Virus record (IMG/VR): IMGVR_UViG_3300022937_000026
Span: 1 to 58,136 of that record
Strand: one strand, 5' to 3'
DNA: 58,136 bases
Origin: a virus
Lineage: Duplodnaviria > Caudoviricetes
Position 1 is the stretch's first letter, and every line of letters starts with the position of its first letter. Shown here piece after piece: positions 1 through 58,136 of the stretch. The translations under genes were made by a program, and so were the position numbers. The notes under the pieces were generated by a model. It was not told the origin of the DNA. It made no database searches and saw only the letters and a program-made list of their open reading frames with translations.

Positions 1-69
1 CAAGGGGTGCAAAGGACGATGCGTGAGCATTACAATCATATTATAAGGGCATGGCACAATGAATACTGA
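1..69 (+). CDS. 3' end of a truncated upstream CDS (hypothetical)
   Basis: Frame 1 is open from base 1 to TGA at 67-69 (QGVQRTMREHYNHIIRAWHNEY*) and overlaps the next start codon, as is typical of the coupled genes here. Confidence 0.4.
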   Translation, partial: QGVQRTMREHYNHIIRAWHNEY

Positions 70-364
70 AACTAAAACAAGCGAAATTGACACACCCGAG
101 GGACGTGAGTGGCTTCGAGGTTTATTAAAAGAACAAAATGTTCAGGTTACATTTACAAAAATAAATGGTGATGAACGTGTGATGACTTGTACATTAAAGG
201 AAGGTGTCATTCCAGCACCTGTCGCTAAAGATGAAGAAGTTAATCGCAATCGTGAAGTTAAGGATGAAGTCCAGGTAGCATGGGATGTCAATGCCAAGGG
301 ATGGCGCAGTTTCCGCTGGGCTAATGTTAAACAAGTTAATTTTAGCTTGGGGGATAATGAATAG
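59..364 (+). CDS. WYL_2 / SH3 beta-barrel-like phage protein
   Basis: Pattern VTFTKINGDERVMTCTL...WDVNAKGWRSFRW, typical of small WYL_2-type proteins of T4-like phages. Confidence 0.65.
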   Translation: MNTETKTSEIDTPEGREWLRGLLKEQNVQVTFTKINGDERVMTCTLKEGVIPAPVAKDEEVNRNREVKDEVQVAWDVNAKGWRSFRWANVKQVNFSLGDNE

Positions 365-515
365 GGTAATTGCTATTGTTGTTATTTTATTCTGTACAGG
401 TTGTTCAACAACTGTTGCAGTACTAGATGTAACAGCATCAACGGCAATTTATGCAGGTAAAACAGTAGTAAACACAATAGATGCTATTACACCTGATATA
501 GTTAATAAGGACTAA
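357..515 (+). CDS. Small putative lipoprotein
   Basis: Probable start ATG at 357 (MNRVIAIVVILFCTGC|STT): basic N-terminus, hydrophobic stretch and a lipobox-like TGC. Confidence 0.5.
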   Translation: MNRVIAIVVILFCTGCSTTVAVLDVTASTAIYAGKTVVNTIDAITPDIVNKD

Positions 516-517
516 AA

Positions 518-1078
518 ATGATCAAAAAGAAATACTATACTTGGTCTGATGTAGAAACAATGTGTATGAGCATTGTCAATCAAATGTACAAGGACAATTG
601 GCGTCCTGATTATATTGTAGGCATTACACGAGGTGGCAATGTTCCTGCTACTATTATTAGTAACATGACAGGCATTCGTTGTGAAGCACTTAAAGTTAGT
701 CTACGTGATGACAACAGCGAAAGTGAAACAAACTGCTGGATGGCAGAAGATGCCTATGGCTACGATGAACACGGTTCATATGCTCCAGAGATGGGATTCT
801 TTAAAAACAAACCAGTAGGAAAAAATATTTTAATTGTAGATGATATTAACGACACTGGTGCTACATTTAATTGGATTAAACAAGATTGGCCGAGTGGTTG
901 CTTACCTAACTCTCCTATCTGGGATCAAGTTTGGACTGACAATGTTCGTTTTGCAGTATTAACAGAAAACCTAAGCAGTAAGTTTGATGATGTGTCATAC
1001 TACTGTGACGAAGTTAACAAGGCCGAGGAAGATGTGTGGTTAGTTTATCCTTGGGAAAATGTAGGACAATATGCCTAA
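518..1078 (+). CDS. Type I phosphoribosyltransferase (xanthine/guanine PRT-like)
   Basis: DYIVGITRGG motif, PRPP-binding loop ILIVDDINDTGATF and C-terminal WLVYPWE. Confidence 0.85.
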   Translation: MIKKKYYTWSDVETMCMSIVNQMYKDNWRPDYIVGITRGGNVPATIISNMTGIRCEALKVSLRDDNSESETNCWMAEDAYGYDEHGSYAPEMGFFKNKPVGKNILIVDDINDTGATFNWIKQDWPSGCLPNSPIWDQVWTDNVRFAVLTENLSSKFDDVSYYCDEVNKAEEDVWLVYPWENVGQYA

Positions 1079-1238
1079 GTTAACTGAAAAAGAAGTAAGA
1101 TCAGAATACAAAAATATGAGAGATAATGTTCCGGGGTTTGCAGAACTTTGGCCTGATACTGATAAACATTTTTATGAATGGTGTTCTGGTTATTTAGACT
1201 ATCAACACATTACAGAGGAGAGTACCAATGCCAACTGA
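1071..1238 (+). CDS. Hypothetical protein, 55 aa (absent from the ORF track)
   Basis: ATG at 1071 preceded by AGGA; reads MPKLTEKEVRSEYKNMRDNVPGFAELWPDTDKHFYEWCSGYLDYQHITEESTNAN*; fills the gap between its neighbours and overlaps both. Confidence 0.7.
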   Translation: MPKLTEKEVRSEYKNMRDNVPGFAELWPDTDKHFYEWCSGYLDYQHITEESTNAN

Positions 1239-1458
1239 ACACGATAAAACTTGTATAGTAACCTGTACTGACAACGACAGAACAATAGAAGCAGAAGTAG
1301 ATAGATTTAATAAAGGACAGTTCGTTGATGTGTTTATGGCACAAAACAAAATTAAAATGATGTGGAATGGTAAAGTATATGTAGGAAACAAAATGGGTAT
1401 GGAGTTTACTACACCAGGTCCAAAAGAATATCAAATTAACAAAGGGAGAGGTTACTAA
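1228..1458 (+). CDS. Hypothetical protein
   Basis: GAGGAG Shine-Dalgarno upstream; coupled to neighbours. Confidence 0.75.
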   Translation: MPTEHDKTCIVTCTDNDRTIEAEVDRFNKGQFVDVFMAQNKIKMMWNGKVYVGNKMGMEFTTPGPKEYQINKGRGY

Positions 1459-1859
1459 TGGAATTCAAGGATATACCTTGGACTGACGTTTTAGTCGACA
1501 CCAGAGAGTTTACTGTTTTTAAGGACGGCTTTCCTGTCACGGAAGGACACGTTCTTTTTGTACCCAAAATAGAAGATTGGGAACACCTTGCTAAATGCTA
1601 CAAGGCTGCATATGCATGGGGTTACGATTGGGTTCAAAAAGGCTATTGCGATTCTTACAACATCGGTCAAAATGTTGGAGAAGCAGCAGGGCAAACTGTA
1701 ATGTGGCCGCACGTACATCTTATTCCAAGACGCAAGGGCGATATGGAAGATCCGAGAGGTGGAGTGAGACACGTTATACCAGACAAAGGCAACTATCGTA
1801 AAACTGATACTCAGAGGTATTACGAACATCTTGCCGACCAACAACGATTCGATTTTTGA
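1458..1859 (+). CDS. HIT family nucleotide hydrolase
   Basis: FPVTEGHVLFVPK, NIGQNVGEAAGQTVMWPHVHLIPRR (histidine-triad family motif) and DPRGGVR. Confidence 0.9.
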   Translation: MEFKDIPWTDVLVDTREFTVFKDGFPVTEGHVLFVPKIEDWEHLAKCYKAAYAWGYDWVQKGYCDSYNIGQNVGEAAGQTVMWPHVHLIPRRKGDMEDPRGGVRHVIPDKGNYRKTDTQRYYEHLADQQRFDF

Positions 1860-1870
1860 AAGGAGAAATC

Positions 1871-2077
1871 ATGGCCGATTTAAGAGAAGCGATCAAAAGT
1901 GCAGTAATTGAACACGCAAAAGGACACATCGAAAAGCATAGAATGAACGTAGAAATTCTTATGCAAAATACAGCAGGTGTAGCAGAACATCCAGATACTT
2001 TGGAAACTATTGAAAAAGAATTGCGTATTATTGCAGACTACGATGATCAATTAGAAGTTTTGAAAAAGTACTTTTAA
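1871..2077 (+). CDS. Hypothetical phage protein
   Basis: AAGGAG SD before ATG 1871 (MADLREAIK); helical protein. Confidence 0.75.
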   Translation: MADLREAIKSAVIEHAKGHIEKHRMNVEILMQNTAGVAEHPDTLETIEKELRIIADYDDQLEVLKKYF

Positions 2078-2078
2078 T

Positions 2079-2297
2079 ATGACAGAGAAAACAAGATCAT
2101 ATCAAGTCCAAGTTGATTATGATTCCGAATACCAAGAATATGTTCTTCCACTGCCGGACGGTATGCTGGAAGAACTTGGATGGGAAATTGGAGATGAGTT
2201 ACTTTGGATTGATAATAAAGACGGAACCTTTTCAATAAAAAAGGTTGACATAGACCAGGAAGAAGCGTATAATAATGACAATGAAGATAGCAACTGA
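2079..2297 (+). CDS. AbrB/MazE/SpoVT-like DNA-binding domain protein
   Basis: LPLPDGMLEELGWEIGDELLWIDNKDGTFSIKK matches the swapped-hairpin AbrB pattern. Confidence 0.6.
   Translation: MTEKTRSYQVQVDYDSEYQEYVLPLPDGMLEELGWEIGDELLWIDNKDGTFSIKKVDIDQEEAYNNDNEDSN
2245..2273 (+). promoter_or_regulatory. Consensus sigma70-type promoter upstream of the QueE-like gene
   Basis: TTGACA (2245-2250), 17-nt spacer, TATAAT (2268-2273). Confidence 0.85.
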
Positions 2298-3192
2298 AAA
2301 GAAATATTATTATAGCGAAATCTTTCACAGCATTCAAGGTGAAGGACATTATACAGGTGTACCTACTGCATGGATCAGATTCTTTCTATGTAATTTACAA
2401 TGCAATGGTTTTGGACAAATAGATCCTACAAATCCAGATACATATGAATTACCGTTTGAAGATTTTGATACTAGTACTGTTACTCGTGTAGAAGATTTGC
2501 CTGTATGGGAAAAAGGTTGTGATAGTTCTTACACATGGAGCAAGAAATTTAAACACTTAATGGGTCAAAAGACTGCTGTTGAACTTGCACATGATATTAT
2601 TAATGTATTAAAAACAGATTCTAATCCAGAAGGTTTGTTTTTGCATCCAGTAACAAAACAGAGACAACACTTCTGTGTTACTGGTGGTGAACCTTTAATG
2701 AAACACGCACAAGAAGCATTTATTGGTATTATGCGTGAGTTTGAACGTTTAGGTAATTTGCCTGCAAGTGTTACATTTGAAACAAATGGCACACAGCCAC
2801 TTACACAAGAATTTATTGATTATTGGATGAATGAAGCATCGGGTATCGAATTATTTTTTAGTGTATCGCCTAAACTTTGGTCAGTTGCAGGTGAAACTGC
2901 AAAAAAAGCAATTAAGCCTGAAACAGTAGCACAATATAGAAATTTATCTAAAAACGGACAGTTAAAATTTGTAGTAGGCAGCGAACAAAAACAATGGAAT
3001 GAGATGGAAGAAGTCATTTCACAATTCAAAGAACAAATGGTTGATTATCCTATTTGGGTTATGCCCGTTGGTGCTAGAGAAGAAGAACAAACTGCAACAG
3101 CAGGTGCTGTTGCTAAAATGGCATTTCAAAGAGGTTATAATGTAGCCGCAAGGGTACACGTATACTTGTTTGGTAATGCTATTGGAACATAA
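2281..3192 (+). CDS. queE: QueE-like radical SAM enzyme (7-carboxy-7-deazaguanine synthase family)
   Basis: EIFHSIQGEG..TGVP..WIRF..CNLQC, then CDS, VTGGEP, FETNGT, SVSPKL and RVHVYLFGN; start is ATG 2275 or 2281. Confidence 0.75.
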   Translation: MKIATEKKYYYSEIFHSIQGEGHYTGVPTAWIRFFLCNLQCNGFGQIDPTNPDTYELPFEDFDTSTVTRVEDLPVWEKGCDSSYTWSKKFKHLMGQKTAVELAHDIINVLKTDSNPEGLFLHPVTKQRQHFCVTGGEPLMKHAQEAFIGIMREFERLGNLPASVTFETNGTQPLTQEFIDYWMNEASGIELFFSVSPKLWSVAGETAKKAIKPETVAQYRNLSKNGQLKFVVGSEQKQWNEMEEVISQFKEQMVDYPIWVMPVGAREEEQTATAGAVAKMAFQRGYNVAARVHVYLFGNAIGT

Positions 3193-3201
3193 GGAATAAC
3201 T

Positions 3202-3573
3202 ATGGACTTTATTAAAAAACTTTTTGCTAAGAAAGAACAAGAAGAACCTAAAGCCACTACAACTGAAAAGCCTAAAAAACAACTTAGCGATAAGGAAAAG
3301 GCAACAGTTAAAAAAGAACCTTGGGTTGGTGTTTTAAGTACTCATGTTAACAAAGAAAATGTCCGAAATGGCTTTTTTGAGCTTGACTGGAATGAGTATT
3401 TTATAGTACAATTAAAGGAACAAGGATACGGAGTTGATGGAGACAAGGATGAGGAAGTTGTCGATCGTTGGTTCCGTGAACTTTGTGCAAACGTTGTAGT
3501 TGATGGTGACTACGGAGGACCACTTGACACTGGTAGCATAGATGCCAGTGCTGTTAAAAGAGATAATGAGTAA
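3202..3573 (+). CDS. Hypothetical phage protein
   Basis: AAGGA SD; 123-aa ORF with GFFELDWNEYF motif. Confidence 0.75.
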   Translation: MDFIKKLFAKKEQEEPKATTTEKPKKQLSDKEKATVKKEPWVGVLSTHVNKENVRNGFFELDWNEYFIVQLKEQGYGVDGDKDEEVVDRWFRELCANVVVDGDYGGPLDTGSIDASAVKRDNE

Positions 3574-4561
3574 AATGTGTCATATAATAGTAGATACGGC
3601 AAATACATTCTTTCGTGCGAGACACGCAATAAATGGTGATGCAGATATTAAGTTAGGTATGGCTTTTCATATCACACTTAATAGCATTAAGAAGGCATGG
3701 CAAGACTTTAACGGTACACACGTTGTATTCTGTTTAGAAGGTCGCAGTTGGCGTAAAGACTATTATGAACCATATAAGCGTAATAGACAAGAAGCACGTG
3801 ATGCACTGAATGAAAAACAGCAAGAAGAAGAAACAGTATTTTGGGAAGCATTTGACACGTTTAAAGACTTTGTAACTACAAAGACAAACTGTACTGTTCT
3901 ACAACACCCACAACTAGAAGCAGATGATTTGATTGCAGGTTGGATACAGAATCATCCTGATAGTGAACACGTTATTATTTCTACAGATACAGACTTTCAA
4001 CAGTTAATTGCTCCTAATGTTAAACTGTATAATGGTGTACAAGAAATAACAACTACACACGAAGGTTTCTTTGATAAGAAGGGCGAGTTAGTAATAGATA
4101 AGAAAACAAAAGAAGTTAAGGCTGCTCCAGACCCACAATGGTTGTTATTTGAAAAATGTATGCGTGGAGACACAAGTGACAATGTCTTTAGTGCGTATCC
4201 TGGAGTACGTAGAAAAGGTACAAAGAATAAGGTTGGTCTTGTAGAAGCATTTGATGATAGAACAACTAAAGGATACAACTGGAACAATCTTATGTTACAG
4301 CGTTGGGTAGATCACAACGGTCAAGAACATCGTGTTCTTGAAGACTATGAACGTAATAAAGTTCTAATTGATCTTACAGCTCAACCAGATGACATTAGAT
4401 CTATTATAAATGATGTTGTTGGCAATGCTAAAACTGCTGACAAAGATGTTGGACAGGTTGGTATTAGGCTTATGAAATTTTGTAATCTATACGATCTTAA
4501 AAAGATTTCAGATCAAGCACAAGCATATGCCGAACCATTGAATGCGAGGTATACCATATGA
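3566..4561 (+). CDS. rnh: 5'-3' exonuclease / T4 RNase H-like (FEN1 family)
   Basis: IVDTANTFFR, SWRKDYYEPYKRNR, EADDLIA, ISTDTDF and MRGDTSDNV acidic motifs of the FEN/RNase H (T4) family; likely start ATG 3566. Confidence 0.85.
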   Translation: MSKMCHIIVDTANTFFRARHAINGDADIKLGMAFHITLNSIKKAWQDFNGTHVVFCLEGRSWRKDYYEPYKRNRQEARDALNEKQQEEETVFWEAFDTFKDFVTTKTNCTVLQHPQLEADDLIAGWIQNHPDSEHVIISTDTDFQQLIAPNVKLYNGVQEITTTHEGFFDKKGELVIDKKTKEVKAAPDPQWLLFEKCMRGDTSDNVFSAYPGVRRKGTKNKVGLVEAFDDRTTKGYNWNNLMLQRWVDHNGQEHRVLEDYERNKVLIDLTAQPDDIRSIINDVVGNAKTADKDVGQVGIRLMKFCNLYDLKKISDQAQAYAEPLNARYTI

Positions 4562-5034
4562 CAGTAATTCAGGCTAAGCCTATAATTGATAATAAGTTTT
4601 GGATCGTTGAACAAGAAGGCGAGAGAGTCGGAACACTTCGTAAGAACGAAGAAAATATTTTTGTCTTTAGCAATCGAGACGGTGTGCTTACATTTAGAAA
4701 CAAAGAAAAAGTAAAAGAACAGTTTGGTCCTGATTTCTTTGTTGCTAAAATTGTAAGAGAAGCCGATGATGCTAAACCTAATGAGATTCACGGCTTCAAT
4801 ACAAGTACAAAGCCGCACAACGCTATGTATGATATACAGCGTAAACTTCCTTTGTTTACTAAGAGCAAAGAATCTAAAAGTTTATATTGTGCAGGATATT
4901 ATGTAATTCGATTTGATAAAGGTTGGGTAAAAAGTTTTTGTCCTAAACTTATTACTCTACAACGATACGAGTATAAAGGACCTTTTAAAACTGAACTAGA
5001 AATGAAGCAGGTATTGTCAAATGTCAACAAGTAG
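4558..5034 (+). CDS. Hypothetical phage protein
   Basis: ATGA overlap with the upstream gene; typical codon usage. Confidence 0.8.
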   Translation: MTVIQAKPIIDNKFWIVEQEGERVGTLRKNEENIFVFSNRDGVLTFRNKEKVKEQFGPDFFVAKIVREADDAKPNEIHGFNTSTKPHNAMYDIQRKLPLFTKSKESKSLYCAGYYVIRFDKGWVKSFCPKLITLQRYEYKGPFKTELEMKQVLSNVNK

Positions 5035-5269
5035 CATACCTACTACATTACCTACTGTAGAAAAACTCATACAGCGTACTAGAACTGCTGAAAGAAGCCA
5101 GCAGAAAGAAATTAGAATTACTATAGAAGAAGCAAAAGATTTAACAGCAGAACTAGCATTGCTAACCAGCAAATTAGGCACTACTATAGGCGAAATACAC
5201 AACTTTTTAAAGCAGATTAAACAAGAAGCAACAGAAGTTGATGTTAAATTTGATGGAGGTTCCTTCTAA
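5021..5269 (+). CDS. Hypothetical protein (coiled-coil)
   Basis: Overlapping, coupled ORF. Confidence 0.7.
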   Translation: MSTSSIPTTLPTVEKLIQRTRTAERSQQKEIRITIEEAKDLTAELALLTSKLGTTIGEIHNFLKQIKQEATEVDVKFDGGSF

Positions 5270-5275
5270 AAAAGG

Positions 5276-5282
5276 ATAAATA
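5276..5282 (+). promoter_or_regulatory. Putative late promoter (ATAAATA, T4 TATAAATA-like)
   Basis: The motif recurs in short intergenic gaps upstream of many genes in this window. Confidence 0.55.
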
Positions 5283-5313
5283 TATACGTAGTTAACTAGG
5301 AATTAATACGTAT

Positions 5314-5598
5314 ATGAGTAGACCGAAACCAAAAATTATTCTCGAACACACAAATCGAGAAACATATAAAGTAGAACAAGTACTTGAGAGCGAAGCCATA
5401 TGGGCAGTTTTTTATATGGACAAACCGTTTAACCTAAAGAGCGGAAGTGCAGTTGCTAGTTATCCAGGACCAAAATATAAAAAGGTTTCTTTCAGCAATC
5501 CGGGTCATGCGAGAAACTTAGCAAAGAAATTGAATAGGCTTTTTAATTGTAATGATTTCGCAGTTTTCAGATTATCAACAGGAGAAAGAGAATCTTAA
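5314..5598 (+). CDS. Hypothetical phage protein
   Basis: Basic 94-aa ORF (GPKYKKVSFSNPGHA) with AGGA upstream. Confidence 0.8.
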   Translation: MSRPKPKIILEHTNRETYKVEQVLESEAIWAVFYMDKPFNLKSGSAVASYPGPKYKKVSFSNPGHARNLAKKLNRLFNCNDFAVFRLSTGERES

Positions 5599-5998
5599 AG
5601 AGGATGAAAAATCTCAATTTACTAAGATTTTCTTAAAAGCAGCCGAACAAGATATAAACGATGAAATTCTAAAATCGAGAAGAATCTTATGGTGGTATAA
5701 TGTACGCCAAAAAGATTCCGGAGGTTTACGATTAACAACTGAAGGTATAGACTTCATAACCAAAGAAGCCGAAATAAAAACATATAAAATAGACTTTCCA
5801 AAAGGTCTTTCCATTACACCACAGATACTTTTGTGGCTTGACAATTTCATAGAATCACCTTATTATATTACTAAGAAGTCAATTACTGTTTTAAAAGAAA
5901 GGGCAGCATTTGAACTATACTTGTTTTCGGGCGATGTTAAAAAGATGGGATACAACAAAGCACTGTCTAAAAGACTCAGCCAGAATGACGAAGAGTAA
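5552..5998 (+). CDS. Hypothetical phage protein (start uncertain)
   Basis: Long ORF filling the gap between neighbours; typical codon usage. Confidence 0.7.
   Translation: MISQFSDYQQEKENLKEDEKSQFTKIFLKAAEQDINDEILKSRRILWWYNVRQKDSGGLRLTTEGIDFITKEAEIKTYKIDFPKGLSITPQILLWLDNFIESPYYITKKSITVLKERAAFELYLFSGDVKKMGYNKALSKRLSQNDEE
5838..5866 (+). promoter_or_regulatory. Intragenic sigma70-like promoter
   Basis: TTGACA (5838-5843), 17-nt spacer, TATTAT (5861-5866). Confidence 0.5.
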
Positions 5999-6010
5999 TA
6001 GTAGCAGTTA

Positions 6011-6017
6011 ATAAATA
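6011..6017 (+). promoter_or_regulatory. Putative late promoter (ATAAATA)
   Basis: Located in the intergenic gap 7 nt before ATG 6025. Confidence 0.5.
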
Positions 6018-6024
6018 TTTTACA

Positions 6025-6297
6025 ATGATTGAATTAAACCCTTTAGATGTATTGAACATTAGACGTCTTAAAATAATGCCTCCGCATTTTTCAAAGACAA
6101 AAGTGAGCAATACTGATAGAATTAATCCTGATCTTGCAGTTTGGATAAATTCAAAACTTAAAGGCCGATACAGTATTTTTTCCTATCCAAATTTAGATAG
6201 TGAAGAAAAACAAAAAAATTCCACATATGTGGGATTTGAAGATGAAAAAGAGCTAACATATTTTATGTTGGCTTGCCCATACTTAAGGAGAAACTAA
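6025..6297 (+). CDS. Hypothetical phage protein
   Basis: 90-aa ORF with VGFEDEKELTYFMLAC. Confidence 0.75.
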   Translation: MIELNPLDVLNIRRLKIMPPHFSKTKVSNTDRINPDLAVWINSKLKGRYSIFSYPNLDSEEKQKNSTYVGFEDEKELTYFMLACPYLRRN

Positions 6298-6609
6298 ATG
6301 ACAGAAGAAACAACACAGGCTATGGCTGAAAACACTGAGCCAAAAGCTGAAGCAGTACCAAATACTGCTACAGGAACACCTGCGCCAGAAAGCGGGCCAG
6401 TTCCAACACCAGAAGAAAAGCCTGCTAATCCTGACTTAAATGTTAGTGATTTAAATGCAGTGAAAAGTATTATTGACATTGCTACGCAGCGTGGAGCGTT
6501 TAAAGCAACTGAACTAGAAGCAGTTGGTAGAACATATAACAAACTTACAGCATTTCTAGATCATGTTACTAAACAACAACAAGCACAGCAAGGACAAAAC
6601 AATGGCTAA
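6298..6609 (+). CDS. Hypothetical protein with Pro/Thr/Glu-rich N-terminus
   Basis: AAGGAG SD; disordered N-terminus followed by the helical segment QRGAFKATELEAVG. Confidence 0.8.
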   Translation: MTEETTQAMAENTEPKAEAVPNTATGTPAPESGPVPTPEEKPANPDLNVSDLNAVKSIIDIATQRGAFKATELEAVGRTYNKLTAFLDHVTKQQQAQQGQNNG

Positions 6610-7237
6610 AGAACTAAAACACGTAGGTAAACTAAAAAATACAGGAGTCAAGGTAGCAGTTGTATTTAGAACTGTACCAGGTGAATCAGATCAAGCATTG
6701 GTGCTTCCTACAGCACAACTGCCCGATTCATATCACGACTCATTAATGAACTTACTTGAAACAACAGCAGCACAAGATGCTTTCGAACTAGGTGAAGCTA
6801 TGTTTAGAAATCAATTTCCAAATGGTACTAATATGCTAACACAAGTTCAAGCAGATGGAAGATTGCAAAAAGTTTCAACTTCAGATGTGTTAATGACACC
6901 AACACCAGTAACAGAAATTCAACTTTCAGAACTAAACACTTTGATTGCTGAACAAAAAGGTGTACAGGTTGATCAATTGTATACATTTGTTAGTGGAGCT
7001 CCGGGCGCAGATGCAACAGCACCTAAAGCGCCGGCAACAGAAACATTACCTAGTAATGAACCAGTAGCAGCATCTACAGATGGTGTTCTTTCTGATGAAG
7101 ATCTTGCAAAATCTTTACGCAGTCAAGCAGATGCTATGTTTAAAGAAGCACAGCGTTTACGTAAAGAAGCAGAAGATCTAGTTCCGACTAAAAAGAAAGC
7201 ACCCGCTAAGAAGTCAGAAGTAGCGGAAAGTGCATAA
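6602..7237 (+). CDS. Hypothetical phage protein
   Basis: AAGGA SD before ATG 6602 (MAKELKHVGK). Confidence 0.8.
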   Translation: MAKELKHVGKLKNTGVKVAVVFRTVPGESDQALVLPTAQLPDSYHDSLMNLLETTAAQDAFELGEAMFRNQFPNGTNMLTQVQADGRLQKVSTSDVLMTPTPVTEIQLSELNTLIAEQKGVQVDQLYTFVSGAPGADATAPKAPATETLPSNEPVAASTDGVLSDEDLAKSLRSQADAMFKEAQRLRKEAEDLVPTKKKAPAKKSEVAESA

Positions 7238-7535
7238 GAAATTTTTCAAGCCACCGAAAAATTTAATTAAAGAATGGCCGGAGGTATTCGACGACTTATA
7301 TATGAATACCATGCCTGTGGCCTATCTGGAGGCTCTTCTTTTGGAATTTGATGACGGTCGCGTATGGGAGATCGACATCAAAAACCAATTAAAAGATAGC
7401 AGTTCAGATGAAATAGCAAAGAAGCTGCTTGATACACTAACTGAGTTTAAAGAAACAATTAAAAAGATAGACTTTAAATTTGATGTTAACCTGTTAAAAG
7501 CAGATATCAAAAGACGTACAGACAATCTGTTATAG
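7230..7535 (+). CDS. Hypothetical phage protein
   Basis: GTG start overlapping the upstream gene; last gene of the + strand block. Confidence 0.7.
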   Translation: MHKKFFKPPKNLIKEWPEVFDDLYMNTMPVAYLEALLLEFDDGRVWEIDIKNQLKDSSSDEIAKKLLDTLTEFKETIKKIDFKFDVNLLKADIKRRTDNLL

Positions 7536-7545
7536 TTTCCAAAAT

Positions 7546-7576
7546 AATAAGGGCTGCAAGGCCCTTATTTCTTTTT
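7546..7576 (+). terminator. Rho-independent terminator between convergent operons (possibly bidirectional)
   Basis: Stem AATAAGGGC (7546-7554) / GCCCTTATT (7561-7569), loop TGCAAG, followed by TCTTTTT; A-rich on the 5' side. Confidence 0.75.
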
Positions 7577-7672
7577 AAAAGCATTTAAACGCCTTTATAT
7601 GCGCATATAATTAAGTAGGGTAAACATACTAGCGAAGTACGCAAACACCGCTGTATGACGCTTAAAATGCGT

Positions 7673-8446
7673 TTAAGACGCCTTTATTTGGGTATATATG
7701 AGCTGTGCGTTAGCTTTATTTGATTCTAAACCGCAATGTGCTAAATCTCTTGCAGTATTGGTAAATTCCAATTTATCTACACCAATATATTCACTTGTAT
7801 CATGGAACCAAGTAGCGTAATAGGTACGTGTGTCTTTCCAAAGATGCTTTACCTGTTCGCAGTTTAATAAAGAACGCACAACAGGATTTTCACTATGTTG
7901 CATATATCCAACATATCCATCTTCCAAAGACCATAAGCCGTGCATTTCGGGTTGATTATTTTGGAAACAAACCATTCTATTTAAGTTTGAATAAATGTTA
8001 ACAACTGCATACGGTGTAGGATAATTTCTTTTTAATAAAAAATTATTGTACAAATTAAAATCTAATCCAGATCCTGGAACTCCTAAATTAACCACAGGCC
8101 TTCCAGATAGTTGTTCTAAATAATAACTTATAGTTTCATCGTCAGCAACTCCAACTCCAGCTACCATTGAACACCCAAACAATACTATTGCTTCTTTCCA
8201 ATTAACCTTATCAAATTCATATGTACGATATCCTCTCGAATTAACGGCGTAATAAATTTCTTTGTTTCTATAATGCCAATCGTCAGGCATTTTCTTTAAC
8301 AGTCTTTTAAAACTTTTAGGATTATCAGATCCTGCAAAATAACCATAAGGTTCATGTGTTAGCCAATGTACTTTAAATAGATCTTCCATTGAAAAGTATT
8401 CAGGCAAGGTAACTGCATTGTCGTTTAAAAAATCTACAGGTATCAT
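7673..8446 (-). CDS. SGNH/GDSL-like hydrolase or acyltransferase
   Basis: LFGCSMVAGVG (block I), VVNLGVPGSG (block II), RDLAHCG (block V, DxxH). Confidence 0.55.
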   Translation of the reverse strand: MIPVDFLNDNAVTLPEYFSMEDLFKVHWLTHEPYGYFAGSDNPKSFKRLLKKMPDDWHYRNKEIYYAVNSRGYRTYEFDKVNWKEAIVLFGCSMVAGVGVADDETISYYLEQLSGRPVVNLGVPGSGLDFNLYNNFLLKRNYPTPYAVVNIYSNLNRMVCFQNNQPEMHGLWSLEDGYVGYMQHSENPVVRSLLNCEQVKHLWKDTRTYYATWFHDTSEYIGVDKLEFTNTARDLAHCGLESNKANAQLIYTQIKAS

Positions 8447-9465
8447 TTATCTTTCTCTAAGTGTTCAAACAACCTTGCTGCAAAATATTGATGTGCTTTA
8501 GCACTAGGATGGCAGCATTTAGTAAACCAGTTGTTTGGTGTTCCTTTATTTTGAAACTCCCACATACCAGTGTTAGGATTGATTCCTTCTTTTGCTAAAC
8601 ACATTTGAGCAAAAGACTTTTGTCCGTCAGGATAAAACATTTTATCCCAAGGCCATTTTCTTATTAAACCGTCTGTGTGAGCAATCTGATCTCTATCTTG
8701 GAGTTCTCCAATGTCTTTAATTTCACACTCCATTGTTCTCCATATCTGTTTGTGCAATGCACTTTTAAAATTATCAACAGTATACATATGACCTTCAAAT
8801 GCAGGCGTAATTACTAATTTTGCATTGTGTAGTTTACACCATGTTTGTAACTCAATTACATTTGATAATTGTTCTAATATAACAAACTTATCTGAATACA
8901 GTGCTTCTGCATAACCTTTCCATAAAGTCTTTCTAGGTCCGGATTGACAATCATCTGGATGAGGCCACATAGTTTGAAACATTCCATGTCCGTCAAAATT
9001 GTCTGAAATAAAATCAAATCTTTCTGGACCACTTGGCATATAGATTACTATAATTTCATCTAATGATTCCCAATCAAATTGTGTGTATAAAGAAAGACAT
9101 TTAATAGTTGCTCTATTACCTCTACCCGCCATTCCGAAATTAATACAGGTATATTCTGATTTATAATAGAGCCTTGCTAAAATATTACCAAACGCATTAC
9201 TAAAATGCATTCTAGACCAGTCAATGGTTTTGTCAGGATTAACAGAAAGCATATTTTTATACTTGAGTAAAAGTCTTGCTCTACCTTTCTTATCAATGCG
9301 AGGAGTCATAGGCTTTCCTAATCTATCCATGCTCCATTCCATTGACTCATATAAATCTTGATCTACAGCACCTTGACCTTCTACAAAAGAACAACCTAAA
9401 GTTATTATTGCTTTCTTGGTTCTTCTAAGATCTGCTAATGCTTCTTTTACCTGCCAATAAAACAT
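8443..9465 (-). CDS. SGNH/GDSL-like hydrolase or acyltransferase
   Basis: LGCSFVEGQG, INFGMAGRGN and C-terminal CCHPSAKAH. Confidence 0.5.
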   Translation of the reverse strand: MFYWQVKEALADLRRTKKAIITLGCSFVEGQGAVDQDLYESMEWSMDRLGKPMTPRIDKKGRARLLLKYKNMLSVNPDKTIDWSRMHFSNAFGNILARLYYKSEYTCINFGMAGRGNRATIKCLSLYTQFDWESLDEIIVIYMPSGPERFDFISDNFDGHGMFQTMWPHPDDCQSGPRKTLWKGYAEALYSDKFVILEQLSNVIELQTWCKLHNAKLVITPAFEGHMYTVDNFKSALHKQIWRTMECEIKDIGELQDRDQIAHTDGLIRKWPWDKMFYPDGQKSFAQMCLAKEGINPNTGMWEFQNKGTPNNWFTKCCHPSAKAHQYFAARLFEHLEKDK

Positions 9466-9466
9466 T

Positions 9467-10777
9467 TTATCCTCCTACGTACTCTTGTATTTTTAAAACA
9501 GAAGAAGGAAGAACTCTTGTTGTGTTAGCCTTCAGAGTTTCAAAATTGTGTTCTAATATATCTTGCATTGAAGCATACCAATCTAATTTTTGTTTTTCTG
9601 ACATTGATTTTATTTTTAACAAATTGTCAATAATCGCTTGGTATCGTTCCCAAGTATTCATACTATCATATGATTCGTCTATAAATCCTTCAAACGTTTT
9701 ATATCCTAGTTCTTTTAAGTATGTTAAACTATTCTTATTGCCGCACATAATAAAAGGATGTCTTGCTGCAATTGGCTTAAAAGATTTCTCACTTATAAAA
9801 CAAGTGTTTTCTGCATATGACGCTTCACTTACTACACTTACCCAACTATCGCGAGTTTCTTGATGATATAAATCTCGTTCGTATTGACCTCCTAACGGGC
9901 CTTCGAACTCTCCTTTCATAAAATCATTTAAACCTTTTCTCGGATACATTGGTAATATTTTCAACAACTCTTGTTGTTCTTCTGGACTAATACTCTTTCC
10001 TTCATAAAACGAATTACCAAATGTGTTCATGCTGTTAAGTCCGTCATCTAAAAGATTATTTTTATACAGATAATAGAACATCCATATGCGATGCGGTCTT
10101 GCACGTTTCTGAAAGCAGTTATACAAATGTATTTTATTTTGAGATTTGTATGTTAAATGATCCTTTAATGTGGGCAATACACTTACTTGCTTTTGTGCAG
10201 AATCATAAATTAATTCTTCAAACTGTATATGTGGTACAACAAACAATTTAGTTTGTATGTTTTTGTTAGAACAATATGCTTCGTATTGTTTTTCTACTGA
10301 AAGATTGCCTGTAACGTAAATTACTCTATCAGGACTAACATCATATTTGTTACAACAGTCGTGAAACCAATCAAACAACCAATCAGTGTGATATCCTTCA
10401 TGAGACTGATCTAATAACAAATATGCTCGACGTTTTCGAAGTGCTCCTAACATTTTAGGATTGATATGTGCAAAAACCGACTTTCTTTTTTGTGCATACG
10501 GATCGTATACTTTTCCTAGATCAGTATATCCTGTCCAGTCCCAAGGAGAATGTGTTACTCCGCTAGGTATAATAAAATTCTTATATAATTTTCTATTTTT
10601 AAAATCATCTATTACTAAAGTTGTAGGATCATAATTTTCAAACTTTGTATTAAGAGTTTTAAATCTTGATAGCATTGCTAACATAGGACTTTGCGTAAAT
10701 CTTTTAATACCTGATGAATTTACTTCCGGTCCCCAAATACCTAGTTTACCAGAAACTCTATTAACAATAAAAATCAT
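9467..10777 (-). CDS. Putative glycosyltransferase (GT-B, GT10-like C-terminal motif)
   Basis: VSVVSE...FISEKSFKPIAARHPFIMCG...LGYKTF..FIDESYD resembles the (T/S)EK motif region of fucosyltransferase-like enzymes; operon context. Confidence 0.45.
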   Translation of the reverse strand: MIFIVNRVSGKLGIWGPEVNSSGIKRFTQSPMLAMLSRFKTLNTKFENYDPTTLVIDDFKNRKLYKNFIIPSGVTHSPWDWTGYTDLGKVYDPYAQKRKSVFAHINPKMLGALRKRRAYLLLDQSHEGYHTDWLFDWFHDCCNKYDVSPDRVIYVTGNLSVEKQYEAYCSNKNIQTKLFVVPHIQFEELIYDSAQKQVSVLPTLKDHLTYKSQNKIHLYNCFQKRARPHRIWMFYYLYKNNLLDDGLNSMNTFGNSFYEGKSISPEEQQELLKILPMYPRKGLNDFMKGEFEGPLGGQYERDLYHQETRDSWVSVVSEASYAENTCFISEKSFKPIAARHPFIMCGNKNSLTYLKELGYKTFEGFIDESYDSMNTWERYQAIIDNLLKIKSMSEKQKLDWYASMQDILEHNFETLKANTTRVLPSSVLKIQEYVGG

Positions 10778-11541
10778 TTTCTATCCCAATCGTCAACATC
10801 TGTACTCTTGATCTGACTTCTTCTTTTAATCAAATCTAAAATTTCTTGATTACCTTGTTGTTCTTGAGTAGGTGCAAACAATGCTCTCATTCTACTATCA
10901 TTGTTGCCAGGAGCAGTAAGATAATAAACAGCAATACTATTCCTAGTAAATTTAGATTGTACTTCTGTTGCTAGTCCGTGCCAACTATTCATAGTAGTAT
11001 CAAAGAAAATAGCCCTGTTAAACAATGGTGCAATTGTTTTGTTTAAACTTGTAGGTTTGTTATTGTCACTATTCCACAATCCAAAATCTCCACCCCACGA
11101 CTCTTTCCAGCCAGGAGTAAGATATAACAGTAAATTATATTTTCTTTGCAATCCAAGTTTAGGATGTATGTTATAATCTAAATGCGGATTTAACTTTCCT
11201 TTGTTAGGATGTATATGCCAGCCACCGCCATGAAGTCCTGGATCAGAAAATAATACATCTTCAGTTAGTTTAGAAATTAAATCTACAAAGTATGTAGAGT
11301 TTAGAAAACTAATCAGTCGATATGTATTTGCTGGAAATCTATCCCATACATTACAAGTTTTTTTAAGTTCGATAGCATTATCATAATTTCCGTTATATGC
11401 ATCTGAAGTATATTCTGGAAATTCTTTAGCCACTAACTCTGCAAATTCAGGTAGTAAAAAATTATCTATCACACAATGAGGATAAGGATCTGCTTTTTTA
11501 AAATCTGTAAATGAACGAGTTATGTTTTCAAAATTTATCAT
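10774..11541 (-). CDS. 2OG-Fe(II) dioxygenase
   Basis: GGGWHIH, HxD motif PHLDY, WGGDFGLW, FNRAIFF..SWHG and TRNSIA; start ATG 11541 overlaps the rmlB stop. Confidence 0.85.
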   Translation of the reverse strand: MINFENITRSFTDFKKADPYPHCVIDNFLLPEFAELVAKEFPEYTSDAYNGNYDNAIELKKTCNVWDRFPANTYRLISFLNSTYFVDLISKLTEDVLFSDPGLHGGGWHIHPNKGKLNPHLDYNIHPKLGLQRKYNLLLYLTPGWKESWGGDFGLWNSDNNKPTSLNKTIAPLFNRAIFFDTTMNSWHGLATEVQSKFTRNSIAVYYLTAPGNNDSRMRALFAPTQEQQGNQEILDLIKRRSQIKSTDVDDWDRK

Positions 11542-12563
11542 ACTACCAGCCATCTGTCATTTTTCAATGACCAATGTACAACTTCCTCTAACTTATCATA
11601 AACTGAACTAGGTGTCCAGCCCATATCTGCCATCTTCGATCCATCAAGTGCATATCTTAAATCATGGCCAGGTCTTGAACTATGGAAATCTACCATTTCG
11701 TAATTTAAAGGCTTATGTTGAACATCAGCAATAAACTGTGCTAGTTCAAGATTGTTAATTTCTGCACTTCCTACAATATTAAACTTCTGACACTTAGCAC
11801 CTGTTTCGTCCGGCTCTAATTTACTTAGATCGTAATTGTATAAAAACATTAATGCATCAGCAACATCTTTTGCATGGATATAATGCCTTGATCCTGCAAC
11901 TGTTTTGGCTGCGTTAGAATGTACAGTAACCTTTTCATTATCTCTAACTTTTTTAATACACATAGGAATATATTTTTCAGCATTTTGTCTTTCACCAAAT
12001 ACATTCATAGTATGTGTAATAATGCTAGGTAATCCGTATGTGTTTTCATAAGCAACTACAAGTTCTTCTGCACCTGCTTTAGAAGCACTATATGGATTGG
12101 TGCTGTTATAACGATCATTCTCTTTATATTTTACATTTCCAGGTGCAGGCCCAAATATTTCATCTGTACTGAAATAAGCAAACATATCTAAACTGTCTAA
12201 ATTACGAGCATAATCTAATAAGTTTGTTGTGCCTACAACATTGTCTAACACAAATTCCATTGGATACGAAATACTTCTGTCAACATGAGATCCTGCTGCT
12301 AGGTGTGCAATTAAATCAACTTTGCCTATCATAGATCTAATTTGAGGATTTAGTTCTGCTTTTAAATCATGATGTACTATTCTTACACGTTTACGTTCTG
12401 ATTCCGGATACGTCATCATAACTTCGTGTAATCTATTTAGATTACCGCTGTAGTCTAATCTGTCTAGAGTAACTATACGCCAATCTGTTTCTTTTAAAAT
12501 TTTGTCAACTAGATGATGTGCTATGAAACCTGCACCACCTGTAACTAATACTGTTTTACTCAT
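11538..12563 (-). CDS. rmlB: dTDP-glucose 4,6-dehydratase (extended SDR)
   Basis: VLVTGGAGFIA, HLAAGSHVDRSI, STDE, YSASK and RPGHDLRYALD. Confidence 0.88.
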   Translation of the reverse strand: MSKTVLVTGGAGFIAHHLVDKILKETDWRIVTLDRLDYSGNLNRLHEVMMTYPESERKRVRIVHHDLKAELNPQIRSMIGKVDLIAHLAAGSHVDRSISYPMEFVLDNVVGTTNLLDYARNLDSLDMFAYFSTDEIFGPAPGNVKYKENDRYNSTNPYSASKAGAEELVVAYENTYGLPSIITHTMNVFGERQNAEKYIPMCIKKVRDNEKVTVHSNAAKTVAGSRHYIHAKDVADALMFLYNYDLSKLEPDETGAKCQKFNIVGSAEINNLELAQFIADVQHKPLNYEMVDFHSSRPGHDLRYALDGSKMADMGWTPSSVYDKLEEVVHWSLKNDRWLVV

Positions 12564-13929
12564 TTGCTATATCCTGTGTTAAATTATAGAAGCCTAACAA
12601 CTCTGGAAATGTTTCTTTAAAACTTGTTCCTCTTCTCTTGTCATATTCGTTAAACCAATTGTAAAAATCTTTTCTACCTTCAATTAGTCTTTCATCTGAA
12701 TAATTTGTTGCTGCCATATAATCTACAACACGTCTAAACTTTTCATACTCTAGTATGCTAAATTTATGTCTGTCCATATCATCTAAGTTTGCAGCGATAA
12801 ACTGTAGATGTTGTTTCATGTATGGTACGAATTCTTCTTTTGGTAGTATATTCATATCATACTGTAAAGGTTCTTTAAGATATGGTGTATCAAAACGTAT
12901 ACGTTGCCATTTAGTTTGATCATTGCTATTATATTTTACACGCCATTCTAAAACTTTTTCTAAAAACTTATTAAAATTAGTAACGGTTAAAATATTAAAT
13001 GTTACCATAAATGTAAGTGGAAGATTCGTTTTTGTCATGTATGTGTCAAAGTTCTTTTCCCATACAGTTAAATCTAATCCAGTTCTGATGTATTCAGCTT
13101 GTGGTCCCCAGGTATCCATACTAGTAAAAACTTTAAAATCTTTAATGCAGCCTTTTTCTAATAGACTGTTTACTTTATCAGTGAACCTTTCAATTAAAAT
13201 AGGCTTAACACCAAAGTTACTATTAATGTTAAGTTCTAACCATGGGCAAGGATTCTTTTCAAGTTCATCAAACATACGCCATGTACTTTGTTGAAGTAAA
13301 GGCTCACCGCCTGTTATTCTTAAAATTGTTAAAGTCTTACGTACTTCAGGCCACCATTGCCACCATGCCTTTACATAAGGATTATTTTCTTCTTCATAAA
13401 TTGTAAACCAATCGATATCATTTCTATGATTTTTAACCATAGTATACGGACCGTGATCTCTTATTTCTTTATGATACGAACTAGAATGTTTAGGATGACA
13501 ATAGCCGCATTTAAAATTACATTCATTACCGAATGATATTTCTATGTACTGCGGATTAACATCTCCAAGAGGGTTATTTTTAATTGCCTCAAATCTTTCT
13601 TTAGTATAGATACTAGCATTTCTTTCTTTCCTGTCAGATATATAGTCTTTGCCCATGCATTCAATATTCCAACAATATTGGCATCCGCTAGGCTTCTCTC
13701 CGGAAATCATTTGTTGTCTTTCTGCTTTTTTTTGAGGAGTATTATGCAGCAGACTTGGATTTTCTTCAAGTCCACCTAGCGGAATCTTGTGAGGAGCGGG
13801 ATGATAACAACTATGTGTTTCGCCTGTTTGCATATAGATAGTCGTATGGTGCCATTTCGCTAAACAAAAAGTAGGCGATATTTCATCCATCATAGGTTCA
13901 AAACTTTGTATACGTTCTTTATCTTTCAT
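12556..13929 (-). CDS. Radical SAM protein with an N-terminal Cys-rich (Twitch/SPASM-like) domain
   Basis: CNFKCGYC (CX3CX2C), ITGGEPLL and EYIRTG; extra cysteines in CLAKW..HSCYH..GCQYCW; likely start MKDKERIQ at 13929. Confidence 0.8.
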   Translation of the reverse strand: MKDKERIQSFEPMMDEISPTFCLAKWHHTTIYMQTGETHSCYHPAPHKIPLGGLEENPSLLHNTPQKKAERQQMISGEKPSGCQYCWNIECMGKDYISDRKERNASIYTKERFEAIKNNPLGDVNPQYIEISFGNECNFKCGYCHPKHSSSYHKEIRDHGPYTMVKNHRNDIDWFTIYEEENNPYVKAWWQWWPEVRKTLTILRITGGEPLLQQSTWRMFDELEKNPCPWLELNINSNFGVKPILIERFTDKVNSLLEKGCIKDFKVFTSMDTWGPQAEYIRTGLDLTVWEKNFDTYMTKTNLPLTFMVTFNILTVTNFNKFLEKVLEWRVKYNSNDQTKWQRIRFDTPYLKEPLQYDMNILPKEEFVPYMKQHLQFIAANLDDMDRHKFSILEYEKFRRVVDYMAATNYSDERLIEGRKDFYNWFNEYDKRRGTSFKETFPELLGFYNLTQDIANE

Positions 13930-14968
13930 TGAACCTTTCCTGTAACCATTCAAAATCATTAATCTTTTTAAGAGCTTCTACATTTGTACTATTTTCTACA
14001 CCGTATTTTCTTCCAGCTCTTGCACCTTGTATAGCATAGTCGCCAAAGTCTCTTTCTCTACCATATGTAGAGCACCATCTAGACAACCTCATATCTGTTT
14101 CGTCATCATTTTGTCCTTTGATAGTTCGACTTCCTAACTTACAACATTCTCTAAAAGCACTTTTCCATGTACTAAAAGGATCTGTATTAAAAGCAGTGAT
14201 GTTGCTTACCTGTTCCATTACTCTAAAACTGTCAGATATGCTTGTTGTCATATCAGGGCTATTTGTATCCATATCAATGGTCATTTGTCTTGGAAACAAT
14301 TTTACTCCACCATATCCGTACTCTAAATCAGTAATCGGATTTTTGCTACGCCATACATATACACTTTTTCTTGCGTTGAAATCGTAATAAGGTATTTGCA
14401 TATTAAAATTAAAATCGGAAAGCAATTGTGCATCTGCATCTACAATATAAAACATTTCTGTAGAACATAACATTGCTGCTTCTTTGTGTGCATTGTGTAT
14501 TCCTTTAATATCTTTAATCCATTTAGCGTGTGGTGCTTTTTCTAAAAGTTTTTTATAATTTTCTTCTGCACTAGATTCATGATAAGAAATAAATGCTACA
14601 TCATATTGTTTAGGTTGACTTGCTATAATGTCTACTTCTTTTTTATTTGTAAAAAATCTATAATCCCATTCTCTTTGTAATACTTTTGAGTTTTTAGGAA
14701 AGATACACGGACCGTCAAAGAAATTTCCGTTTTTAAAAACATGAATGTATGCTTCGTCCCACTTAGGTATTTTATAATCTAAATCAAAATCATCAGCAAT
14801 ATCTAAGTGATCCCAGATAACCCAAAAATGTTTTGTTAAAGATTTTTTCGATACTGTTTCAAAAGAATTACAGTTCTCTACTTTCTGAGCATTAGAAAAC
14901 CTTTGCTGGAATTCAATCCATACATCGTTATCTATCATACCACTGCTGACAAAAAATATATCATACAT
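13919..14968 (-). CDS. Putative GT-A fold glycosyltransferase with a duplicated domain
   Basis: YDVAFISYHE, KGIHNAHKEAA, DxD motif IVDADA, YGYGGVKL and AFRECCK; the N-terminal third is a degenerate copy (MYDIFFVS...). Confidence 0.6.
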   Translation of the reverse strand: MYDIFFVSSGMIDNDVWIEFQQRFSNAQKVENCNSFETVSKKSLTKHFWVIWDHLDIADDFDLDYKIPKWDEAYIHVFKNGNFFDGPCIFPKNSKVLQREWDYRFFTNKKEVDIIASQPKQYDVAFISYHESSAEENYKKLLEKAPHAKWIKDIKGIHNAHKEAAMLCSTEMFYIVDADAQLLSDFNFNMQIPYYDFNARKSVYVWRSKNPITDLEYGYGGVKLFPRQMTIDMDTNSPDMTTSISDSFRVMEQVSNITAFNTDPFSTWKSAFRECCKLGSRTIKGQNDDETDMRLSRWCSTYGRERDFGDYAIQGARAGRKYGVENSTNVEALKKINDFEWLQERFNER

Positions 14969-15866
14969 ATTCTTTACTATAATAGGTTGTACCCATGTTT
15001 AACGATTCTTCATATAACGAAACAAGGTATTCACTTTCAGGTGGATCAAAAGTGGGCCAGTTGAATCCCAGTTTATTTTTAATTTCTTCGCCGAGCCATT
15101 TAGTTTTATCAACTAGCTCTATCTCATTTTGTTCGTACTGTGCAGAGTCTTTAGCATAAAGTTCTGTCAAATAATCAAAATCTCTAACTTGCACATGATC
15201 CCAATCAGTACAGTTAGTCATGTATGTTCCTAGTCTTGCACCGTATATTGCCCACAAACCATTTTCAACGTGACTGCCTACTGTTGACCACATACGTAAT
15301 CTATGTAAGTTATGCCACCATATACGTTGTGCTATTTCTTGTGGAGGAACTTTAATACCTCCATCTAGTGTCATTTTAACACCCTCTCGGAATCCTGCTC
15401 GCCATGCCATGAATGGTGTTGCATTAATAATAGTATCACTGTAGGTCTTAGGAAAATTTCTATATCCATCTTCCCAACAGAAATCAACCTGAGCTCTTTC
15501 ACTGTCTGAGTTTTCATGTGTTTTCATATTAAGCACATGGTCTTTCTTCCAAAGTTTTAAACCACCATTACCATACCGAAGTCCGTTAACATTGTTCTTA
15601 CCGCACCAACTATATGCTCGGATATTAGGATTGTCCATGTCTATTTCAATGTCAAAGAATTCCGGATAGACTATATTGTCAGCATCAACAGTTAACACCC
15701 AGTCTGTTTCGCTTTGCTCTGCTGCTGCTTTATGAGCATGGTCTGATCCTTTTACACCGTGTATTCTTTTAGCCCAAGGCACTTTATTACATAGATCAGC
15801 GTAATGCAAATCTGCATTAGGCTCATCGTAACTTAAAAAGAAAACATCAAACTCAACTACTCTCAT
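14961..15866 (-). CDS. Putative GT-A fold glycosyltransferase (paralog of 13919-14968)
   Basis: FDVFFLSYDE, KGSDHAHKAAA, TVDADN, YGNGGLKL and GFREGVK. Confidence 0.6.
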   Translation of the reverse strand: MRVVEFDVFFLSYDEPNADLHYADLCNKVPWAKRIHGVKGSDHAHKAAAEQSETDWVLTVDADNIVYPEFFDIEIDMDNPNIRAYSWCGKNNVNGLRYGNGGLKLWKKDHVLNMKTHENSDSERAQVDFCWEDGYRNFPKTYSDTIINATPFMAWRAGFREGVKMTLDGGIKVPPQEIAQRIWWHNLHRLRMWSTVGSHVENGLWAIYGARLGTYMTNCTDWDHVQVRDFDYLTELYAKDSAQYEQNEIELVDKTKWLGEEIKNKLGFNWPTFDPPESEYLVSLYEESLNMGTTYYSKEYV

Positions 15867-16501
15867 AATATTTCCATCTCGTAATACTTTAATAAACGTC
15901 TTGTATAAATGCTAAATTTTTCTGGATACTTGATATTTTCAAAAGTAACCCCTGTCTCTATTACTTCATCTAATGTAGCATTTACAGATGTATACTGTAA
16001 ATGAGGATCATTATAAGCAGTAATCATAAAATTCATTTCTGTATCACCTGACCAAAAGATTTTTCTTTTCGCAAATGAACCGTCTATTTTCTTAGTACCG
16101 CCGTATTCTTCACTTAGCTCTACTTTCAAAGTATTATTTTTAGTATCCGCAGTAACATAAACGTCAGGTTTTTCAAACTCACTCCATCTATGTTCTACAA
16201 TTCTATGTAATACATCATCCATTGTCCAAAGATTTTTTTCTTCAACAATTTCTAAACTTCCAGATGTGCTATCAACATAACATTTAAAAATATTAACTTC
16301 ACCGCTTGTAATTCTTAAGGCAGTTTCTTCGTCAATATCTAGTTGATGCTTATATGTGTCTGTATTGATAGAATAGTCTGGACCTACGCATTGTACTTTT
16401 CCAGTTTCAGGATCATATGCCGCTACGTAATTAATTACAGGTGGCGTATAATTTTTTAACCATTCATCAAAATCTGGAAGATCGTCTCTTACTTTTTCCA
16501 T
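15863..16501 (-). CDS. Hypothetical protein
   Basis: GGAGG SD; coupled within the operon. Confidence 0.75.
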   Translation of the reverse strand: MEKVRDDLPDFDEWLKNYTPPVINYVAAYDPETGKVQCVGPDYSINTDTYKHQLDIDEETALRITSGEVNIFKCYVDSTSGSLEIVEEKNLWTMDDVLHRIVEHRWSEFEKPDVYVTADTKNNTLKVELSEEYGGTKKIDGSFAKRKIFWSGDTEMNFMITAYNDPHLQYTSVNATLDEVIETGVTFENIKYPEKFSIYTRRLLKYYEMEIL

Positions 16502-17331
16502 GCTATTTCCTCCAAAACATTTATTGTTTCTTTTGTTATTTTATTTTTCTCAACATAATGTACTATATCAGTTTGTTGATAATTGCCTATCTTTAATTTT
16601 GCATTTTCATCAAAATAAAATCCTACATAGTCAGTAACTACATTTGCTAAATGAGGCCAGTTCTGAACATTACCTTTTAAATGTACAACACGTGGAAAGT
16701 CTAACGGATACGAAATCTCATCACTAATATCTAATATCTTTGATGCTAGTGCGAATGCTTCGTCAGTTCCTACGACTTTAGGTTTATACTTTGATAAAAA
16801 TCTATTTGAATATTCTGTAGGATTTTTAATAATGCTACGTCCAAGTTCAAAAAATTCTTTAGCAAGTTTACTATCTTTCTTAAAGAATGTATAAAAACTA
16901 TAAAGATTAGGTAATTCATTTTCAGTAAAACATTTTCTATAGAAGTTACTAGTTACAAGTTCACCTCTGTATGTGTATGCTTTGTTAGCAATGTACAGTT
17001 CTGTTTCATTGCTAATAAAATATTCAACCCAATGACTATAATCTCTAAAGAATAACATATCTGCATCTAAGCAAACTGTGTGTTCATAAGGTGTAAGTGT
17101 ATCCATATATGATCTTACGTCCCAACCTTCTGGACCGTTAAACTCGATTATTTCATCAAACACCCAATTAGAACGCTCTTCTTGAATTAAACTCTTGTCA
17201 TTAATAACTAAAGAAACATTATCATATCCCTCTTTCTGTGTATTCTTAATACTTAGAGCAAGTGCATATGCTAAATCATAATAATTAGATTCGTGTGTTT
17301 CGTTAACAAAAATCAAATAACCAAATTTCAT
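16489..17331 (-). CDS. Putative GT-A (GT8-like) glycosyltransferase
   Basis: ALALSIK, TPYEHTVCLDADMLF (DxD), GTDEAFA and VHLK. Confidence 0.6.
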   Translation of the reverse strand: MKFGYLIFVNETHESNYYDLAYALALSIKNTQKEGYDNVSLVINDKSLIQEERSNWVFDEIIEFNGPEGWDVRSYMDTLTPYEHTVCLDADMLFFRDYSHWVEYFISNETELYIANKAYTYRGELVTSNFYRKCFTENELPNLYSFYTFFKKDSKLAKEFFELGRSIIKNPTEYSNRFLSKYKPKVVGTDEAFALASKILDISDEISYPLDFPRVVHLKGNVQNWPHLANVVTDYVGFYFDENAKLKIGNYQQTDIVHYVEKNKITKETINVLEEIAWKK

Positions 17332-18185
17332 ATTAACTCCATCAACTTATCTATATTTCTTACAATAGAAGATTTATTCATAATATGAATATCTCTATTG
17401 GCAATACTTGTAGTTACAAAACCTTCTCTGTTGTTTAATAGCAGTGTTAATTTTCCCTTAGGATCAACATCAAATAATACATCTCTGTCAATTGAAGATA
17501 AAACAGATGGCAATCTATAATCATTATCTGTTTCAAACCCATACATAATGTGTCTAGCAATACTAAAACTAATATCATTTCTATATAAGCGTGGGTCAAA
17601 CCTATATAGATCTGCAAATCTTCTATAATTTACTCTTACATAGTTTACAAGATCAAAAAATGTTTTTGATTCTTCATTTTTTGTAAACATTACAGTAGTT
17701 GCCCACAATAATTTTACACCCGTATCACTAACATATCGATCAAGATAACCTATTCTATCTGATCCTTGGACATCATTATAGTCTGATGATATTAGTAAAC
17801 TACTATCTGTATCCCAATAATTGTTAAGTGTATCTGATAAAATAAAAAAATCTGTATCAATCATTAATGTTCTATCATAAGGAGTAACATCCCACACTGT
17901 TCCTCTATTTGTATTTTTAAACAATGTGGTAAATTTGTTCACGCCATCATTTAGATAACGCATTTGATCTTCATGGGGACGATCGACTGAAATTATATCG
18001 TCGAATACTTTAAGTGCGGTTTTCCAGTCATTAGATTTACGCATCCAATCAACAGTTGATGGATCAGTTACCATACTAACAGGAACTTTTAGATTTTTCT
18101 TAGCAAGACCGCCGGCAACAATTGCCATTTTAGCATAATCTAATTGCCTATTATTATGTGCATATAAGATTACACCTTTTTTCAT
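17328..18185 (-). CDS. Putative GT-A (GT8-like) glycosyltransferase (paralog of 16489-17331)
   Basis: TPYDRTLMIDTDFF (DxD), RNDISFSIA and IHIMNK. Confidence 0.6.
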   Translation of the reverse strand: MKKGVILYAHNNRQLDYAKMAIVAGGLAKKNLKVPVSMVTDPSTVDWMRKSNDWKTALKVFDDIISVDRPHEDQMRYLNDGVNKFTTLFKNTNRGTVWDVTPYDRTLMIDTDFFILSDTLNNYWDTDSSLLISSDYNDVQGSDRIGYLDRYVSDTGVKLLWATTVMFTKNEESKTFFDLVNYVRVNYRRFADLYRFDPRLYRNDISFSIARHIMYGFETDNDYRLPSVLSSIDRDVLFDVDPKGKLTLLLNNREGFVTTSIANRDIHIMNKSSIVRNIDKLMELI

Positions 18186-18529
18186 TCTACCAACGCTTCA
18201 ACAGATCTACTCTTTTTAATTTTTTGATATTCTTCCATGTACTCAAATGTCGATTGAAAATATCTGTCAAAGATATCCTCTTTAAAAACATTCAAGTCTT
18301 CGACAATAACAGGATTGTCATTAATATCCAAAAGAACCACATTCTCTGATCTTCCTTTGTTTACTAACATTTCAACAAAAGTTAATAGAGTTCTATCAAT
18401 TTTAAAAATCCCACCATTATAACCAAAGGTTAATTTGGCATCAATTTTTTCTTTGAGTGTCTTGCGTTGAATATTAAGCGTTTGTCGATAGTTAGAGAAC
18501 TCTAACGCTTTTTTATATTCTTCTTCCAT
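18182..18529 (-). CDS. Hypothetical phage protein
   Basis: GAGGAG SD; first gene of the modification operon. Confidence 0.8.
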   Translation of the reverse strand: MEEEYKKALEFSNYRQTLNIQRKTLKEKIDAKLTFGYNGGIFKIDRTLLTFVEMLVNKGRSENVVLLDINDNPVIVEDLNVFKEDIFDRYFQSTFEYMEEYQKIKKSRSVEALVE

Positions 18530-18556
18530 ATAATACTCCTCATTATATACGCATAT

Positions 18557-18563
18557 TATTTAT
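18557..18563 (-). promoter_or_regulatory. Putative late promoter (ATAAATA) heading the modification operon
   Basis: TATTTAT on the + strand in a 60-nt intergenic gap. Confidence 0.55.
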
Positions 18564-18589
18564 TTGCGTAGAGGGTGAGAAGAAAAATT

Positions 18590-19522
18590 TTATACTACCG
18601 AAATGCCGCCTACAAAGATAACAGGAGTTTCAATAGTGAAGTTTCCAGCACTTGCTGGTTGCATAGTACCAGTTGCTTCAGTAGTTTGAACAGCATATGT
18701 CACAGTTCCATCTACTGAGTCAGGGCCGCCACCTAATCCAAAGTGTCCGTCAGTCCAACGTACTTCAAACTCTAAATCTTTAGAAGTACCATTTTGGTTG
18801 TTTGAAACATCTAAACAACGTGCTTTAATAGACCAAGTATTCAAAGCATATGGACTACTTGCAACTAGATTTGCAAAAGGATTAGTGAAAGAATTGGTTA
18901 ATCTAAAAAAGTTATATCCGTCTTGTGGACTTGTACCAGATCCTGGAAAGTTTCCGCCAAATTTTTGTGTTCCTGCTGTTGACAATAATGTTGTCCAAGA
19001 ACTATTTTGATTTGTGGAACTTCCACCAGTACGTGAACTACTAAAATCAATACTGCTTCCACTGGCAAAGAAATGTCTTGCTTTTTCTGCTGTTGTAAAT
19101 GTTACTCTAACAGTAGCAACCAATCCAGTATACCATGTTGTAGTAATATTTTGTGTTCCGTGATTAACAGTTCTTGCTCTAGTCGGTGGAACTTGATTAC
19201 GTGCATTTGCTGTAATTGTTGCGTTAACTGATGCCCAATAATCTATAGGAGCATTTGAAGCGTTGTATCTAAGTCTATCACTTTCTGTTGGAGCAGTGAC
19301 ACCACTAGGTGCTGCTGCAAATATATGATCATAAGCATTTAAGATATCATATCTTAGATTAGCAAACTGTTCAACTGTAACGCTATCAGAAGTAGTAACT
19401 TGGCTGCTGTTTAATACTTGGCCATAACCGTATTGTCCAAAACCTGTTCCCATCACTGTGGCGATTTCGTTTTGGATAACGTTATAATCAGATACTCTTA
19501 CTTTTGCGTTAACACTTGCCAT
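18590..19522 (-). CDS. Virion structural protein (tail/fibre-associated), paralog of 19556-20449
   Basis: Thr/Ser/Gly-rich and beta-strand-like; shares G.G.YGYGQ, AR.FF..GS, SR.GG.S..QN..W and VDGT.T with its neighbour. Confidence 0.6.
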   Translation of the reverse strand: MASVNAKVRVSDYNVIQNEIATVMGTGFGQYGYGQVLNSSQVTTSDSVTVEQFANLRYDILNAYDHIFAAAPSGVTAPTESDRLRYNASNAPIDYWASVNATITANARNQVPPTRARTVNHGTQNITTTWYTGLVATVRVTFTTAEKARHFFASGSSIDFSSSRTGGSSTNQNSSWTTLLSTAGTQKFGGNFPGSGTSPQDGYNFFRLTNSFTNPFANLVASSPYALNTWSIKARCLDVSNNQNGTSKDLEFEVRWTDGHFGLGGGPDSVDGTVTYAVQTTEATGTMQPASAGNFTIETPVIFVGGISVV

Positions 19523-19538
19523 GTTTATACCTCAATAA

Positions 19539-19545
19539 TATTTAT
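19539..19545 (-). promoter_or_regulatory. Putative late promoter (ATAAATA)
   Basis: Located in the intergenic gap upstream of ATG 19522. Confidence 0.55.
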
Positions 19546-19555
19546 CGGTAACTTT

Positions 19556-20449
19556 TTAGGAAGCACTAATACTTGAAAGAGAATATGTTGGAGAAACAAT
19601 CGTATAAGGTGTTCCGGACGGTTGTAGTATAGCATTTGTCTTTAACTCTTCGATATTGATTGTTAAAGTACCGTCTACTAAATCGCCTGGTGCTGGTGGA
19701 CCTAGGTCCACGTAAGAATCATTTAACCTAATTCTAATATCTAGTTGAGTGGCTGTTCCCGTTGCGTTATCCGCTACATCAGTTTTTGCCGATAATTGAT
19801 AGTTGTTTGCAGAATATGGAGTACTGGTACTTAATACATAAAAATCTTGATATGAATTAGTTAAAGTATAATAGTTTATAACAGGATCTGTTGCCGCACC
19901 AAAGTTTTGGTTACCTGCATTATCTAGTATATTAGTCCAAGCATTGTTCTGCGGTGATGAAGTTCCACCTGATCTGCTTGTGGTAATTCTAATTTTACTT
20001 CCTGCATTAAAAAAATATCTAGCTTCTGTTGCTGTTGAAAATGTAACTGTTAATACTGCTTCAGCAAGAGTGTTCCATGAACCGGAATATGTTTCACTGT
20101 CTTTAGCAGTTGTAGTAAAATTTGCAATATCAAATCTACTAATTCTAAGATCATTAGCAACAGTCTGATAAGAATTAATCGGATCTGCTGCTCCTGCTCT
20201 AACAGGATCTGTAGTTAGTGCTATAGGAAGTGTAGGAGTTACTCCTTTTTGATGCTGGTATATTGATACTAAATCAAATCTAATTGCATCAAAGTCTGCT
20301 TTACGTGCTGTCTGGCCCGGAGTTACTTCATAACTTTCAAAAGTTTGTCCATACCCGTAAGTACCACTTCCGGGACCTAATACTTCAACTGTGTTGTTTC
20401 TTAAAGTATTTAAATCGGTTGATTTAATATCTGAGCCAGTTGTTGCCAT
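19556..20449 (-). CDS. Virion structural protein, paralog of 18590-19522
   Basis: Same shared motifs; located in the tail module. Confidence 0.6.
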   Translation of the reverse strand: MATTGSDIKSTDLNTLRNNTVEVLGPGSGTYGYGQTFESYEVTPGQTARKADFDAIRFDLVSIYQHQKGVTPTLPIALTTDPVRAGAADPINSYQTVANDLRISRFDIANFTTTAKDSETYSGSWNTLAEAVLTVTFSTATEARYFFNAGSKIRITTSRSGGTSSPQNNAWTNILDNAGNQNFGAATDPVINYYTLTNSYQDFYVLSTSTPYSANNYQLSAKTDVADNATGTATQLDIRIRLNDSYVDLGPPAPGDLVDGTLTINIEELKTNAILQPSGTPYTIVSPTYSLSSISAS

Positions 20450-22212
20450 TACAATACCACCGCTTCTATGATTTTAACATCTTCGCTCGAATTAGTTTCT
20501 AATGCTATTGCAAATACATCTGAGGATTGTCCTGATCTAATTGCAGTTCCATTAGCAGAAGCAACTAATCTATCACCTTTAGTAACAGGTCCAGTAACTT
20601 TACACGGTACTCTACCTTTCAATGCAACAAATTGCCCCTCTGCAAGTTCAGCGTTCATCATAAAAGCAGGTAGTGTTGAAATAACACCTAACGCTCTATC
20701 ACCATCTTTTGATTTTGTGACTTCTTTTGCTCCACCAACTGATACCACTGTGCCTGGTTCATACTGTGCATCAGTTAGATATTTTTCTGCAAGGTCAGCG
20801 TAACGTGCTGCTGTAGCAGTACCTTGAAATAGGTTAGCAGTTAAATCTCCAGCACCATCTCTGGCTGCAATTGAATTTGCTGTAGCTGTAGTTTTTGCTG
20901 TTCTGTAATTCGGGTCTGTATCAGTTGCAGAATTATCTATTTTAATTCTATCTGCCTTAAGAGCTGTTCCTTGGAATGTGTTTGCATAGATGTCACCTAG
21001 TGCATCTCTTACAGGAATACTTAATCCTGATCCTGGAACTGTAGTGCTAGGTTGAATACTGTTCAACGCACTTGCATTGGTTGCTGTACCAGTTAAGTTA
21101 CCTTGTACTGAACCAATTAATGTACCTTTTAGTGTAGCAGATGAATAACCAATTTCTTTAGTGCTGGCATTAACCATAATGGTTGTGTCATTTGCTAATA
21201 AGTTACCTGTATGAGCACCTGTTGAGTTACCAGTTACATTTCCAGTTAAATTAGCGTGTACTGTAGTTGCATAAATTTCTTCCCAAACTCTTGAAGAAGA
21301 ACCTAAACTGAAAACGTTCGTAGTACCTGGAATAATTCCATTTGTAGAAATATCAAAAATATTTCTTCTTGTTACGCCGTCTTCTGTAATAATAACACTA
21401 ATATCATTACCTAGTATACTTTCAATTACAATTTCGTCATCGTTTTCAATTCTAACTCTGAAATCATTATCATTACCAATTTTAATACCTGGGTCTTGGA
21501 AACTGATTTCTTGATTGAAGGTAATTGATCCTTTTTGTAAGAATTGATCTGCATCAATACCACCTAATTTTAATGAATTAGATGCTGTTCCCCAATACAC
21601 ATAATCGTCTGAGCTAACACCTGATGTATTTGTATTAACTAATGTAAATCCTTTTTTGATTGTTGAAAAACCATCAATAGGATTAACTGATGTATTTAGG
21701 TTGAATTCTGATTGTGATACAATACCAACGACTTTACCGCCGGCATTAATTTTTAATATTGAATGGTTAGCATTACCAGTATCTTTAACTACTTGAGCTA
21801 CAACACCTGATGAACCAAGATCTGGTGATGCTTCTGGTCCAACTAAAACGAACTGGGATCCGTCATAGGCATATAATTGTTTTGCAGAAGTGTCCCACCA
21901 AAAATCACCGGTTCTTAAACCTGATGGTGCAGTAGCACTAGCTTCTGCTCCGCCGGCTTTTTTCCATTTATTGCTATCGTAGAACATAAGTGCTCTGTTA
22001 GCACTATCATACCACATCTGTCCTTCAATTGCTTTAGGTGGCGGTGTAGTATTTCTAAAATTTTCTAATAAGTGTAAAAAGTTCTCATTCTGAACTTCAC
22101 CGTAACCTGCATAGTTTTTACCAACAAAACGCAGATCGGTTGTTGTATCGATAGTACCATCTTCAACCGAAGTTAAAAATGTACCGTTAAATCTGTCTAC
22201 TTGATATGCCAT
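20449..22212 (-). CDS. Tail fibre protein with a C-terminal auto-processing chaperone-like domain
   Basis: Shared fibre N-terminus (GKNYAGYGEVQNENFLHLLENF), G/N/T repeats, and C-terminal ARYADLAEKY...VALKGRVPCKV. Confidence 0.75.
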   Translation of the reverse strand: MAYQVDRFNGTFLTSVEDGTIDTTTDLRFVGKNYAGYGEVQNENFLHLLENFRNTTPPPKAIEGQMWYDSANRALMFYDSNKWKKAGGAEASATAPSGLRTGDFWWDTSAKQLYAYDGSQFVLVGPEASPDLGSSGVVAQVVKDTGNANHSILKINAGGKVVGIVSQSEFNLNTSVNPIDGFSTIKKGFTLVNTNTSGVSSDDYVYWGTASNSLKLGGIDADQFLQKGSITFNQEISFQDPGIKIGNDNDFRVRIENDDEIVIESILGNDISVIITEDGVTRRNIFDISTNGIIPGTTNVFSLGSSSRVWEEIYATTVHANLTGNVTGNSTGAHTGNLLANDTTIMVNASTKEIGYSSATLKGTLIGSVQGNLTGTATNASALNSIQPSTTVPGSGLSIPVRDALGDIYANTFQGTALKADRIKIDNSATDTDPNYRTAKTTATANSIAARDGAGDLTANLFQGTATAARYADLAEKYLTDAQYEPGTVVSVGGAKEVTKSKDGDRALGVISTLPAFMMNAELAEGQFVALKGRVPCKVTGPVTKGDRLVASANGTAIRSGQSSDVFAIALETNSSEDVKIIEAVVL

Positions 22213-22235
22213 ATCTTATTCCCAGTTTGCTCTTA

Positions 22236-22242
22236 TATTTAT
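22236..22242 (-). promoter_or_regulatory. Putative late promoter (ATAAATA)
   Basis: Overlaps the stop of the upstream gene, 24 nt before ATG 22212. Confidence 0.5.
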
Positions 22243-22598
22243 TCAATTATCCTTGATGCTGCGTCTTCTCGCTGTTGCTCTAATGCTGTGTATTCAGCTT
22301 CTGTAAGCGTGGTTGGAACTCCTAAATGCTTCTGTCTTATGTGACGTAGCACTTTCCAATCTGTACTGCTTAAGAATTCTCTTTCTTGCCCGTTTGCTTC
22401 AGCTGTTGCTTGTGCAGCAGAATCTGCTGCGCTGATAGGCTCTACACGTCTAGTAGTTGTATTATAGAAATGTGTTCTTGCTGTAAGAAGATCATTTTCA
22501 TTGTCTGTAATAGTTACTACTGACACTGAACTAGGAACACTTGGTTCATAATTTAAAACACTTATTACTTCGTTATTTTCTATACAAACATAATACAT
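22239..22598 (-). CDS. Tail fibre assembly chaperone-like protein
   Basis: C-terminal EREFLSSTDWKVLRH...QREDA, typical of Tfa-like chaperones; lies directly after a fibre gene; likely start MYYVC at 22598. Confidence 0.6.
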   Translation of the reverse strand: MYYVCIENNEVISVLNYEPSVPSSVSVVTITDNENDLLTARTHFYNTTTRRVEPISAADSAAQATAEANGQEREFLSSTDWKVLRHIRQKHLGVPTTLTEAEYTALEQQREDAASRIIE

Positions 22599-22600
22599 AA

Positions 22601-24850
22601 TTAACTCCAAACCGCCAAGTAGTTAGCTGCTGGCGTTGATCTTTGTTCTGTGTTCTGTACCCAAACTCTAACTCTATCAGATCGTTGTTGGTAAGTACAT
22701 CTTATACTATCATTACCGTCGACGCCGCCTGCATAATGCACCATTGCAATACTAGGTATAAATGCTATCAAATTTGACATAGTTTTTCCTGACGGCGGAA
22801 ACACATCAAAAAAGTTTCTGCTATCGTTAAAACTACCTACTTGATTAGTGAATCCTGCTGTACTGTAAACAGTGTTACCATATGTAATTGTATATGGTGC
22901 TGATTGAGAATCAACATACTGTTTAGTAGCAGCGTGTAATGAAGCAGTTGGATTTCCATCAAGTGTTAACTTGCCAGTCATTGTACTGCCTGACTTAGCG
23001 ACAGCATTTGGATCAGTAGCAGTTATAATAATATTTCCTGTTCCATCAAACGTAACACCATTAATCGTTCTAGGTGTTTCAAATGCTGTTGCAGTACTAG
23101 CATTACCGCTTAGACTTGCTGTGATTATTCCTGCTGAAAAATTACCTGAACTATCTCTAGCAACTACTTTGTCACCAACATTGCCTGTTGATGCATCAAC
23201 AGCAAGTGTACTTGCTGTAACACCATCATAATTTGCTCCTGTTAAGTAGTCGCCAACATTCATTGTAGCGAATACCATCGGTCCCCATGTAGGTGCGCCT
23301 GTGCCGCCTGATCTTAAAACATATCCTGATATACCAGGAGCCAACATTGCTGTTGTGCCTGGAGCAGTTTGATAAGCAATTGATCCTGCATTTCCTCCTG
23401 CAAGGTGTGTTGAAATTCCGGCAGTTGTTGCTGAAGTGGCATTTCCTGTTAGGTCACCGTAAAAATTATTTGCATAGGCATTATTATATTTTAATGACGA
23501 CTTTCCTAAGTCTACATCACTATCTGTAACTGGTGCTAATGATCCTCTAGATCCTAACCCAGCATCTACAGATTCTTGAGGTGATATTAATTGAAGTGAA
23601 GCATCATCTGTTGAATCATTTACTGTGATTAAAATTTTTCTTAATGCACTAATTTCAGCATCACCAGTACCTTCTAGTGTTAAGTTACTATCAAGTACTA
23701 CTGATCCTGCAACACTTAAACTTGTTAATGTGCCTAAACTCTCTAGTGCAGATGTCTTTACATTGTTTGCAAGATTAGTTCCTGTTAATGTATTTGCATC
23801 TGCTGTAATAGTAACATCTGCTGTTCCATCAAATAAAACACCATTAATGTTTCGAGGAGTAGCAAGTCTAGTTGTTGTAAGTGAATTCCCTGTTAGTTGT
23901 GCTCCTACAAATGTATTTGCTGTTACAATATCAAATGCGCTTGTTCCTGAAGATGCAGTAACATTACCTGTTACATTACCTACTAAGTTTGCTGTAATTG
24001 TTCCTGCTGCAAAATCGCCTGCGTTATTTCTTGCCACAACTTTGCCGATTGTGTTTGACGATGTTGCATCAACTGACCAAGTAGTTAAATTACTTCCGTC
24101 AAAATCAGTTCCAGAAATATAATCTCCTGATACTAATCTATTTTTTGTTTCAGCTTTAAAATCTGTATCGACACTTCCATCAAATGCTGTGCCATTTAAT
24201 AAGATAGGATGTTCTAATCTTGTCGCTTTAGCAGCAACTCCATCTAAGTCACCTTTTAATACAAAACCATAATCAGCAAGTGTAATACCTGCTTTTAGAT
24301 CTGAAAAACCTAAAGGTCTTTCTGCTGCTGCAATACTAAATGTACTCGATGAAATAATACCTACAGTAACATCATTTACTATTAATTCAATTATAGGCTG
24401 AGCTGTATTTGTTGTATCTAAAATAGATCTAGATAGTGCTCTAGTTGTTCCGAACCCGTCAACTGCTTCAGGACCTATTAATACCCATTCAACTCCGTTC
24501 CAAGTATGTAGTGTTTTACTAGAAGTCTTAAACCAAAACGCTCCTGCTGGCGGTTCCGGAGGAGGTGTTAAAGAAAGTGCAGCAGCACCAACTTCAACCC
24601 ATTTATCACCACTGTCAAAAACTTTTACTGTATTGTTTGTTGTGTCGAACCAGAGCTGTCCTTTTAGAGGAACTCTTGGAGGAGCATTGTTTGCAAAATT
24701 TTCTAATAGGAATAAAAAGTTTTCGTTCTGAGCTTCGCCATAACCGATAAAGTTTTTGCCTACCAGCGTAATACTAGAACTAGTATTAACTGTAGCATCT
24801 TCTAATACGGCAAATTCGCTTCCGTCACTTTTGTTTATTACATAAGCCAT
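22601..24850 (-). CDS. Tail fibre protein
   Basis: Shared N-terminal domain, three PR.INGV.FDGT-like repeats, two KVVAR...G.F.AG.ITA.L.GN repeats and AATKQYVD. Confidence 0.8.
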   Translation of the reverse strand: MAYVINKSDGSEFAVLEDATVNTSSSITLVGKNFIGYGEAQNENFLFLLENFANNAPPRVPLKGQLWFDTTNNTVKVFDSGDKWVEVGAAALSLTPPPEPPAGAFWFKTSSKTLHTWNGVEWVLIGPEAVDGFGTTRALSRSILDTTNTAQPIIELIVNDVTVGIISSSTFSIAAAERPLGFSDLKAGITLADYGFVLKGDLDGVAAKATRLEHPILLNGTAFDGSVDTDFKAETKNRLVSGDYISGTDFDGSNLTTWSVDATSSNTIGKVVARNNAGDFAAGTITANLVGNVTGNVTASSGTSAFDIVTANTFVGAQLTGNSLTTTRLATPRNINGVLFDGTADVTITADANTLTGTNLANNVKTSALESLGTLTSLSVAGSVVLDSNLTLEGTGDAEISALRKILITVNDSTDDASLQLISPQESVDAGLGSRGSLAPVTDSDVDLGKSSLKYNNAYANNFYGDLTGNATSATTAGISTHLAGGNAGSIAYQTAPGTTAMLAPGISGYVLRSGGTGAPTWGPMVFATMNVGDYLTGANYDGVTASTLAVDASTGNVGDKVVARDSSGNFSAGIITASLSGNASTATAFETPRTINGVTFDGTGNIIITATDPNAVAKSGSTMTGKLTLDGNPTASLHAATKQYVDSQSAPYTITYGNTVYSTAGFTNQVGSFNDSRNFFDVFPPSGKTMSNLIAFIPSIAMVHYAGGVDGNDSIRCTYQQRSDRVRVWVQNTEQRSTPAANYLAVWS

Positions 24851-24869
24851 TTATACGCTCCTAATTCCA

Positions 24870-26738
24870 TTATGGCAACACCTGGTCTGATACGTGAGTC
24901 CATGTACCAGCTAACAATTGGAATGTCTTAACAATTCTAGTTAATGAAACATTAATAACTGGACCATCAACAGGGAACACAGCAACGTTAGTAACTGCTG
25001 GTGCAGTTCCTGAAGGTTGATTAAATGTGGCAGTTGAAATATTCAACTTGCTGTTTACATCAACTGGTTGAGCAGTATTATTAATAATTGTACAAAGTAT
25101 TCTTGCTAATGTTCCGTCTCTGTATTCTGAAGCAGGTGCAAGAGTTGCTAAAACTGTTAATCCTATATATGAATTTGGTTTACCGTCTGACAGATCCATT
25201 GCAAAAGATAATGTTCTTGTTTCGATAGTATTGTCAACGTATTCTTTTGTTGCACCATCTTGCGCATCAGTTGGATCTGCTAATCCTGTAATTTTCGGAG
25301 TTCCGATAAGTGCAATGTTTCCTGATCCATGAGGTTCTAGTTGAAGATCATAATTACTTGATATTGTAGAAATTTTATGGTTTTCAATTCTAAGTTCTGT
25401 AACAGGTGGAATTCCTGGTCCTACGTTAACAACGTTCTGAGTACCAAATGATGTAACACCTGGAATACTTGTAATTGTCGGTCCTAATGAATTAGCATTT
25501 AGTACTGTTACACCGTTAATTTTAAATTCTTTACCACTGGCTAAGTTAACGTGTTCTGAACTTGTCCATGCTTGAGGTGCAAGTGCAGGATATTCTGGAG
25601 TTCCGCCAATACCTTGATTACTCCACATCCAAACGTGATCTGATGTTCCTTTTAAAATTAGGCCACCACCGTCTGCAATTTCATCTGAGTTACTACCGCT
25701 GTCTCCTGTTTGAGCAAGAGTAATATATTTGTCTTCAATCGATAATTCAGTTTCTCTAATAACTGTGAGATCACCATCATTAACAGTAAATGTACCTCTA
25801 ACAGTAACGTCGCCTAGTATTTCCATAGCGCCGCCTACATTAATTTTGCTATCTGAGAAACTTTCGTATAAACCAATAGATCTATCAGAAGGATCAATAA
25901 CAATTGCTTGTTCCTGTGTAATACCTTTACGTACATCAATTACAATTAATTTGTCAGTTGCTGAGTTTGATATTTTTAAGTTACCAGTGTCAACTGTAAA
26001 GTTACCTTGACCGCCGCCACCGATAACAACACCTAAGTCACTTTCAACTCTAAGTGCGTTGGACAAACTGTTTGCTGTATCTTTTCTAACATAAGTTACT
26101 GCATCAATACCACCAAGTTGTTCTGAGTTTGTACAAGTTACATCAAACTTAATTCCATCTAGTGTACCTGCGTTGAAACCTGGAGTAATATCTCCGCTAA
26201 ATCCTTCAATAGAATTTTTAGGAGTAAATGTATCTTTAGAGAAAATACCTAACAATATACCGTTGTTATATAAACTTGTAATAACACGAGTTTGGTTTAA
26301 TGTATCAAGAATACTTTGTACTCTAAGTCCACTTAGGTTTTGTGACAATGAATAATCTGGACCTAATAGAATTGTGTTAGTACCGTCAAAGAAGTATAAC
26401 TGCTTATCTACATCATTAAACCACAAGTCGCCAACACCTAGCGTTGACGGTTGTGTATTAGAAATAGTTGCAGAAGATACTGGAACAAATGCTGATCCAC
26501 TATAAACTTTTAATTTTGCTTCGGTTGCATCAAACCAAATTTGTCCTCTAATAGGATGTGTAGGTGTAGATGTACCTGCAAAATTTTCTAATAGTTTAAC
26601 AAAGTTTTCATTTAATGCTTCACCAAACCCACTATAGTTTTTACCTATAAGTGTTATATCGGTAGAAATATTATCAACTTGGCCGTCTGCTACTGTTGCT
26701 ACTATTGTTCCATCTGTTTTATTAATTTGATATGCCAT
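24870..26738 (-). CDS. Tail fibre / baseplate-associated fibre protein
   Basis: Shared N-terminal domain (GKNYSGFGEALNENFVKLLENF) and ADPTDAQDGATKEYVD motif. Confidence 0.75.
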   Translation of the reverse strand: MAYQINKTDGTIVATVADGQVDNISTDITLIGKNYSGFGEALNENFVKLLENFAGTSTPTHPIRGQIWFDATEAKLKVYSGSAFVPVSSATISNTQPSTLGVGDLWFNDVDKQLYFFDGTNTILLGPDYSLSQNLSGLRVQSILDTLNQTRVITSLYNNGILLGIFSKDTFTPKNSIEGFSGDITPGFNAGTLDGIKFDVTCTNSEQLGGIDAVTYVRKDTANSLSNALRVESDLGVVIGGGGQGNFTVDTGNLKISNSATDKLIVIDVRKGITQEQAIVIDPSDRSIGLYESFSDSKINVGGAMEILGDVTVRGTFTVNDGDLTVIRETELSIEDKYITLAQTGDSGSNSDEIADGGGLILKGTSDHVWMWSNQGIGGTPEYPALAPQAWTSSEHVNLASGKEFKINGVTVLNANSLGPTITSIPGVTSFGTQNVVNVGPGIPPVTELRIENHKISTISSNYDLQLEPHGSGNIALIGTPKITGLADPTDAQDGATKEYVDNTIETRTLSFAMDLSDGKPNSYIGLTVLATLAPASEYRDGTLARILCTIINNTAQPVDVNSKLNISTATFNQPSGTAPAVTNVAVFPVDGPVINVSLTRIVKTFQLLAGTWTHVSDQVLP

Positions 26739-26748
26739 GCTTTTCTAC

Positions 26749-28893
26749 CTAACCTGTTGTAAACTTAGGTGGTCCTGACCTAATAATATAATTGAGTGTT
26801 AAGAACGGATTCATAATACCGACTGGTTGTCCAAGTGCGAAATCTTCGCTCGGTTTTAACACTGAACCTGATGAGTTAAAGTATTGTGCTTGGTCAACTG
26901 CTGTTGGTCCTAAACCAGATGTTGCTGGCGGAATAATAGCAGTATCGATCTTAACAGCACTATACTGAATATCGTTTTCGTTTCTCATATCGTGTTCGTG
27001 ATCTGGTAGGTTTCCAAGTGTTAATGATGTTGAACTTGCACCACTTGAACTACCTAGCGTTTGAGCTTCAACACCTTCAACTCTAGCCGGAGTTGGCTCA
27101 CCGCCACCGTTATCTACATATGCACCTGTTGTAGTCGGAACATCGATATTGTTATCCATGTTATGTCTACCAAGTGCAAAGCGACCACGAAGATCTGGAA
27201 TTCTAAATGTACCTACACCGTTTAATGTTGCTGAACCGTTATATCTTGTTCCAATAACATCGAACAAATCAGGAAACTTAGCACGTTCAACTTCACCACC
27301 GTCACACAACAAATATCCCTCAGGAACATTTGCTCCAGCGAACGGAAAAATTGTACCAATTGGTACACCTAGGTCAGCAACAAAAACATCTCTTTTTTGT
27401 TTTAACAAACCTGATGAACTTCCGGTAGCAGCACTTTCTCTAAATACCAGTATAAAATCGTCTTTATCTGAAGTGTTAGGTACAGGTTGATCTTTACCTG
27501 AAATAATATTTGCAGTTAGTTCTGTTACAAACTGTTTGTCATAACTACCTACTTGGCCGTCAAAAGTAACAGCTGGTGAAATAACGTCTCCAGTTAATCT
27601 AAAACTTGTAACATTTTTTAAGTTAGTTGCTGTGTTTGCGTTACCTGTAATGTTACCATTGATAGTACCTTCAATTTCTTCAGCAATAATCTTTTTAGCT
27701 CTAATATTAGCATATCTTTGTGTTTCAGTACCAAGATCAAATGTATCTGTAGTGTTCGGAACCACTGTTCTTGTTACTATACCACTGTTAAAATTAGTTG
27801 TTCCGCCAACAATTAAATTTTTAGCAACTGCAACACCACCTTGTGTTACAATACTACCTGTGCTTAAACTTGTTGTTTCAGAAATACTAGCAACATTAAT
27901 ACTTCCTGTAAGATTAAAATCACCATCTACATCTAATTCAACATCAGGAGAAACTTGGTTAATACCAACTTTGTTATCGATAACTCTTAATATAGTAGTA
28001 GGTACACCGTTTCTATTAGTTTGTAAGTCTACCGAACTACCAGATGATGAGTTATAAATTTTTGCCGCTGTTGAAGAAGTTTGTAAGTTAAAGTTTCCAT
28101 CAACACCAATTGCAACACCTGTGTTTGTTCTAACGTTTATTCCAAATTCAGTAGTATTAACTGTATCACTTCTAAGGAATTTACCGGCAGCAACTTCAAC
28201 TCCGCCTACGTTAAGTGCATCTGCATTAGATGCTGTACCTATTAGTTTAGGTAATAGTCCACCTTCGAATATTCCTGAAAACAATGCCGCTTCACTATCG
28301 TTAGCAGGTGTTGTTACATTTAATCCAGCTTTAATTTCATCAAAACCTTGAATATCAATTTTTGGAGTAAATGTGTCTTTTGAAATAATAATTACAGGCT
28401 GATCTGCAATATAAAAAATTAAAATATTACGTGTTACGTTATCACTATCACTAATTCTTTCGACTGCTGGTCCATATCTTAAACCGTCAATCGAACTTTC
28501 ACTTGGTCCTACAAGTAACCATCTGTTACCTGTATAAATTCTTAACTGTTGGTTTGTGGTATCAACCCATAGTTCACCAACTTTTGAATTTTCAACTGAA
28601 GGTTCAACTGGCGACTTTTGAATATTTGATGCTGCTTTCCAGTTAGTGTTGTCGAATAATTGCAAAATGCCATTAGTAGTATCGTACCATAGCTGACCTT
28701 CAACTGGATTTATTGGCTGATCGGCACTTGCAAAATTTTCTAGCAGAGCTAAAAAGTTTTCTGCAATAATTTGTCCGTATCCTGTTACGTTACGTCCAGG
28801 AAATGTTAAACTAGTGTCCTGGCTAGAGGTGTTATCGAATACTGTTATCGGTGTTTTGTTGTTTTTATCAGTAAAATTTACAATATATGGCAT
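26749..28893 (-). CDS. Short tail fibre-like protein with a phage tail collar domain
   Basis: Collar domain PIGTIFPFAG..PEGYLLCDG...FPDLFDVIG...FRIPDLRGRF and the T4 gp12-like C-terminal LPDHEH / NPFLTLNYII. Confidence 0.85.
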   Translation of the reverse strand: MPYIVNFTDKNNKTPITVFDNTSSQDTSLTFPGRNVTGYGQIIAENFLALLENFASADQPINPVEGQLWYDTTNGILQLFDNTNWKAASNIQKSPVEPSVENSKVGELWVDTTNQQLRIYTGNRWLLVGPSESSIDGLRYGPAVERISDSDNVTRNILIFYIADQPVIIISKDTFTPKIDIQGFDEIKAGLNVTTPANDSEAALFSGIFEGGLLPKLIGTASNADALNVGGVEVAAGKFLRSDTVNTTEFGINVRTNTGVAIGVDGNFNLQTSSTAAKIYNSSSGSSVDLQTNRNGVPTTILRVIDNKVGINQVSPDVELDVDGDFNLTGSINVASISETTSLSTGSIVTQGGVAVAKNLIVGGTTNFNSGIVTRTVVPNTTDTFDLGTETQRYANIRAKKIIAEEIEGTINGNITGNANTATNLKNVTSFRLTGDVISPAVTFDGQVGSYDKQFVTELTANIISGKDQPVPNTSDKDDFILVFRESAATGSSSGLLKQKRDVFVADLGVPIGTIFPFAGANVPEGYLLCDGGEVERAKFPDLFDVIGTRYNGSATLNGVGTFRIPDLRGRFALGRHNMDNNIDVPTTTGAYVDNGGGEPTPARVEGVEAQTLGSSSGASSTSLTLGNLPDHEHDMRNENDIQYSAVKIDTAIIPPATSGLGPTAVDQAQYFNSSGSVLKPSEDFALGQPVGIMNPFLTLNYIIRSGPPKFTTG

Positions 28894-28897
28894 TTAG

Positions 28898-29563
28898 TTA
28901 CACCTCAGAAAAACCAGTTAAACTTTGTACTCTAATAGTATAATCAATCTGTAAAAGTCTGTTTAAAGATTTCTGTACTGGATGGAAAACAACGTGTGTT
29001 AACAACTTACCGTCACCATCCGGATTATACCATTTAAGCCCTAATTCATCGAAAACAAAGTTTCCGTTCATATCCACTGAATTGTCAAACGCTTCTTGAT
29101 CGTCTGGTTCACCGTAATCTAGCAAACAACTAATCAAAATGTCGCTGTATGTTGCGCCACTTATGTGTCTAACTTCCATTTTGTTTCTTACAGGATCTGA
29201 ATTTTGAATACTATTTTGATCAACAACTTTTGTATATGTTTGATTGTATAAACTAGAGTTTGTGCCAACAGTGTTTGGAGTAAGATATGTAATTAATCCT
29301 GTAGGATCTACAGTTGTTCCACCTGAACCAAAAACCATCTGGTAGATAGTACCTCTACCCTGATTTGATAGGCTGTTAACCATAGCAATACTCATATTTT
29401 CATAATGAATAGCATTTCTTTTGTCTATGAAAACCTCTTTAGTTTCCGGATCAAATATCTTTATATGCCCTTCAAAATGAAAACCGCCACGCTCGTTTAC
29501 AGCTGGTTTGTTTTCTTTGTTATTTTCACTAGTTGTTGACATTGTTTTCTCTTCGCTTTTCAT
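28898..29563 (-). CDS. Baseplate-associated structural protein
   Basis: Located in the baseplate module; FDELGL, LLTHVVFHPVQKSLNR..IDYTIR; start at 29563 or 29542. Confidence 0.6.
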   Translation of the reverse strand: MKSEEKTMSTTSENNKENKPAVNERGGFHFEGHIKIFDPETKEVFIDKRNAIHYENMSIAMVNSLSNQGRGTIYQMVFGSGGTTVDPTGLITYLTPNTVGTNSSLYNQTYTKVVDQNSIQNSDPVRNKMEVRHISGATYSDILISCLLDYGEPDDQEAFDNSVDMNGNFVFDELGLKWYNPDGDGKLLTHVVFHPVQKSLNRLLQIDYTIRVQSLTGFSEV

Positions 29564-29567
29564 AGTG

Positions 29568-29574
29568 TATTTAT
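29568..29574 (-). promoter_or_regulatory. Putative late promoter (ATAAATA)
   Basis: Overlaps the stop codon of the giant gene. Confidence 0.5.
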
Positions 29575-32500
29575 TCAGGTAAACGAGTTGTTTTCGCAGC
29601 AATGAATTTACTAATAGCAGAATCATTATCAAGCAATGTTACGCCGCTAGTAGCGGTTGTAACGCCTCTATCGTACCATGTTTTACCCAATTTCCTTATA
29701 ATTCTAATCCTTGTTCCTGCTGGTAAAGGACTTGTTAATCTTATGTATGGCGTTGTTCCGTCTACTGAGAACTCTGCCTCCAGCTTTTTATCTGCACCAG
29801 GACTTGAAACTCCTAATGATTCATCAAATACTTCCAATGAATTCTTACGTAGGCGTTTTCCGCCCGCAAATACTTCAATAGTATCACATCTGCCATAATC
29901 TTGTGGTATAGTTTCAGCATACCAATTAGAATCAGATGCCTGTATAGGAACAAATTCTAATGGTCCTATAAGCACACTACTACCATCACTTACAAAATCT
30001 GTTCTTTCTTGTGTATCATTGTAAGCAATTGCTTCCGGAGCACCAGCATCGATCACTATATCTCCACTTGAGTGTAGTTCTTTAATCGCTGTTCCAAGGG
30101 CTCCTCTTCTTAATTTTTTAAGAATATTTCCTGTTTTCTCCAGGTATTCAATTTTTTCATTGTTTATAATCACAACACCTGCAAGATTTCTCTCAACAAT
30201 CGGAGTAGCTAGTAAATGTCCGTTAGTAACTTCAATCTCAGTATCAAAATAGTTTAAATCTTTACTTAATCTAACTTCATCTTTAGATGCATATCTGTGA
30301 TATCTATAAACATTCAACATATCTTTATGAATTTCATAAGCACTAGGTAATTTAAATACATTAGTACCGAACATAACTATTTCAACTTCGTCTGAATCAG
30401 TGTTAGCAACAAATAATCTCATTACTCCTCTTGGAAGATCTACAACATAATCTACATCTTGTACTAATCGTGTTCCATTTAGATATGCCCACACATAACT
30501 AACACCTAATGGATTAGTTGGTAACTGATAAACAACTTTTCCTCCAGTGTATCTATCAGAAATAATACTCATGCTAGGATATTCACTGAACCAAGTTACA
30601 TTAATTATATCTCCTGGGTTAAGAGTAACACTACTATCGATTACGATATTATTGTTATCAACTGTGTATGTTGTTCTAAGATCATTTTCTATTTTAATCT
30701 TATCTCCTAGTGATAAAACACCAGTGTTAAATTCTAAGATTTTAGTAGTACCATTATAGATGTAATCTTCAATAAATGTTTTTCTATCTCCGTTTACAAA
30801 TACTCTGATATTATTAGTTAGAATAGCACCTGATACTTCTTCAGGATCTAAACCTAATGTAAATGCATTATTAGTTCCATCATAAACAGCATAAGTTGTA
30901 TCAACACCTTTAAGTTTTCTATTATTAACTTCTACAATCATTGAAGCAACTGAACTATCTCTAACAAGATTTACAAATCCTGTTAAATCATATGATCTAC
31001 TACTACCATCATATGCAATTTCCTGTTGATTAATACTAATAATAGGTAATCCAGAACTGTCAACATCTGATCCTGAGCCTACACAGAGAATTTTTATAGT
31101 AGATAATCTTGCAGGAGTTATTCCAAACTGTACTAAAGTTCTATTTGGAGTATCTGCAACACCTGTACTGTCAATAAATCCTATGTCTTCGAGTACTCCA
31201 TTAACGCTTACAAACACACCTGTTGTTTGAGCGAAAGAAGCATTTGTTAAGAATAAATTAGTTTCTCCATCAGCTTCAAATTCTTGGTAATCTAGAATTG
31301 ATACTCCGCCTACTCCTACTGAAATAATTTCAAGAACTTGATCCGCAGTTGGTGCTGTATCAAAAATAACTTGATTATTTTCTAAATTCACGAAGTAATC
31401 ACTAGTACTTACTTTTGCGCCACCTAAATATATTACAACTGATTTAGATTCTAGAATATTTTGTCCTATATCAAATGTAGTAGTTGTACCATCTGTGTTT
31501 ATAACTCTAGTTTTAACAGGTGCTGATCCTGTTCCTGTTGTAGTATAAACTTTAATACTTAAACTATCTAAAACTTGACCTGGAATGTTTTCTTCTGTTG
31601 CAGGAACATTTTCAGGAGATATAAATTCACCTCCTAATATAGTAATTTCTTCTACAGTCTTACCAGTAGCTGTAGAATATGCGCCATTGTTGGTTGCTAA
31701 TGTTCCGCCTGAGATTCTTGTATCTACTAGATTAGGATCAGTAATTGTAACACTACCATCTGACGACACTGGTCTAAATATTAAAATATCGCCTGCGCCT
31801 GTTTGAATATAATCACCAATCTCTACAATCTGTGTACTTCCATCACCAATAAATGTTGGCATTTGAGCGTGAGGATTAGCTACATTAGAACTATCCCAGT
31901 TCTCATCATAACTCGGATCGTCTATTCTAAGAGCTGGCGGATCTTTAACTTCTTGACTATACTGTAAATCATCAACTGTAGGAATTTGTACTTCAACAAA
32001 TCGTTTCAGATAAATGTTAATTTCTTGTCCTTGTGCAGGTACATACGGTAATGTAACAGTATTAGTACTTCCGTCACAAATTACATAATAATCTGCTGCT
32101 GCTTCGACACTATCCCAACTATCAGTAAACCAAGGTAAGGCATCCCAACCACCTGTAACATCAAATGTTGTACCTTGTACTTGAACACCACCATAATCAA
32201 TACCTGTCATTAATTGATCAAGATCAGTGCCTTTCATTCCTGCAATTGGATCGTAATACTTTTTAATTCTATTAACACTATCTAATAACTCATCATTTTT
32301 ATCGTATGTAACAACAATAGTTTCACCTAACTCAGGTGCTGTAGTGAACAATATTTTTGCTTTTAATTGAGTTACTCTATTTTCAATTTTCTTATACAAT
32401 GAAACAGAATACTCATCACCAAGTACAAGTTGTCCATTTTTAATTATTTGAATCTTAGACTTGTCAAGTGTTGAAGGATAACTTAAATCAAATGATGCAG

Positions 32501-35500
32501 TATTTCCTGGTGCAGTAAATGTTTGTGTAAAGTTAAAGGTATTGAATATTCCATCTTTAGAAATTCTGTCAAACTTAACTTTAAGATCAAACGCTCTAGC
32601 GGTTGTATTACCTAGTACTGCAACAGCAGTTGCATTATCTGTATTACTACCATTACCTCCAACAATCGATACTGTAGGAATTGTAGTATATCCCGATCCA
32701 GGATTTTCAATAGATACCGCTGAAAGTTTTCCATTAGAAATATATGCTCTAGCAGAAGCTCCAGTACCGTTTCCTTGAATTACTACGGTCGGTACACTAG
32801 TATATCCTGATCCAGGATTTGAAACTAAAATTTCTGTTATCTCATATCCTTTAGTATCTGCCCAGAACTTATAAGGATAATTTTGTAAATTATCATCTGT
32901 TTGAGTTAACGGAATAATTTTTCCTTCAACTTCATTAAAGTATGGAGGTAGATCAAAATCAGATATTGCTGTGTTTGATGTTTCTAGTTTATCGTAAATA
33001 GATTTATATTCTCTTATTGTTGTTCTAAAAGGTTTTACTTCATTAATATAATCTAGATAACTGTCAAGACTGTCATTCTTATAATTAAGTTTTTGTTTTA
33101 ATTCGCCTATCTTATAAGACGCACTTAAGAAACTAGTTTTAAATGCCCAGTCAACATAAGTTTGTTCTGTGAAAACATATTTCATCGAAACAAAGAATAA
33201 CTTATTCCATTCAATTTTATAGTCGCCTACAAAAATATCTTCCTTGACTGCTCTAAAAATATTTCTAAGCTCATTTGAAACTTCTTTATCATATGACCCT
33301 GCATCGAAACTATCAACAATATCATAACCAATACCGCTTGTATCAGTATCATATAATTTGTCACTAAATTGAATTGTGCCGTTTTCTCTGCCGACTAATA
33401 TGTAATTTTCTAAAAGAGTATTTCCGACATCATCAACTTTCTTGAATACTGCCCAGCCGCCTGCGCCATATTCTTTAATTCTTATAGTGTCGCCAATGAC
33501 AATATCAAGTGCAGGTTCTTGATACACACTTGGAATTTCTTCAACAATTCTAATTGTAGGATCATAACCTTCAGCCCACCAGTTTACTTTATCCCAATAA
33601 AGTCTTGTGTCATATGCTTGTGATGCACTTCTAAAGAATACTTTTCTTATGTCGTCCCAGGCATAGATACTCCAGAAACCATTTGAAGTTTCATCGTTTC
33701 TTACAAGTACACTAAATTGTCTAACTTTAGCAATTACAGAGCTATAAAGTTTACCGCCGTTAAGAACGTCTACTCTTGTTACACGACCTTGACTATCAAT
33801 AACTGTTTGTGCTTCTAAACCTTGGCCGTCTCCTTCAAAGTCAATGCTTGGAGCAGTTCTGTAACCAAATCCAGGTTCTATAACATCAATTGATAAAATC
33901 TCTCCATCAACAATATTAGCAGAAATTTCTGCTTGTTTGACTCTGATTGTTCCAACAGTTTCTAAATCTATATAAGTCTCAACTGCCACGTCAAATAAAT
34001 TCAATACTTCACTAGGTTGTTCATCTACTAGATTTAAGTTCTTGTATGTAATAACGTCAGCAAATGCTTCTTTAAGTAAAACTGTATTAATATTTTTAAT
34101 TACAGTTTTTAGAATCGTTTGCTTGTTAACAAACATACTCTGTCTTGGTCTAAATTTAATTCCGTATCTTTGTTTAGCTGGCAAATCTGTATCAGGAATT
34201 CTATTTCCTTGCAAATCATAACCAATCAAACTATCTAACCATTTTCTTTCTAATGAATCAGTCGGAATACTATCTTCAACATTTTCAGTTAACAGAGTAA
34301 ATTCATTATGTACTGCATTTTTAGAATCTTTATTATTGTAATATTCAATATTTAAAATTGCATAATCGTTACTTACAATATTAGTATAATTGAACAATAC
34401 AAACTTATCTGCATCAGCAAGAGCAATATAGGTTACTCCGCCTGATAACGGATTAGAAATTAAACTTGCCACACTTGATGCACTTATTGATCTTCCAACA
34501 ATATTTTTAGGTGCAATTAATTTATTTTTTACCCAGAAGTAATATAGTGTAGAAGTAGCTTCTCCTGTTTCTGGATTTAAAAGTTCTTTAACACTATAGG
34601 CTTCATTGTTCGGATATAGTGGCTGTCCTGAGATACTTGCATTCAATCCTTCATTGGTGTCTGCAACAGCAGACCATTCAGCAGGTGTTAGAGTACTTTC
34701 AACCCACTCGTAAATATCAATTGAAGATCCTGTAGCAAGTTGTCCCCAATTACTTGTTCTGTAAGCAATGTCGCCTTGCTCGTAATCTATCCACTTAGCG
34801 TTACCGATGTCCCACCAAAGTTTACCAACATTTTTAGTTGTCCAAGGTATTTGTTCATCAACAACCTGTACCTCAGGATCTCCTATTGAGTATACCGCAG
34901 GATCATAAGGTGTTTTGTATGATAATTCTTTTTCAGCTGATGCTAAAATTTTCATCTTAGCAGGATCAACAATTTCTAAATCTTGAATCTTATCATCTGA
35001 ATTATCATCATATAATGCAATTCTCTTGATTTGATTTATATCAACTGTTTCTGGTTGAGAACTTAAAATTTCAAATGGTTGAACTGTTGGATCTTTCTTG
35101 AATATTCTAACCATACCAGTTGCATCACCTTCAAATACAATTGATGATCCGGACTGTACAGGAGCAATATAGTATGGTGATCCAACAACAACTACATTAC
35201 CTGTACAACTAATACTATAACCAAAACTTTCGTTCAATGAAAGATTACTTTCTAGTTTTTCTGATAGGTAATATTTGTTTCCGCCTTTTAATTCGTAGAT
35301 ATAAACACTTCCGCTGAATCCACTATAGCTCTTAAACTTAGTAATTTTTTGATCGAAAGTAGTTTCCTCTCCATCAAAGATTGTAGGCAATACATACGGA
35401 GTATTGTTTGCACCGATTGCTAAAATGTCAGTGTGAACAGATATAGCAACATCTTGTCCAAAGAATTCATTAGGGAATGTATCAAAACTATCTAGTTTTT

Positions 35501-38500
35501 GTTTTAGTCTATATTCATTTGAACTATCTGGAACGTAATCGAATATATATGCACTACCTTGATTCTGGAAATTAACATCTGCTTTAGGACTTGTTACAAC
35601 AATTTTTTCACCTGTAGAATCAACAGCTACAGCATAACCGAATTGATCGCCCGATGAAATAATTTCTGCAACATCTAAATCACTTATATCTTGTAAACCG
35701 TCTGCTGTAAATGTTTGTGTAAGTTCAAAAAGGTTAAGATTAAAATCACGCTTGTAAACAAAAACTTTACCTGTTGATTCAGAACTACTATCACCTACGT
35801 TAACCCAAGGATAACCTGCATCTGGTTCTTCGTTATAACTCTTAATGGTACTACCGTCATCAACTGCGCTAGGACCAATGTTTTCTAATTTATGGAATTG
35901 ACCTTGATATTTTACAACGTCACCTTCGATATACTCGTAGTCTGCTCTCCAAATTCCTCTGTAGTTTGCAAAATATTGTTTGTCGCTGAACGGAGCTCCA
36001 ACAACTAATACTTCACCGGTTGAATTCATAGCCATACTGTATCCAAACTTATCTCCTTCTTGAATAAGTTCAGCTACTTGTAAAGGTGAAAGTAAACCTG
36101 CAAACAATGTACTCTTATCTTCTGCTTCTTCTAAACTAACAGATTGAGGTAAAGAGTTAGCAGTTGCCAACGAGTCTAGTCTTAGCCAGTCAACACTATC
36201 TATGTCAATAGTGCTGCCGTCGCCTTGTGTATCATTAACTGCTTGCCACAAATATCCTTGATGCCATACTATTGAACCTTTCGGATATAGTTTAGATTCA
36301 TCTTTTTCATATGCACCTACATAATTAGGATTTTCATCAAGCTCCCAGTCTTCAGTTTCTGCATTATAGGTATAAAGATATATTCTACCTTTACTGTCTA
36401 ACGAGCCAGGGGCTGATACTGCCATGTAGTAAACACCTTCGTTCTTAGCAATTGAAATTCTAGATCCGAAGTGTTCGTAATGTTCTGGTCTTGGACTAAT
36501 ATAAGAATGTGTTATGTTCCATTGGTTAGCACTGTATTCATATATTTGAATCATACCTTGCTGAGTTTTACCGTCGTCTGTACCAGTTGTTAGTGCATCA
36601 ATATTTTTTACATATTCCCATTCATCAGACTCAAAATTAATTGAGCTTCCGTCAAATGTTGTATCAGTTAATGCTTTCCAAAGTTTTCCTTCGTATAATA
36701 CAATACTGTTAGAACCATAACTAATCGAAGGATTAAAATTACCTTTGAAGTTTGATGTAACTCCACTTGCACGAGGTGAACCTATTGCAAGCCATTTATT
36801 ATCAGGACTTACTGCAAGTTCTAAACCAAAACTTCCTAGTGTAGAATCTTTAAACGTACCTTGTGGTTCAATAATTTGTTTTACATCTAGTCCTGTTGAA
36901 GTTTCAACATAAACAACAACATAACCGTCAGGTGCGACACTAGCAAGTGTCTGTTTCAGTGCATCAATATATAAAACTTTTTCACCGACTTTATTAGGTT
37001 CAACAATACCAAAATTAACAATCTGCTTGTCAGTATATGTTTTATTTTTTTCTACAACTTCCCATCTTCCGTTAGTATCTTCGTCAACAAAAAGTTTACT
37101 TGATTGAGATAAGTTAGCAACGTGTTGCGGATCAATACTATCCCAATTTTTAAATCTTGCTTCAGTAAAGAACAATGGATAATTTAGTGTGCTTGGTTCA
37201 AACACATCTGCTGTTGCTTTTTCTGTAACATTAAATGTTATAGAAAAATTATCTACTGCTGTGATTTTATGAATTCCAGAAATTTTATCGATACCTTTAA
37301 TACCAATAAATTCTCCTACTTGTTTGTTATGACGTCTTTTAAAGATAACTTTTACTGAAAGGTTATCAACTTCAACATTTATTAATTGTAAATCGTAGGC
37401 CCAGTTTGCTCTAAGAACTGTCCAACTAGGACCATCAAATGTAATCCATATATGATCATTGTTTAAAACAGCATCTACATTGATATCTGATAAATTATCT
37501 CTTGTTCTAACAGTAAAGTTTGTTTGACCAATTTTTACATACCCTGCTGTTTTAAATGGATACACTTCGTATGACGCAGGATTAATTTTTGATGTATATG
37601 GATATGGAGCATAATCAAAATTACTTTTGTTAATTCTATAAAATCTGTCTAAGAAGTTTCCTTGAGATTCTGTAATTAATACAGGCTGAGGATTAATTAC
37701 AAACTGATCTGTTTGTAATTTTATTTCAGCATGATAACTTTGATCAATGCCTCCCATTGATCCTACTTTAAATGCCCATTCCTCATCTAAAGAAATGCTA
37801 GGCTGACCACTACCATTAATTTTGTCGAACAGTTTTGTAATTGAATTTGATGTTCCTTTTTCTCTAATAAAACCTTGATAGATTTTATATTGTGTTGTAG
37901 GATCATCTGCTAATGCTTCTAAATAAGTTCTTTTCTGATAACCAATAGTATGCCTTGCTAATTCTCGTTGACTCTTACCTAAACCATCAGTATCAACATC
38001 AAAATAATCTTCAATTTGATTGATTCTATAATCAAAGTTAGGAATTAGTTGCTTAGTTGGATTTGAATCCAATACTGTCCATCTATCGAAATCAAATTTT
38101 TCTCCACTAGTATGATTAAATTTACTTGTGTAGTTTTTAGATCTATAAGCAACAATGTCACCTAGTTTATAATTTTTAAATGGTACCCATGCATCTATGT
38201 TAACATTATCAAAAATAAATCCTGGTGATGTATAATCTCCATCCCAATCGACTGTTCTAAATCCTTGAGAACGAATTCTTTCTTGACGATAGCCTGTTGG
38301 TTTATCGTAGATAATATCGTTAAACACTGTTCTATCGTTAAACACTGTAACGTGTTCTTTTAATACATAATTTACTTTAAGGTAATATATACCAACAGCA
38401 CTATTATTAATAGAAATAGTAAATGTTTGGAAATCTCGAGATACATCAATGTCTTTTACATCAATAGTAGTTCCGTCACTTGATAGAACATTGTAATCAT

Positions 38501-41500
38501 AGAAACTATCTAAAATGCTGTCAGCAACACCAACTGGAACTACTACTGTTAATTTTTGTGCTCCAGGACTTACTGTTAATAAACTACCTTCTGACCAATT
38601 TTGCATGGTCCAGAATAAGAATTCTTTAGAACTAGTTAACCAGTCTTGTATAACTTGACTTCTAGTATCATAATTATTAAACACAAATCCTTGTGAAACT
38701 AATCTTTCTTGATATCCTAAAAGAAAATCAACAACCGCTTGAGCTTCAGAATATTCAGTTCCGTAACTTAAACGTTTAATTACTGTTCTATTGAAATTTC
38801 TTCTACGCTGTGCAGTGGCTGCTCCTTCAACAGGAAGTGCAGGTAGTCTTGACCAATACTGATTTTCAAACTCTGTTGTACTTGTATGAGTTTGATTTGC
38901 TCTAAAGAAAGTGTTTCTAAATTCTACTACTGCTCCGTTATTATAAGTTTTGTTTTCTTCCCACTGAGTGAATGCAACACTTAGACCGCCAACACTTATT
39001 GTAGGATCTTTCTGATTAGGTATTGCTTGGTAATATTCAAAATACGGATTAATATCGTTGTAGCCAGATAAAGTCCATCCGTTAGATGATTTTTCAATTA
39101 TTACACCGCTATATGCGAGACTTGTAATAGGACTACTTTTTGCAAATATAATATCATAGTTCTCAGGAGGTATAAAAGTACTACTAGAAGTAGAATTAGG
39201 ATTCTTACTATCTAGCAAAAACTTCTGTTGGTCTTTGTCAACAAATCCACTTAGTCTAGCTGTTAATCTAACATTTAGGTTTTCTAATGATTCATTAGCA
39301 TCAACAACTGATGCTCCTTGTCCTTTAATGTAAGAACTAATGTAATAAGCTAAACCACTTACTTGATTTTCACCTGCAATAGGTAGTTTTAAATTATTTG
39401 TAGTTAAGAAAACATTAGATGTTTTATCTACAATTTGATCAATAATATTTCTTGTTGTTTTATCTTTATCAAAATTACTAATAATAAAGTCAAAAGGTTT
39501 AACTAAACACAAAGAAACAATAACAGCAAATGGATATTCACTGCTTGACTTCCATGCATATTCGACAGGACCTACATCACCTAGTTGGAAACTTCCTTTG
39601 TTGTTAGTTAAAGTAAAGTTTGTTGCAAGGCCACTTGTTAGAGGATCAAGTAATTCACCATCTTCATTCACAGGAATATGACTCATTATACTTGTTCTAG
39701 CATAGCGAGGATGAATTCCTTCCCTCGGTCCGTGTCTAATTATACCGTCTCTGATATCTTCCCAAAGAATCAAGTTGCCACTAGTGTACGGGGCTGATCC
39801 GTATTCATCTTCCCACCATTCAGGTTTTTCTGAAAAACCTAAACATTCCCAAGGACAACGATGAGGTCTGTCTGTATCATAGAAGTATCTATATACTCCT
39901 CGCCAGTAACCTGGTAGATTTTCTGTACCATCTGGACTTGCCATTTGGTTGTAGGTATATGTAAATGGTTCGTTATTAACAAAGAATGTGTTTAGAACAT
40001 AACCTAAGTTCGTGTTTGATACCCAGTTTAAAAATTCTTGATTTATAATATCTCTAATATTATTAATATTATATTCGCTATTTCCGTAGAAACCACCTAA
40101 TGTATTATCAATATCAAAAACAGACTCGCTATATACTTTTTTAATATTATTATAAATTCTGTATTCTAATTCTAAAATTAAGTCATCTCTATAGTCATTA
40201 TATGCTGTAATGATACTTCCGTCATGCCCTTGGATTACATTCACAGGCTCTCTGTAAGTGTCATCTAAAAACTTCATAGGTGTATAACGTTTGTATAAAC
40301 CTAATGCAGTAGGCGTTGGCGGTATGTGTGAAAAACTTGTAGAAGTATATTCACGTATTTCAATTTTATCACCTTCTACTAAATCAATTTTAATCTCGAT
40401 GAAACCAAAGTCTGAATTGAAATCGTATTCTGCTCCGTACAATAACTGTCTATTGTTTACATATGGGTATACTGCTCTTCGACTTAGTGTGTTTAAATCA
40501 AAACTTTGACTTAATGCAAATGTTTTAATACCGGTATCTTCTACTTCGTAGGTTAGTGCAGAATATGCACCTGCACCTATCATATCACTGTCTGCAAAAG
40601 GACTATCAATACTTTTTGCTTTTGACAGTTCAGTAATAATTTTATCGACCATGTCAGCAACATTATCATTAAAATCAACTTCTTCTGCTTTCAAAATAAA
40701 ATTATTTTTAAAAGTAGAATATGATTCTTTAGCAAACTTTATTGCTTTAATAATATTAAATTTCTTATCATTTAAAAGAAATACTGATGCTGGTGCTAGT
40801 CCGCTGTGCTTTAAGAATCTTTTAGAATGTTGATAATAATCGTGCTGATCTCTTAAATTACTTGAGCCTGGTATCTGTCCAGTAAATTCATCGTAAAACT
40901 CTAAACCTGTTGAGACGTGATCAACTGCTTGACCTAACGTAAAAGATTTAATTGGTTCGTTAAGTGGATTCTTTTCTAAACCTACAGGCAATTCATAATA
41001 GCCGTTGATAGGTTCGAGATCACAAATTACTTTTATTACAACAACATCTTTAGGGTTGAATGTTTTGTTAAAAATAAATCTATTACTAATTCTTTCGTAT
41101 GTTGAATTTTCTTTTTTACCATTGGTATAAAATATAATCTTTTCATTACCGGTAAAGGATCCCCAATCAACAGTTTCAAATACAACTTCGTTGGTGGTAT
41201 TAATAACTGTGTAACTATCAATGATAGGCATTATGTAATTGTTAGAAGTTTTCAACCAACCATTATCATATCTGTCGTCAATATTATAGAATCCTGTATT
41301 TAAATTAACAGTTATTGTGTTTTGTCCTTGGGTATACTGGAATGTATCAGAATCAAGATTCCAATTAAATTCAATGTCACCAACGTTATCGATATTTAGA
41401 TATGATAGTTGGAAACCCAATTCAGTATCTGTTCGACCATTACCGACTTTGTAACTTAAAAGAGGACTTCCTGTAAATGTTGAAACTGGATATGTATCTT

Positions 41501-43337
41501 TATTTCCAAAAGAAATTAAATTATTATCAACAAGATCAAATAAAGGATTTTGATTTACTGCTGTCTTTTCTTGACTCTTAACCCAGTTGGTTCCGTCAAA
41601 GTGATACATCTTGCCTGCATTGTTTTTACCTCTTCGGACTAAAACACCTTGACCTATAATACTATCACTATCACTTGTTTGTTTAAGTGTGATCTGCTTA
41701 TTGTTATTATGTGTTATAAAGTTTACTTCATAAATTTTATTGTTAGCGAGTGAATCTGTATCTGAAACTACGAGAACTCTTGCACCTTCAAATAAGAACT
41801 CACCGTCGACGTTATAACCTGTACTACCTTCAATATTAGAAAATACATCTGTGGTAAATGTATCAATATAGTCTACTGTTGCCTTTGCAACAATACCATG
41901 ATTATATAATCTTAGATTTGGTTTAAATTCAATAATAGGTCTTTTGGCACGTGAAGATTCTTCAGCTTCGAAATCAGAATTACGAAAACTATAAGAATAA
42001 TCTAAAACTGATCTATGGAACCATCTATTATATCTACTCCAAGGGTTAAAGTCTTTACTGTTTCTTGAAACAGTAATATAATCTTTAGATCCTGCATATT
42101 GAGATGCATCATCAAACGGTTGTGTATCAAACCCTTCGTTGTCAAATAATATTTCTGGAACGTTAGAAACAACTGACGGAGGAACAAGAGAATCAAATCT
42201 TGTTAAGGTTATTTCTTGACCGACTCCTTCAACTAACCAAGTAAAGTCTGCATATTGATTAGGTGCAATAACACCTCTAAAGTCAACTACAAGTCCGTTT
42301 GTAAACTCAACTCCGTTAGCACTGGTGTAAGTTTTCTTTCCTATAATTTCTTTTTCAACATCTAAAAATGTATTAGAGTCTATATCTGCAATTAAAAATG
42401 TACCTAATCTATTTGCATCAACTAATGACTGATAAAAAATTATATCCGGTGCATCCATAGGAACAGTAAATGTTAAAGTTCCTCTCTTGACGCCGTTATT
42501 TGTAACGCCGTTATTAAAATTTAATGAACTTAGCGCAGCATTAGAATCTACTAATTCCCAGTCTTGAGAATTTATATCAATACTACTTCCGTCAATAGGG
42601 CTAATCTCAGCAACTGCTGCTCTCCAAAGTTGTCCGTCAAATACAACTAGGTCCCCTAGAAAATAAGTTTTATTGGGATCAAATATTAAAGAGCCAGTGT
42701 CGTAGTTTAATCTAATAACAAATCCTTCAGACGAATATACATCGAAGTTATATGTTTGTCCTCTATATAATGTTATTGTTGGATTATTAGTTGCTCCGTC
42801 AGGAGTAAAAATCCAAGAACTTCCTACACCTTGTCTTACCTTGTATGTACTAACAACTGTTTGAGCTTGACCGCGTACATCAACTGATGGAGGGCCGTTT
42901 GGCACCCAGAAATATTCTGTATAGTTTGCAAACTTATCCCAGTCAATTGGCGGGTTCCAAGAATAGTTTTCCTGTGAAAAAGTTTTATCATCTCTTTCAA
43001 CATCGTTTCCGAAAAACTTAACAATGTTTTTTAAATCGAGATAGTCATGAAACTTTTCAATTTTCTGATCTTTTTCAACAGTAACGCCTGCCTCTAGTTG
43101 ATATCTACTTCTAAGAGTTTCATTAGTGTCTAGATAGATATCGTTTCCGCTGTAGGTTTTACCGTATCTTCTTCCAAGGTATCCTGTAATTTTATCTAGT
43201 ACACCCGGCTGTGTTAAAGGATCAAACGCACCTGTTAGGAATTTTTTATTCCCTTCGGTTTGAAAAATCTCAGGTAGGAAATCGCTTGACTTCCTAATAG
43301 GAATCCCACTGCTTGGAAAAACTTTCTTTTCACGCAT
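29571..43337 (-). CDS. Giant (4588 aa) virion/baseplate wedge protein with FG-GAP-like propeller repeats and CBM5/12-like repeats
   Basis: Uninterrupted 13.8-kb ORF directly downstream of the gp6-like gene (the gp7 position in T4); contains NPGSGY repeats, FG(Y)..A....L.+G.P repeats and Y..GD.V.+.G..W.A repeats. Confidence 0.8.
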   Translation of the reverse strand: MREKKVFPSSGIPIRKSSDFLPEIFQTEGNKKFLTGAFDPLTQPGVLDKITGYLGRRYGKTYSGNDIYLDTNETLRSRYQLEAGVTVEKDQKIEKFHDYLDLKNIVKFFGNDVERDDKTFSQENYSWNPPIDWDKFANYTEYFWVPNGPPSVDVRGQAQTVVSTYKVRQGVGSSWIFTPDGATNNPTITLYRGQTYNFDVYSSEGFVIRLNYDTGSLIFDPNKTYFLGDLVVFDGQLWRAAVAEISPIDGSSIDINSQDWELVDSNAALSSLNFNNGVTNNGVKRGTLTFTVPMDAPDIIFYQSLVDANRLGTFLIADIDSNTFLDVEKEIIGKKTYTSANGVEFTNGLVVDFRGVIAPNQYADFTWLVEGVGQEITLTRFDSLVPPSVVSNVPEILFDNEGFDTQPFDDASQYAGSKDYITVSRNSKDFNPWSRYNRWFHRSVLDYSYSFRNSDFEAEESSRAKRPIIEFKPNLRLYNHGIVAKATVDYIDTFTTDVFSNIEGSTGYNVDGEFLFEGARVLVVSDTDSLANNKIYEVNFITHNNNKQITLKQTSDSDSIIGQGVLVRRGKNNAGKMYHFDGTNWVKSQEKTAVNQNPLFDLVDNNLISFGNKDTYPVSTFTGSPLLSYKVGNGRTDTELGFQLSYLNIDNVGDIEFNWNLDSDTFQYTQGQNTITVNLNTGFYNIDDRYDNGWLKTSNNYIMPIIDSYTVINTTNEVVFETVDWGSFTGNEKIIFYTNGKKENSTYERISNRFIFNKTFNPKDVVVIKVICDLEPINGYYELPVGLEKNPLNEPIKSFTLGQAVDHVSTGLEFYDEFTGQIPGSSNLRDQHDYYQHSKRFLKHSGLAPASVFLLNDKKFNIIKAIKFAKESYSTFKNNFILKAEEVDFNDNVADMVDKIITELSKAKSIDSPFADSDMIGAGAYSALTYEVEDTGIKTFALSQSFDLNTLSRRAVYPYVNNRQLLYGAEYDFNSDFGFIEIKIDLVEGDKIEIREYTSTSFSHIPPTPTALGLYKRYTPMKFLDDTYREPVNVIQGHDGSIITAYNDYRDDLILELEYRIYNNIKKVYSESVFDIDNTLGGFYGNSEYNINNIRDIINQEFLNWVSNTNLGYVLNTFFVNNEPFTYTYNQMASPDGTENLPGYWRGVYRYFYDTDRPHRCPWECLGFSEKPEWWEDEYGSAPYTSGNLILWEDIRDGIIRHGPREGIHPRYARTSIMSHIPVNEDGELLDPLTSGLATNFTLTNNKGSFQLGDVGPVEYAWKSSSEYPFAVIVSLCLVKPFDFIISNFDKDKTTRNIIDQIVDKTSNVFLTTNNLKLPIAGENQVSGLAYYISSYIKGQGASVVDANESLENLNVRLTARLSGFVDKDQQKFLLDSKNPNSTSSSTFIPPENYDIIFAKSSPITSLAYSGVIIEKSSNGWTLSGYNDINPYFEYYQAIPNQKDPTISVGGLSVAFTQWEENKTYNNGAVVEFRNTFFRANQTHTSTTEFENQYWSRLPALPVEGAATAQRRRNFNRTVIKRLSYGTEYSEAQAVVDFLLGYQERLVSQGFVFNNYDTRSQVIQDWLTSSKEFLFWTMQNWSEGSLLTVSPGAQKLTVVVPVGVADSILDSFYDYNVLSSDGTTIDVKDIDVSRDFQTFTISINNSAVGIYYLKVNYVLKEHVTVFNDRTVFNDIIYDKPTGYRQERIRSQGFRTVDWDGDYTSPGFIFDNVNIDAWVPFKNYKLGDIVAYRSKNYTSKFNHTSGEKFDFDRWTVLDSNPTKQLIPNFDYRINQIEDYFDVDTDGLGKSQRELARHTIGYQKRTYLEALADDPTTQYKIYQGFIREKGTSNSITKLFDKINGSGQPSISLDEEWAFKVGSMGGIDQSYHAEIKLQTDQFVINPQPVLITESQGNFLDRFYRINKSNFDYAPYPYTSKINPASYEVYPFKTAGYVKIGQTNFTVRTRDNLSDINVDAVLNNDHIWITFDGPSWTVLRANWAYDLQLINVEVDNLSVKVIFKRRHNKQVGEFIGIKGIDKISGIHKITAVDNFSITFNVTEKATADVFEPSTLNYPLFFTEARFKNWDSIDPQHVANLSQSSKLFVDEDTNGRWEVVEKNKTYTDKQIVNFGIVEPNKVGEKVLYIDALKQTLASVAPDGYVVVYVETSTGLDVKQIIEPQGTFKDSTLGSFGLELAVSPDNKWLAIGSPRASGVTSNFKGNFNPSISYGSNSIVLYEGKLWKALTDTTFDGSSINFESDEWEYVKNIDALTTGTDDGKTQQGMIQIYEYSANQWNITHSYISPRPEHYEHFGSRISIAKNEGVYYMAVSAPGSLDSKGRIYLYTYNAETEDWELDENPNYVGAYEKDESKLYPKGSIVWHQGYLWQAVNDTQGDGSTIDIDSVDWLRLDSLATANSLPQSVSLEEAEDKSTLFAGLLSPLQVAELIQEGDKFGYSMAMNSTGEVLVVGAPFSDKQYFANYRGIWRADYEYIEGDVVKYQGQFHKLENIGPSAVDDGSTIKSYNEEPDAGYPWVNVGDSSSESTGKVFVYKRDFNLNLFELTQTFTADGLQDISDLDVAEIISSGDQFGYAVAVDSTGEKIVVTSPKADVNFQNQGSAYIFDYVPDSSNEYRLKQKLDSFDTFPNEFFGQDVAISVHTDILAIGANNTPYVLPTIFDGEETTFDQKITKFKSYSGFSGSVYIYELKGGNKYYLSEKLESNLSLNESFGYSISCTGNVVVVGSPYYIAPVQSGSSIVFEGDATGMVRIFKKDPTVQPFEILSSQPETVDINQIKRIALYDDNSDDKIQDLEIVDPAKMKILASAEKELSYKTPYDPAVYSIGDPEVQVVDEQIPWTTKNVGKLWWDIGNAKWIDYEQGDIAYRTSNWGQLATGSSIDIYEWVESTLTPAEWSAVADTNEGLNASISGQPLYPNNEAYSVKELLNPETGEATSTLYYFWVKNKLIAPKNIVGRSISASSVASLISNPLSGGVTYIALADADKFVLFNYTNIVSNDYAILNIEYYNNKDSKNAVHNEFTLLTENVEDSIPTDSLERKWLDSLIGYDLQGNRIPDTDLPAKQRYGIKFRPRQSMFVNKQTILKTVIKNINTVLLKEAFADVITYKNLNLVDEQPSEVLNLFDVAVETYIDLETVGTIRVKQAEISANIVDGEILSIDVIEPGFGYRTAPSIDFEGDGQGLEAQTVIDSQGRVTRVDVLNGGKLYSSVIAKVRQFSVLVRNDETSNGFWSIYAWDDIRKVFFRSASQAYDTRLYWDKVNWWAEGYDPTIRIVEEIPSVYQEPALDIVIGDTIRIKEYGAGGWAVFKKVDDVGNTLLENYILVGRENGTIQFSDKLYDTDTSGIGYDIVDSFDAGSYDKEVSNELRNIFRAVKEDIFVGDYKIEWNKLFFVSMKYVFTEQTYVDWAFKTSFLSASYKIGELKQKLNYKNDSLDSYLDYINEVKPFRTTIREYKSIYDKLETSNTAISDFDLPPYFNEVEGKIIPLTQTDDNLQNYPYKFWADTKGYEITEILVSNPGSGYTSVPTVVIQGNGTGASARAYISNGKLSAVSIENPGSGYTTIPTVSIVGGNGSNTDNATAVAVLGNTTARAFDLKVKFDRISKDGIFNTFNFTQTFTAPGNTASFDLSYPSTLDKSKIQIIKNGQLVLGDEYSVSLYKKIENRVTQLKAKILFTTAPELGETIVVTYDKNDELLDSVNRIKKYYDPIAGMKGTDLDQLMTGIDYGGVQVQGTTFDVTGGWDALPWFTDSWDSVEAAADYYVICDGSTNTVTLPYVPAQGQEINIYLKRFVEVQIPTVDDLQYSQEVKDPPALRIDDPSYDENWDSSNVANPHAQMPTFIGDGSTQIVEIGDYIQTGAGDILIFRPVSSDGSVTITDPNLVDTRISGGTLATNNGAYSTATGKTVEEITILGGEFISPENVPATEENIPGQVLDSLSIKVYTTTGTGSAPVKTRVINTDGTTTTFDIGQNILESKSVVIYLGGAKVSTSDYFVNLENNQVIFDTAPTADQVLEIISVGVGGVSILDYQEFEADGETNLFLTNASFAQTTGVFVSVNGVLEDIGFIDSTGVADTPNRTLVQFGITPARLSTIKILCVGSGSDVDSSGLPIISINQQEIAYDGSSRSYDLTGFVNLVRDSSVASMIVEVNNRKLKGVDTTYAVYDGTNNAFTLGLDPEEVSGAILTNNIRVFVNGDRKTFIEDYIYNGTTKILEFNTGVLSLGDKIKIENDLRTTYTVDNNNIVIDSSVTLNPGDIINVTWFSEYPSMSIISDRYTGGKVVYQLPTNPLGVSYVWAYLNGTRLVQDVDYVVDLPRGVMRLFVANTDSDEVEIVMFGTNVFKLPSAYEIHKDMLNVYRYHRYASKDEVRLSKDLNYFDTEIEVTNGHLLATPIVERNLAGVVIINNEKIEYLEKTGNILKKLRRGALGTAIKELHSSGDIVIDAGAPEAIAYNDTQERTDFVSDGSSVLIGPLEFVPIQASDSNWYAETIPQDYGRCDTIEVFAGGKRLRKNSLEVFDESLGVSSPGADKKLEAEFSVDGTTPYIRLTSPLPAGTRIRIIRKLGKTWYDRGVTTATSGVTLLDNDSAISKFIAAKTTRLPE

Positions 43338-46300
43338 TATGTACTACTCACCACTGAATTTGCACCAGCTCTAATTTCAGCAGCAGTAATAGAAGTTACA
43401 ATTTCTACATCATCAACTGTTGCACCGCTTACAAAAATTTCATCTGGTCTGCTTTGTATTTCAAATAAACTTCCGAAAACTTGAGACTCTTGTCTTGGTA
43501 TGATAACAAAGTTTGTAATATCTGGAGATGCAGAATTAACTACAAAAGTTGTTAGTTCGCTGAGATAAAATCTATCACCGAAGTCCCAGTTGTTAATATC
43601 AAAGAATGTATTAATTGCATTAATAATTCTAACTTTTAAATTATTATCGTTAATAACCTTGTTTGGATTTTTAACTACTTTAAAAACTGCTCTAAGTTTT
43701 TCTGTTGCAGTTCCACCAAACAAAACTTTATATTTCACAGGATGGTAAATTATTTCATCACTAATTGATTTGATAGCGTTTAGTCCTGTACCAAAACTAA
43801 TTCTTAAATCATCACTTGTTGGTTCATCCGGTGGATCGCCTACAGGATTAACCAAATAATTTCTGTATGTTGTATCATAGGCTCTAGTTAAAATATACAA
43901 ATCAATAATATTTGTAACACTAGGATCTATTCTTCTATCTTCACTAGCAGAGTGTGTATATTGGAACTTAAGATTACTTCTTCCAATAACTGCTTTGTAA
44001 GCACTTTGTAATCTAAGTGTGTTTGTTGTTCTATCAACAGACTTAACTCTATTTTCATTTATATCATAGAAGTAAATTAATTGCCCGTCATTAAAATCGT
44101 TAACATTAATCAAACTCTCTTTCTGATATATTAAAATAGTATTATTAGTATTATCTACATAATTGTATACTGATGTGCCGTATTGATCTTTTTCTTGTTT
44201 AAAGAAAAGATAATTTAATTGTAAATCTGCACCAACAATTCTTTCAAACGCTTCTGGGTCATCAATAACTCCGTCATCGTCTGAATCTTTAAATGCTAGT
44301 TTGATTGCTTTGGTGCTTTCATACCCATCATCATAAAGAATAGTATCAGTAATTTCAAAAGCATAATCATTATTAAGCATTGAAGTATTTGTATAGTCGG
44401 TATTAATACCTAATACATTTACTTGATCTTTTTCTAACAACCCTGTGACATTGTTATATGCTTTATCATTTTTATCATAGTAAAATCTATTTTGCTGTAA
44501 ACTACCAAAGATATAATCTAACTTTCTAATTCTCACAATATATTCGTCATTTTCTTTTACAAATGCCATAATCCAAGAAGCATCTAAGTTAGAACTAGTT
44601 GTGTCGCCGGATTTACCTAAACTAAATGCATCTGTTAAATTAATATTTTGACTTTGAATAATTCTCCAATTAGCTGTTACATAATCATATCTTAAACCAA
44701 AGTTTAAACTGTTTACTACTTGAGTAACTATTTCGGACTCAATACTGTTTGAAATATCTGAAACAAACTTAGGAACAATTCTTGATGCAATAGCACCTGA
44801 AGGAACATTATCACTAAATGTAATAGGACCTAATCCTGATGATAGTACACCTCTTCCTGCATTAGTGCCATCGCCTGACACACTAACTACTTTTGTCCAT
44901 AAGTAACTTGTTTGTGTAAGATCACTTGAATCTGTATCTACAAGTTTACCTAGTTTAAATGATTTTCCTGTAGGTGGAACAAATTTAATTAATGCTCCAG
45001 GAAAAACATATTTTAAGTTATTAGTCGCATATGTAGCAACTTTAAACAAACTTAAATCAATTGAGTTAATAAAGTAACCAGTAGAAACATTTGTATCATT
45101 AGTAACTTCATTCCATACTGTATTTGTTTCTGTGAAAAGAATTTTATCAAATTTTGTTAGATAAAAATTATACACGTCAGTATCAGAAAATACTTGTTCT
45201 ACATTGTTCTTGATAAAATTAACAATGTCTGTTCTACTTGTAAATTTAAAAGATAATGAACGCTCACTTTCTTCTTTGTAAATGTATCCATCATCAGCAA
45301 ACACATTTATTGAACTATACTTTCCGCTGGCATCAATAATATCAAAGTTTCTACTAATACCACTAGATGTTCTGTTTACAGATTTTATTTTTAAAATGTT
45401 TTGCGAAGTTGCTAGTGGAGCAAGATTATAATCTTCTCCTGTAATCATTCTATTCTGAGTATAGTATTGAGCAGGAGCATTCTGTCTTATTGAATCAATT
45501 GTTTCTGATGCTACAGCACTGTTTACTGTGTATTGCAATCCCATGCTAATACTAAGTGTGTGTTGCTCCCCTCTTTTGTTAATATAAGGAACACTAATAT
45601 TAATACCTTTCATTTCATTAGGTACAATAGAATATGTTAAACCATTTGAAACTCTGTAATAAGATCTAAATGATCCTTGAGGTAAGTTACCGTAGACACC
45701 GTCAGCAAAAATTAAATCAATTCTATCGCTTTCTCTTGTTGCAACAGAATAGATATCTCTTAAATTTCCTGCTACACTATTATAAGCAATATTGTTACCA
45801 ACCAAGCTCTTAACCTGTGTCCATTCTGAAACTTGTGCGCCTGCACTGTTTAATTCAAATAACCAAACGTCATCATTATTAATATTAGTACTCTCAACAC
45901 TAACACGTTCGTTTGTTGTTGGAACTGTTATATTAAAATCTGCAAGTTCTAGAGAACCTTGCTTGAACATAAAATAAAATCCTGTGTTCGGACTCGCTGG
46001 TCCTTGACCATCTTGTCTATAAACAAATCCTAGTTGGTTTCCTGGAGTTGGTGATTCTTCGTAAATTTCTTCTGAATCTTTAAACGTTGTACTAACAAGT
46101 TCAAACACCATATTTCGACCTGCAACAGATTTTGAAAAACTATACAATGGTACATCTGTTGAAAAGGTATTAAATCTATATTGTTCAGTAGGAATACTTT
46201 GTATACTTGCACTACCTTGGCTTCTGCCAAATTCTACGTTATCTGTCATTGCAGCATTTAACACTAGAATAAACTGTTCTGCCCAGTTGGTGTTTGTAGG

Positions 46301-46738
46301 ATCGTTCCATCTAATAGTTTGCTGTGCAAGATCTCTACCATTACTGTCAACGATGTTTTCAGTTGTAGTAACACTTGAAAATTTTAAAAGTCCTTTAGAA
46401 GCAACATTTCTTTTTGCATTGTAAGAAAGCATACGTGCAATACGCAACACACTTTCTTTACGTTCTGCTAGTTCAATAAAGTTTTCTCTTGAAGCGAGAT
46501 CAATTCTAAATGATAAACTTTGACCAAGGAAAGCAATTGCATCGATAAGAGCAAGATACTCTGAACTTTCAATATAATCATTGAAATCTTCTGGGTAGTT
46601 TTCTCTTAGATATGTTATGATAACTCTACGAAGATTTTCAAAATCGTAAGACTTGAAATCAGCGTTTTTGAACGTTTGATAGATTCTAGTCCAGTCTTCG
46701 TTAAGTATCAGGTTGTTTTGTCTTTCAGTGGTGCTCAT
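43337..46738 (-). CDS. Baseplate wedge protein, T4 gp6-like
   Basis: DFKSYDFENLR...YPEDFNDYIESSE..ALIDAIA, FADGVYGNLP and ETIDSIRQNAP..YYTQNRMITGEDY. Confidence 0.8.
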   Translation of the reverse strand: MSTTERQNNLILNEDWTRIYQTFKNADFKSYDFENLRRVIITYLRENYPEDFNDYIESSEYLALIDAIAFLGQSLSFRIDLASRENFIELAERKESVLRIARMLSYNAKRNVASKGLLKFSSVTTTENIVDSNGRDLAQQTIRWNDPTNTNWAEQFILVLNAAMTDNVEFGRSQGSASIQSIPTEQYRFNTFSTDVPLYSFSKSVAGRNMVFELVSTTFKDSEEIYEESPTPGNQLGFVYRQDGQGPASPNTGFYFMFKQGSLELADFNITVPTTNERVSVESTNINNDDVWLFELNSAGAQVSEWTQVKSLVGNNIAYNSVAGNLRDIYSVATRESDRIDLIFADGVYGNLPQGSFRSYYRVSNGLTYSIVPNEMKGINISVPYINKRGEQHTLSISMGLQYTVNSAVASETIDSIRQNAPAQYYTQNRMITGEDYNLAPLATSQNILKIKSVNRTSSGISRNFDIIDASGKYSSINVFADDGYIYKEESERSLSFKFTSRTDIVNFIKNNVEQVFSDTDVYNFYLTKFDKILFTETNTVWNEVTNDTNVSTGYFINSIDLSLFKVATYATNNLKYVFPGALIKFVPPTGKSFKLGKLVDTDSSDLTQTSYLWTKVVSVSGDGTNAGRGVLSSGLGPITFSDNVPSGAIASRIVPKFVSDISNSIESEIVTQVVNSLNFGLRYDYVTANWRIIQSQNINLTDAFSLGKSGDTTSSNLDASWIMAFVKENDEYIVRIRKLDYIFGSLQQNRFYYDKNDKAYNNVTGLLEKDQVNVLGINTDYTNTSMLNNDYAFEITDTILYDDGYESTKAIKLAFKDSDDDGVIDDPEAFERIVGADLQLNYLFFKQEKDQYGTSVYNYVDNTNNTILIYQKESLINVNDFNDGQLIYFYDINENRVKSVDRTTNTLRLQSAYKAVIGRSNLKFQYTHSASEDRRIDPSVTNIIDLYILTRAYDTTYRNYLVNPVGDPPDEPTSDDLRISFGTGLNAIKSISDEIIYHPVKYKVLFGGTATEKLRAVFKVVKNPNKVINDNNLKVRIINAINTFFDINNWDFGDRFYLSELTTFVVNSASPDITNFVIIPRQESQVFGSLFEIQSRPDEIFVSGATVDDVEIVTSITAAEIRAGANSVVSST

Positions 46739-46756
46739 TCGCTTATTCCTATGTAA

Positions 46757-46763
46757 TATTTAG
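46757..46763 (-). promoter_or_regulatory. Putative late promoter variant (CTAAATA)
   Basis: Located in the intergenic gap upstream of ATG 46738. Confidence 0.45.
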
Positions 46764-46780
46764 CGTTTCTAATTAACTGC

Positions 46781-47218
46781 TCAGTTTATTGTCGAGTTTT
46801 CCCTGTCAAAGTTAAATGTCATTCTTTCAGAGATGTTAAACGGAATATATGTTACATCTGCTTCTATTCTCATACCAAAATCTGTACTGTCAATACTTAC
46901 TGCATTAACAAACACTCTAGGGTCATAATTTATAATAGTTTCTACGTCTTTTGCTATTGCTGTCTTAACTTCTTCTGTAAATTGTTCAAAAATCATATCC
47001 CAGATAATTGTACCGAAATCAGGATTCATCAATTTCTCACCTTTACGAATATAAAAGTGATTTATAATATCTTGTTTAACAAGATCTAGATCATACAATT
47101 TGTAGCCTTTCTTAGGTTCGCTACTACTAAAACCTTTATATGTAAAGGCTGTAGATGTTTGATCTCCTACAGATACCTTGTTAACTGCTACTCGTTGATT
47201 GTTATATAACTTTGCCAT
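46781..47218 (-). CDS. Baseplate wedge subunit, T4 gp25-like
   Basis: YKGFS..LVKQDIINHFYIRKGEKLMNPDFGTIIWDMIFE...YDPRV; likely start MAKLY at 47218. Confidence 0.85.
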   Translation of the reverse strand: MAKLYNNQRVAVNKVSVGDQTSTAFTYKGFSSSEPKKGYKLYDLDLVKQDIINHFYIRKGEKLMNPDFGTIIWDMIFEQFTEEVKTAIAKDVETIINYDPRVFVNAVSIDSTDFGMRIEADVTYIPFNISERMTFNFDRENSTIN

Positions 47219-47219
47219 C

Positions 47220-48992
47220 TTATGTTGACTCCTCCGGTGGTACATCTCTGTCTGTGTACTCAGGTGTTGTAAATTCAGGTATCAAGTTTTCGTGCTGTGC
47301 CCACGGCTCATGCATCGGAACTCTCTTCATTATAGAAGGTATTGTACCTTGTTGATATCTTTCTGCTGCCCACCCTGCTACTGTGCTAGTAACAATACTA
47401 TTGTGTGTAATTAAATCGCTGATCACAAATGCAGCCACAGCTTCGTCAGCTATCCTTGCTTCAGGACCATTCATATGAATTTCTGGAGCAGTTTCAGTAT
47501 GATTACCACCACTGTTGATATCTGTTGTTCCTCCAGCGGTAAAAGCGTTATTGCCTCCACTGTTTAAATCTAAATTACCAGATGTAGTTACAAGTGTATC
47601 TCCTGATACCTTTATCTCTAAATCATGAGGAATAACTACGCCATATCCAGTATGGAGTCTAGTACTACCTATTACACTAATATCTAAATCTCCGTCAGTT
47701 GCAATATCAGAAGCATTTTGATAATTTCTTGTTTCTATTCTACCGTTGGCGCCAATTAAAAGATTAAAATTAAATTTACTTTCAATTTGAATTCTTCCTG
47801 CTTCTATCTCTGCTTCGTCTTGTATTTTAGAAACAATATTTCCGTCATCGTCTTTTCTATGTAATGTAGTCGGTGACTGATATTCTGCTGTTGCTTTCAT
47901 GTTGATATTTCTACCAGCTTCAATATTAATATCTCTATCTGCTTTTATGTTCAGATCATTTTCTGAGTGAATACTAATACTGTCTCCGGCAAATATATCA
48001 ATCTTACCATTGCTTGTTAATTCTACCCAGGCTGTTCCTCTTGCATTACCGATGTAAATTAAATCTTCTGAATTGTGTAAAAGAATTTGATGTCCTGTTC
48101 GAGTACGTAATCTAGCATATTCATTATAAGGTATATCTGCTAAACCTTTTTCGCCTGCAAGAATATCTGCATAATCAACTCCGCCGAGTCCTGGAGATTT
48201 TTTTCTTAAGAATCTGTCATCACCGTCATCAAAAACAAGTTGTGTTCCTCCTAATCTACTAATAGGAACAGCACTAGGAGATTGAGATTCTACAGTACCT
48301 AATGTCATTCGTTTAGAACCATCACTGTAATCTAATGGTCCTGGAGTGCTAATACCAAAAACACTATTAGGAACTTGTCTACGTGCAGTAGTTGTAGTTG
48401 TTCCTCTTATATCATCTTCAAGTGTTCCTTGTTCTAAAAATCTTGCTGCAATTGGATGCACAGGTTTTTTAATTTGTTCTGGATCTTTTTCGGCTGCTTC
48501 TCTATTAAATCTTTTGTTTATTTCTCCTACAGGTAACGGCTGCTTAGTATCATAAACTTTTTTATCTGCATCTTCTAGATCAACTTGAGTGGTTCCACCA
48601 ATAGCTGGAACCATATGATTAGCGAATGACGGAGGTAAACACGCAAACCAATATCCCATTGCAGGATCGCCGTTAACAAAAACACAAAGAACAGTAACAC
48701 CAACATCTGGTGGAACAAACCACATTCCGTATGATTTCTGTGTATCGTTAAAATCTTTATTGTTATAGCCTAATCCTTCATACGGTGTGTAACCAAAGAA
48801 AGGTGAAGCATAGTTTACATTATAGGTTGTTTTTTCAGTTCCTACATCAGATCCTTGAGATCCTAACAATGTAACTGTAAGTCTACCCATAAAGGTACTA
48901 TCTAAAACATCAACAACTGTGGCTAGATAGGTTCCTGAACCGAGACCTATCTTTGCGGTTTCACTATTTGGTATACGTCTTGCTGTTGCCAT
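47220..48992 (-). CDS. Baseplate hub / central spike, gp5/VgrG-like (OB fold plus beta-helix)
   Basis: YLATVVDVLD..MGRL.V, SYGMWFVPPDVGVTVLCVF, RTRTGHQILLH and beta-helix repeats; no lysozyme domain recognised. Confidence 0.75.
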   Translation of the reverse strand: MATARRIPNSETAKIGLGSGTYLATVVDVLDSTFMGRLTVTLLGSQGSDVGTEKTTYNVNYASPFFGYTPYEGLGYNNKDFNDTQKSYGMWFVPPDVGVTVLCVFVNGDPAMGYWFACLPPSFANHMVPAIGGTTQVDLEDADKKVYDTKQPLPVGEINKRFNREAAEKDPEQIKKPVHPIAARFLEQGTLEDDIRGTTTTTARRQVPNSVFGISTPGPLDYSDGSKRMTLGTVESQSPSAVPISRLGGTQLVFDDGDDRFLRKKSPGLGGVDYADILAGEKGLADIPYNEYARLRTRTGHQILLHNSEDLIYIGNARGTAWVELTSNGKIDIFAGDSISIHSENDLNIKADRDINIEAGRNINMKATAEYQSPTTLHRKDDDGNIVSKIQDEAEIEAGRIQIESKFNFNLLIGANGRIETRNYQNASDIATDGDLDISVIGSTRLHTGYGVVIPHDLEIKVSGDTLVTTSGNLDLNSGGNNAFTAGGTTDINSGGNHTETAPEIHMNGPEARIADEAVAAFVISDLITHNSIVTSTVAGWAAERYQQGTIPSIMKRVPMHEPWAQHENLIPEFTTPEYTDRDVPPEEST

Positions 48993-51676
48993 TAGGTTTC
49001 AAAAATCCTTCTAATTGTTCCATCTGGTAGTGTTTCGTCAACAAATGGTTTAGTTTTGTCAATATTAAAGTTTACTATTGTTCCATTTGACTGTCTACGT
49101 CTTAATTGTATTTCAGGCTCAGCAGGTTTTTGAGGTCCTTTCGGTCCGGCTTTTAGTAATGATTCTGGAATTCCAAGAGAACGTGCAAGATCTTTAAATG
49201 CATCTTCGAGAGTTGCTGTATCTTGTATAACTGGTGGAGTTTCAGCTACTGTTGTTTTTGGTTTTTCTTCACCGCTAAATTTAACTTGTAGAGCATCAGC
49301 TTTACTTTGTGCAAGGAATTTCTCATCATAGTCTAGTGTTTGTCCTTGCATTCTTACACATTTAAGAACCTGAGTAAACTTATTTGATGAAATCTTATGT
49401 TCGCATCGTACAACTCTATATATTCCACTAAACGGACTTTCTTTATCGTTCTTGAATTGCATTAATCCGTCAGTGCCTATGTCTTCTGGAGTTCTCCAAC
49501 CGATATAGATATAAACATCCTGGTCTTCATAGTTTGCTGTTCCATCTTCAGTAATTTGTTCTCCAGATTTAGAAGAGAAATAATTGTTAAATCCATGATC
49601 GATCATATAATATGGATCGCCCATAATTTCTAGATCAACCATAATCAAATCTGCAGATGTTCCTTTAATAACTGCTTCGTGGAAAGACTGAGCAACTTTT
49701 TGTTTAACATCTTCATATCCAAATCCACCCTTCTTCATTTGCCATAACAAATTAGGATCTCTCTTAACTTTAGACTTAGGCAAATTACCAGCTGCTGCTT
49801 CTACAGTTGCACCTTCACCGGCGGTGGCTTTGTCAGCTTCTTTTGCGACTGTTCCTTGTTGGTTTTTCGTAACGTTTGTCTGTGATGCCCTTTCTGGACT
49901 AGGATTTGAACCTGCGTAAAAAAGATTGTTGAAATTAATTTTAAAATCTATAATATCTACATTTTGTCCTGTATAGATATACTCGTATTTCTTACAAATA
50001 TTTTTTTGTAATTCTGGATAGCCAATTGGCGCTGCCTGAGGATTACTAAACACACTGTTATGAACTTTAAAGGGATAAATTCTAAAGGTATATTTTTTAG
50101 CAAAATCACCTATAACAGGATCGTAGTCTAAAAGTTTTACCTGCACACTTACTTTAAACCATTTAACAAAACCTTCAGGTGTTAAATTTTCAGGCTTACT
50201 AACTGCATCACTACAATATGTACTTCCTAAAATAACCTGTTGAATAACATCGGTTATAGATTGTCCTTGAGTAAAATAAAATTCTCTACTTTTAGGATCA
50301 ATTGACATTTTTCCTCTATTAACTCTGCCTGTTTTTTCGTCACGAACATCTCCTTGTTTAGGGTTGATGTAGTTACCGCCATAAGTAGATGCAAAACCAA
50401 AACCTGCTTCTGAAATAGGATTTGATCCTACTTCTGTAGTAGTGGTTGCAGTTTGTCCTCCAACTGATCTGCCAGGTGGATCAGATGGATTAACTGTTGC
50501 AGTGCCTTGCTCTGTTCCTGCTTCTGGAGCAGGATCATCATATGATTCCATAGGAAATACAACTTCGTAAATATCAGGCTTACTATATTTTCCTGCTTCT
50601 ACGTTTCTTTTTTCATTATCATTTAAAACTTTAACTAAACTTTTTTCACTTTCTACTAATACTTCCTTAACAGTTCCTTTTCCGAAAGTTGCAGGCTTAA
50701 TACTGAAATTACTCCATATAGTATTAACTGTATCAGAAAACGCCTGTTCACTAAAAGGATATGCTTCAACACTATATTTGCTGCCAGATTCGTCAACTTC
50801 AAATCCTACTTTTTTAAACTTGATACAAAAGTATTTAGGTTTAACAGAACTTATTTGACTTCCGTTTTCATGCCAACCTTTAATATCTAATTTTAACAAA
50901 TAAGGTGCATCTAAATAGTTAAGATATCCTGCTTCAATCGCACCGACTTGAAGCGATTGTAACAGTAACCCCATACTGAAAGGTTCAAAAATAGTAAAAT
51001 TAAAACTAGTAGCATTTGTAATTCCTGTCTTAGGATTGGCTGCAATTACCGACTGCATTGTAAAATCATCTATATAATATTCAGGTGAGCCACTTGCAGT
51101 TTGTGTTCGGTATGCATCTCCTCTACCGCCAGAAGAAAATATTACAGAACTTTTTAGTTTGACAAAATCTTGTTGTCCCATTGCTACTCTTCCTGTAGCA
51201 ATAGTTTGTGAGCCGCTTGAAATAAAATCTAAACTATTTGTTCTATACGACGATGGGTTATTATATTGCTTAGGAGTAAGAACAACTAGTGAAAATAAAT
51301 GATTAACAGTTGCAAAATTTTCCATTGGGTTTGCAACTAACCCAGGTAAATGATGTCCTGCTCTTGTATGCTTTGAAACAGAAACAGGAACAACATCTCC
51401 TACACCGTTACTAATATTGTTTACTGCTGATTCTTCTTTTTTTCCTGTTGTTTTTTCTGCTGTGCCTTTCGATACTGTTGTACCGGCAGGAAATTGCATA
51501 ACCGGAGAACCATCTGGTTTTTTATTTAAAAATTGATCGAGTTGTTGTTCTGTTCCGAAGATACGAGTTTTTTGTCCGCGAATTTCAATATCTCTAAAAC
51601 CCTGTGTTCTATCAATATTAAAGTTTACTAGCTGACCGTTGTCTTGTATCCTTCTTTCTACAAACTCAGAAATCAT
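48992..51676 (-). CDS. Baseplate hub protein, gp27/VgrG-like
   Basis: Located between the gp53-like and gp5-like genes; LEIMGDPYY, FSGIYRVVRCEHKISSNKFTQVLKCVR. Confidence 0.6.
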   Translation of the reverse strand: MISEFVERRIQDNGQLVNFNIDRTQGFRDIEIRGQKTRIFGTEQQLDQFLNKKPDGSPVMQFPAGTTVSKGTAEKTTGKKEESAVNNISNGVGDVVPVSVSKHTRAGHHLPGLVANPMENFATVNHLFSLVVLTPKQYNNPSSYRTNSLDFISSGSQTIATGRVAMGQQDFVKLKSSVIFSSGGRGDAYRTQTASGSPEYYIDDFTMQSVIAANPKTGITNATSFNFTIFEPFSMGLLLQSLQVGAIEAGYLNYLDAPYLLKLDIKGWHENGSQISSVKPKYFCIKFKKVGFEVDESGSKYSVEAYPFSEQAFSDTVNTIWSNFSIKPATFGKGTVKEVLVESEKSLVKVLNDNEKRNVEAGKYSKPDIYEVVFPMESYDDPAPEAGTEQGTATVNPSDPPGRSVGGQTATTTTEVGSNPISEAGFGFASTYGGNYINPKQGDVRDEKTGRVNRGKMSIDPKSREFYFTQGQSITDVIQQVILGSTYCSDAVSKPENLTPEGFVKWFKVSVQVKLLDYDPVIGDFAKKYTFRIYPFKVHNSVFSNPQAAPIGYPELQKNICKKYEYIYTGQNVDIIDFKINFNNLFYAGSNPSPERASQTNVTKNQQGTVAKEADKATAGEGATVEAAAGNLPKSKVKRDPNLLWQMKKGGFGYEDVKQKVAQSFHEAVIKGTSADLIMVDLEIMGDPYYMIDHGFNNYFSSKSGEQITEDGTANYEDQDVYIYIGWRTPEDIGTDGLMQFKNDKESPFSGIYRVVRCEHKISSNKFTQVLKCVRMQGQTLDYDEKFLAQSKADALQVKFSGEEKPKTTVAETPPVIQDTATLEDAFKDLARSLGIPESLLKAGPKGPQKPAEPEIQLRRRQSNGTIVNFNIDKTKPFVDETLPDGTIRRIFET

Positions 51677-51677
51677 A

Positions 51678-51977
51678 CTACACTCCTAGGAATTGCTGAA
51701 GATTAGATTTCTTAGGAATAAAAATCTTTGTTCCAACTTCAAAATCATAAATTGGATCTTTAATAACATCCATGTTTCTTTGTACAAACACCCACCATAG
51801 TGTTGCATCACCATAAATGTCATATGCTAATAAGTCTGGTCTATTCTCATATTGACCTTCAATGGTATACAAAAAATCATCTGGTTCTGAAGGAACCGGT
51901 CTGATGTTCAATAACTCAAGGTAAAGACCGTTCTGTGGTGTATAGGCATATGGAGATGTTCTTGAATAGGTTGCCAT
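51678..51977 (-). CDS. Baseplate wedge protein, gp53-like (LysM-type)
   Basis: YENRPDLLAYDIYGDATLWWVFVQRN..IKDPIYDF..G..IFIP. Confidence 0.8.
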   Translation of the reverse strand: MATYSRTSPYAYTPQNGLYLELLNIRPVPSEPDDFLYTIEGQYENRPDLLAYDIYGDATLWWVFVQRNMDVIKDPIYDFEVGTKIFIPKKSNLQQFLGV

Positions 51978-51978
51978 A

Positions 51979-53157
51979 TTATAAGTATCCTTGGTTTGTT
52001 GGAGTTACCATTTTTCCGTTTGCAAAATTTTCTAAACTGAACTGTCTTAAATTTCTTCTGTTGTAAAGTGGTTGTACAGTAATACTAATATCGCTCTTAA
52101 TAGGAACCCAAGTTGGTTTAGAAGCGTCCATTAAGTTACATTTGATGTAGTTAACATCGGTTGGAAAATCTACACTAAAAGATTTTACCACTACAGGAAC
52201 ATTATTAAACACGCCGCCACCGTAGCCACTTAATAAACATACTATCGGTGGATTACCTGCATTTTGTCCTGTACCAAAAAACATTTTAGTAACAGTTCTA
52301 AAAAATACTGTAGACGCCAACCAGTAATGAGCTTGAACTTCATCTTCTACTGGGAACGGTCCTGAAATACTAATTTCGTCAACTTGACTGTTCTTGTAAG
52401 CCTGGAAGGGATAATTATTATGTGTTGGATCGATTTGTGTGTAATTTGCTTTTGTTGCTAGGTTAACAGTTGGAAGAATAGGAAATACTACTCCTCCTGT
52501 TGATTCAAGTACTTGAAACAAACTACTACTAAAGACACTCCAGTCTTTCAAATTAATTCTTACACGCCAGTCGTCGGCAGGTGTTGGTTGAACAGGAATT
52601 CCCGATCCTGATTGTTTAAACATTTCACCACCGGCAGGGATATTAGCACCCCTTTTTAGACTGAGTAAATTGTTAAGGACCCCTGCAGTTTTTGAAATTT
52701 GACCAGCAATATTTTGAATGCCTGTTCCTAGGCTGCCCGCACTAAGTTTGCTTACTGCTGAACTTATGTCCGCTGCTGAATTAGCAACACCGGCTGCTAC
52801 TGATGCAGCAGATTGTAGAGAATTAATTGTGTCGGCTGCATTTGAAAGTGCGCCGCCACCAACAGGACTTGATATGACATTACCCATTCCCGTAGCAACT
52901 TGGCCTGCGGCTGCTACAGAATTTAATGCTCCGTTAGCAAACTTGCCGTCAAAGCCTGCACCTTGTGCTGCTGCGGTAGCTTGGTTGAGTCCACTACCTA
53001 TTTCGCCTGACAGTCGAGATATTTTTTGGTCTAACTGTTGTTTCTTAATATCATTGGCAACTGCATCGCCTACTGCTTTTGCTTCGGTGATGGCTGTTTG
53101 TATGCCTTGTGACACGTTTGTAACAAGTTTAGCCAAAGGATTTATGTTTAATGCCAT
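51979..53157 (-). CDS. Putative tail tube initiator / baseplate-tube junction protein (gp48/gp54-like)
   Basis: C-terminal domain GVVFP..P..THNNYPFQAY..NAGNPPIVC.LSGYG..FNNVPVVVKSFSVDFP.DVNY; Ala/Gly-rich N-terminus; position in the module. Confidence 0.55.
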   Translation of the reverse strand: MALNINPLAKLVTNVSQGIQTAITEAKAVGDAVANDIKKQQLDQKISRLSGEIGSGLNQATAAAQGAGFDGKFANGALNSVAAAGQVATGMGNVISSPVGGGALSNAADTINSLQSAASVAAGVANSAADISSAVSKLSAGSLGTGIQNIAGQISKTAGVLNNLLSLKRGANIPAGGEMFKQSGSGIPVQPTPADDWRVRINLKDWSVFSSSLFQVLESTGGVVFPILPTVNLATKANYTQIDPTHNNYPFQAYKNSQVDEISISGPFPVEDEVQAHYWLASTVFFRTVTKMFFGTGQNAGNPPIVCLLSGYGGGVFNNVPVVVKSFSVDFPTDVNYIKCNLMDASKPTWVPIKSDISITVQPLYNRRNLRQFSLENFANGKMVTPTNQGYL

Positions 53158-53184
53158 TTTGGTAAAATTTCCTTATCTTTACTC

Positions 53185-53191
53185 TATTTAT
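53185..53191 (-). promoter_or_regulatory. Putative late promoter (ATAAATA) heading the baseplate operon
   Basis: Located in the divergent intergenic region 53158-53238. Confidence 0.55.
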
Positions 53192-53204
53192 TCTGAGAAT
53201 AATG

Positions 53205-53216
53205 TGCTATTATAAT
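53205..53216 (+). promoter_or_regulatory. Extended -10-type promoter for the sigma factor gene
   Basis: TGcTATTATAAT (TGn followed by -10 hexamers) upstream of GGAG SD and ATG 53239. Confidence 0.5.
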
Positions 53217-53238
53217 AAGTATACGGAGAAATTTCTTA

Positions 53239-54084
53239 ATGACTATAAATCGAATAAAATATCTTACAAATAAAGACCTATTAGCTGAAATTCATAGAAG
53301 TAAAAGCAGTTTTTGCTCATTCGTAGATGCTGATTACCATCAATATGACGTTATTCTACCAAGTCTTGAAAAAATTAATATTAGAACCATTGCAGAAGCA
53401 AAACGCAACCGTGCTTCACGTTTATCAAAACTAGCACACGAAGAAGCAATGGAAGCGGCTGGTAAAAAATTGCCAGCTAAACAGTTTGACATTGATTACA
53501 GAAAAATGGAAAAAGTTGATCTAGTTTTTAGAATTATGACTTTTGACCATATACCAGAAGACCACGGAAGAAAGAAAACAAAAAAGACAGTCGCAGATCG
53601 CCATGTAAAAGTAAACTTTCCACCATTCCAACATTGGAAATTTGACGAAAAGGACAACTTGGTTTGTGTTGGCAAAAGCCATTGGGAAGGCGGAATGGAA
53701 AATGGACATTTTAATCCTAAAGCAGGACAAATGACCAACGATCTTGCTAGAATGTTTATGAAATTATGTGATCGTTATGCAACACGTGGCAATGTGAGAG
53801 GATACACTTACAATGACGAAATGAAAGGACAAGCAATACTGCAACTTGCTCAAATTGGTTTACAGTTTGATGAGTCTAAAAGCAACAATCCGTTTGCTTA
53901 CTACACAGCAGCAGTTACTAATTCATTCGTGCGTATTATCAACATTGAAAAACGCAATCAAAATATTAGAGACGACATCCTCGAAATGAACGGAATGAAT
54001 CCAAGTTGGACTAGACAAAACGAAGGTCGTGATAATGGTGATACTCAGCCTAGATCTGTTTCGAAACTTTCAGAAGACGATTAG
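53239..54084 (+). CDS. Late-transcription sigma factor, T4 gp55-like
   Basis: YLTNKDLLAEI and NVRGYTYNDEM...QFDESKSNNPFAYYT...FVRIINIEKRNQ; precedes gp47/gp46 as in T4-like phages. Confidence 0.8.
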   Translation: MTINRIKYLTNKDLLAEIHRSKSSFCSFVDADYHQYDVILPSLEKINIRTIAEAKRNRASRLSKLAHEEAMEAAGKKLPAKQFDIDYRKMEKVDLVFRIMTFDHIPEDHGRKKTKKTVADRHVKVNFPPFQHWKFDEKDNLVCVGKSHWEGGMENGHFNPKAGQMTNDLARMFMKLCDRYATRGNVRGYTYNDEMKGQAILQLAQIGLQFDESKSNNPFAYYTAAVTNSFVRIINIEKRNQNIRDDILEMNGMNPSWTRQNEGRDNGDTQPRSVSKLSEDD

Positions 54085-54086
54085 AC

Positions 54087-54115
54087 TTGACAAATTTTTA
54101 AATCAAGCCTATAAT
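54087..54115 (+). promoter_or_regulatory. Consensus sigma70-type promoter for gp47-gp46
   Basis: TTGACA (54087-54092), 17-nt spacer, TATAAT (54110-54115), then AAGGAG SD. Confidence 0.9.
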
Positions 54116-54132
54116 ATAAGCAAGGAGATTTA

Positions 54133-55143
54133 ATGCCGTTATTTAAAAAAGCAGCCTGCTTTACTGATATTCATTTCGGAATGAAGTCGGGTAGTAGACT
54201 ACACAATATAGATTGTGAAGAATTTGTAAAATGGTTTTGCGAACAAGCAAAATCTGCTGGTGCTGAAACCTGTGTGTTTTTAGGAGACTGGCACCATAAC
54301 CGTGCGACTACCGATGTCAGCACAATGAACTATACAGTTTCAAACTTAGAAAGACTCAACGAAACATTTGAAAAAACTTATTTCATGGTTGGTAACCACG
54401 ATTTGTTTTACAAAGACAAACGTGAAATTAACTCCATTGAGTTTATGAGATTGTTTCCGAATATTATTCCTGTAACTAATCCATTCACTGAAGGCGAAGT
54501 AACTATGCTTCCCTGGTTAGTTGAAGAAGAATGGAAGACCGTTAAGAATATTAAAAGTAGATATGTGTTTGGACACTTTGAACTTCCGTATTTTAAAATG
54601 AATGCTATGGTAGAAATGCCAGATCATGGTGAACTACAGGCAGACCATTTTGTTAATCAAGAATATGTGTTCTCAGGACACTTCCATCAACGTCAAACAA
54701 AAGGCAATGTAACTTATATTGGTAATGCATTTCCGCACAACTACGCAGATGCATGGGATGATGAACGTGGCATGATGTTATTGGAATGGGGTGGAACACC
54801 TGAATACCGTACTTGGCCAGGACAACCAGTATATAGAACTTTTAGATTGAGTCAATTACTTGAAAAACCAGAACAGCATTTAAAAGAAAAAATGCATTGT
54901 CGAGTAACAATTGACATTCCAATCACGTTTGAAGAAGCAAACTTTATTAAAGAACAGTTTATTCCAGAGTACAAGTTACGTGAATTAATGTTAATTCCGG
55001 AAAAAGTAGAAGTAGATTCAAATATAGATCCAATTGATCTTTCATTCGAAAGTGTTGATACTATTGTAATGAATCAGATCGAACAGTTAGACAGCGAAAC
55101 GTATGACAAGCGTATGCTGACGGAGATTTATCGAGACCTATGA
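54133..55143 (+). CDS. Recombination endonuclease subunit, gp47 / Mre11 / SbcD-like
   Basis: Metallophosphoesterase motifs TDIHFG, GDWHH, GNHD, GHF and SGHFH. Confidence 0.92.
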   Translation: MPLFKKAACFTDIHFGMKSGSRLHNIDCEEFVKWFCEQAKSAGAETCVFLGDWHHNRATTDVSTMNYTVSNLERLNETFEKTYFMVGNHDLFYKDKREINSIEFMRLFPNIIPVTNPFTEGEVTMLPWLVEEEWKTVKNIKSRYVFGHFELPYFKMNAMVEMPDHGELQADHFVNQEYVFSGHFHQRQTKGNVTYIGNAFPHNYADAWDDERGMMLLEWGGTPEYRTWPGQPVYRTFRLSQLLEKPEQHLKEKMHCRVTIDIPITFEEANFIKEQFIPEYKLRELMLIPEKVEVDSNIDPIDLSFESVDTIVMNQIEQLDSETYDKRMLTEIYRDL

Positions 55144-56918
55144 TCAAGATTAAAAATATAACAGTTAAAAACTTTATGAGTGTGGGTAATCAAACCCAAG
55201 CAATTGATTTTGATAAAGGAGAACTTACACTTGTTTTAGGTGAAAACCTAGATCTAGGCGGAGACGATAGTGGTTCTAGAAACGGCACTGGTAAAACTAC
55301 TATCGTTAACGCACTGAGTTATGCAATCTATGGTAATGCACTAACAAATATTAAACGAGATAACCTTATCAATAAAATTAATGGTAAGGGAATGTTGGTT
55401 ACTATTGACTTTGAAAAAGACGGAATTAATTATTCTATCCATAGAGGACGTAAACCTAATATTATGAAGTTTACAGTCAATGGAGAAGAAACAACTCCTA
55501 TTGATCAAGATGAAAGTCAAGGTGACAGTAGAGAAACACAAAAGGCTATTGAAGATTTATTCGGTATGAGTCATGATATGTTCAAGCATATCCTTGCTTT
55601 GAATACCTACACTGAGCCTTTTCTTTCAATGAAAAGCAATGATCAACGTGCTATTATTGAACAGTTACTTGGTATTACAATGCTTTCTGAAAAAGCAGAA
55701 GCACTAAAAGAAAAAATGCGTGAAAACAGAGATGCAATTAACGCAGAAAATACAAGAATTGAAACTGTTAAGGCTTCTAACGAAAGAATACAACAAAATA
55801 TCGAAAGTTTAGAACGTAAACAAAAACTTTGGGAAGATAATAAACAAACAACTATTATAGATCTCGAAAAAAGTATTCAATCATTAGAAAAAATTGATAT
55901 CGAAGCTGAAATTGATGCTCATAAATGCTGGGAACGTTTTAATGATAAGAAGCGTAAGAAGGAAGAAGCAGAACGTTGGATTGCTTCTATCACTGCTGAC
56001 AATCAAAAACAAGAAAAATTAATTTCTAAACTAAAAGCTGAACTAGAATCAATTGACAAACACGAGTGTTATGCTTGTGGCCAATCACTTCATGACTCTA
56101 AACAGGAAGAAATCAAGAAACAAAAAGAAGAATTGCTATACGAAGCAGCTTCACAGATTTTAACTAATCAAACACAAGAGCATGAACATTTAAATGTAAT
56201 AAAAGAAATCGGAGAACTTGAAAGTTGTCCGCATACAGAATATGATTCTGTTGAAGAAGCATACAATCACAGAAGCACAGTTGAAAGTTTGCAGAAAGAA
56301 CTAGATCAAAAACGCAAAGAAGACAATCCGTATCTAGAACAGATTGATGATTTAAAAGAAACTGCATTGCAAGAAGTTAGTTTTGACAAGTTAAATGAAC
56401 TTACAAAGGTAAAAGATCATCAAGACTTCTTATATAAACTCCTTACAAACAAGGATTCGTTTGTACGTAAAAAGATCATTGAACAGAATCTAGCATATCT
56501 AAATCAACGTCTAACTTACTATCTTTCTAAGGTAGGATTACCACATATTGTTGAGTTTCAGAACGATTTAACAGTGGTTATTACACAACTAGGACAGGAC
56601 TTAGACTTCGATAACCTCAGTAGAGGTGAACGAAATAGACTCATTTTAAGCCTAAGTTGGGCATTTAGAGATGTTTGGGAAAGTTTATATCACGGTATTA
56701 ATTTACTGTTTATTGACGAACTTGTAGACAGCGGTATGGACAGTGCAGGTGTTGAATCTAGTATTGCAATACTTAAGAAAATGACACGTGAGAGACACAA
56801 AAATGTATTCTTAATTTCACATAGAGATGATCTTGCAAGTCGTGTTAACACTGTTCTTAAGGTTATTAAAGAAAATGGGTTTACATCTTACTCAAATGAT
56901 GTAGAGATTGTACAATAA
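55140..56918 (+). CDS. Recombination ATPase subunit, gp46 / Rad50 / SbcC-like
   Basis: Walker A NGTGKTT, coiled coil, zinc hook CYAC, signature LSRGE, Walker B LLFIDE and H-loop ISHR. Confidence 0.93.
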   Translation: MIKIKNITVKNFMSVGNQTQAIDFDKGELTLVLGENLDLGGDDSGSRNGTGKTTIVNALSYAIYGNALTNIKRDNLINKINGKGMLVTIDFEKDGINYSIHRGRKPNIMKFTVNGEETTPIDQDESQGDSRETQKAIEDLFGMSHDMFKHILALNTYTEPFLSMKSNDQRAIIEQLLGITMLSEKAEALKEKMRENRDAINAENTRIETVKASNERIQQNIESLERKQKLWEDNKQTTIIDLEKSIQSLEKIDIEAEIDAHKCWERFNDKKRKKEEAERWIASITADNQKQEKLISKLKAELESIDKHECYACGQSLHDSKQEEIKKQKEELLYEAASQILTNQTQEHEHLNVIKEIGELESCPHTEYDSVEEAYNHRSTVESLQKELDQKRKEDNPYLEQIDDLKETALQEVSFDKLNELTKVKDHQDFLYKLLTNKDSFVRKKIIEQNLAYLNQRLTYYLSKVGLPHIVEFQNDLTVVITQLGQDLDFDNLSRGERNRLILSLSWAFRDVWESLYHGINLLFIDELVDSGMDSAGVESSIAILKKMTRERHKNVFLISHRDDLASRVNTVLKVIKENGFTSYSNDVEIVQ

Positions 56919-56923
56919 TAAGT

Positions 56924-57178
56924 ATGGCAACTGATTCTCATGATAAAATGATCGAAGCGTTCCAAAACTACTTCAAGTGGCAGGAGCGTTTTGAGTACAA
57001 AGGATCAGATGAAGCTGGTATTAAAGCTCGTTTCTGGTTATCTGAAATTAGAAACTTTGCAAGTGTACGAAGAAAAGAAATACAAGACAAACGATCACAT
57101 CGAAAAGAATCCAGAAAAGGTATGGTCGGACGTCCATCGAAAATAAACAATAGTAATGGCACAGAAATCGAAGACTAA
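56924..57178 (+). CDS. Hypothetical basic protein
   Basis: 84-aa ORF with a helical, Arg/Lys-rich C-terminal half. Confidence 0.7.
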   Translation: MATDSHDKMIEAFQNYFKWQERFEYKGSDEAGIKARFWLSEIRNFASVRRKEIQDKRSHRKESRKGMVGRPSKINNSNGTEIED

Positions 57179-57722
57179 AGGAAAATCATTTGAACGTGAA
57201 GTTGCTAACTTCCTCAGCGACTTGTACGAAGAGTCGTTTATCCGGGTACCGGGTAGCGGCGCATACGTTGGCGGAGCCAACGCTTCGCGCAAGGACAGCT
57301 TGTCCGAAGGACAAGTTCGCGGAGCGAAAAGCGATATTATTCCGCCTGACGGTTGGAAATACTTTAACGTTGAATGTAAAAACTATGCCGACTTTCCATT
57401 CCATCATCTGTTATGGAATAAATCAATTCCGCTGCTAGACAGCTGGATTGAACAAACCCTAGAACCTGCTGATCCAGGTGATTGCAACCTACTCGTTATG
57501 AAGTTCAATCGCAAGGGTCGTTACATAGCGTTCGAAACCAGAATTGCCGATCGAATATCGCCGGCGAGAGTATATACAAATAGGCACGTTACATACAGGC
57601 ACACCAAATCAAATACCGAATGGTTTATCACAGAATTTGACGACTTTTGGTCTCTCAACAAGGCAGCATTCAAAGAACTCTGCATCGGCGGCACTGAAAT
57701 TTTCTCCTCGCAAGGCCAATAG
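57156..57722 (+). CDS. Holliday junction resolvase-like nuclease (PD-(D/E)xK, Hjc-type)
   Basis: KSKTKGKSFEREVA, RVPGSGA, SDII and VECK (E-x-K). Confidence 0.75.
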   Translation: MAQKSKTKGKSFEREVANFLSDLYEESFIRVPGSGAYVGGANASRKDSLSEGQVRGAKSDIIPPDGWKYFNVECKNYADFPFHHLLWNKSIPLLDSWIEQTLEPADPGDCNLLVMKFNRKGRYIAFETRIADRISPARVYTNRHVTYRHTKSNTEWFITEFDDFWSLNKAAFKELCIGGTEIFSSQGQ

Positions 57723-57726
57723 GCAA

Positions 57727-58136
57727 CTACACCGTTAATTAAGCCTGCACCGGCAACTGATATGGTGCCCAAAATCCGTGGTGATGTCGCACGGTAAGGA
57801 ATTCTCTGGGTAACGGCGGAGTGGCAACAGCACTATCCTTGACAGGACGACGATCGGATATGCCTACATAGAACCGGTTTGCTGTGTAATAATAAAGTAA
57901 TGAATAGGCTAAAAGAGTGGGTCATTCCCACAGGTTATGCTTGGAGATAGCATTTCAAGACATAACTGCCGTTGTACGTAAGATACTAAGACGGAATGAG
58001 TAGGTACCGGATAACCGCCTGCGCTAGGTTGTACAATATACAAAATATATTAGAATTTTGTGTAAAATATTGTAAATTATACAATCTTGTAGTTCTAATG
58101 CTATTGTGACTGTGCGAACTCAGATGATGTTCAAAA
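57727..58136 (+). ncRNA. Putative large structured non-coding RNA (unclassified; may continue beyond the window)
   Basis: No credible ORF; at least nine helices identified by eye, including nested multi-branch junctions, several containing G-U pairs on the + strand. Confidence 0.55.

What the first reader, a model, noticed from the sequence alone, without database searches (positions are those of the whole stretch)
57239..57328. Cluster of GNA-triloop hairpins encoded inside the resolvase gene (candidate ssDNA signal or origin)
Seen in sequence: four hairpins with a 3-nt G-N-A loop occur within 90 nt. They are TATCCGG-GTA-CCGGGTA (57239-57255, one G-T pair), CGTTGGC-GGA-GCCAACG (57266-57282), CTTGTCC-GAA-GGACAAG (57299-57315) and TTCGC-GGA-GCGAA (57316-57328); three are closed by C-G. 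Bases 57241-57300 are 40/60 G+C in an otherwise AT-rich window, achieved with codons rare elsewhere here (CGG, CCG, GCG, CGC). Established: C-GNA-G triloops form unusually stable DNA mini-hairpins; N4 virion RNA polymerase promoters use them, and hairpin clusters mark primase-recognition origins such as that of phage G4. Inference: the gene carries a second, structural code, such as a replication or priming origin, a hairpin promoter, or a cruciform substrate for the resolvase it encodes.
Basis: partly seen in the sequence, partly recalled or inferred. Interest (0 to 1): 0.8.

Follow-up and report, generated by a model that had tools for sequence, protein, structure and literature searches.

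The report
Conserved hairpin pair inside phage nuclease gene
Two small G-N-A-looped hairpins written into the codons of a nuclease gene of an uncultured T4-like giant phage are kept by evolution at "silent" positions in its closest relatives, so the gene carries a second, structural message whose job is still unknown.

Summary
All four hairpins are at the stated coordinates. WIN also has two more codon-aligned hairpins (57198-57212, 57293-57305).

They exceed chance. Permuting synonymous codons gave as many hairpins in at most 1 of 20000 trials. At window scale the excess is moderate: about 0.18 such clusters are expected.

The decisive evidence is comparative. Eight distinct sequences from related marine and salt-marsh T4-like phages, 63-93% identical in protein, form one clade. 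They keep hairpin 2 (57266-57282) and hairpin 3 (57299-57315, base extended to 57288-57321).
- Silent-site variation is strongly reduced: 12/20 invariant codons against 14/78 outside, P=4e-4.
- Third-position G+C is raised.
- Two base pairs changed on both sides in at least three independent events.
- Three other clades of the same gene show none of this.

Hairpins 1 and 4 are not kept as drawn.

The element is single-copy and confined to this gene. It has no Rfam match and no conserved overlapping ORF.

Most likely it is a selected plus-strand fold. I favour a role in the operon mRNA (about 0.4) over a single-stranded-DNA signal (about 0.3). An N4-type promoter is unlikely.

The scan had noted G-N-A hairpin pairs beside RNA genes of related phages, but not this intragenic element.

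The parts
57156..57722 (+). Host gene: 188-aa PD-(D/E)XK nuclease, annotated elsewhere as 'D14 / RusA-like Holliday junction resolvase'. It is the last ORF of a gp47(SbcD)-gp46(SbcC)-small basic ORF-nuclease block.
   Evidence: Pfam PF24608 PDDEXK_15, E 5.6e-30. phrog_244, 1.3e-21. The gene order is kept in all clade members. No solved-structure relative by sequence.
57266..57282 (+). It encodes Y-V-G-G-A-N-A.
   Evidence: All cells paired in 8 of 8 sequences: 5 pairs invariant and 2 pairs with a one-sided change to G.U in 2 sequences each. The codons for V, G, G and A are invariant in 8 of 8, although each is four-fold degenerate. Predicted in all 8 sequences with both RNA and DNA parameters.
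57288..57321 (+). The base pairs the Arg45-Lys-Asp codons with the Val/Ile54-Arg55 codons.
   Evidence: RNAalifold consensus. Apical stem 100% paired in 8 of 8. Pair 76-90 is T-A in 4 and C-G in 4. Pair 75-91 is C-G in 2 and T-A in 6. On a tree built without these codons, that needs at least three independent double changes. The basal pairs show only G-C to G.U changes, with no covariation. In WIN and L037 the base is drawn differently.
57239..57255 (+). Lineage-variable, not part of the conserved core.
   Evidence: 69.6% of cells paired. Full stem only in WIN and L038. A 4-bp CCGG core is kept in 6 of 8. It is destroyed by three synonymous changes in both L037 and L105.
57316..57328 (+). The 5-bp stem is lineage-variable, but the heptamer GCGGAGC (57319-57325) is invariant and overlaps the 3' base of stem-loop B.
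   Evidence: Pair 93-103 is formed in 3 of 8 and pair 94-102 in 6 of 8. The heptamer columns are invariant in 8 of 8.
57293..57305 (+). Alternative 5-bp hairpin (GGACA / TGTCC) that competes with hairpin 3 for the TGTCC arm. GGACA is repeated at 57309-57313.
   Evidence: Found. Both arms are invariant in the 8 sequences, except one C-to-T change in L037. There is no covariation to support it.
57198..57212 (+). Extra codon-aligned 6-bp hairpin (loop GCT), present only in WIN and L037.
   Evidence: The sequences show it broken in L038, L039 and L002.

Best explanation
A clade-specific nucleic-acid fold is written into the codons for the conserved 'SG...D' active-site loop of a PDDEXK_15 nuclease. 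Its conserved core is two + strand stem-loops with G-N-A triloops: 57266-57282, and 57288-57321 with apex 57299-57315. The other hairpins are lineage-specific additions.

Shown. The fold is maintained by selection on silent sites and, in part, on amino-acid choice: Ala41 and Arg55-Gly-Ala-Lys are peculiar to this clade.

Inferred. It acts in the transcript. The hairpins lie 110-165 nt into the last ORF of the gp47-gp46-small ORF-nuclease operon. I read them as a post-transcriptional throttle or stability determinant. Ribosomes must unwind this stable block (about -30 kcal/mol for the 62-nt core). It can also stop 3'-to-5' decay or mark a processing boundary. Either effect would keep output of a potentially toxic structure-specific nuclease low and uncouple it from the upstream gp46/47 message.
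For: Silent-site constraint. Across 8 distinct sequences, codons 38-60 have an invariant codon in 12 of 20 amino-acid-invariant degenerate columns, against 14 of 78 elsewhere in the gene (Fisher 3.9e-4). The deepest pairs agree: WIN-L105 has 18 same and 2 different in the region against 45 and 52 outside, P 0.0002. Seven control pairs from other clades give P 0.5-0.98. Three other clades (n = 40, 13, 15) show no dip.

Covariation. Two pairs changed on both sides, in 6 cells, with 0 of 500 shuffles as high. 88.5% of cells are paired, against 32-42% when partners are slid. At least three independent double events are needed on the tree. In 106 non-clade sequences the same two silent sites are complementary in only 49, with C.A in 39.

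Stability. All 8 members fold better than their own codon-permuted versions, z -2.9 to -4.8, with 0-1 of 100 permutations as low. 36 control homologues average -1.06. Third-position G+C in the segment is 0.52-0.61 against 0.28-0.47 in the rest of the gene. In 108 non-clade genes it is 0.35 against 0.32.

Strand. All five one-sided changes give G.U on the + strand and none gives C.A. The extended stem has one-sided bulges.

Other points. The segment lies inside a transcribed ORF. RNA-library contigs from three studies cover 57169-57457 at depth 2-5, which is a weak hint only. No conserved overlapping ORF explains the constraint.
Against: Nothing here separates RNA from + strand DNA. Both parameter sets predict the two stem-loops in all 8 sequences.

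Several features fit DNA better.
- Triloops closed by C-G, with the heptamers GCGGAGC (twice) and CCGAAGG, are the hallmark of unusually stable DNA mini-hairpins (passages of PMC13037366). They are not known to me as unusually stable RNA loops.
- The second GCGGAGC is invariant even where its longer stem is lost. That suits a 2-bp DNA mini-hairpin better than an RNA helix.

The G.U argument is weak. At these sites only C-to-T changes are synonymous or likely. By my hand count, wobble-giving transitions were seen at 5 of 10 possible sites and mismatch-giving ones at 0 of 4, about P 0.1.

The hairpins are not at the ribosome-binding site, where known phage mRNA switches act. Only 8 distinct sequences in about 5 lineages were available. 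The RNA contigs may be DNA carry-over and cannot show ends or strand.
Confidence: 0.4

Rival explanations
1. Single-stranded-DNA signal. The same + strand hairpins fold when the DNA is unwound, for example on the displaced non-template strand of an R-loop or during recombination-dependent replication. They would then exclude SSB or recruit a primase, helicase loader or nuclease. On this reading they are an origin-like or priming signal placed in the recombination module next to a large non-coding RNA gene.
For: - The heptamers GCGGAGC (57271, 57319) and CCGAAGG (57304) are the same mini-hairpin sequences that the review PMC13037366 (passages) reports at the N4 early promoter and in RSF1010 ssiA.
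- The third base A of all three loops is invariant at silent sites in 8 of 8.
- GCGGAGC no. 2 is kept in 8 of 8 without its longer stem.
- Three of the window's nine GC-closed C-GNA-G heptamers on the + strand lie within 55 nt here.
- The DNA-parameter fold is significant, z -2.6 to -4.8 in 8 of 8.
- The gene sits in a gp46/47 recombination block followed by a conserved non-coding RNA locus.
- Unchecked earlier notes of this scan describe strand-specific tandem G-N-A hairpins beside a large RNA gene in related giant T4-like phages.
Against: - No GC-skew turn at the site.
- No AT-rich unwinding tract or repeats next to it.
- T4-type primases are not known to need hairpins (my own knowledge).
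- G.T pairs are tolerated in 5 pair columns. They cost more in DNA than in RNA.
- The first two loop bases are fixed by the Gly and Glu codons, so 'G-N-A' is partly a coding by-product.
- The element is missing from other clades with the same gene order, so it cannot be an essential origin of this phage group.
Confidence: 0.3
2. No function: a by-product. The peptide happens to be a string of 'codon palindromes' (R-V-P, VG-G-AN, LS-E-GQ, R-G-A). Template-switch (quasi-palindrome) correction or local gene conversion keeps the arms complementary and mimics both conservation and covariation.
For: - The hairpins are all codon-aligned, the phase in which complementary codons arise most easily.
- LSEGQ is conserved family-wide, and a 7-bp hairpin 3 also appears in 2 of 109 non-clade sequences, L042 and L043.
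- The whole gene has foreign, GC-richer codon usage.
- Hairpins 1 and 4 and the extra ones come and go.
Against: - The constraint has lasted while flanking silent sites became near-saturated, and SbcC next door fell to about 56% identity.
- It also covers the unpaired loop bases and the raised third-position G+C.
- It is a local dip flanked by divergence on both sides, not a recombination block.
- The clade members still differ inside the segment, so there was no recent transfer.
- Known templated-mutation hotspots use longer arms (my own knowledge).
Confidence: 0.13
3. Double-stranded palindromic binding sites. The two 17-bp perfect palindromes would be operators for dimeric DNA-binding proteins, and symmetric changes would mimic base-pair covariation.
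For: Each of hairpins 2 and 3 is a 17-bp perfect dyad with a central odd base. The covarying positions are the outer ones.
Against: - The two palindromes share no half-site.
- One-sided changes break dyad symmetry in 5 pair columns, yet always keep + strand wobble.
- The consensus extension of stem B is asymmetric, with bulges.
- Silent-site conservation of the loop bases and raised G+C are not needed for a duplex site.
Confidence: 0.05
4. N4-type hairpin promoter for a virion RNA polymerase. This is a special case of the DNA reading.
For: A 5-7 bp stem, a 3-nt loop, a C-G closing pair and the heptamer GCGGAGC match the promoter hairpin described in PMC4496689 and PMC13037366 (passages).
Against: - If the + strand were the template, the start would lie 5' of the hairpin and give antisense RNA.
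- The A-run 'ruler' next to the hairpin is absent at both GCGGAGC copies.
- One copy per record, inside an ORF, in 298 kb of five related records.
- No T7-like polymerase domain in four related fragments. That search was uninformative, because the records are 12-30% complete and the control genomes were silent.
- The gene order and late-promoter style are T4-like (notes).
Confidence: 0.02

Closest known systems
DNA mini-hairpins d(GCGNAGC) and relatives at the N4 early promoters, RSF1010 ssiA and the G4/St-1/alpha3 complementary-strand origins (review PMC13037366, passages read; N4 review PMC4496689, passages read)
   Same: C-G-closed G-N-A triloops. The very heptamers GCGGAGC (N4 promoter) and CCGAAGG (ssiA) occur here, twice and once. 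They are clustered, strand-specific and single-locus.
   Different: - They lie inside a protein-coding sequence of a T4-like double-stranded DNA phage.
- No A-run ruler and no cognate polymerase or primase identified.
- No single-stranded replicon stage is known.
- The stems are 7 bp or longer and covary, so more than the mini-hairpin core is kept.
mRNA hairpin control of a phage junction-resolving nuclease: T4 gene 49 (endonuclease VII). Recalled from my own knowledge, no paper read here.
   Same: A structure-specific nuclease of a T4-type phage whose message carries a stable hairpin thought to limit its translation.
   Different: In T4 the hairpin masks the ribosome-binding site. Here the stems lie 110-165 nt inside the ORF. 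The protein families are also unrelated (PDDEXK_15 against endonuclease VII).
Cis-acting elements embedded in coding sequence: lambda ori inside gene O and picornavirus cre in 2C. Recalled, not read here.
   Same: A nucleic-acid signal overlaid on codons, detectable as suppressed synonymous variation.
   Different: Lambda ori consists of iterons plus an AT-rich tract in duplex DNA. The cre elements are in RNA genomes. Neither uses tandem G-N-A triloops.
Tandem G-N-A hairpins beside a large non-coding RNA gene in related giant T4-like phages. Earlier notes of this scan, e1-5764934 and e1-6069611, unchecked by me.
   Same: Same kind of phage, same loop type, single copy, one strand, and the same neighbourhood (nuclease gene plus structured RNA).
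   Different: Those lie in non-coding DNA just behind the RNA gene. This one is intragenic and 400 nt upstream of the RNA. I could not compare the sequences.

Membership tests
N4 virion-RNA-polymerase hairpin promoter | Hairpin with a 5-7 bp stem, 3-nt loop, C-G closing pair, sheared G:A and a GC-rich heptamer (PMC4496689, PMC13037366 passages) | tested here: met
   57266-57282 and 57316-57328 both contain GCGGAGC with a GGA loop.
N4 virion-RNA-polymerase hairpin promoter | Conserved -17 to +1 block with an A-run between hairpin and start, acting as a ruler | tested here: not met
   The bases 5' of both heptamers on the + strand contain no A-run (compared with the passage).
N4 virion-RNA-polymerase hairpin promoter | Several copies heading early genes near a genome end | tested here: not met
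   A covariance model finds one copy per record, always inside the nuclease ORF, in five records totalling 298 kb. One search finds no other GC-rich G-N-A hairpin in the window.
N4 virion-RNA-polymerase hairpin promoter | Cognate T7-like virion polymerase encoded by the phage | tested here: inconclusive
   PF00940 is absent from four related records. They are 12-30% complete and the control genomes did not ring.
Single-strand initiation signals (G4 oric, RSF1010 ssiA) | Mini-hairpin motif within a hairpin cluster on one strand | tested here: met
   CCGAAGG at 57304-57310, the ssiA motif per the passage. Three GC-closed G-N-A heptamers lie within 55 nt on the + strand.
Single-strand initiation signals (G4 oric, RSF1010 ssiA) | Priming by a cognate primase on SSB-coated single-stranded template, in a replicon with a single-stranded stage | not testable with these tools
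   Needs biochemistry. No ssi sequence was available for alignment.
Selected structured element (RNA or DNA) overlapping a CDS | Suppressed synonymous variation confined to the element | tested here: met
Selected structured element (RNA or DNA) overlapping a CDS | Compensatory base-pair changes | tested here: met
   Two pairs in stem-loop B and at least three independent events. There are none in stem-loop A, which shows only G-C to G.U changes.
Any curated Rfam family | Covariance-model match | tested here: not met
   Searching 55000-58136 at E up to 1 gave only RF01718 at 57742-57889, outside the element.
Pfam PF24608 PDDEXK_15 (host gene) | Profile match above the curated cut-off | tested here: met
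   104.8 bits against a cut-off of 27, covering residues 4-172. The junction-resolvase activity itself is annotation only and was not tested.

The most novel reading that the evidence does not exclude
The tandem mini-hairpins are a single-stranded-DNA signal of T4-like giant phages. They would fold on the displaced + strand when the nuclease/RNA locus is transcribed or invaded. They would work together with the adjacent large non-coding RNA as an R-loop-type replication or recombination start site. In this clade the signal has been moved into the nuclease's own coding sequence, reshaping its amino acids.
Probability: 0.22. Interest if true: 0.8.

Novelty: new variant of a known kind. Interest (0 to 1): 0.55.

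Why it matters
Overlapping nucleic-acid codes inside the genes of double-stranded DNA phages are rarely documented with comparative evidence. This one is short (62 nt core) and sharply bounded. It is built from the same mini-hairpin heptamers that serve a promoter in N4 and a priming signal in RSF1010. It also seems to have steered amino-acid replacements in an active-site loop.

It sits in a conserved recombination block beside a widespread but unexplained phage RNA, the Polynucleobacter-1 family. Working out its role could therefore shed light on how uncultured giant T4-like phages control a junction-cutting nuclease or start replication.

The RNA-versus-DNA question can be tested directly with oligonucleotides and synonymous recoding.

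Tried and rejected
Tried, with no useful result:
- DNA similarity to cultured phages: none. By protein the best cultured relative is Salicola phage SCTP-2 at 45%. It is too distant for silent-site work.
- tRNA scan of the window: none.
- Overlapping ORF as the cause of the constraint: rejected. The in-phase antisense frame and the two other sense frames are interrupted, or lack a conserved start, in several clade members.
- Recombination breakpoint or recent transfer: rejected. Divergence dips locally and rises on both sides in nearly every pair, and differences remain inside the segment.
- Structure in other clades at the same place: not consistent. One outlier, L113, folds at -35.1, but its close relative L115 folds at -22.3.
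- Dispersed element: a degenerate pattern for the hairpin-3 context found 13 loci in the viral collection. Eleven are known clade members and two (L181, L183) are chance hits in an unrelated gene. A second pattern found 0 matches in one genome per prokaryote species.
- T7-like polymerase search: nothing, but uninformative.
- Sequencing runs: all were Logan contigs. RNA-library contigs of three studies overlap the segment at depth 2-5 with no variants. They cannot show ends, strand or level, and DNA carry-over is possible. I make no claim of a coverage peak or its absence.
- Link to the downstream Polynucleobacter-1 RNA: only WIN and L037 of the hairpin clade have it. L002, L038, L039 and the five larger clade loci do not, even at E up to 1. 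The two features are therefore separable.
- PDB by sequence: no relative.
- Literature: a search for 'GNA', 'triloop', 'hairpin', 'bacteriophage' together gave one unrelated paper. A search for 'Polynucleobacter-1' gave only Weinberg 2010, where I saw one table row. I found no printed description of this intragenic element in those searches. Supplements were not opened.
The comparative set stayed at 8 distinct sequences.

Rows dropped:
- L086 (76-aa fragment) was dropped, and identical nucleotide sequences were collapsed, so 175 loci became 120 sequences and 119 were aligned.
- L035 (28% identity) was left out of the non-clade counts.
- In one search, 36 controls were drawn at random from the non-clade set, 36 of about 108.

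Full report
WHAT IS THERE

The window is a 58-kb fragment of an uncultured virus record, estimated 16% complete. It is about 34% G+C.

The finding lies in a 188-aa + strand gene, 57156-57722.
- The gene belongs to Pfam PDDEXK_15 (E 5.6e-30).
- It matches the PHROG annotated 'RusA-like Holliday junction resolvase'.
- Upstream lie a Metallophos (SbcD/gp47-like) gene, an SbcC/gp46-like gene and an 84-aa basic ORF.
- Downstream lies a match to the Polynucleobacter-1 RNA family.

The peptides R-V-P, VG-G-AN, LS-E-GQ and R-G-A are 'codon palindromes'. Two more such hairpins are present, at 57198-57212 and 57293-57305.

IS IT MORE THAN CHANCE?

Window-wide there are 121 perfect triloop hairpins of at least 5 bp. 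A cluster of four is expected about 0.18 times. That is unusual but not overwhelming.

After G+C correction the folding energy ranks 2nd to 5th of 2902 windows.

Given the protein, however, the codon choice is extreme.
- 1 of 20000 gene-wide synonymous permutations reaches four hairpins.
- 0 of 20000 does so when permuting within the region at constant G+C.
- The folding energy lies 4.5 SD below permuted versions.

RELATIVES

Searches gave 175 loci encoding homologues, which collapse to 119 distinct aligned genes.

The encoded segment is the most conserved part of the protein in all of them, so there is no insertion.

Eight distinct sequences share the motif GGANA...LSEGQ(I/V)RGAKSD and form the hairpin clade. 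These are WIN, L037, L038, L097 (the same contig as L002), L039, L105, L093 and L088. They are 63-93% identical to WIN in protein. Gene order is conserved, while the neighbouring SbcC is only about 56% identical.

CONSERVATION OF THE FOLD

Stem-loop A (57266-57282) and the apical stem-loop B (57299-57315) are paired in 8 of 8. RNAalifold extends B to 57288-57321.

Two pairs of B changed on both sides: T-A/C-G in 4 and 4 sequences, and C-G/T-A in 2 and 6. A tree built without these codons requires at least three independent double changes.

Hairpins 1 and 4 are not conserved as drawn. The heptamer GCGGAGC within hairpin 4 is invariant, however.

Silent sites:
- 12 of 20 invariant codons in codons 38-60 against 14 of 78 elsewhere.
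- Pairwise tests across the deepest split give P 0.0002-0.05.
- Seven control pairs give P 0.5-0.98.

Controls that share the protein motif but not the hairpins show none of this.
- Three other clades have no dip.
- Control homologues average z -1.06 in folding.
- Third-position G+C is not raised (0.35 against 0.32), while the clade has 0.52-0.61 against 0.28-0.47.
- There is no complementarity between the two covarying sites (49 of 106).

The low divergence is a local dip, not a recombination block. No overlapping ORF is conserved.

A covariance model of the 62-nt core finds one copy per record, always in this gene, in 298 kb of five records. Nothing was found in prokaryote genomes, and the element matches no Rfam family.

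HOW IT MIGHT WORK

Shown: a single-copy, clade-specific fold under selection.

Strand. All five one-sided changes give G.T/G.U on the + strand, and the extension of B is asymmetric. Together these argue for a + strand single-stranded fold rather than a cruciform or a duplex operator. The test is weak, because at those sites C-to-T is the only easy silent change.

RNA or DNA is not resolved. Both parameter sets predict the two stem-loops in all eight.
- For RNA: the element is always inside a transcribed ORF at the end of an operon. It tolerates wobble pairs. A junction-cutting nuclease is the kind of product that phages keep at low level.
- For DNA: the loops and closing pairs are those of exceptionally stable DNA mini-hairpins. 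The exact heptamers are the ones reported for the N4 promoter and RSF1010 ssiA (passages of PMC13037366). One heptamer is kept where its longer stem is lost. Earlier unchecked notes of this scan report similar tandem hairpins beside the large RNA gene of related phages.

I commit to an mRNA-level throttle or stability element at about 0.4. A single-stranded-DNA signal follows at about 0.3 and a non-functional by-product at about 0.13.

The N4-promoter reading fails two defining features, the A-run ruler and multiple intergenic copies. It also does not suit a T4-like phage.

There is no GC-skew turn at the site.

COMPARISON AND NOVELTY

The motif level matches known DNA mini-hairpins. The setting is new to me: the element is intragenic, in a T4-like double-stranded DNA phage, it covaries, and it shapes amino-acid choice. 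My two literature searches did not find it described.

I class it as a new variant of a known kind, with moderate interest.

Noticed in passing
window 57742-57889 (+); also L037 1630-1776, L068 1683-1822, L078 2052-2191, L141 1499-1640, L169 1557-1701, L106/L107/L110/L112 1550-1690: The Polynucleobacter-1 RNA (Rfam RF01718, 63-115 bits against a cut-off of 37) starts 20-45 nt after the stop of the PDDEXK_15 nuclease gene. This holds in 10 of the 53 sources scanned at gathering threshold. In L078 the next sizeable gene is convergent. The RNA therefore looks like a 3' element or sRNA of the gp47-gp46-nuclease operon in phages. Weinberg 2010 (one table row seen) lists it instead as a 5' cis-regulator of Burkholderiales.
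   Followed up: partly
L038 2083-2540, L039 2050-2870, L188 (reverse) 1280-2100, L186 10435-10850, L187 5080-5480: Hairpin-clade members without RF01718 still have a gene-free gap of 400-800 nt after the nuclease gene. The gap is conserved among them: 77% over 451 nt for L038 against L039/L188, and 88% over 413 nt for L186 against L187. It has no Rfam match at E up to 1. It is probably a different, uncatalogued non-coding element at the same slot.
   Followed up: partly
window 57723-57921 versus L037 1611-1808: The non-coding stretch after the gene is 96% identical between WIN and L037 over 199 nt. The coding gene is only about 84% identical in nucleotides, so the RNA locus is more conserved than the gene.
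   Followed up: no
window 57156-57722: The whole nuclease gene uses GC-richer codons (AGC, TCG, CTC, CGC, ACC, GAC) than the window's long ORFs. The last kilobase is 44% G+C against about 34% for the window. This is a compositional island that includes the downstream RNA.
   Followed up: partly
window 3081-3185; also 55221-55325, 50401-50545, 37661-37765: Other 105-nt windows fold unusually well for their G+C. 3081-3185 folds at -38.7 kcal/mol at 41% G+C, 4.4 SD below the G+C trend, which is stronger than the finding itself by that measure.
   Followed up: no
window 57282-57288, - strand: The archetypal mini-hairpin heptamer GCGAAGC lies on the minus strand between hairpins 2 and 3. It is present in WIN and L037 only, because the other members have different codons there.
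   Followed up: no
window 56924-57178 (+): An 84-aa lysine- and arginine-rich ORF lies between the SbcC-like gene and the nuclease gene. It is conserved in all clade loci examined (39-52% identity). It has no Pfam or PHROG match.
   Followed up: no
window 57832-57880: In RNA-library and DNA contigs of the salt-marsh runs, this 49-nt core of the RNA is joined to unrelated flanks (loose ends at 57832 and 57880 in X15, X17 and X14). Other phages in the same samples therefore carry the same RNA core in different contexts.
   Followed up: no
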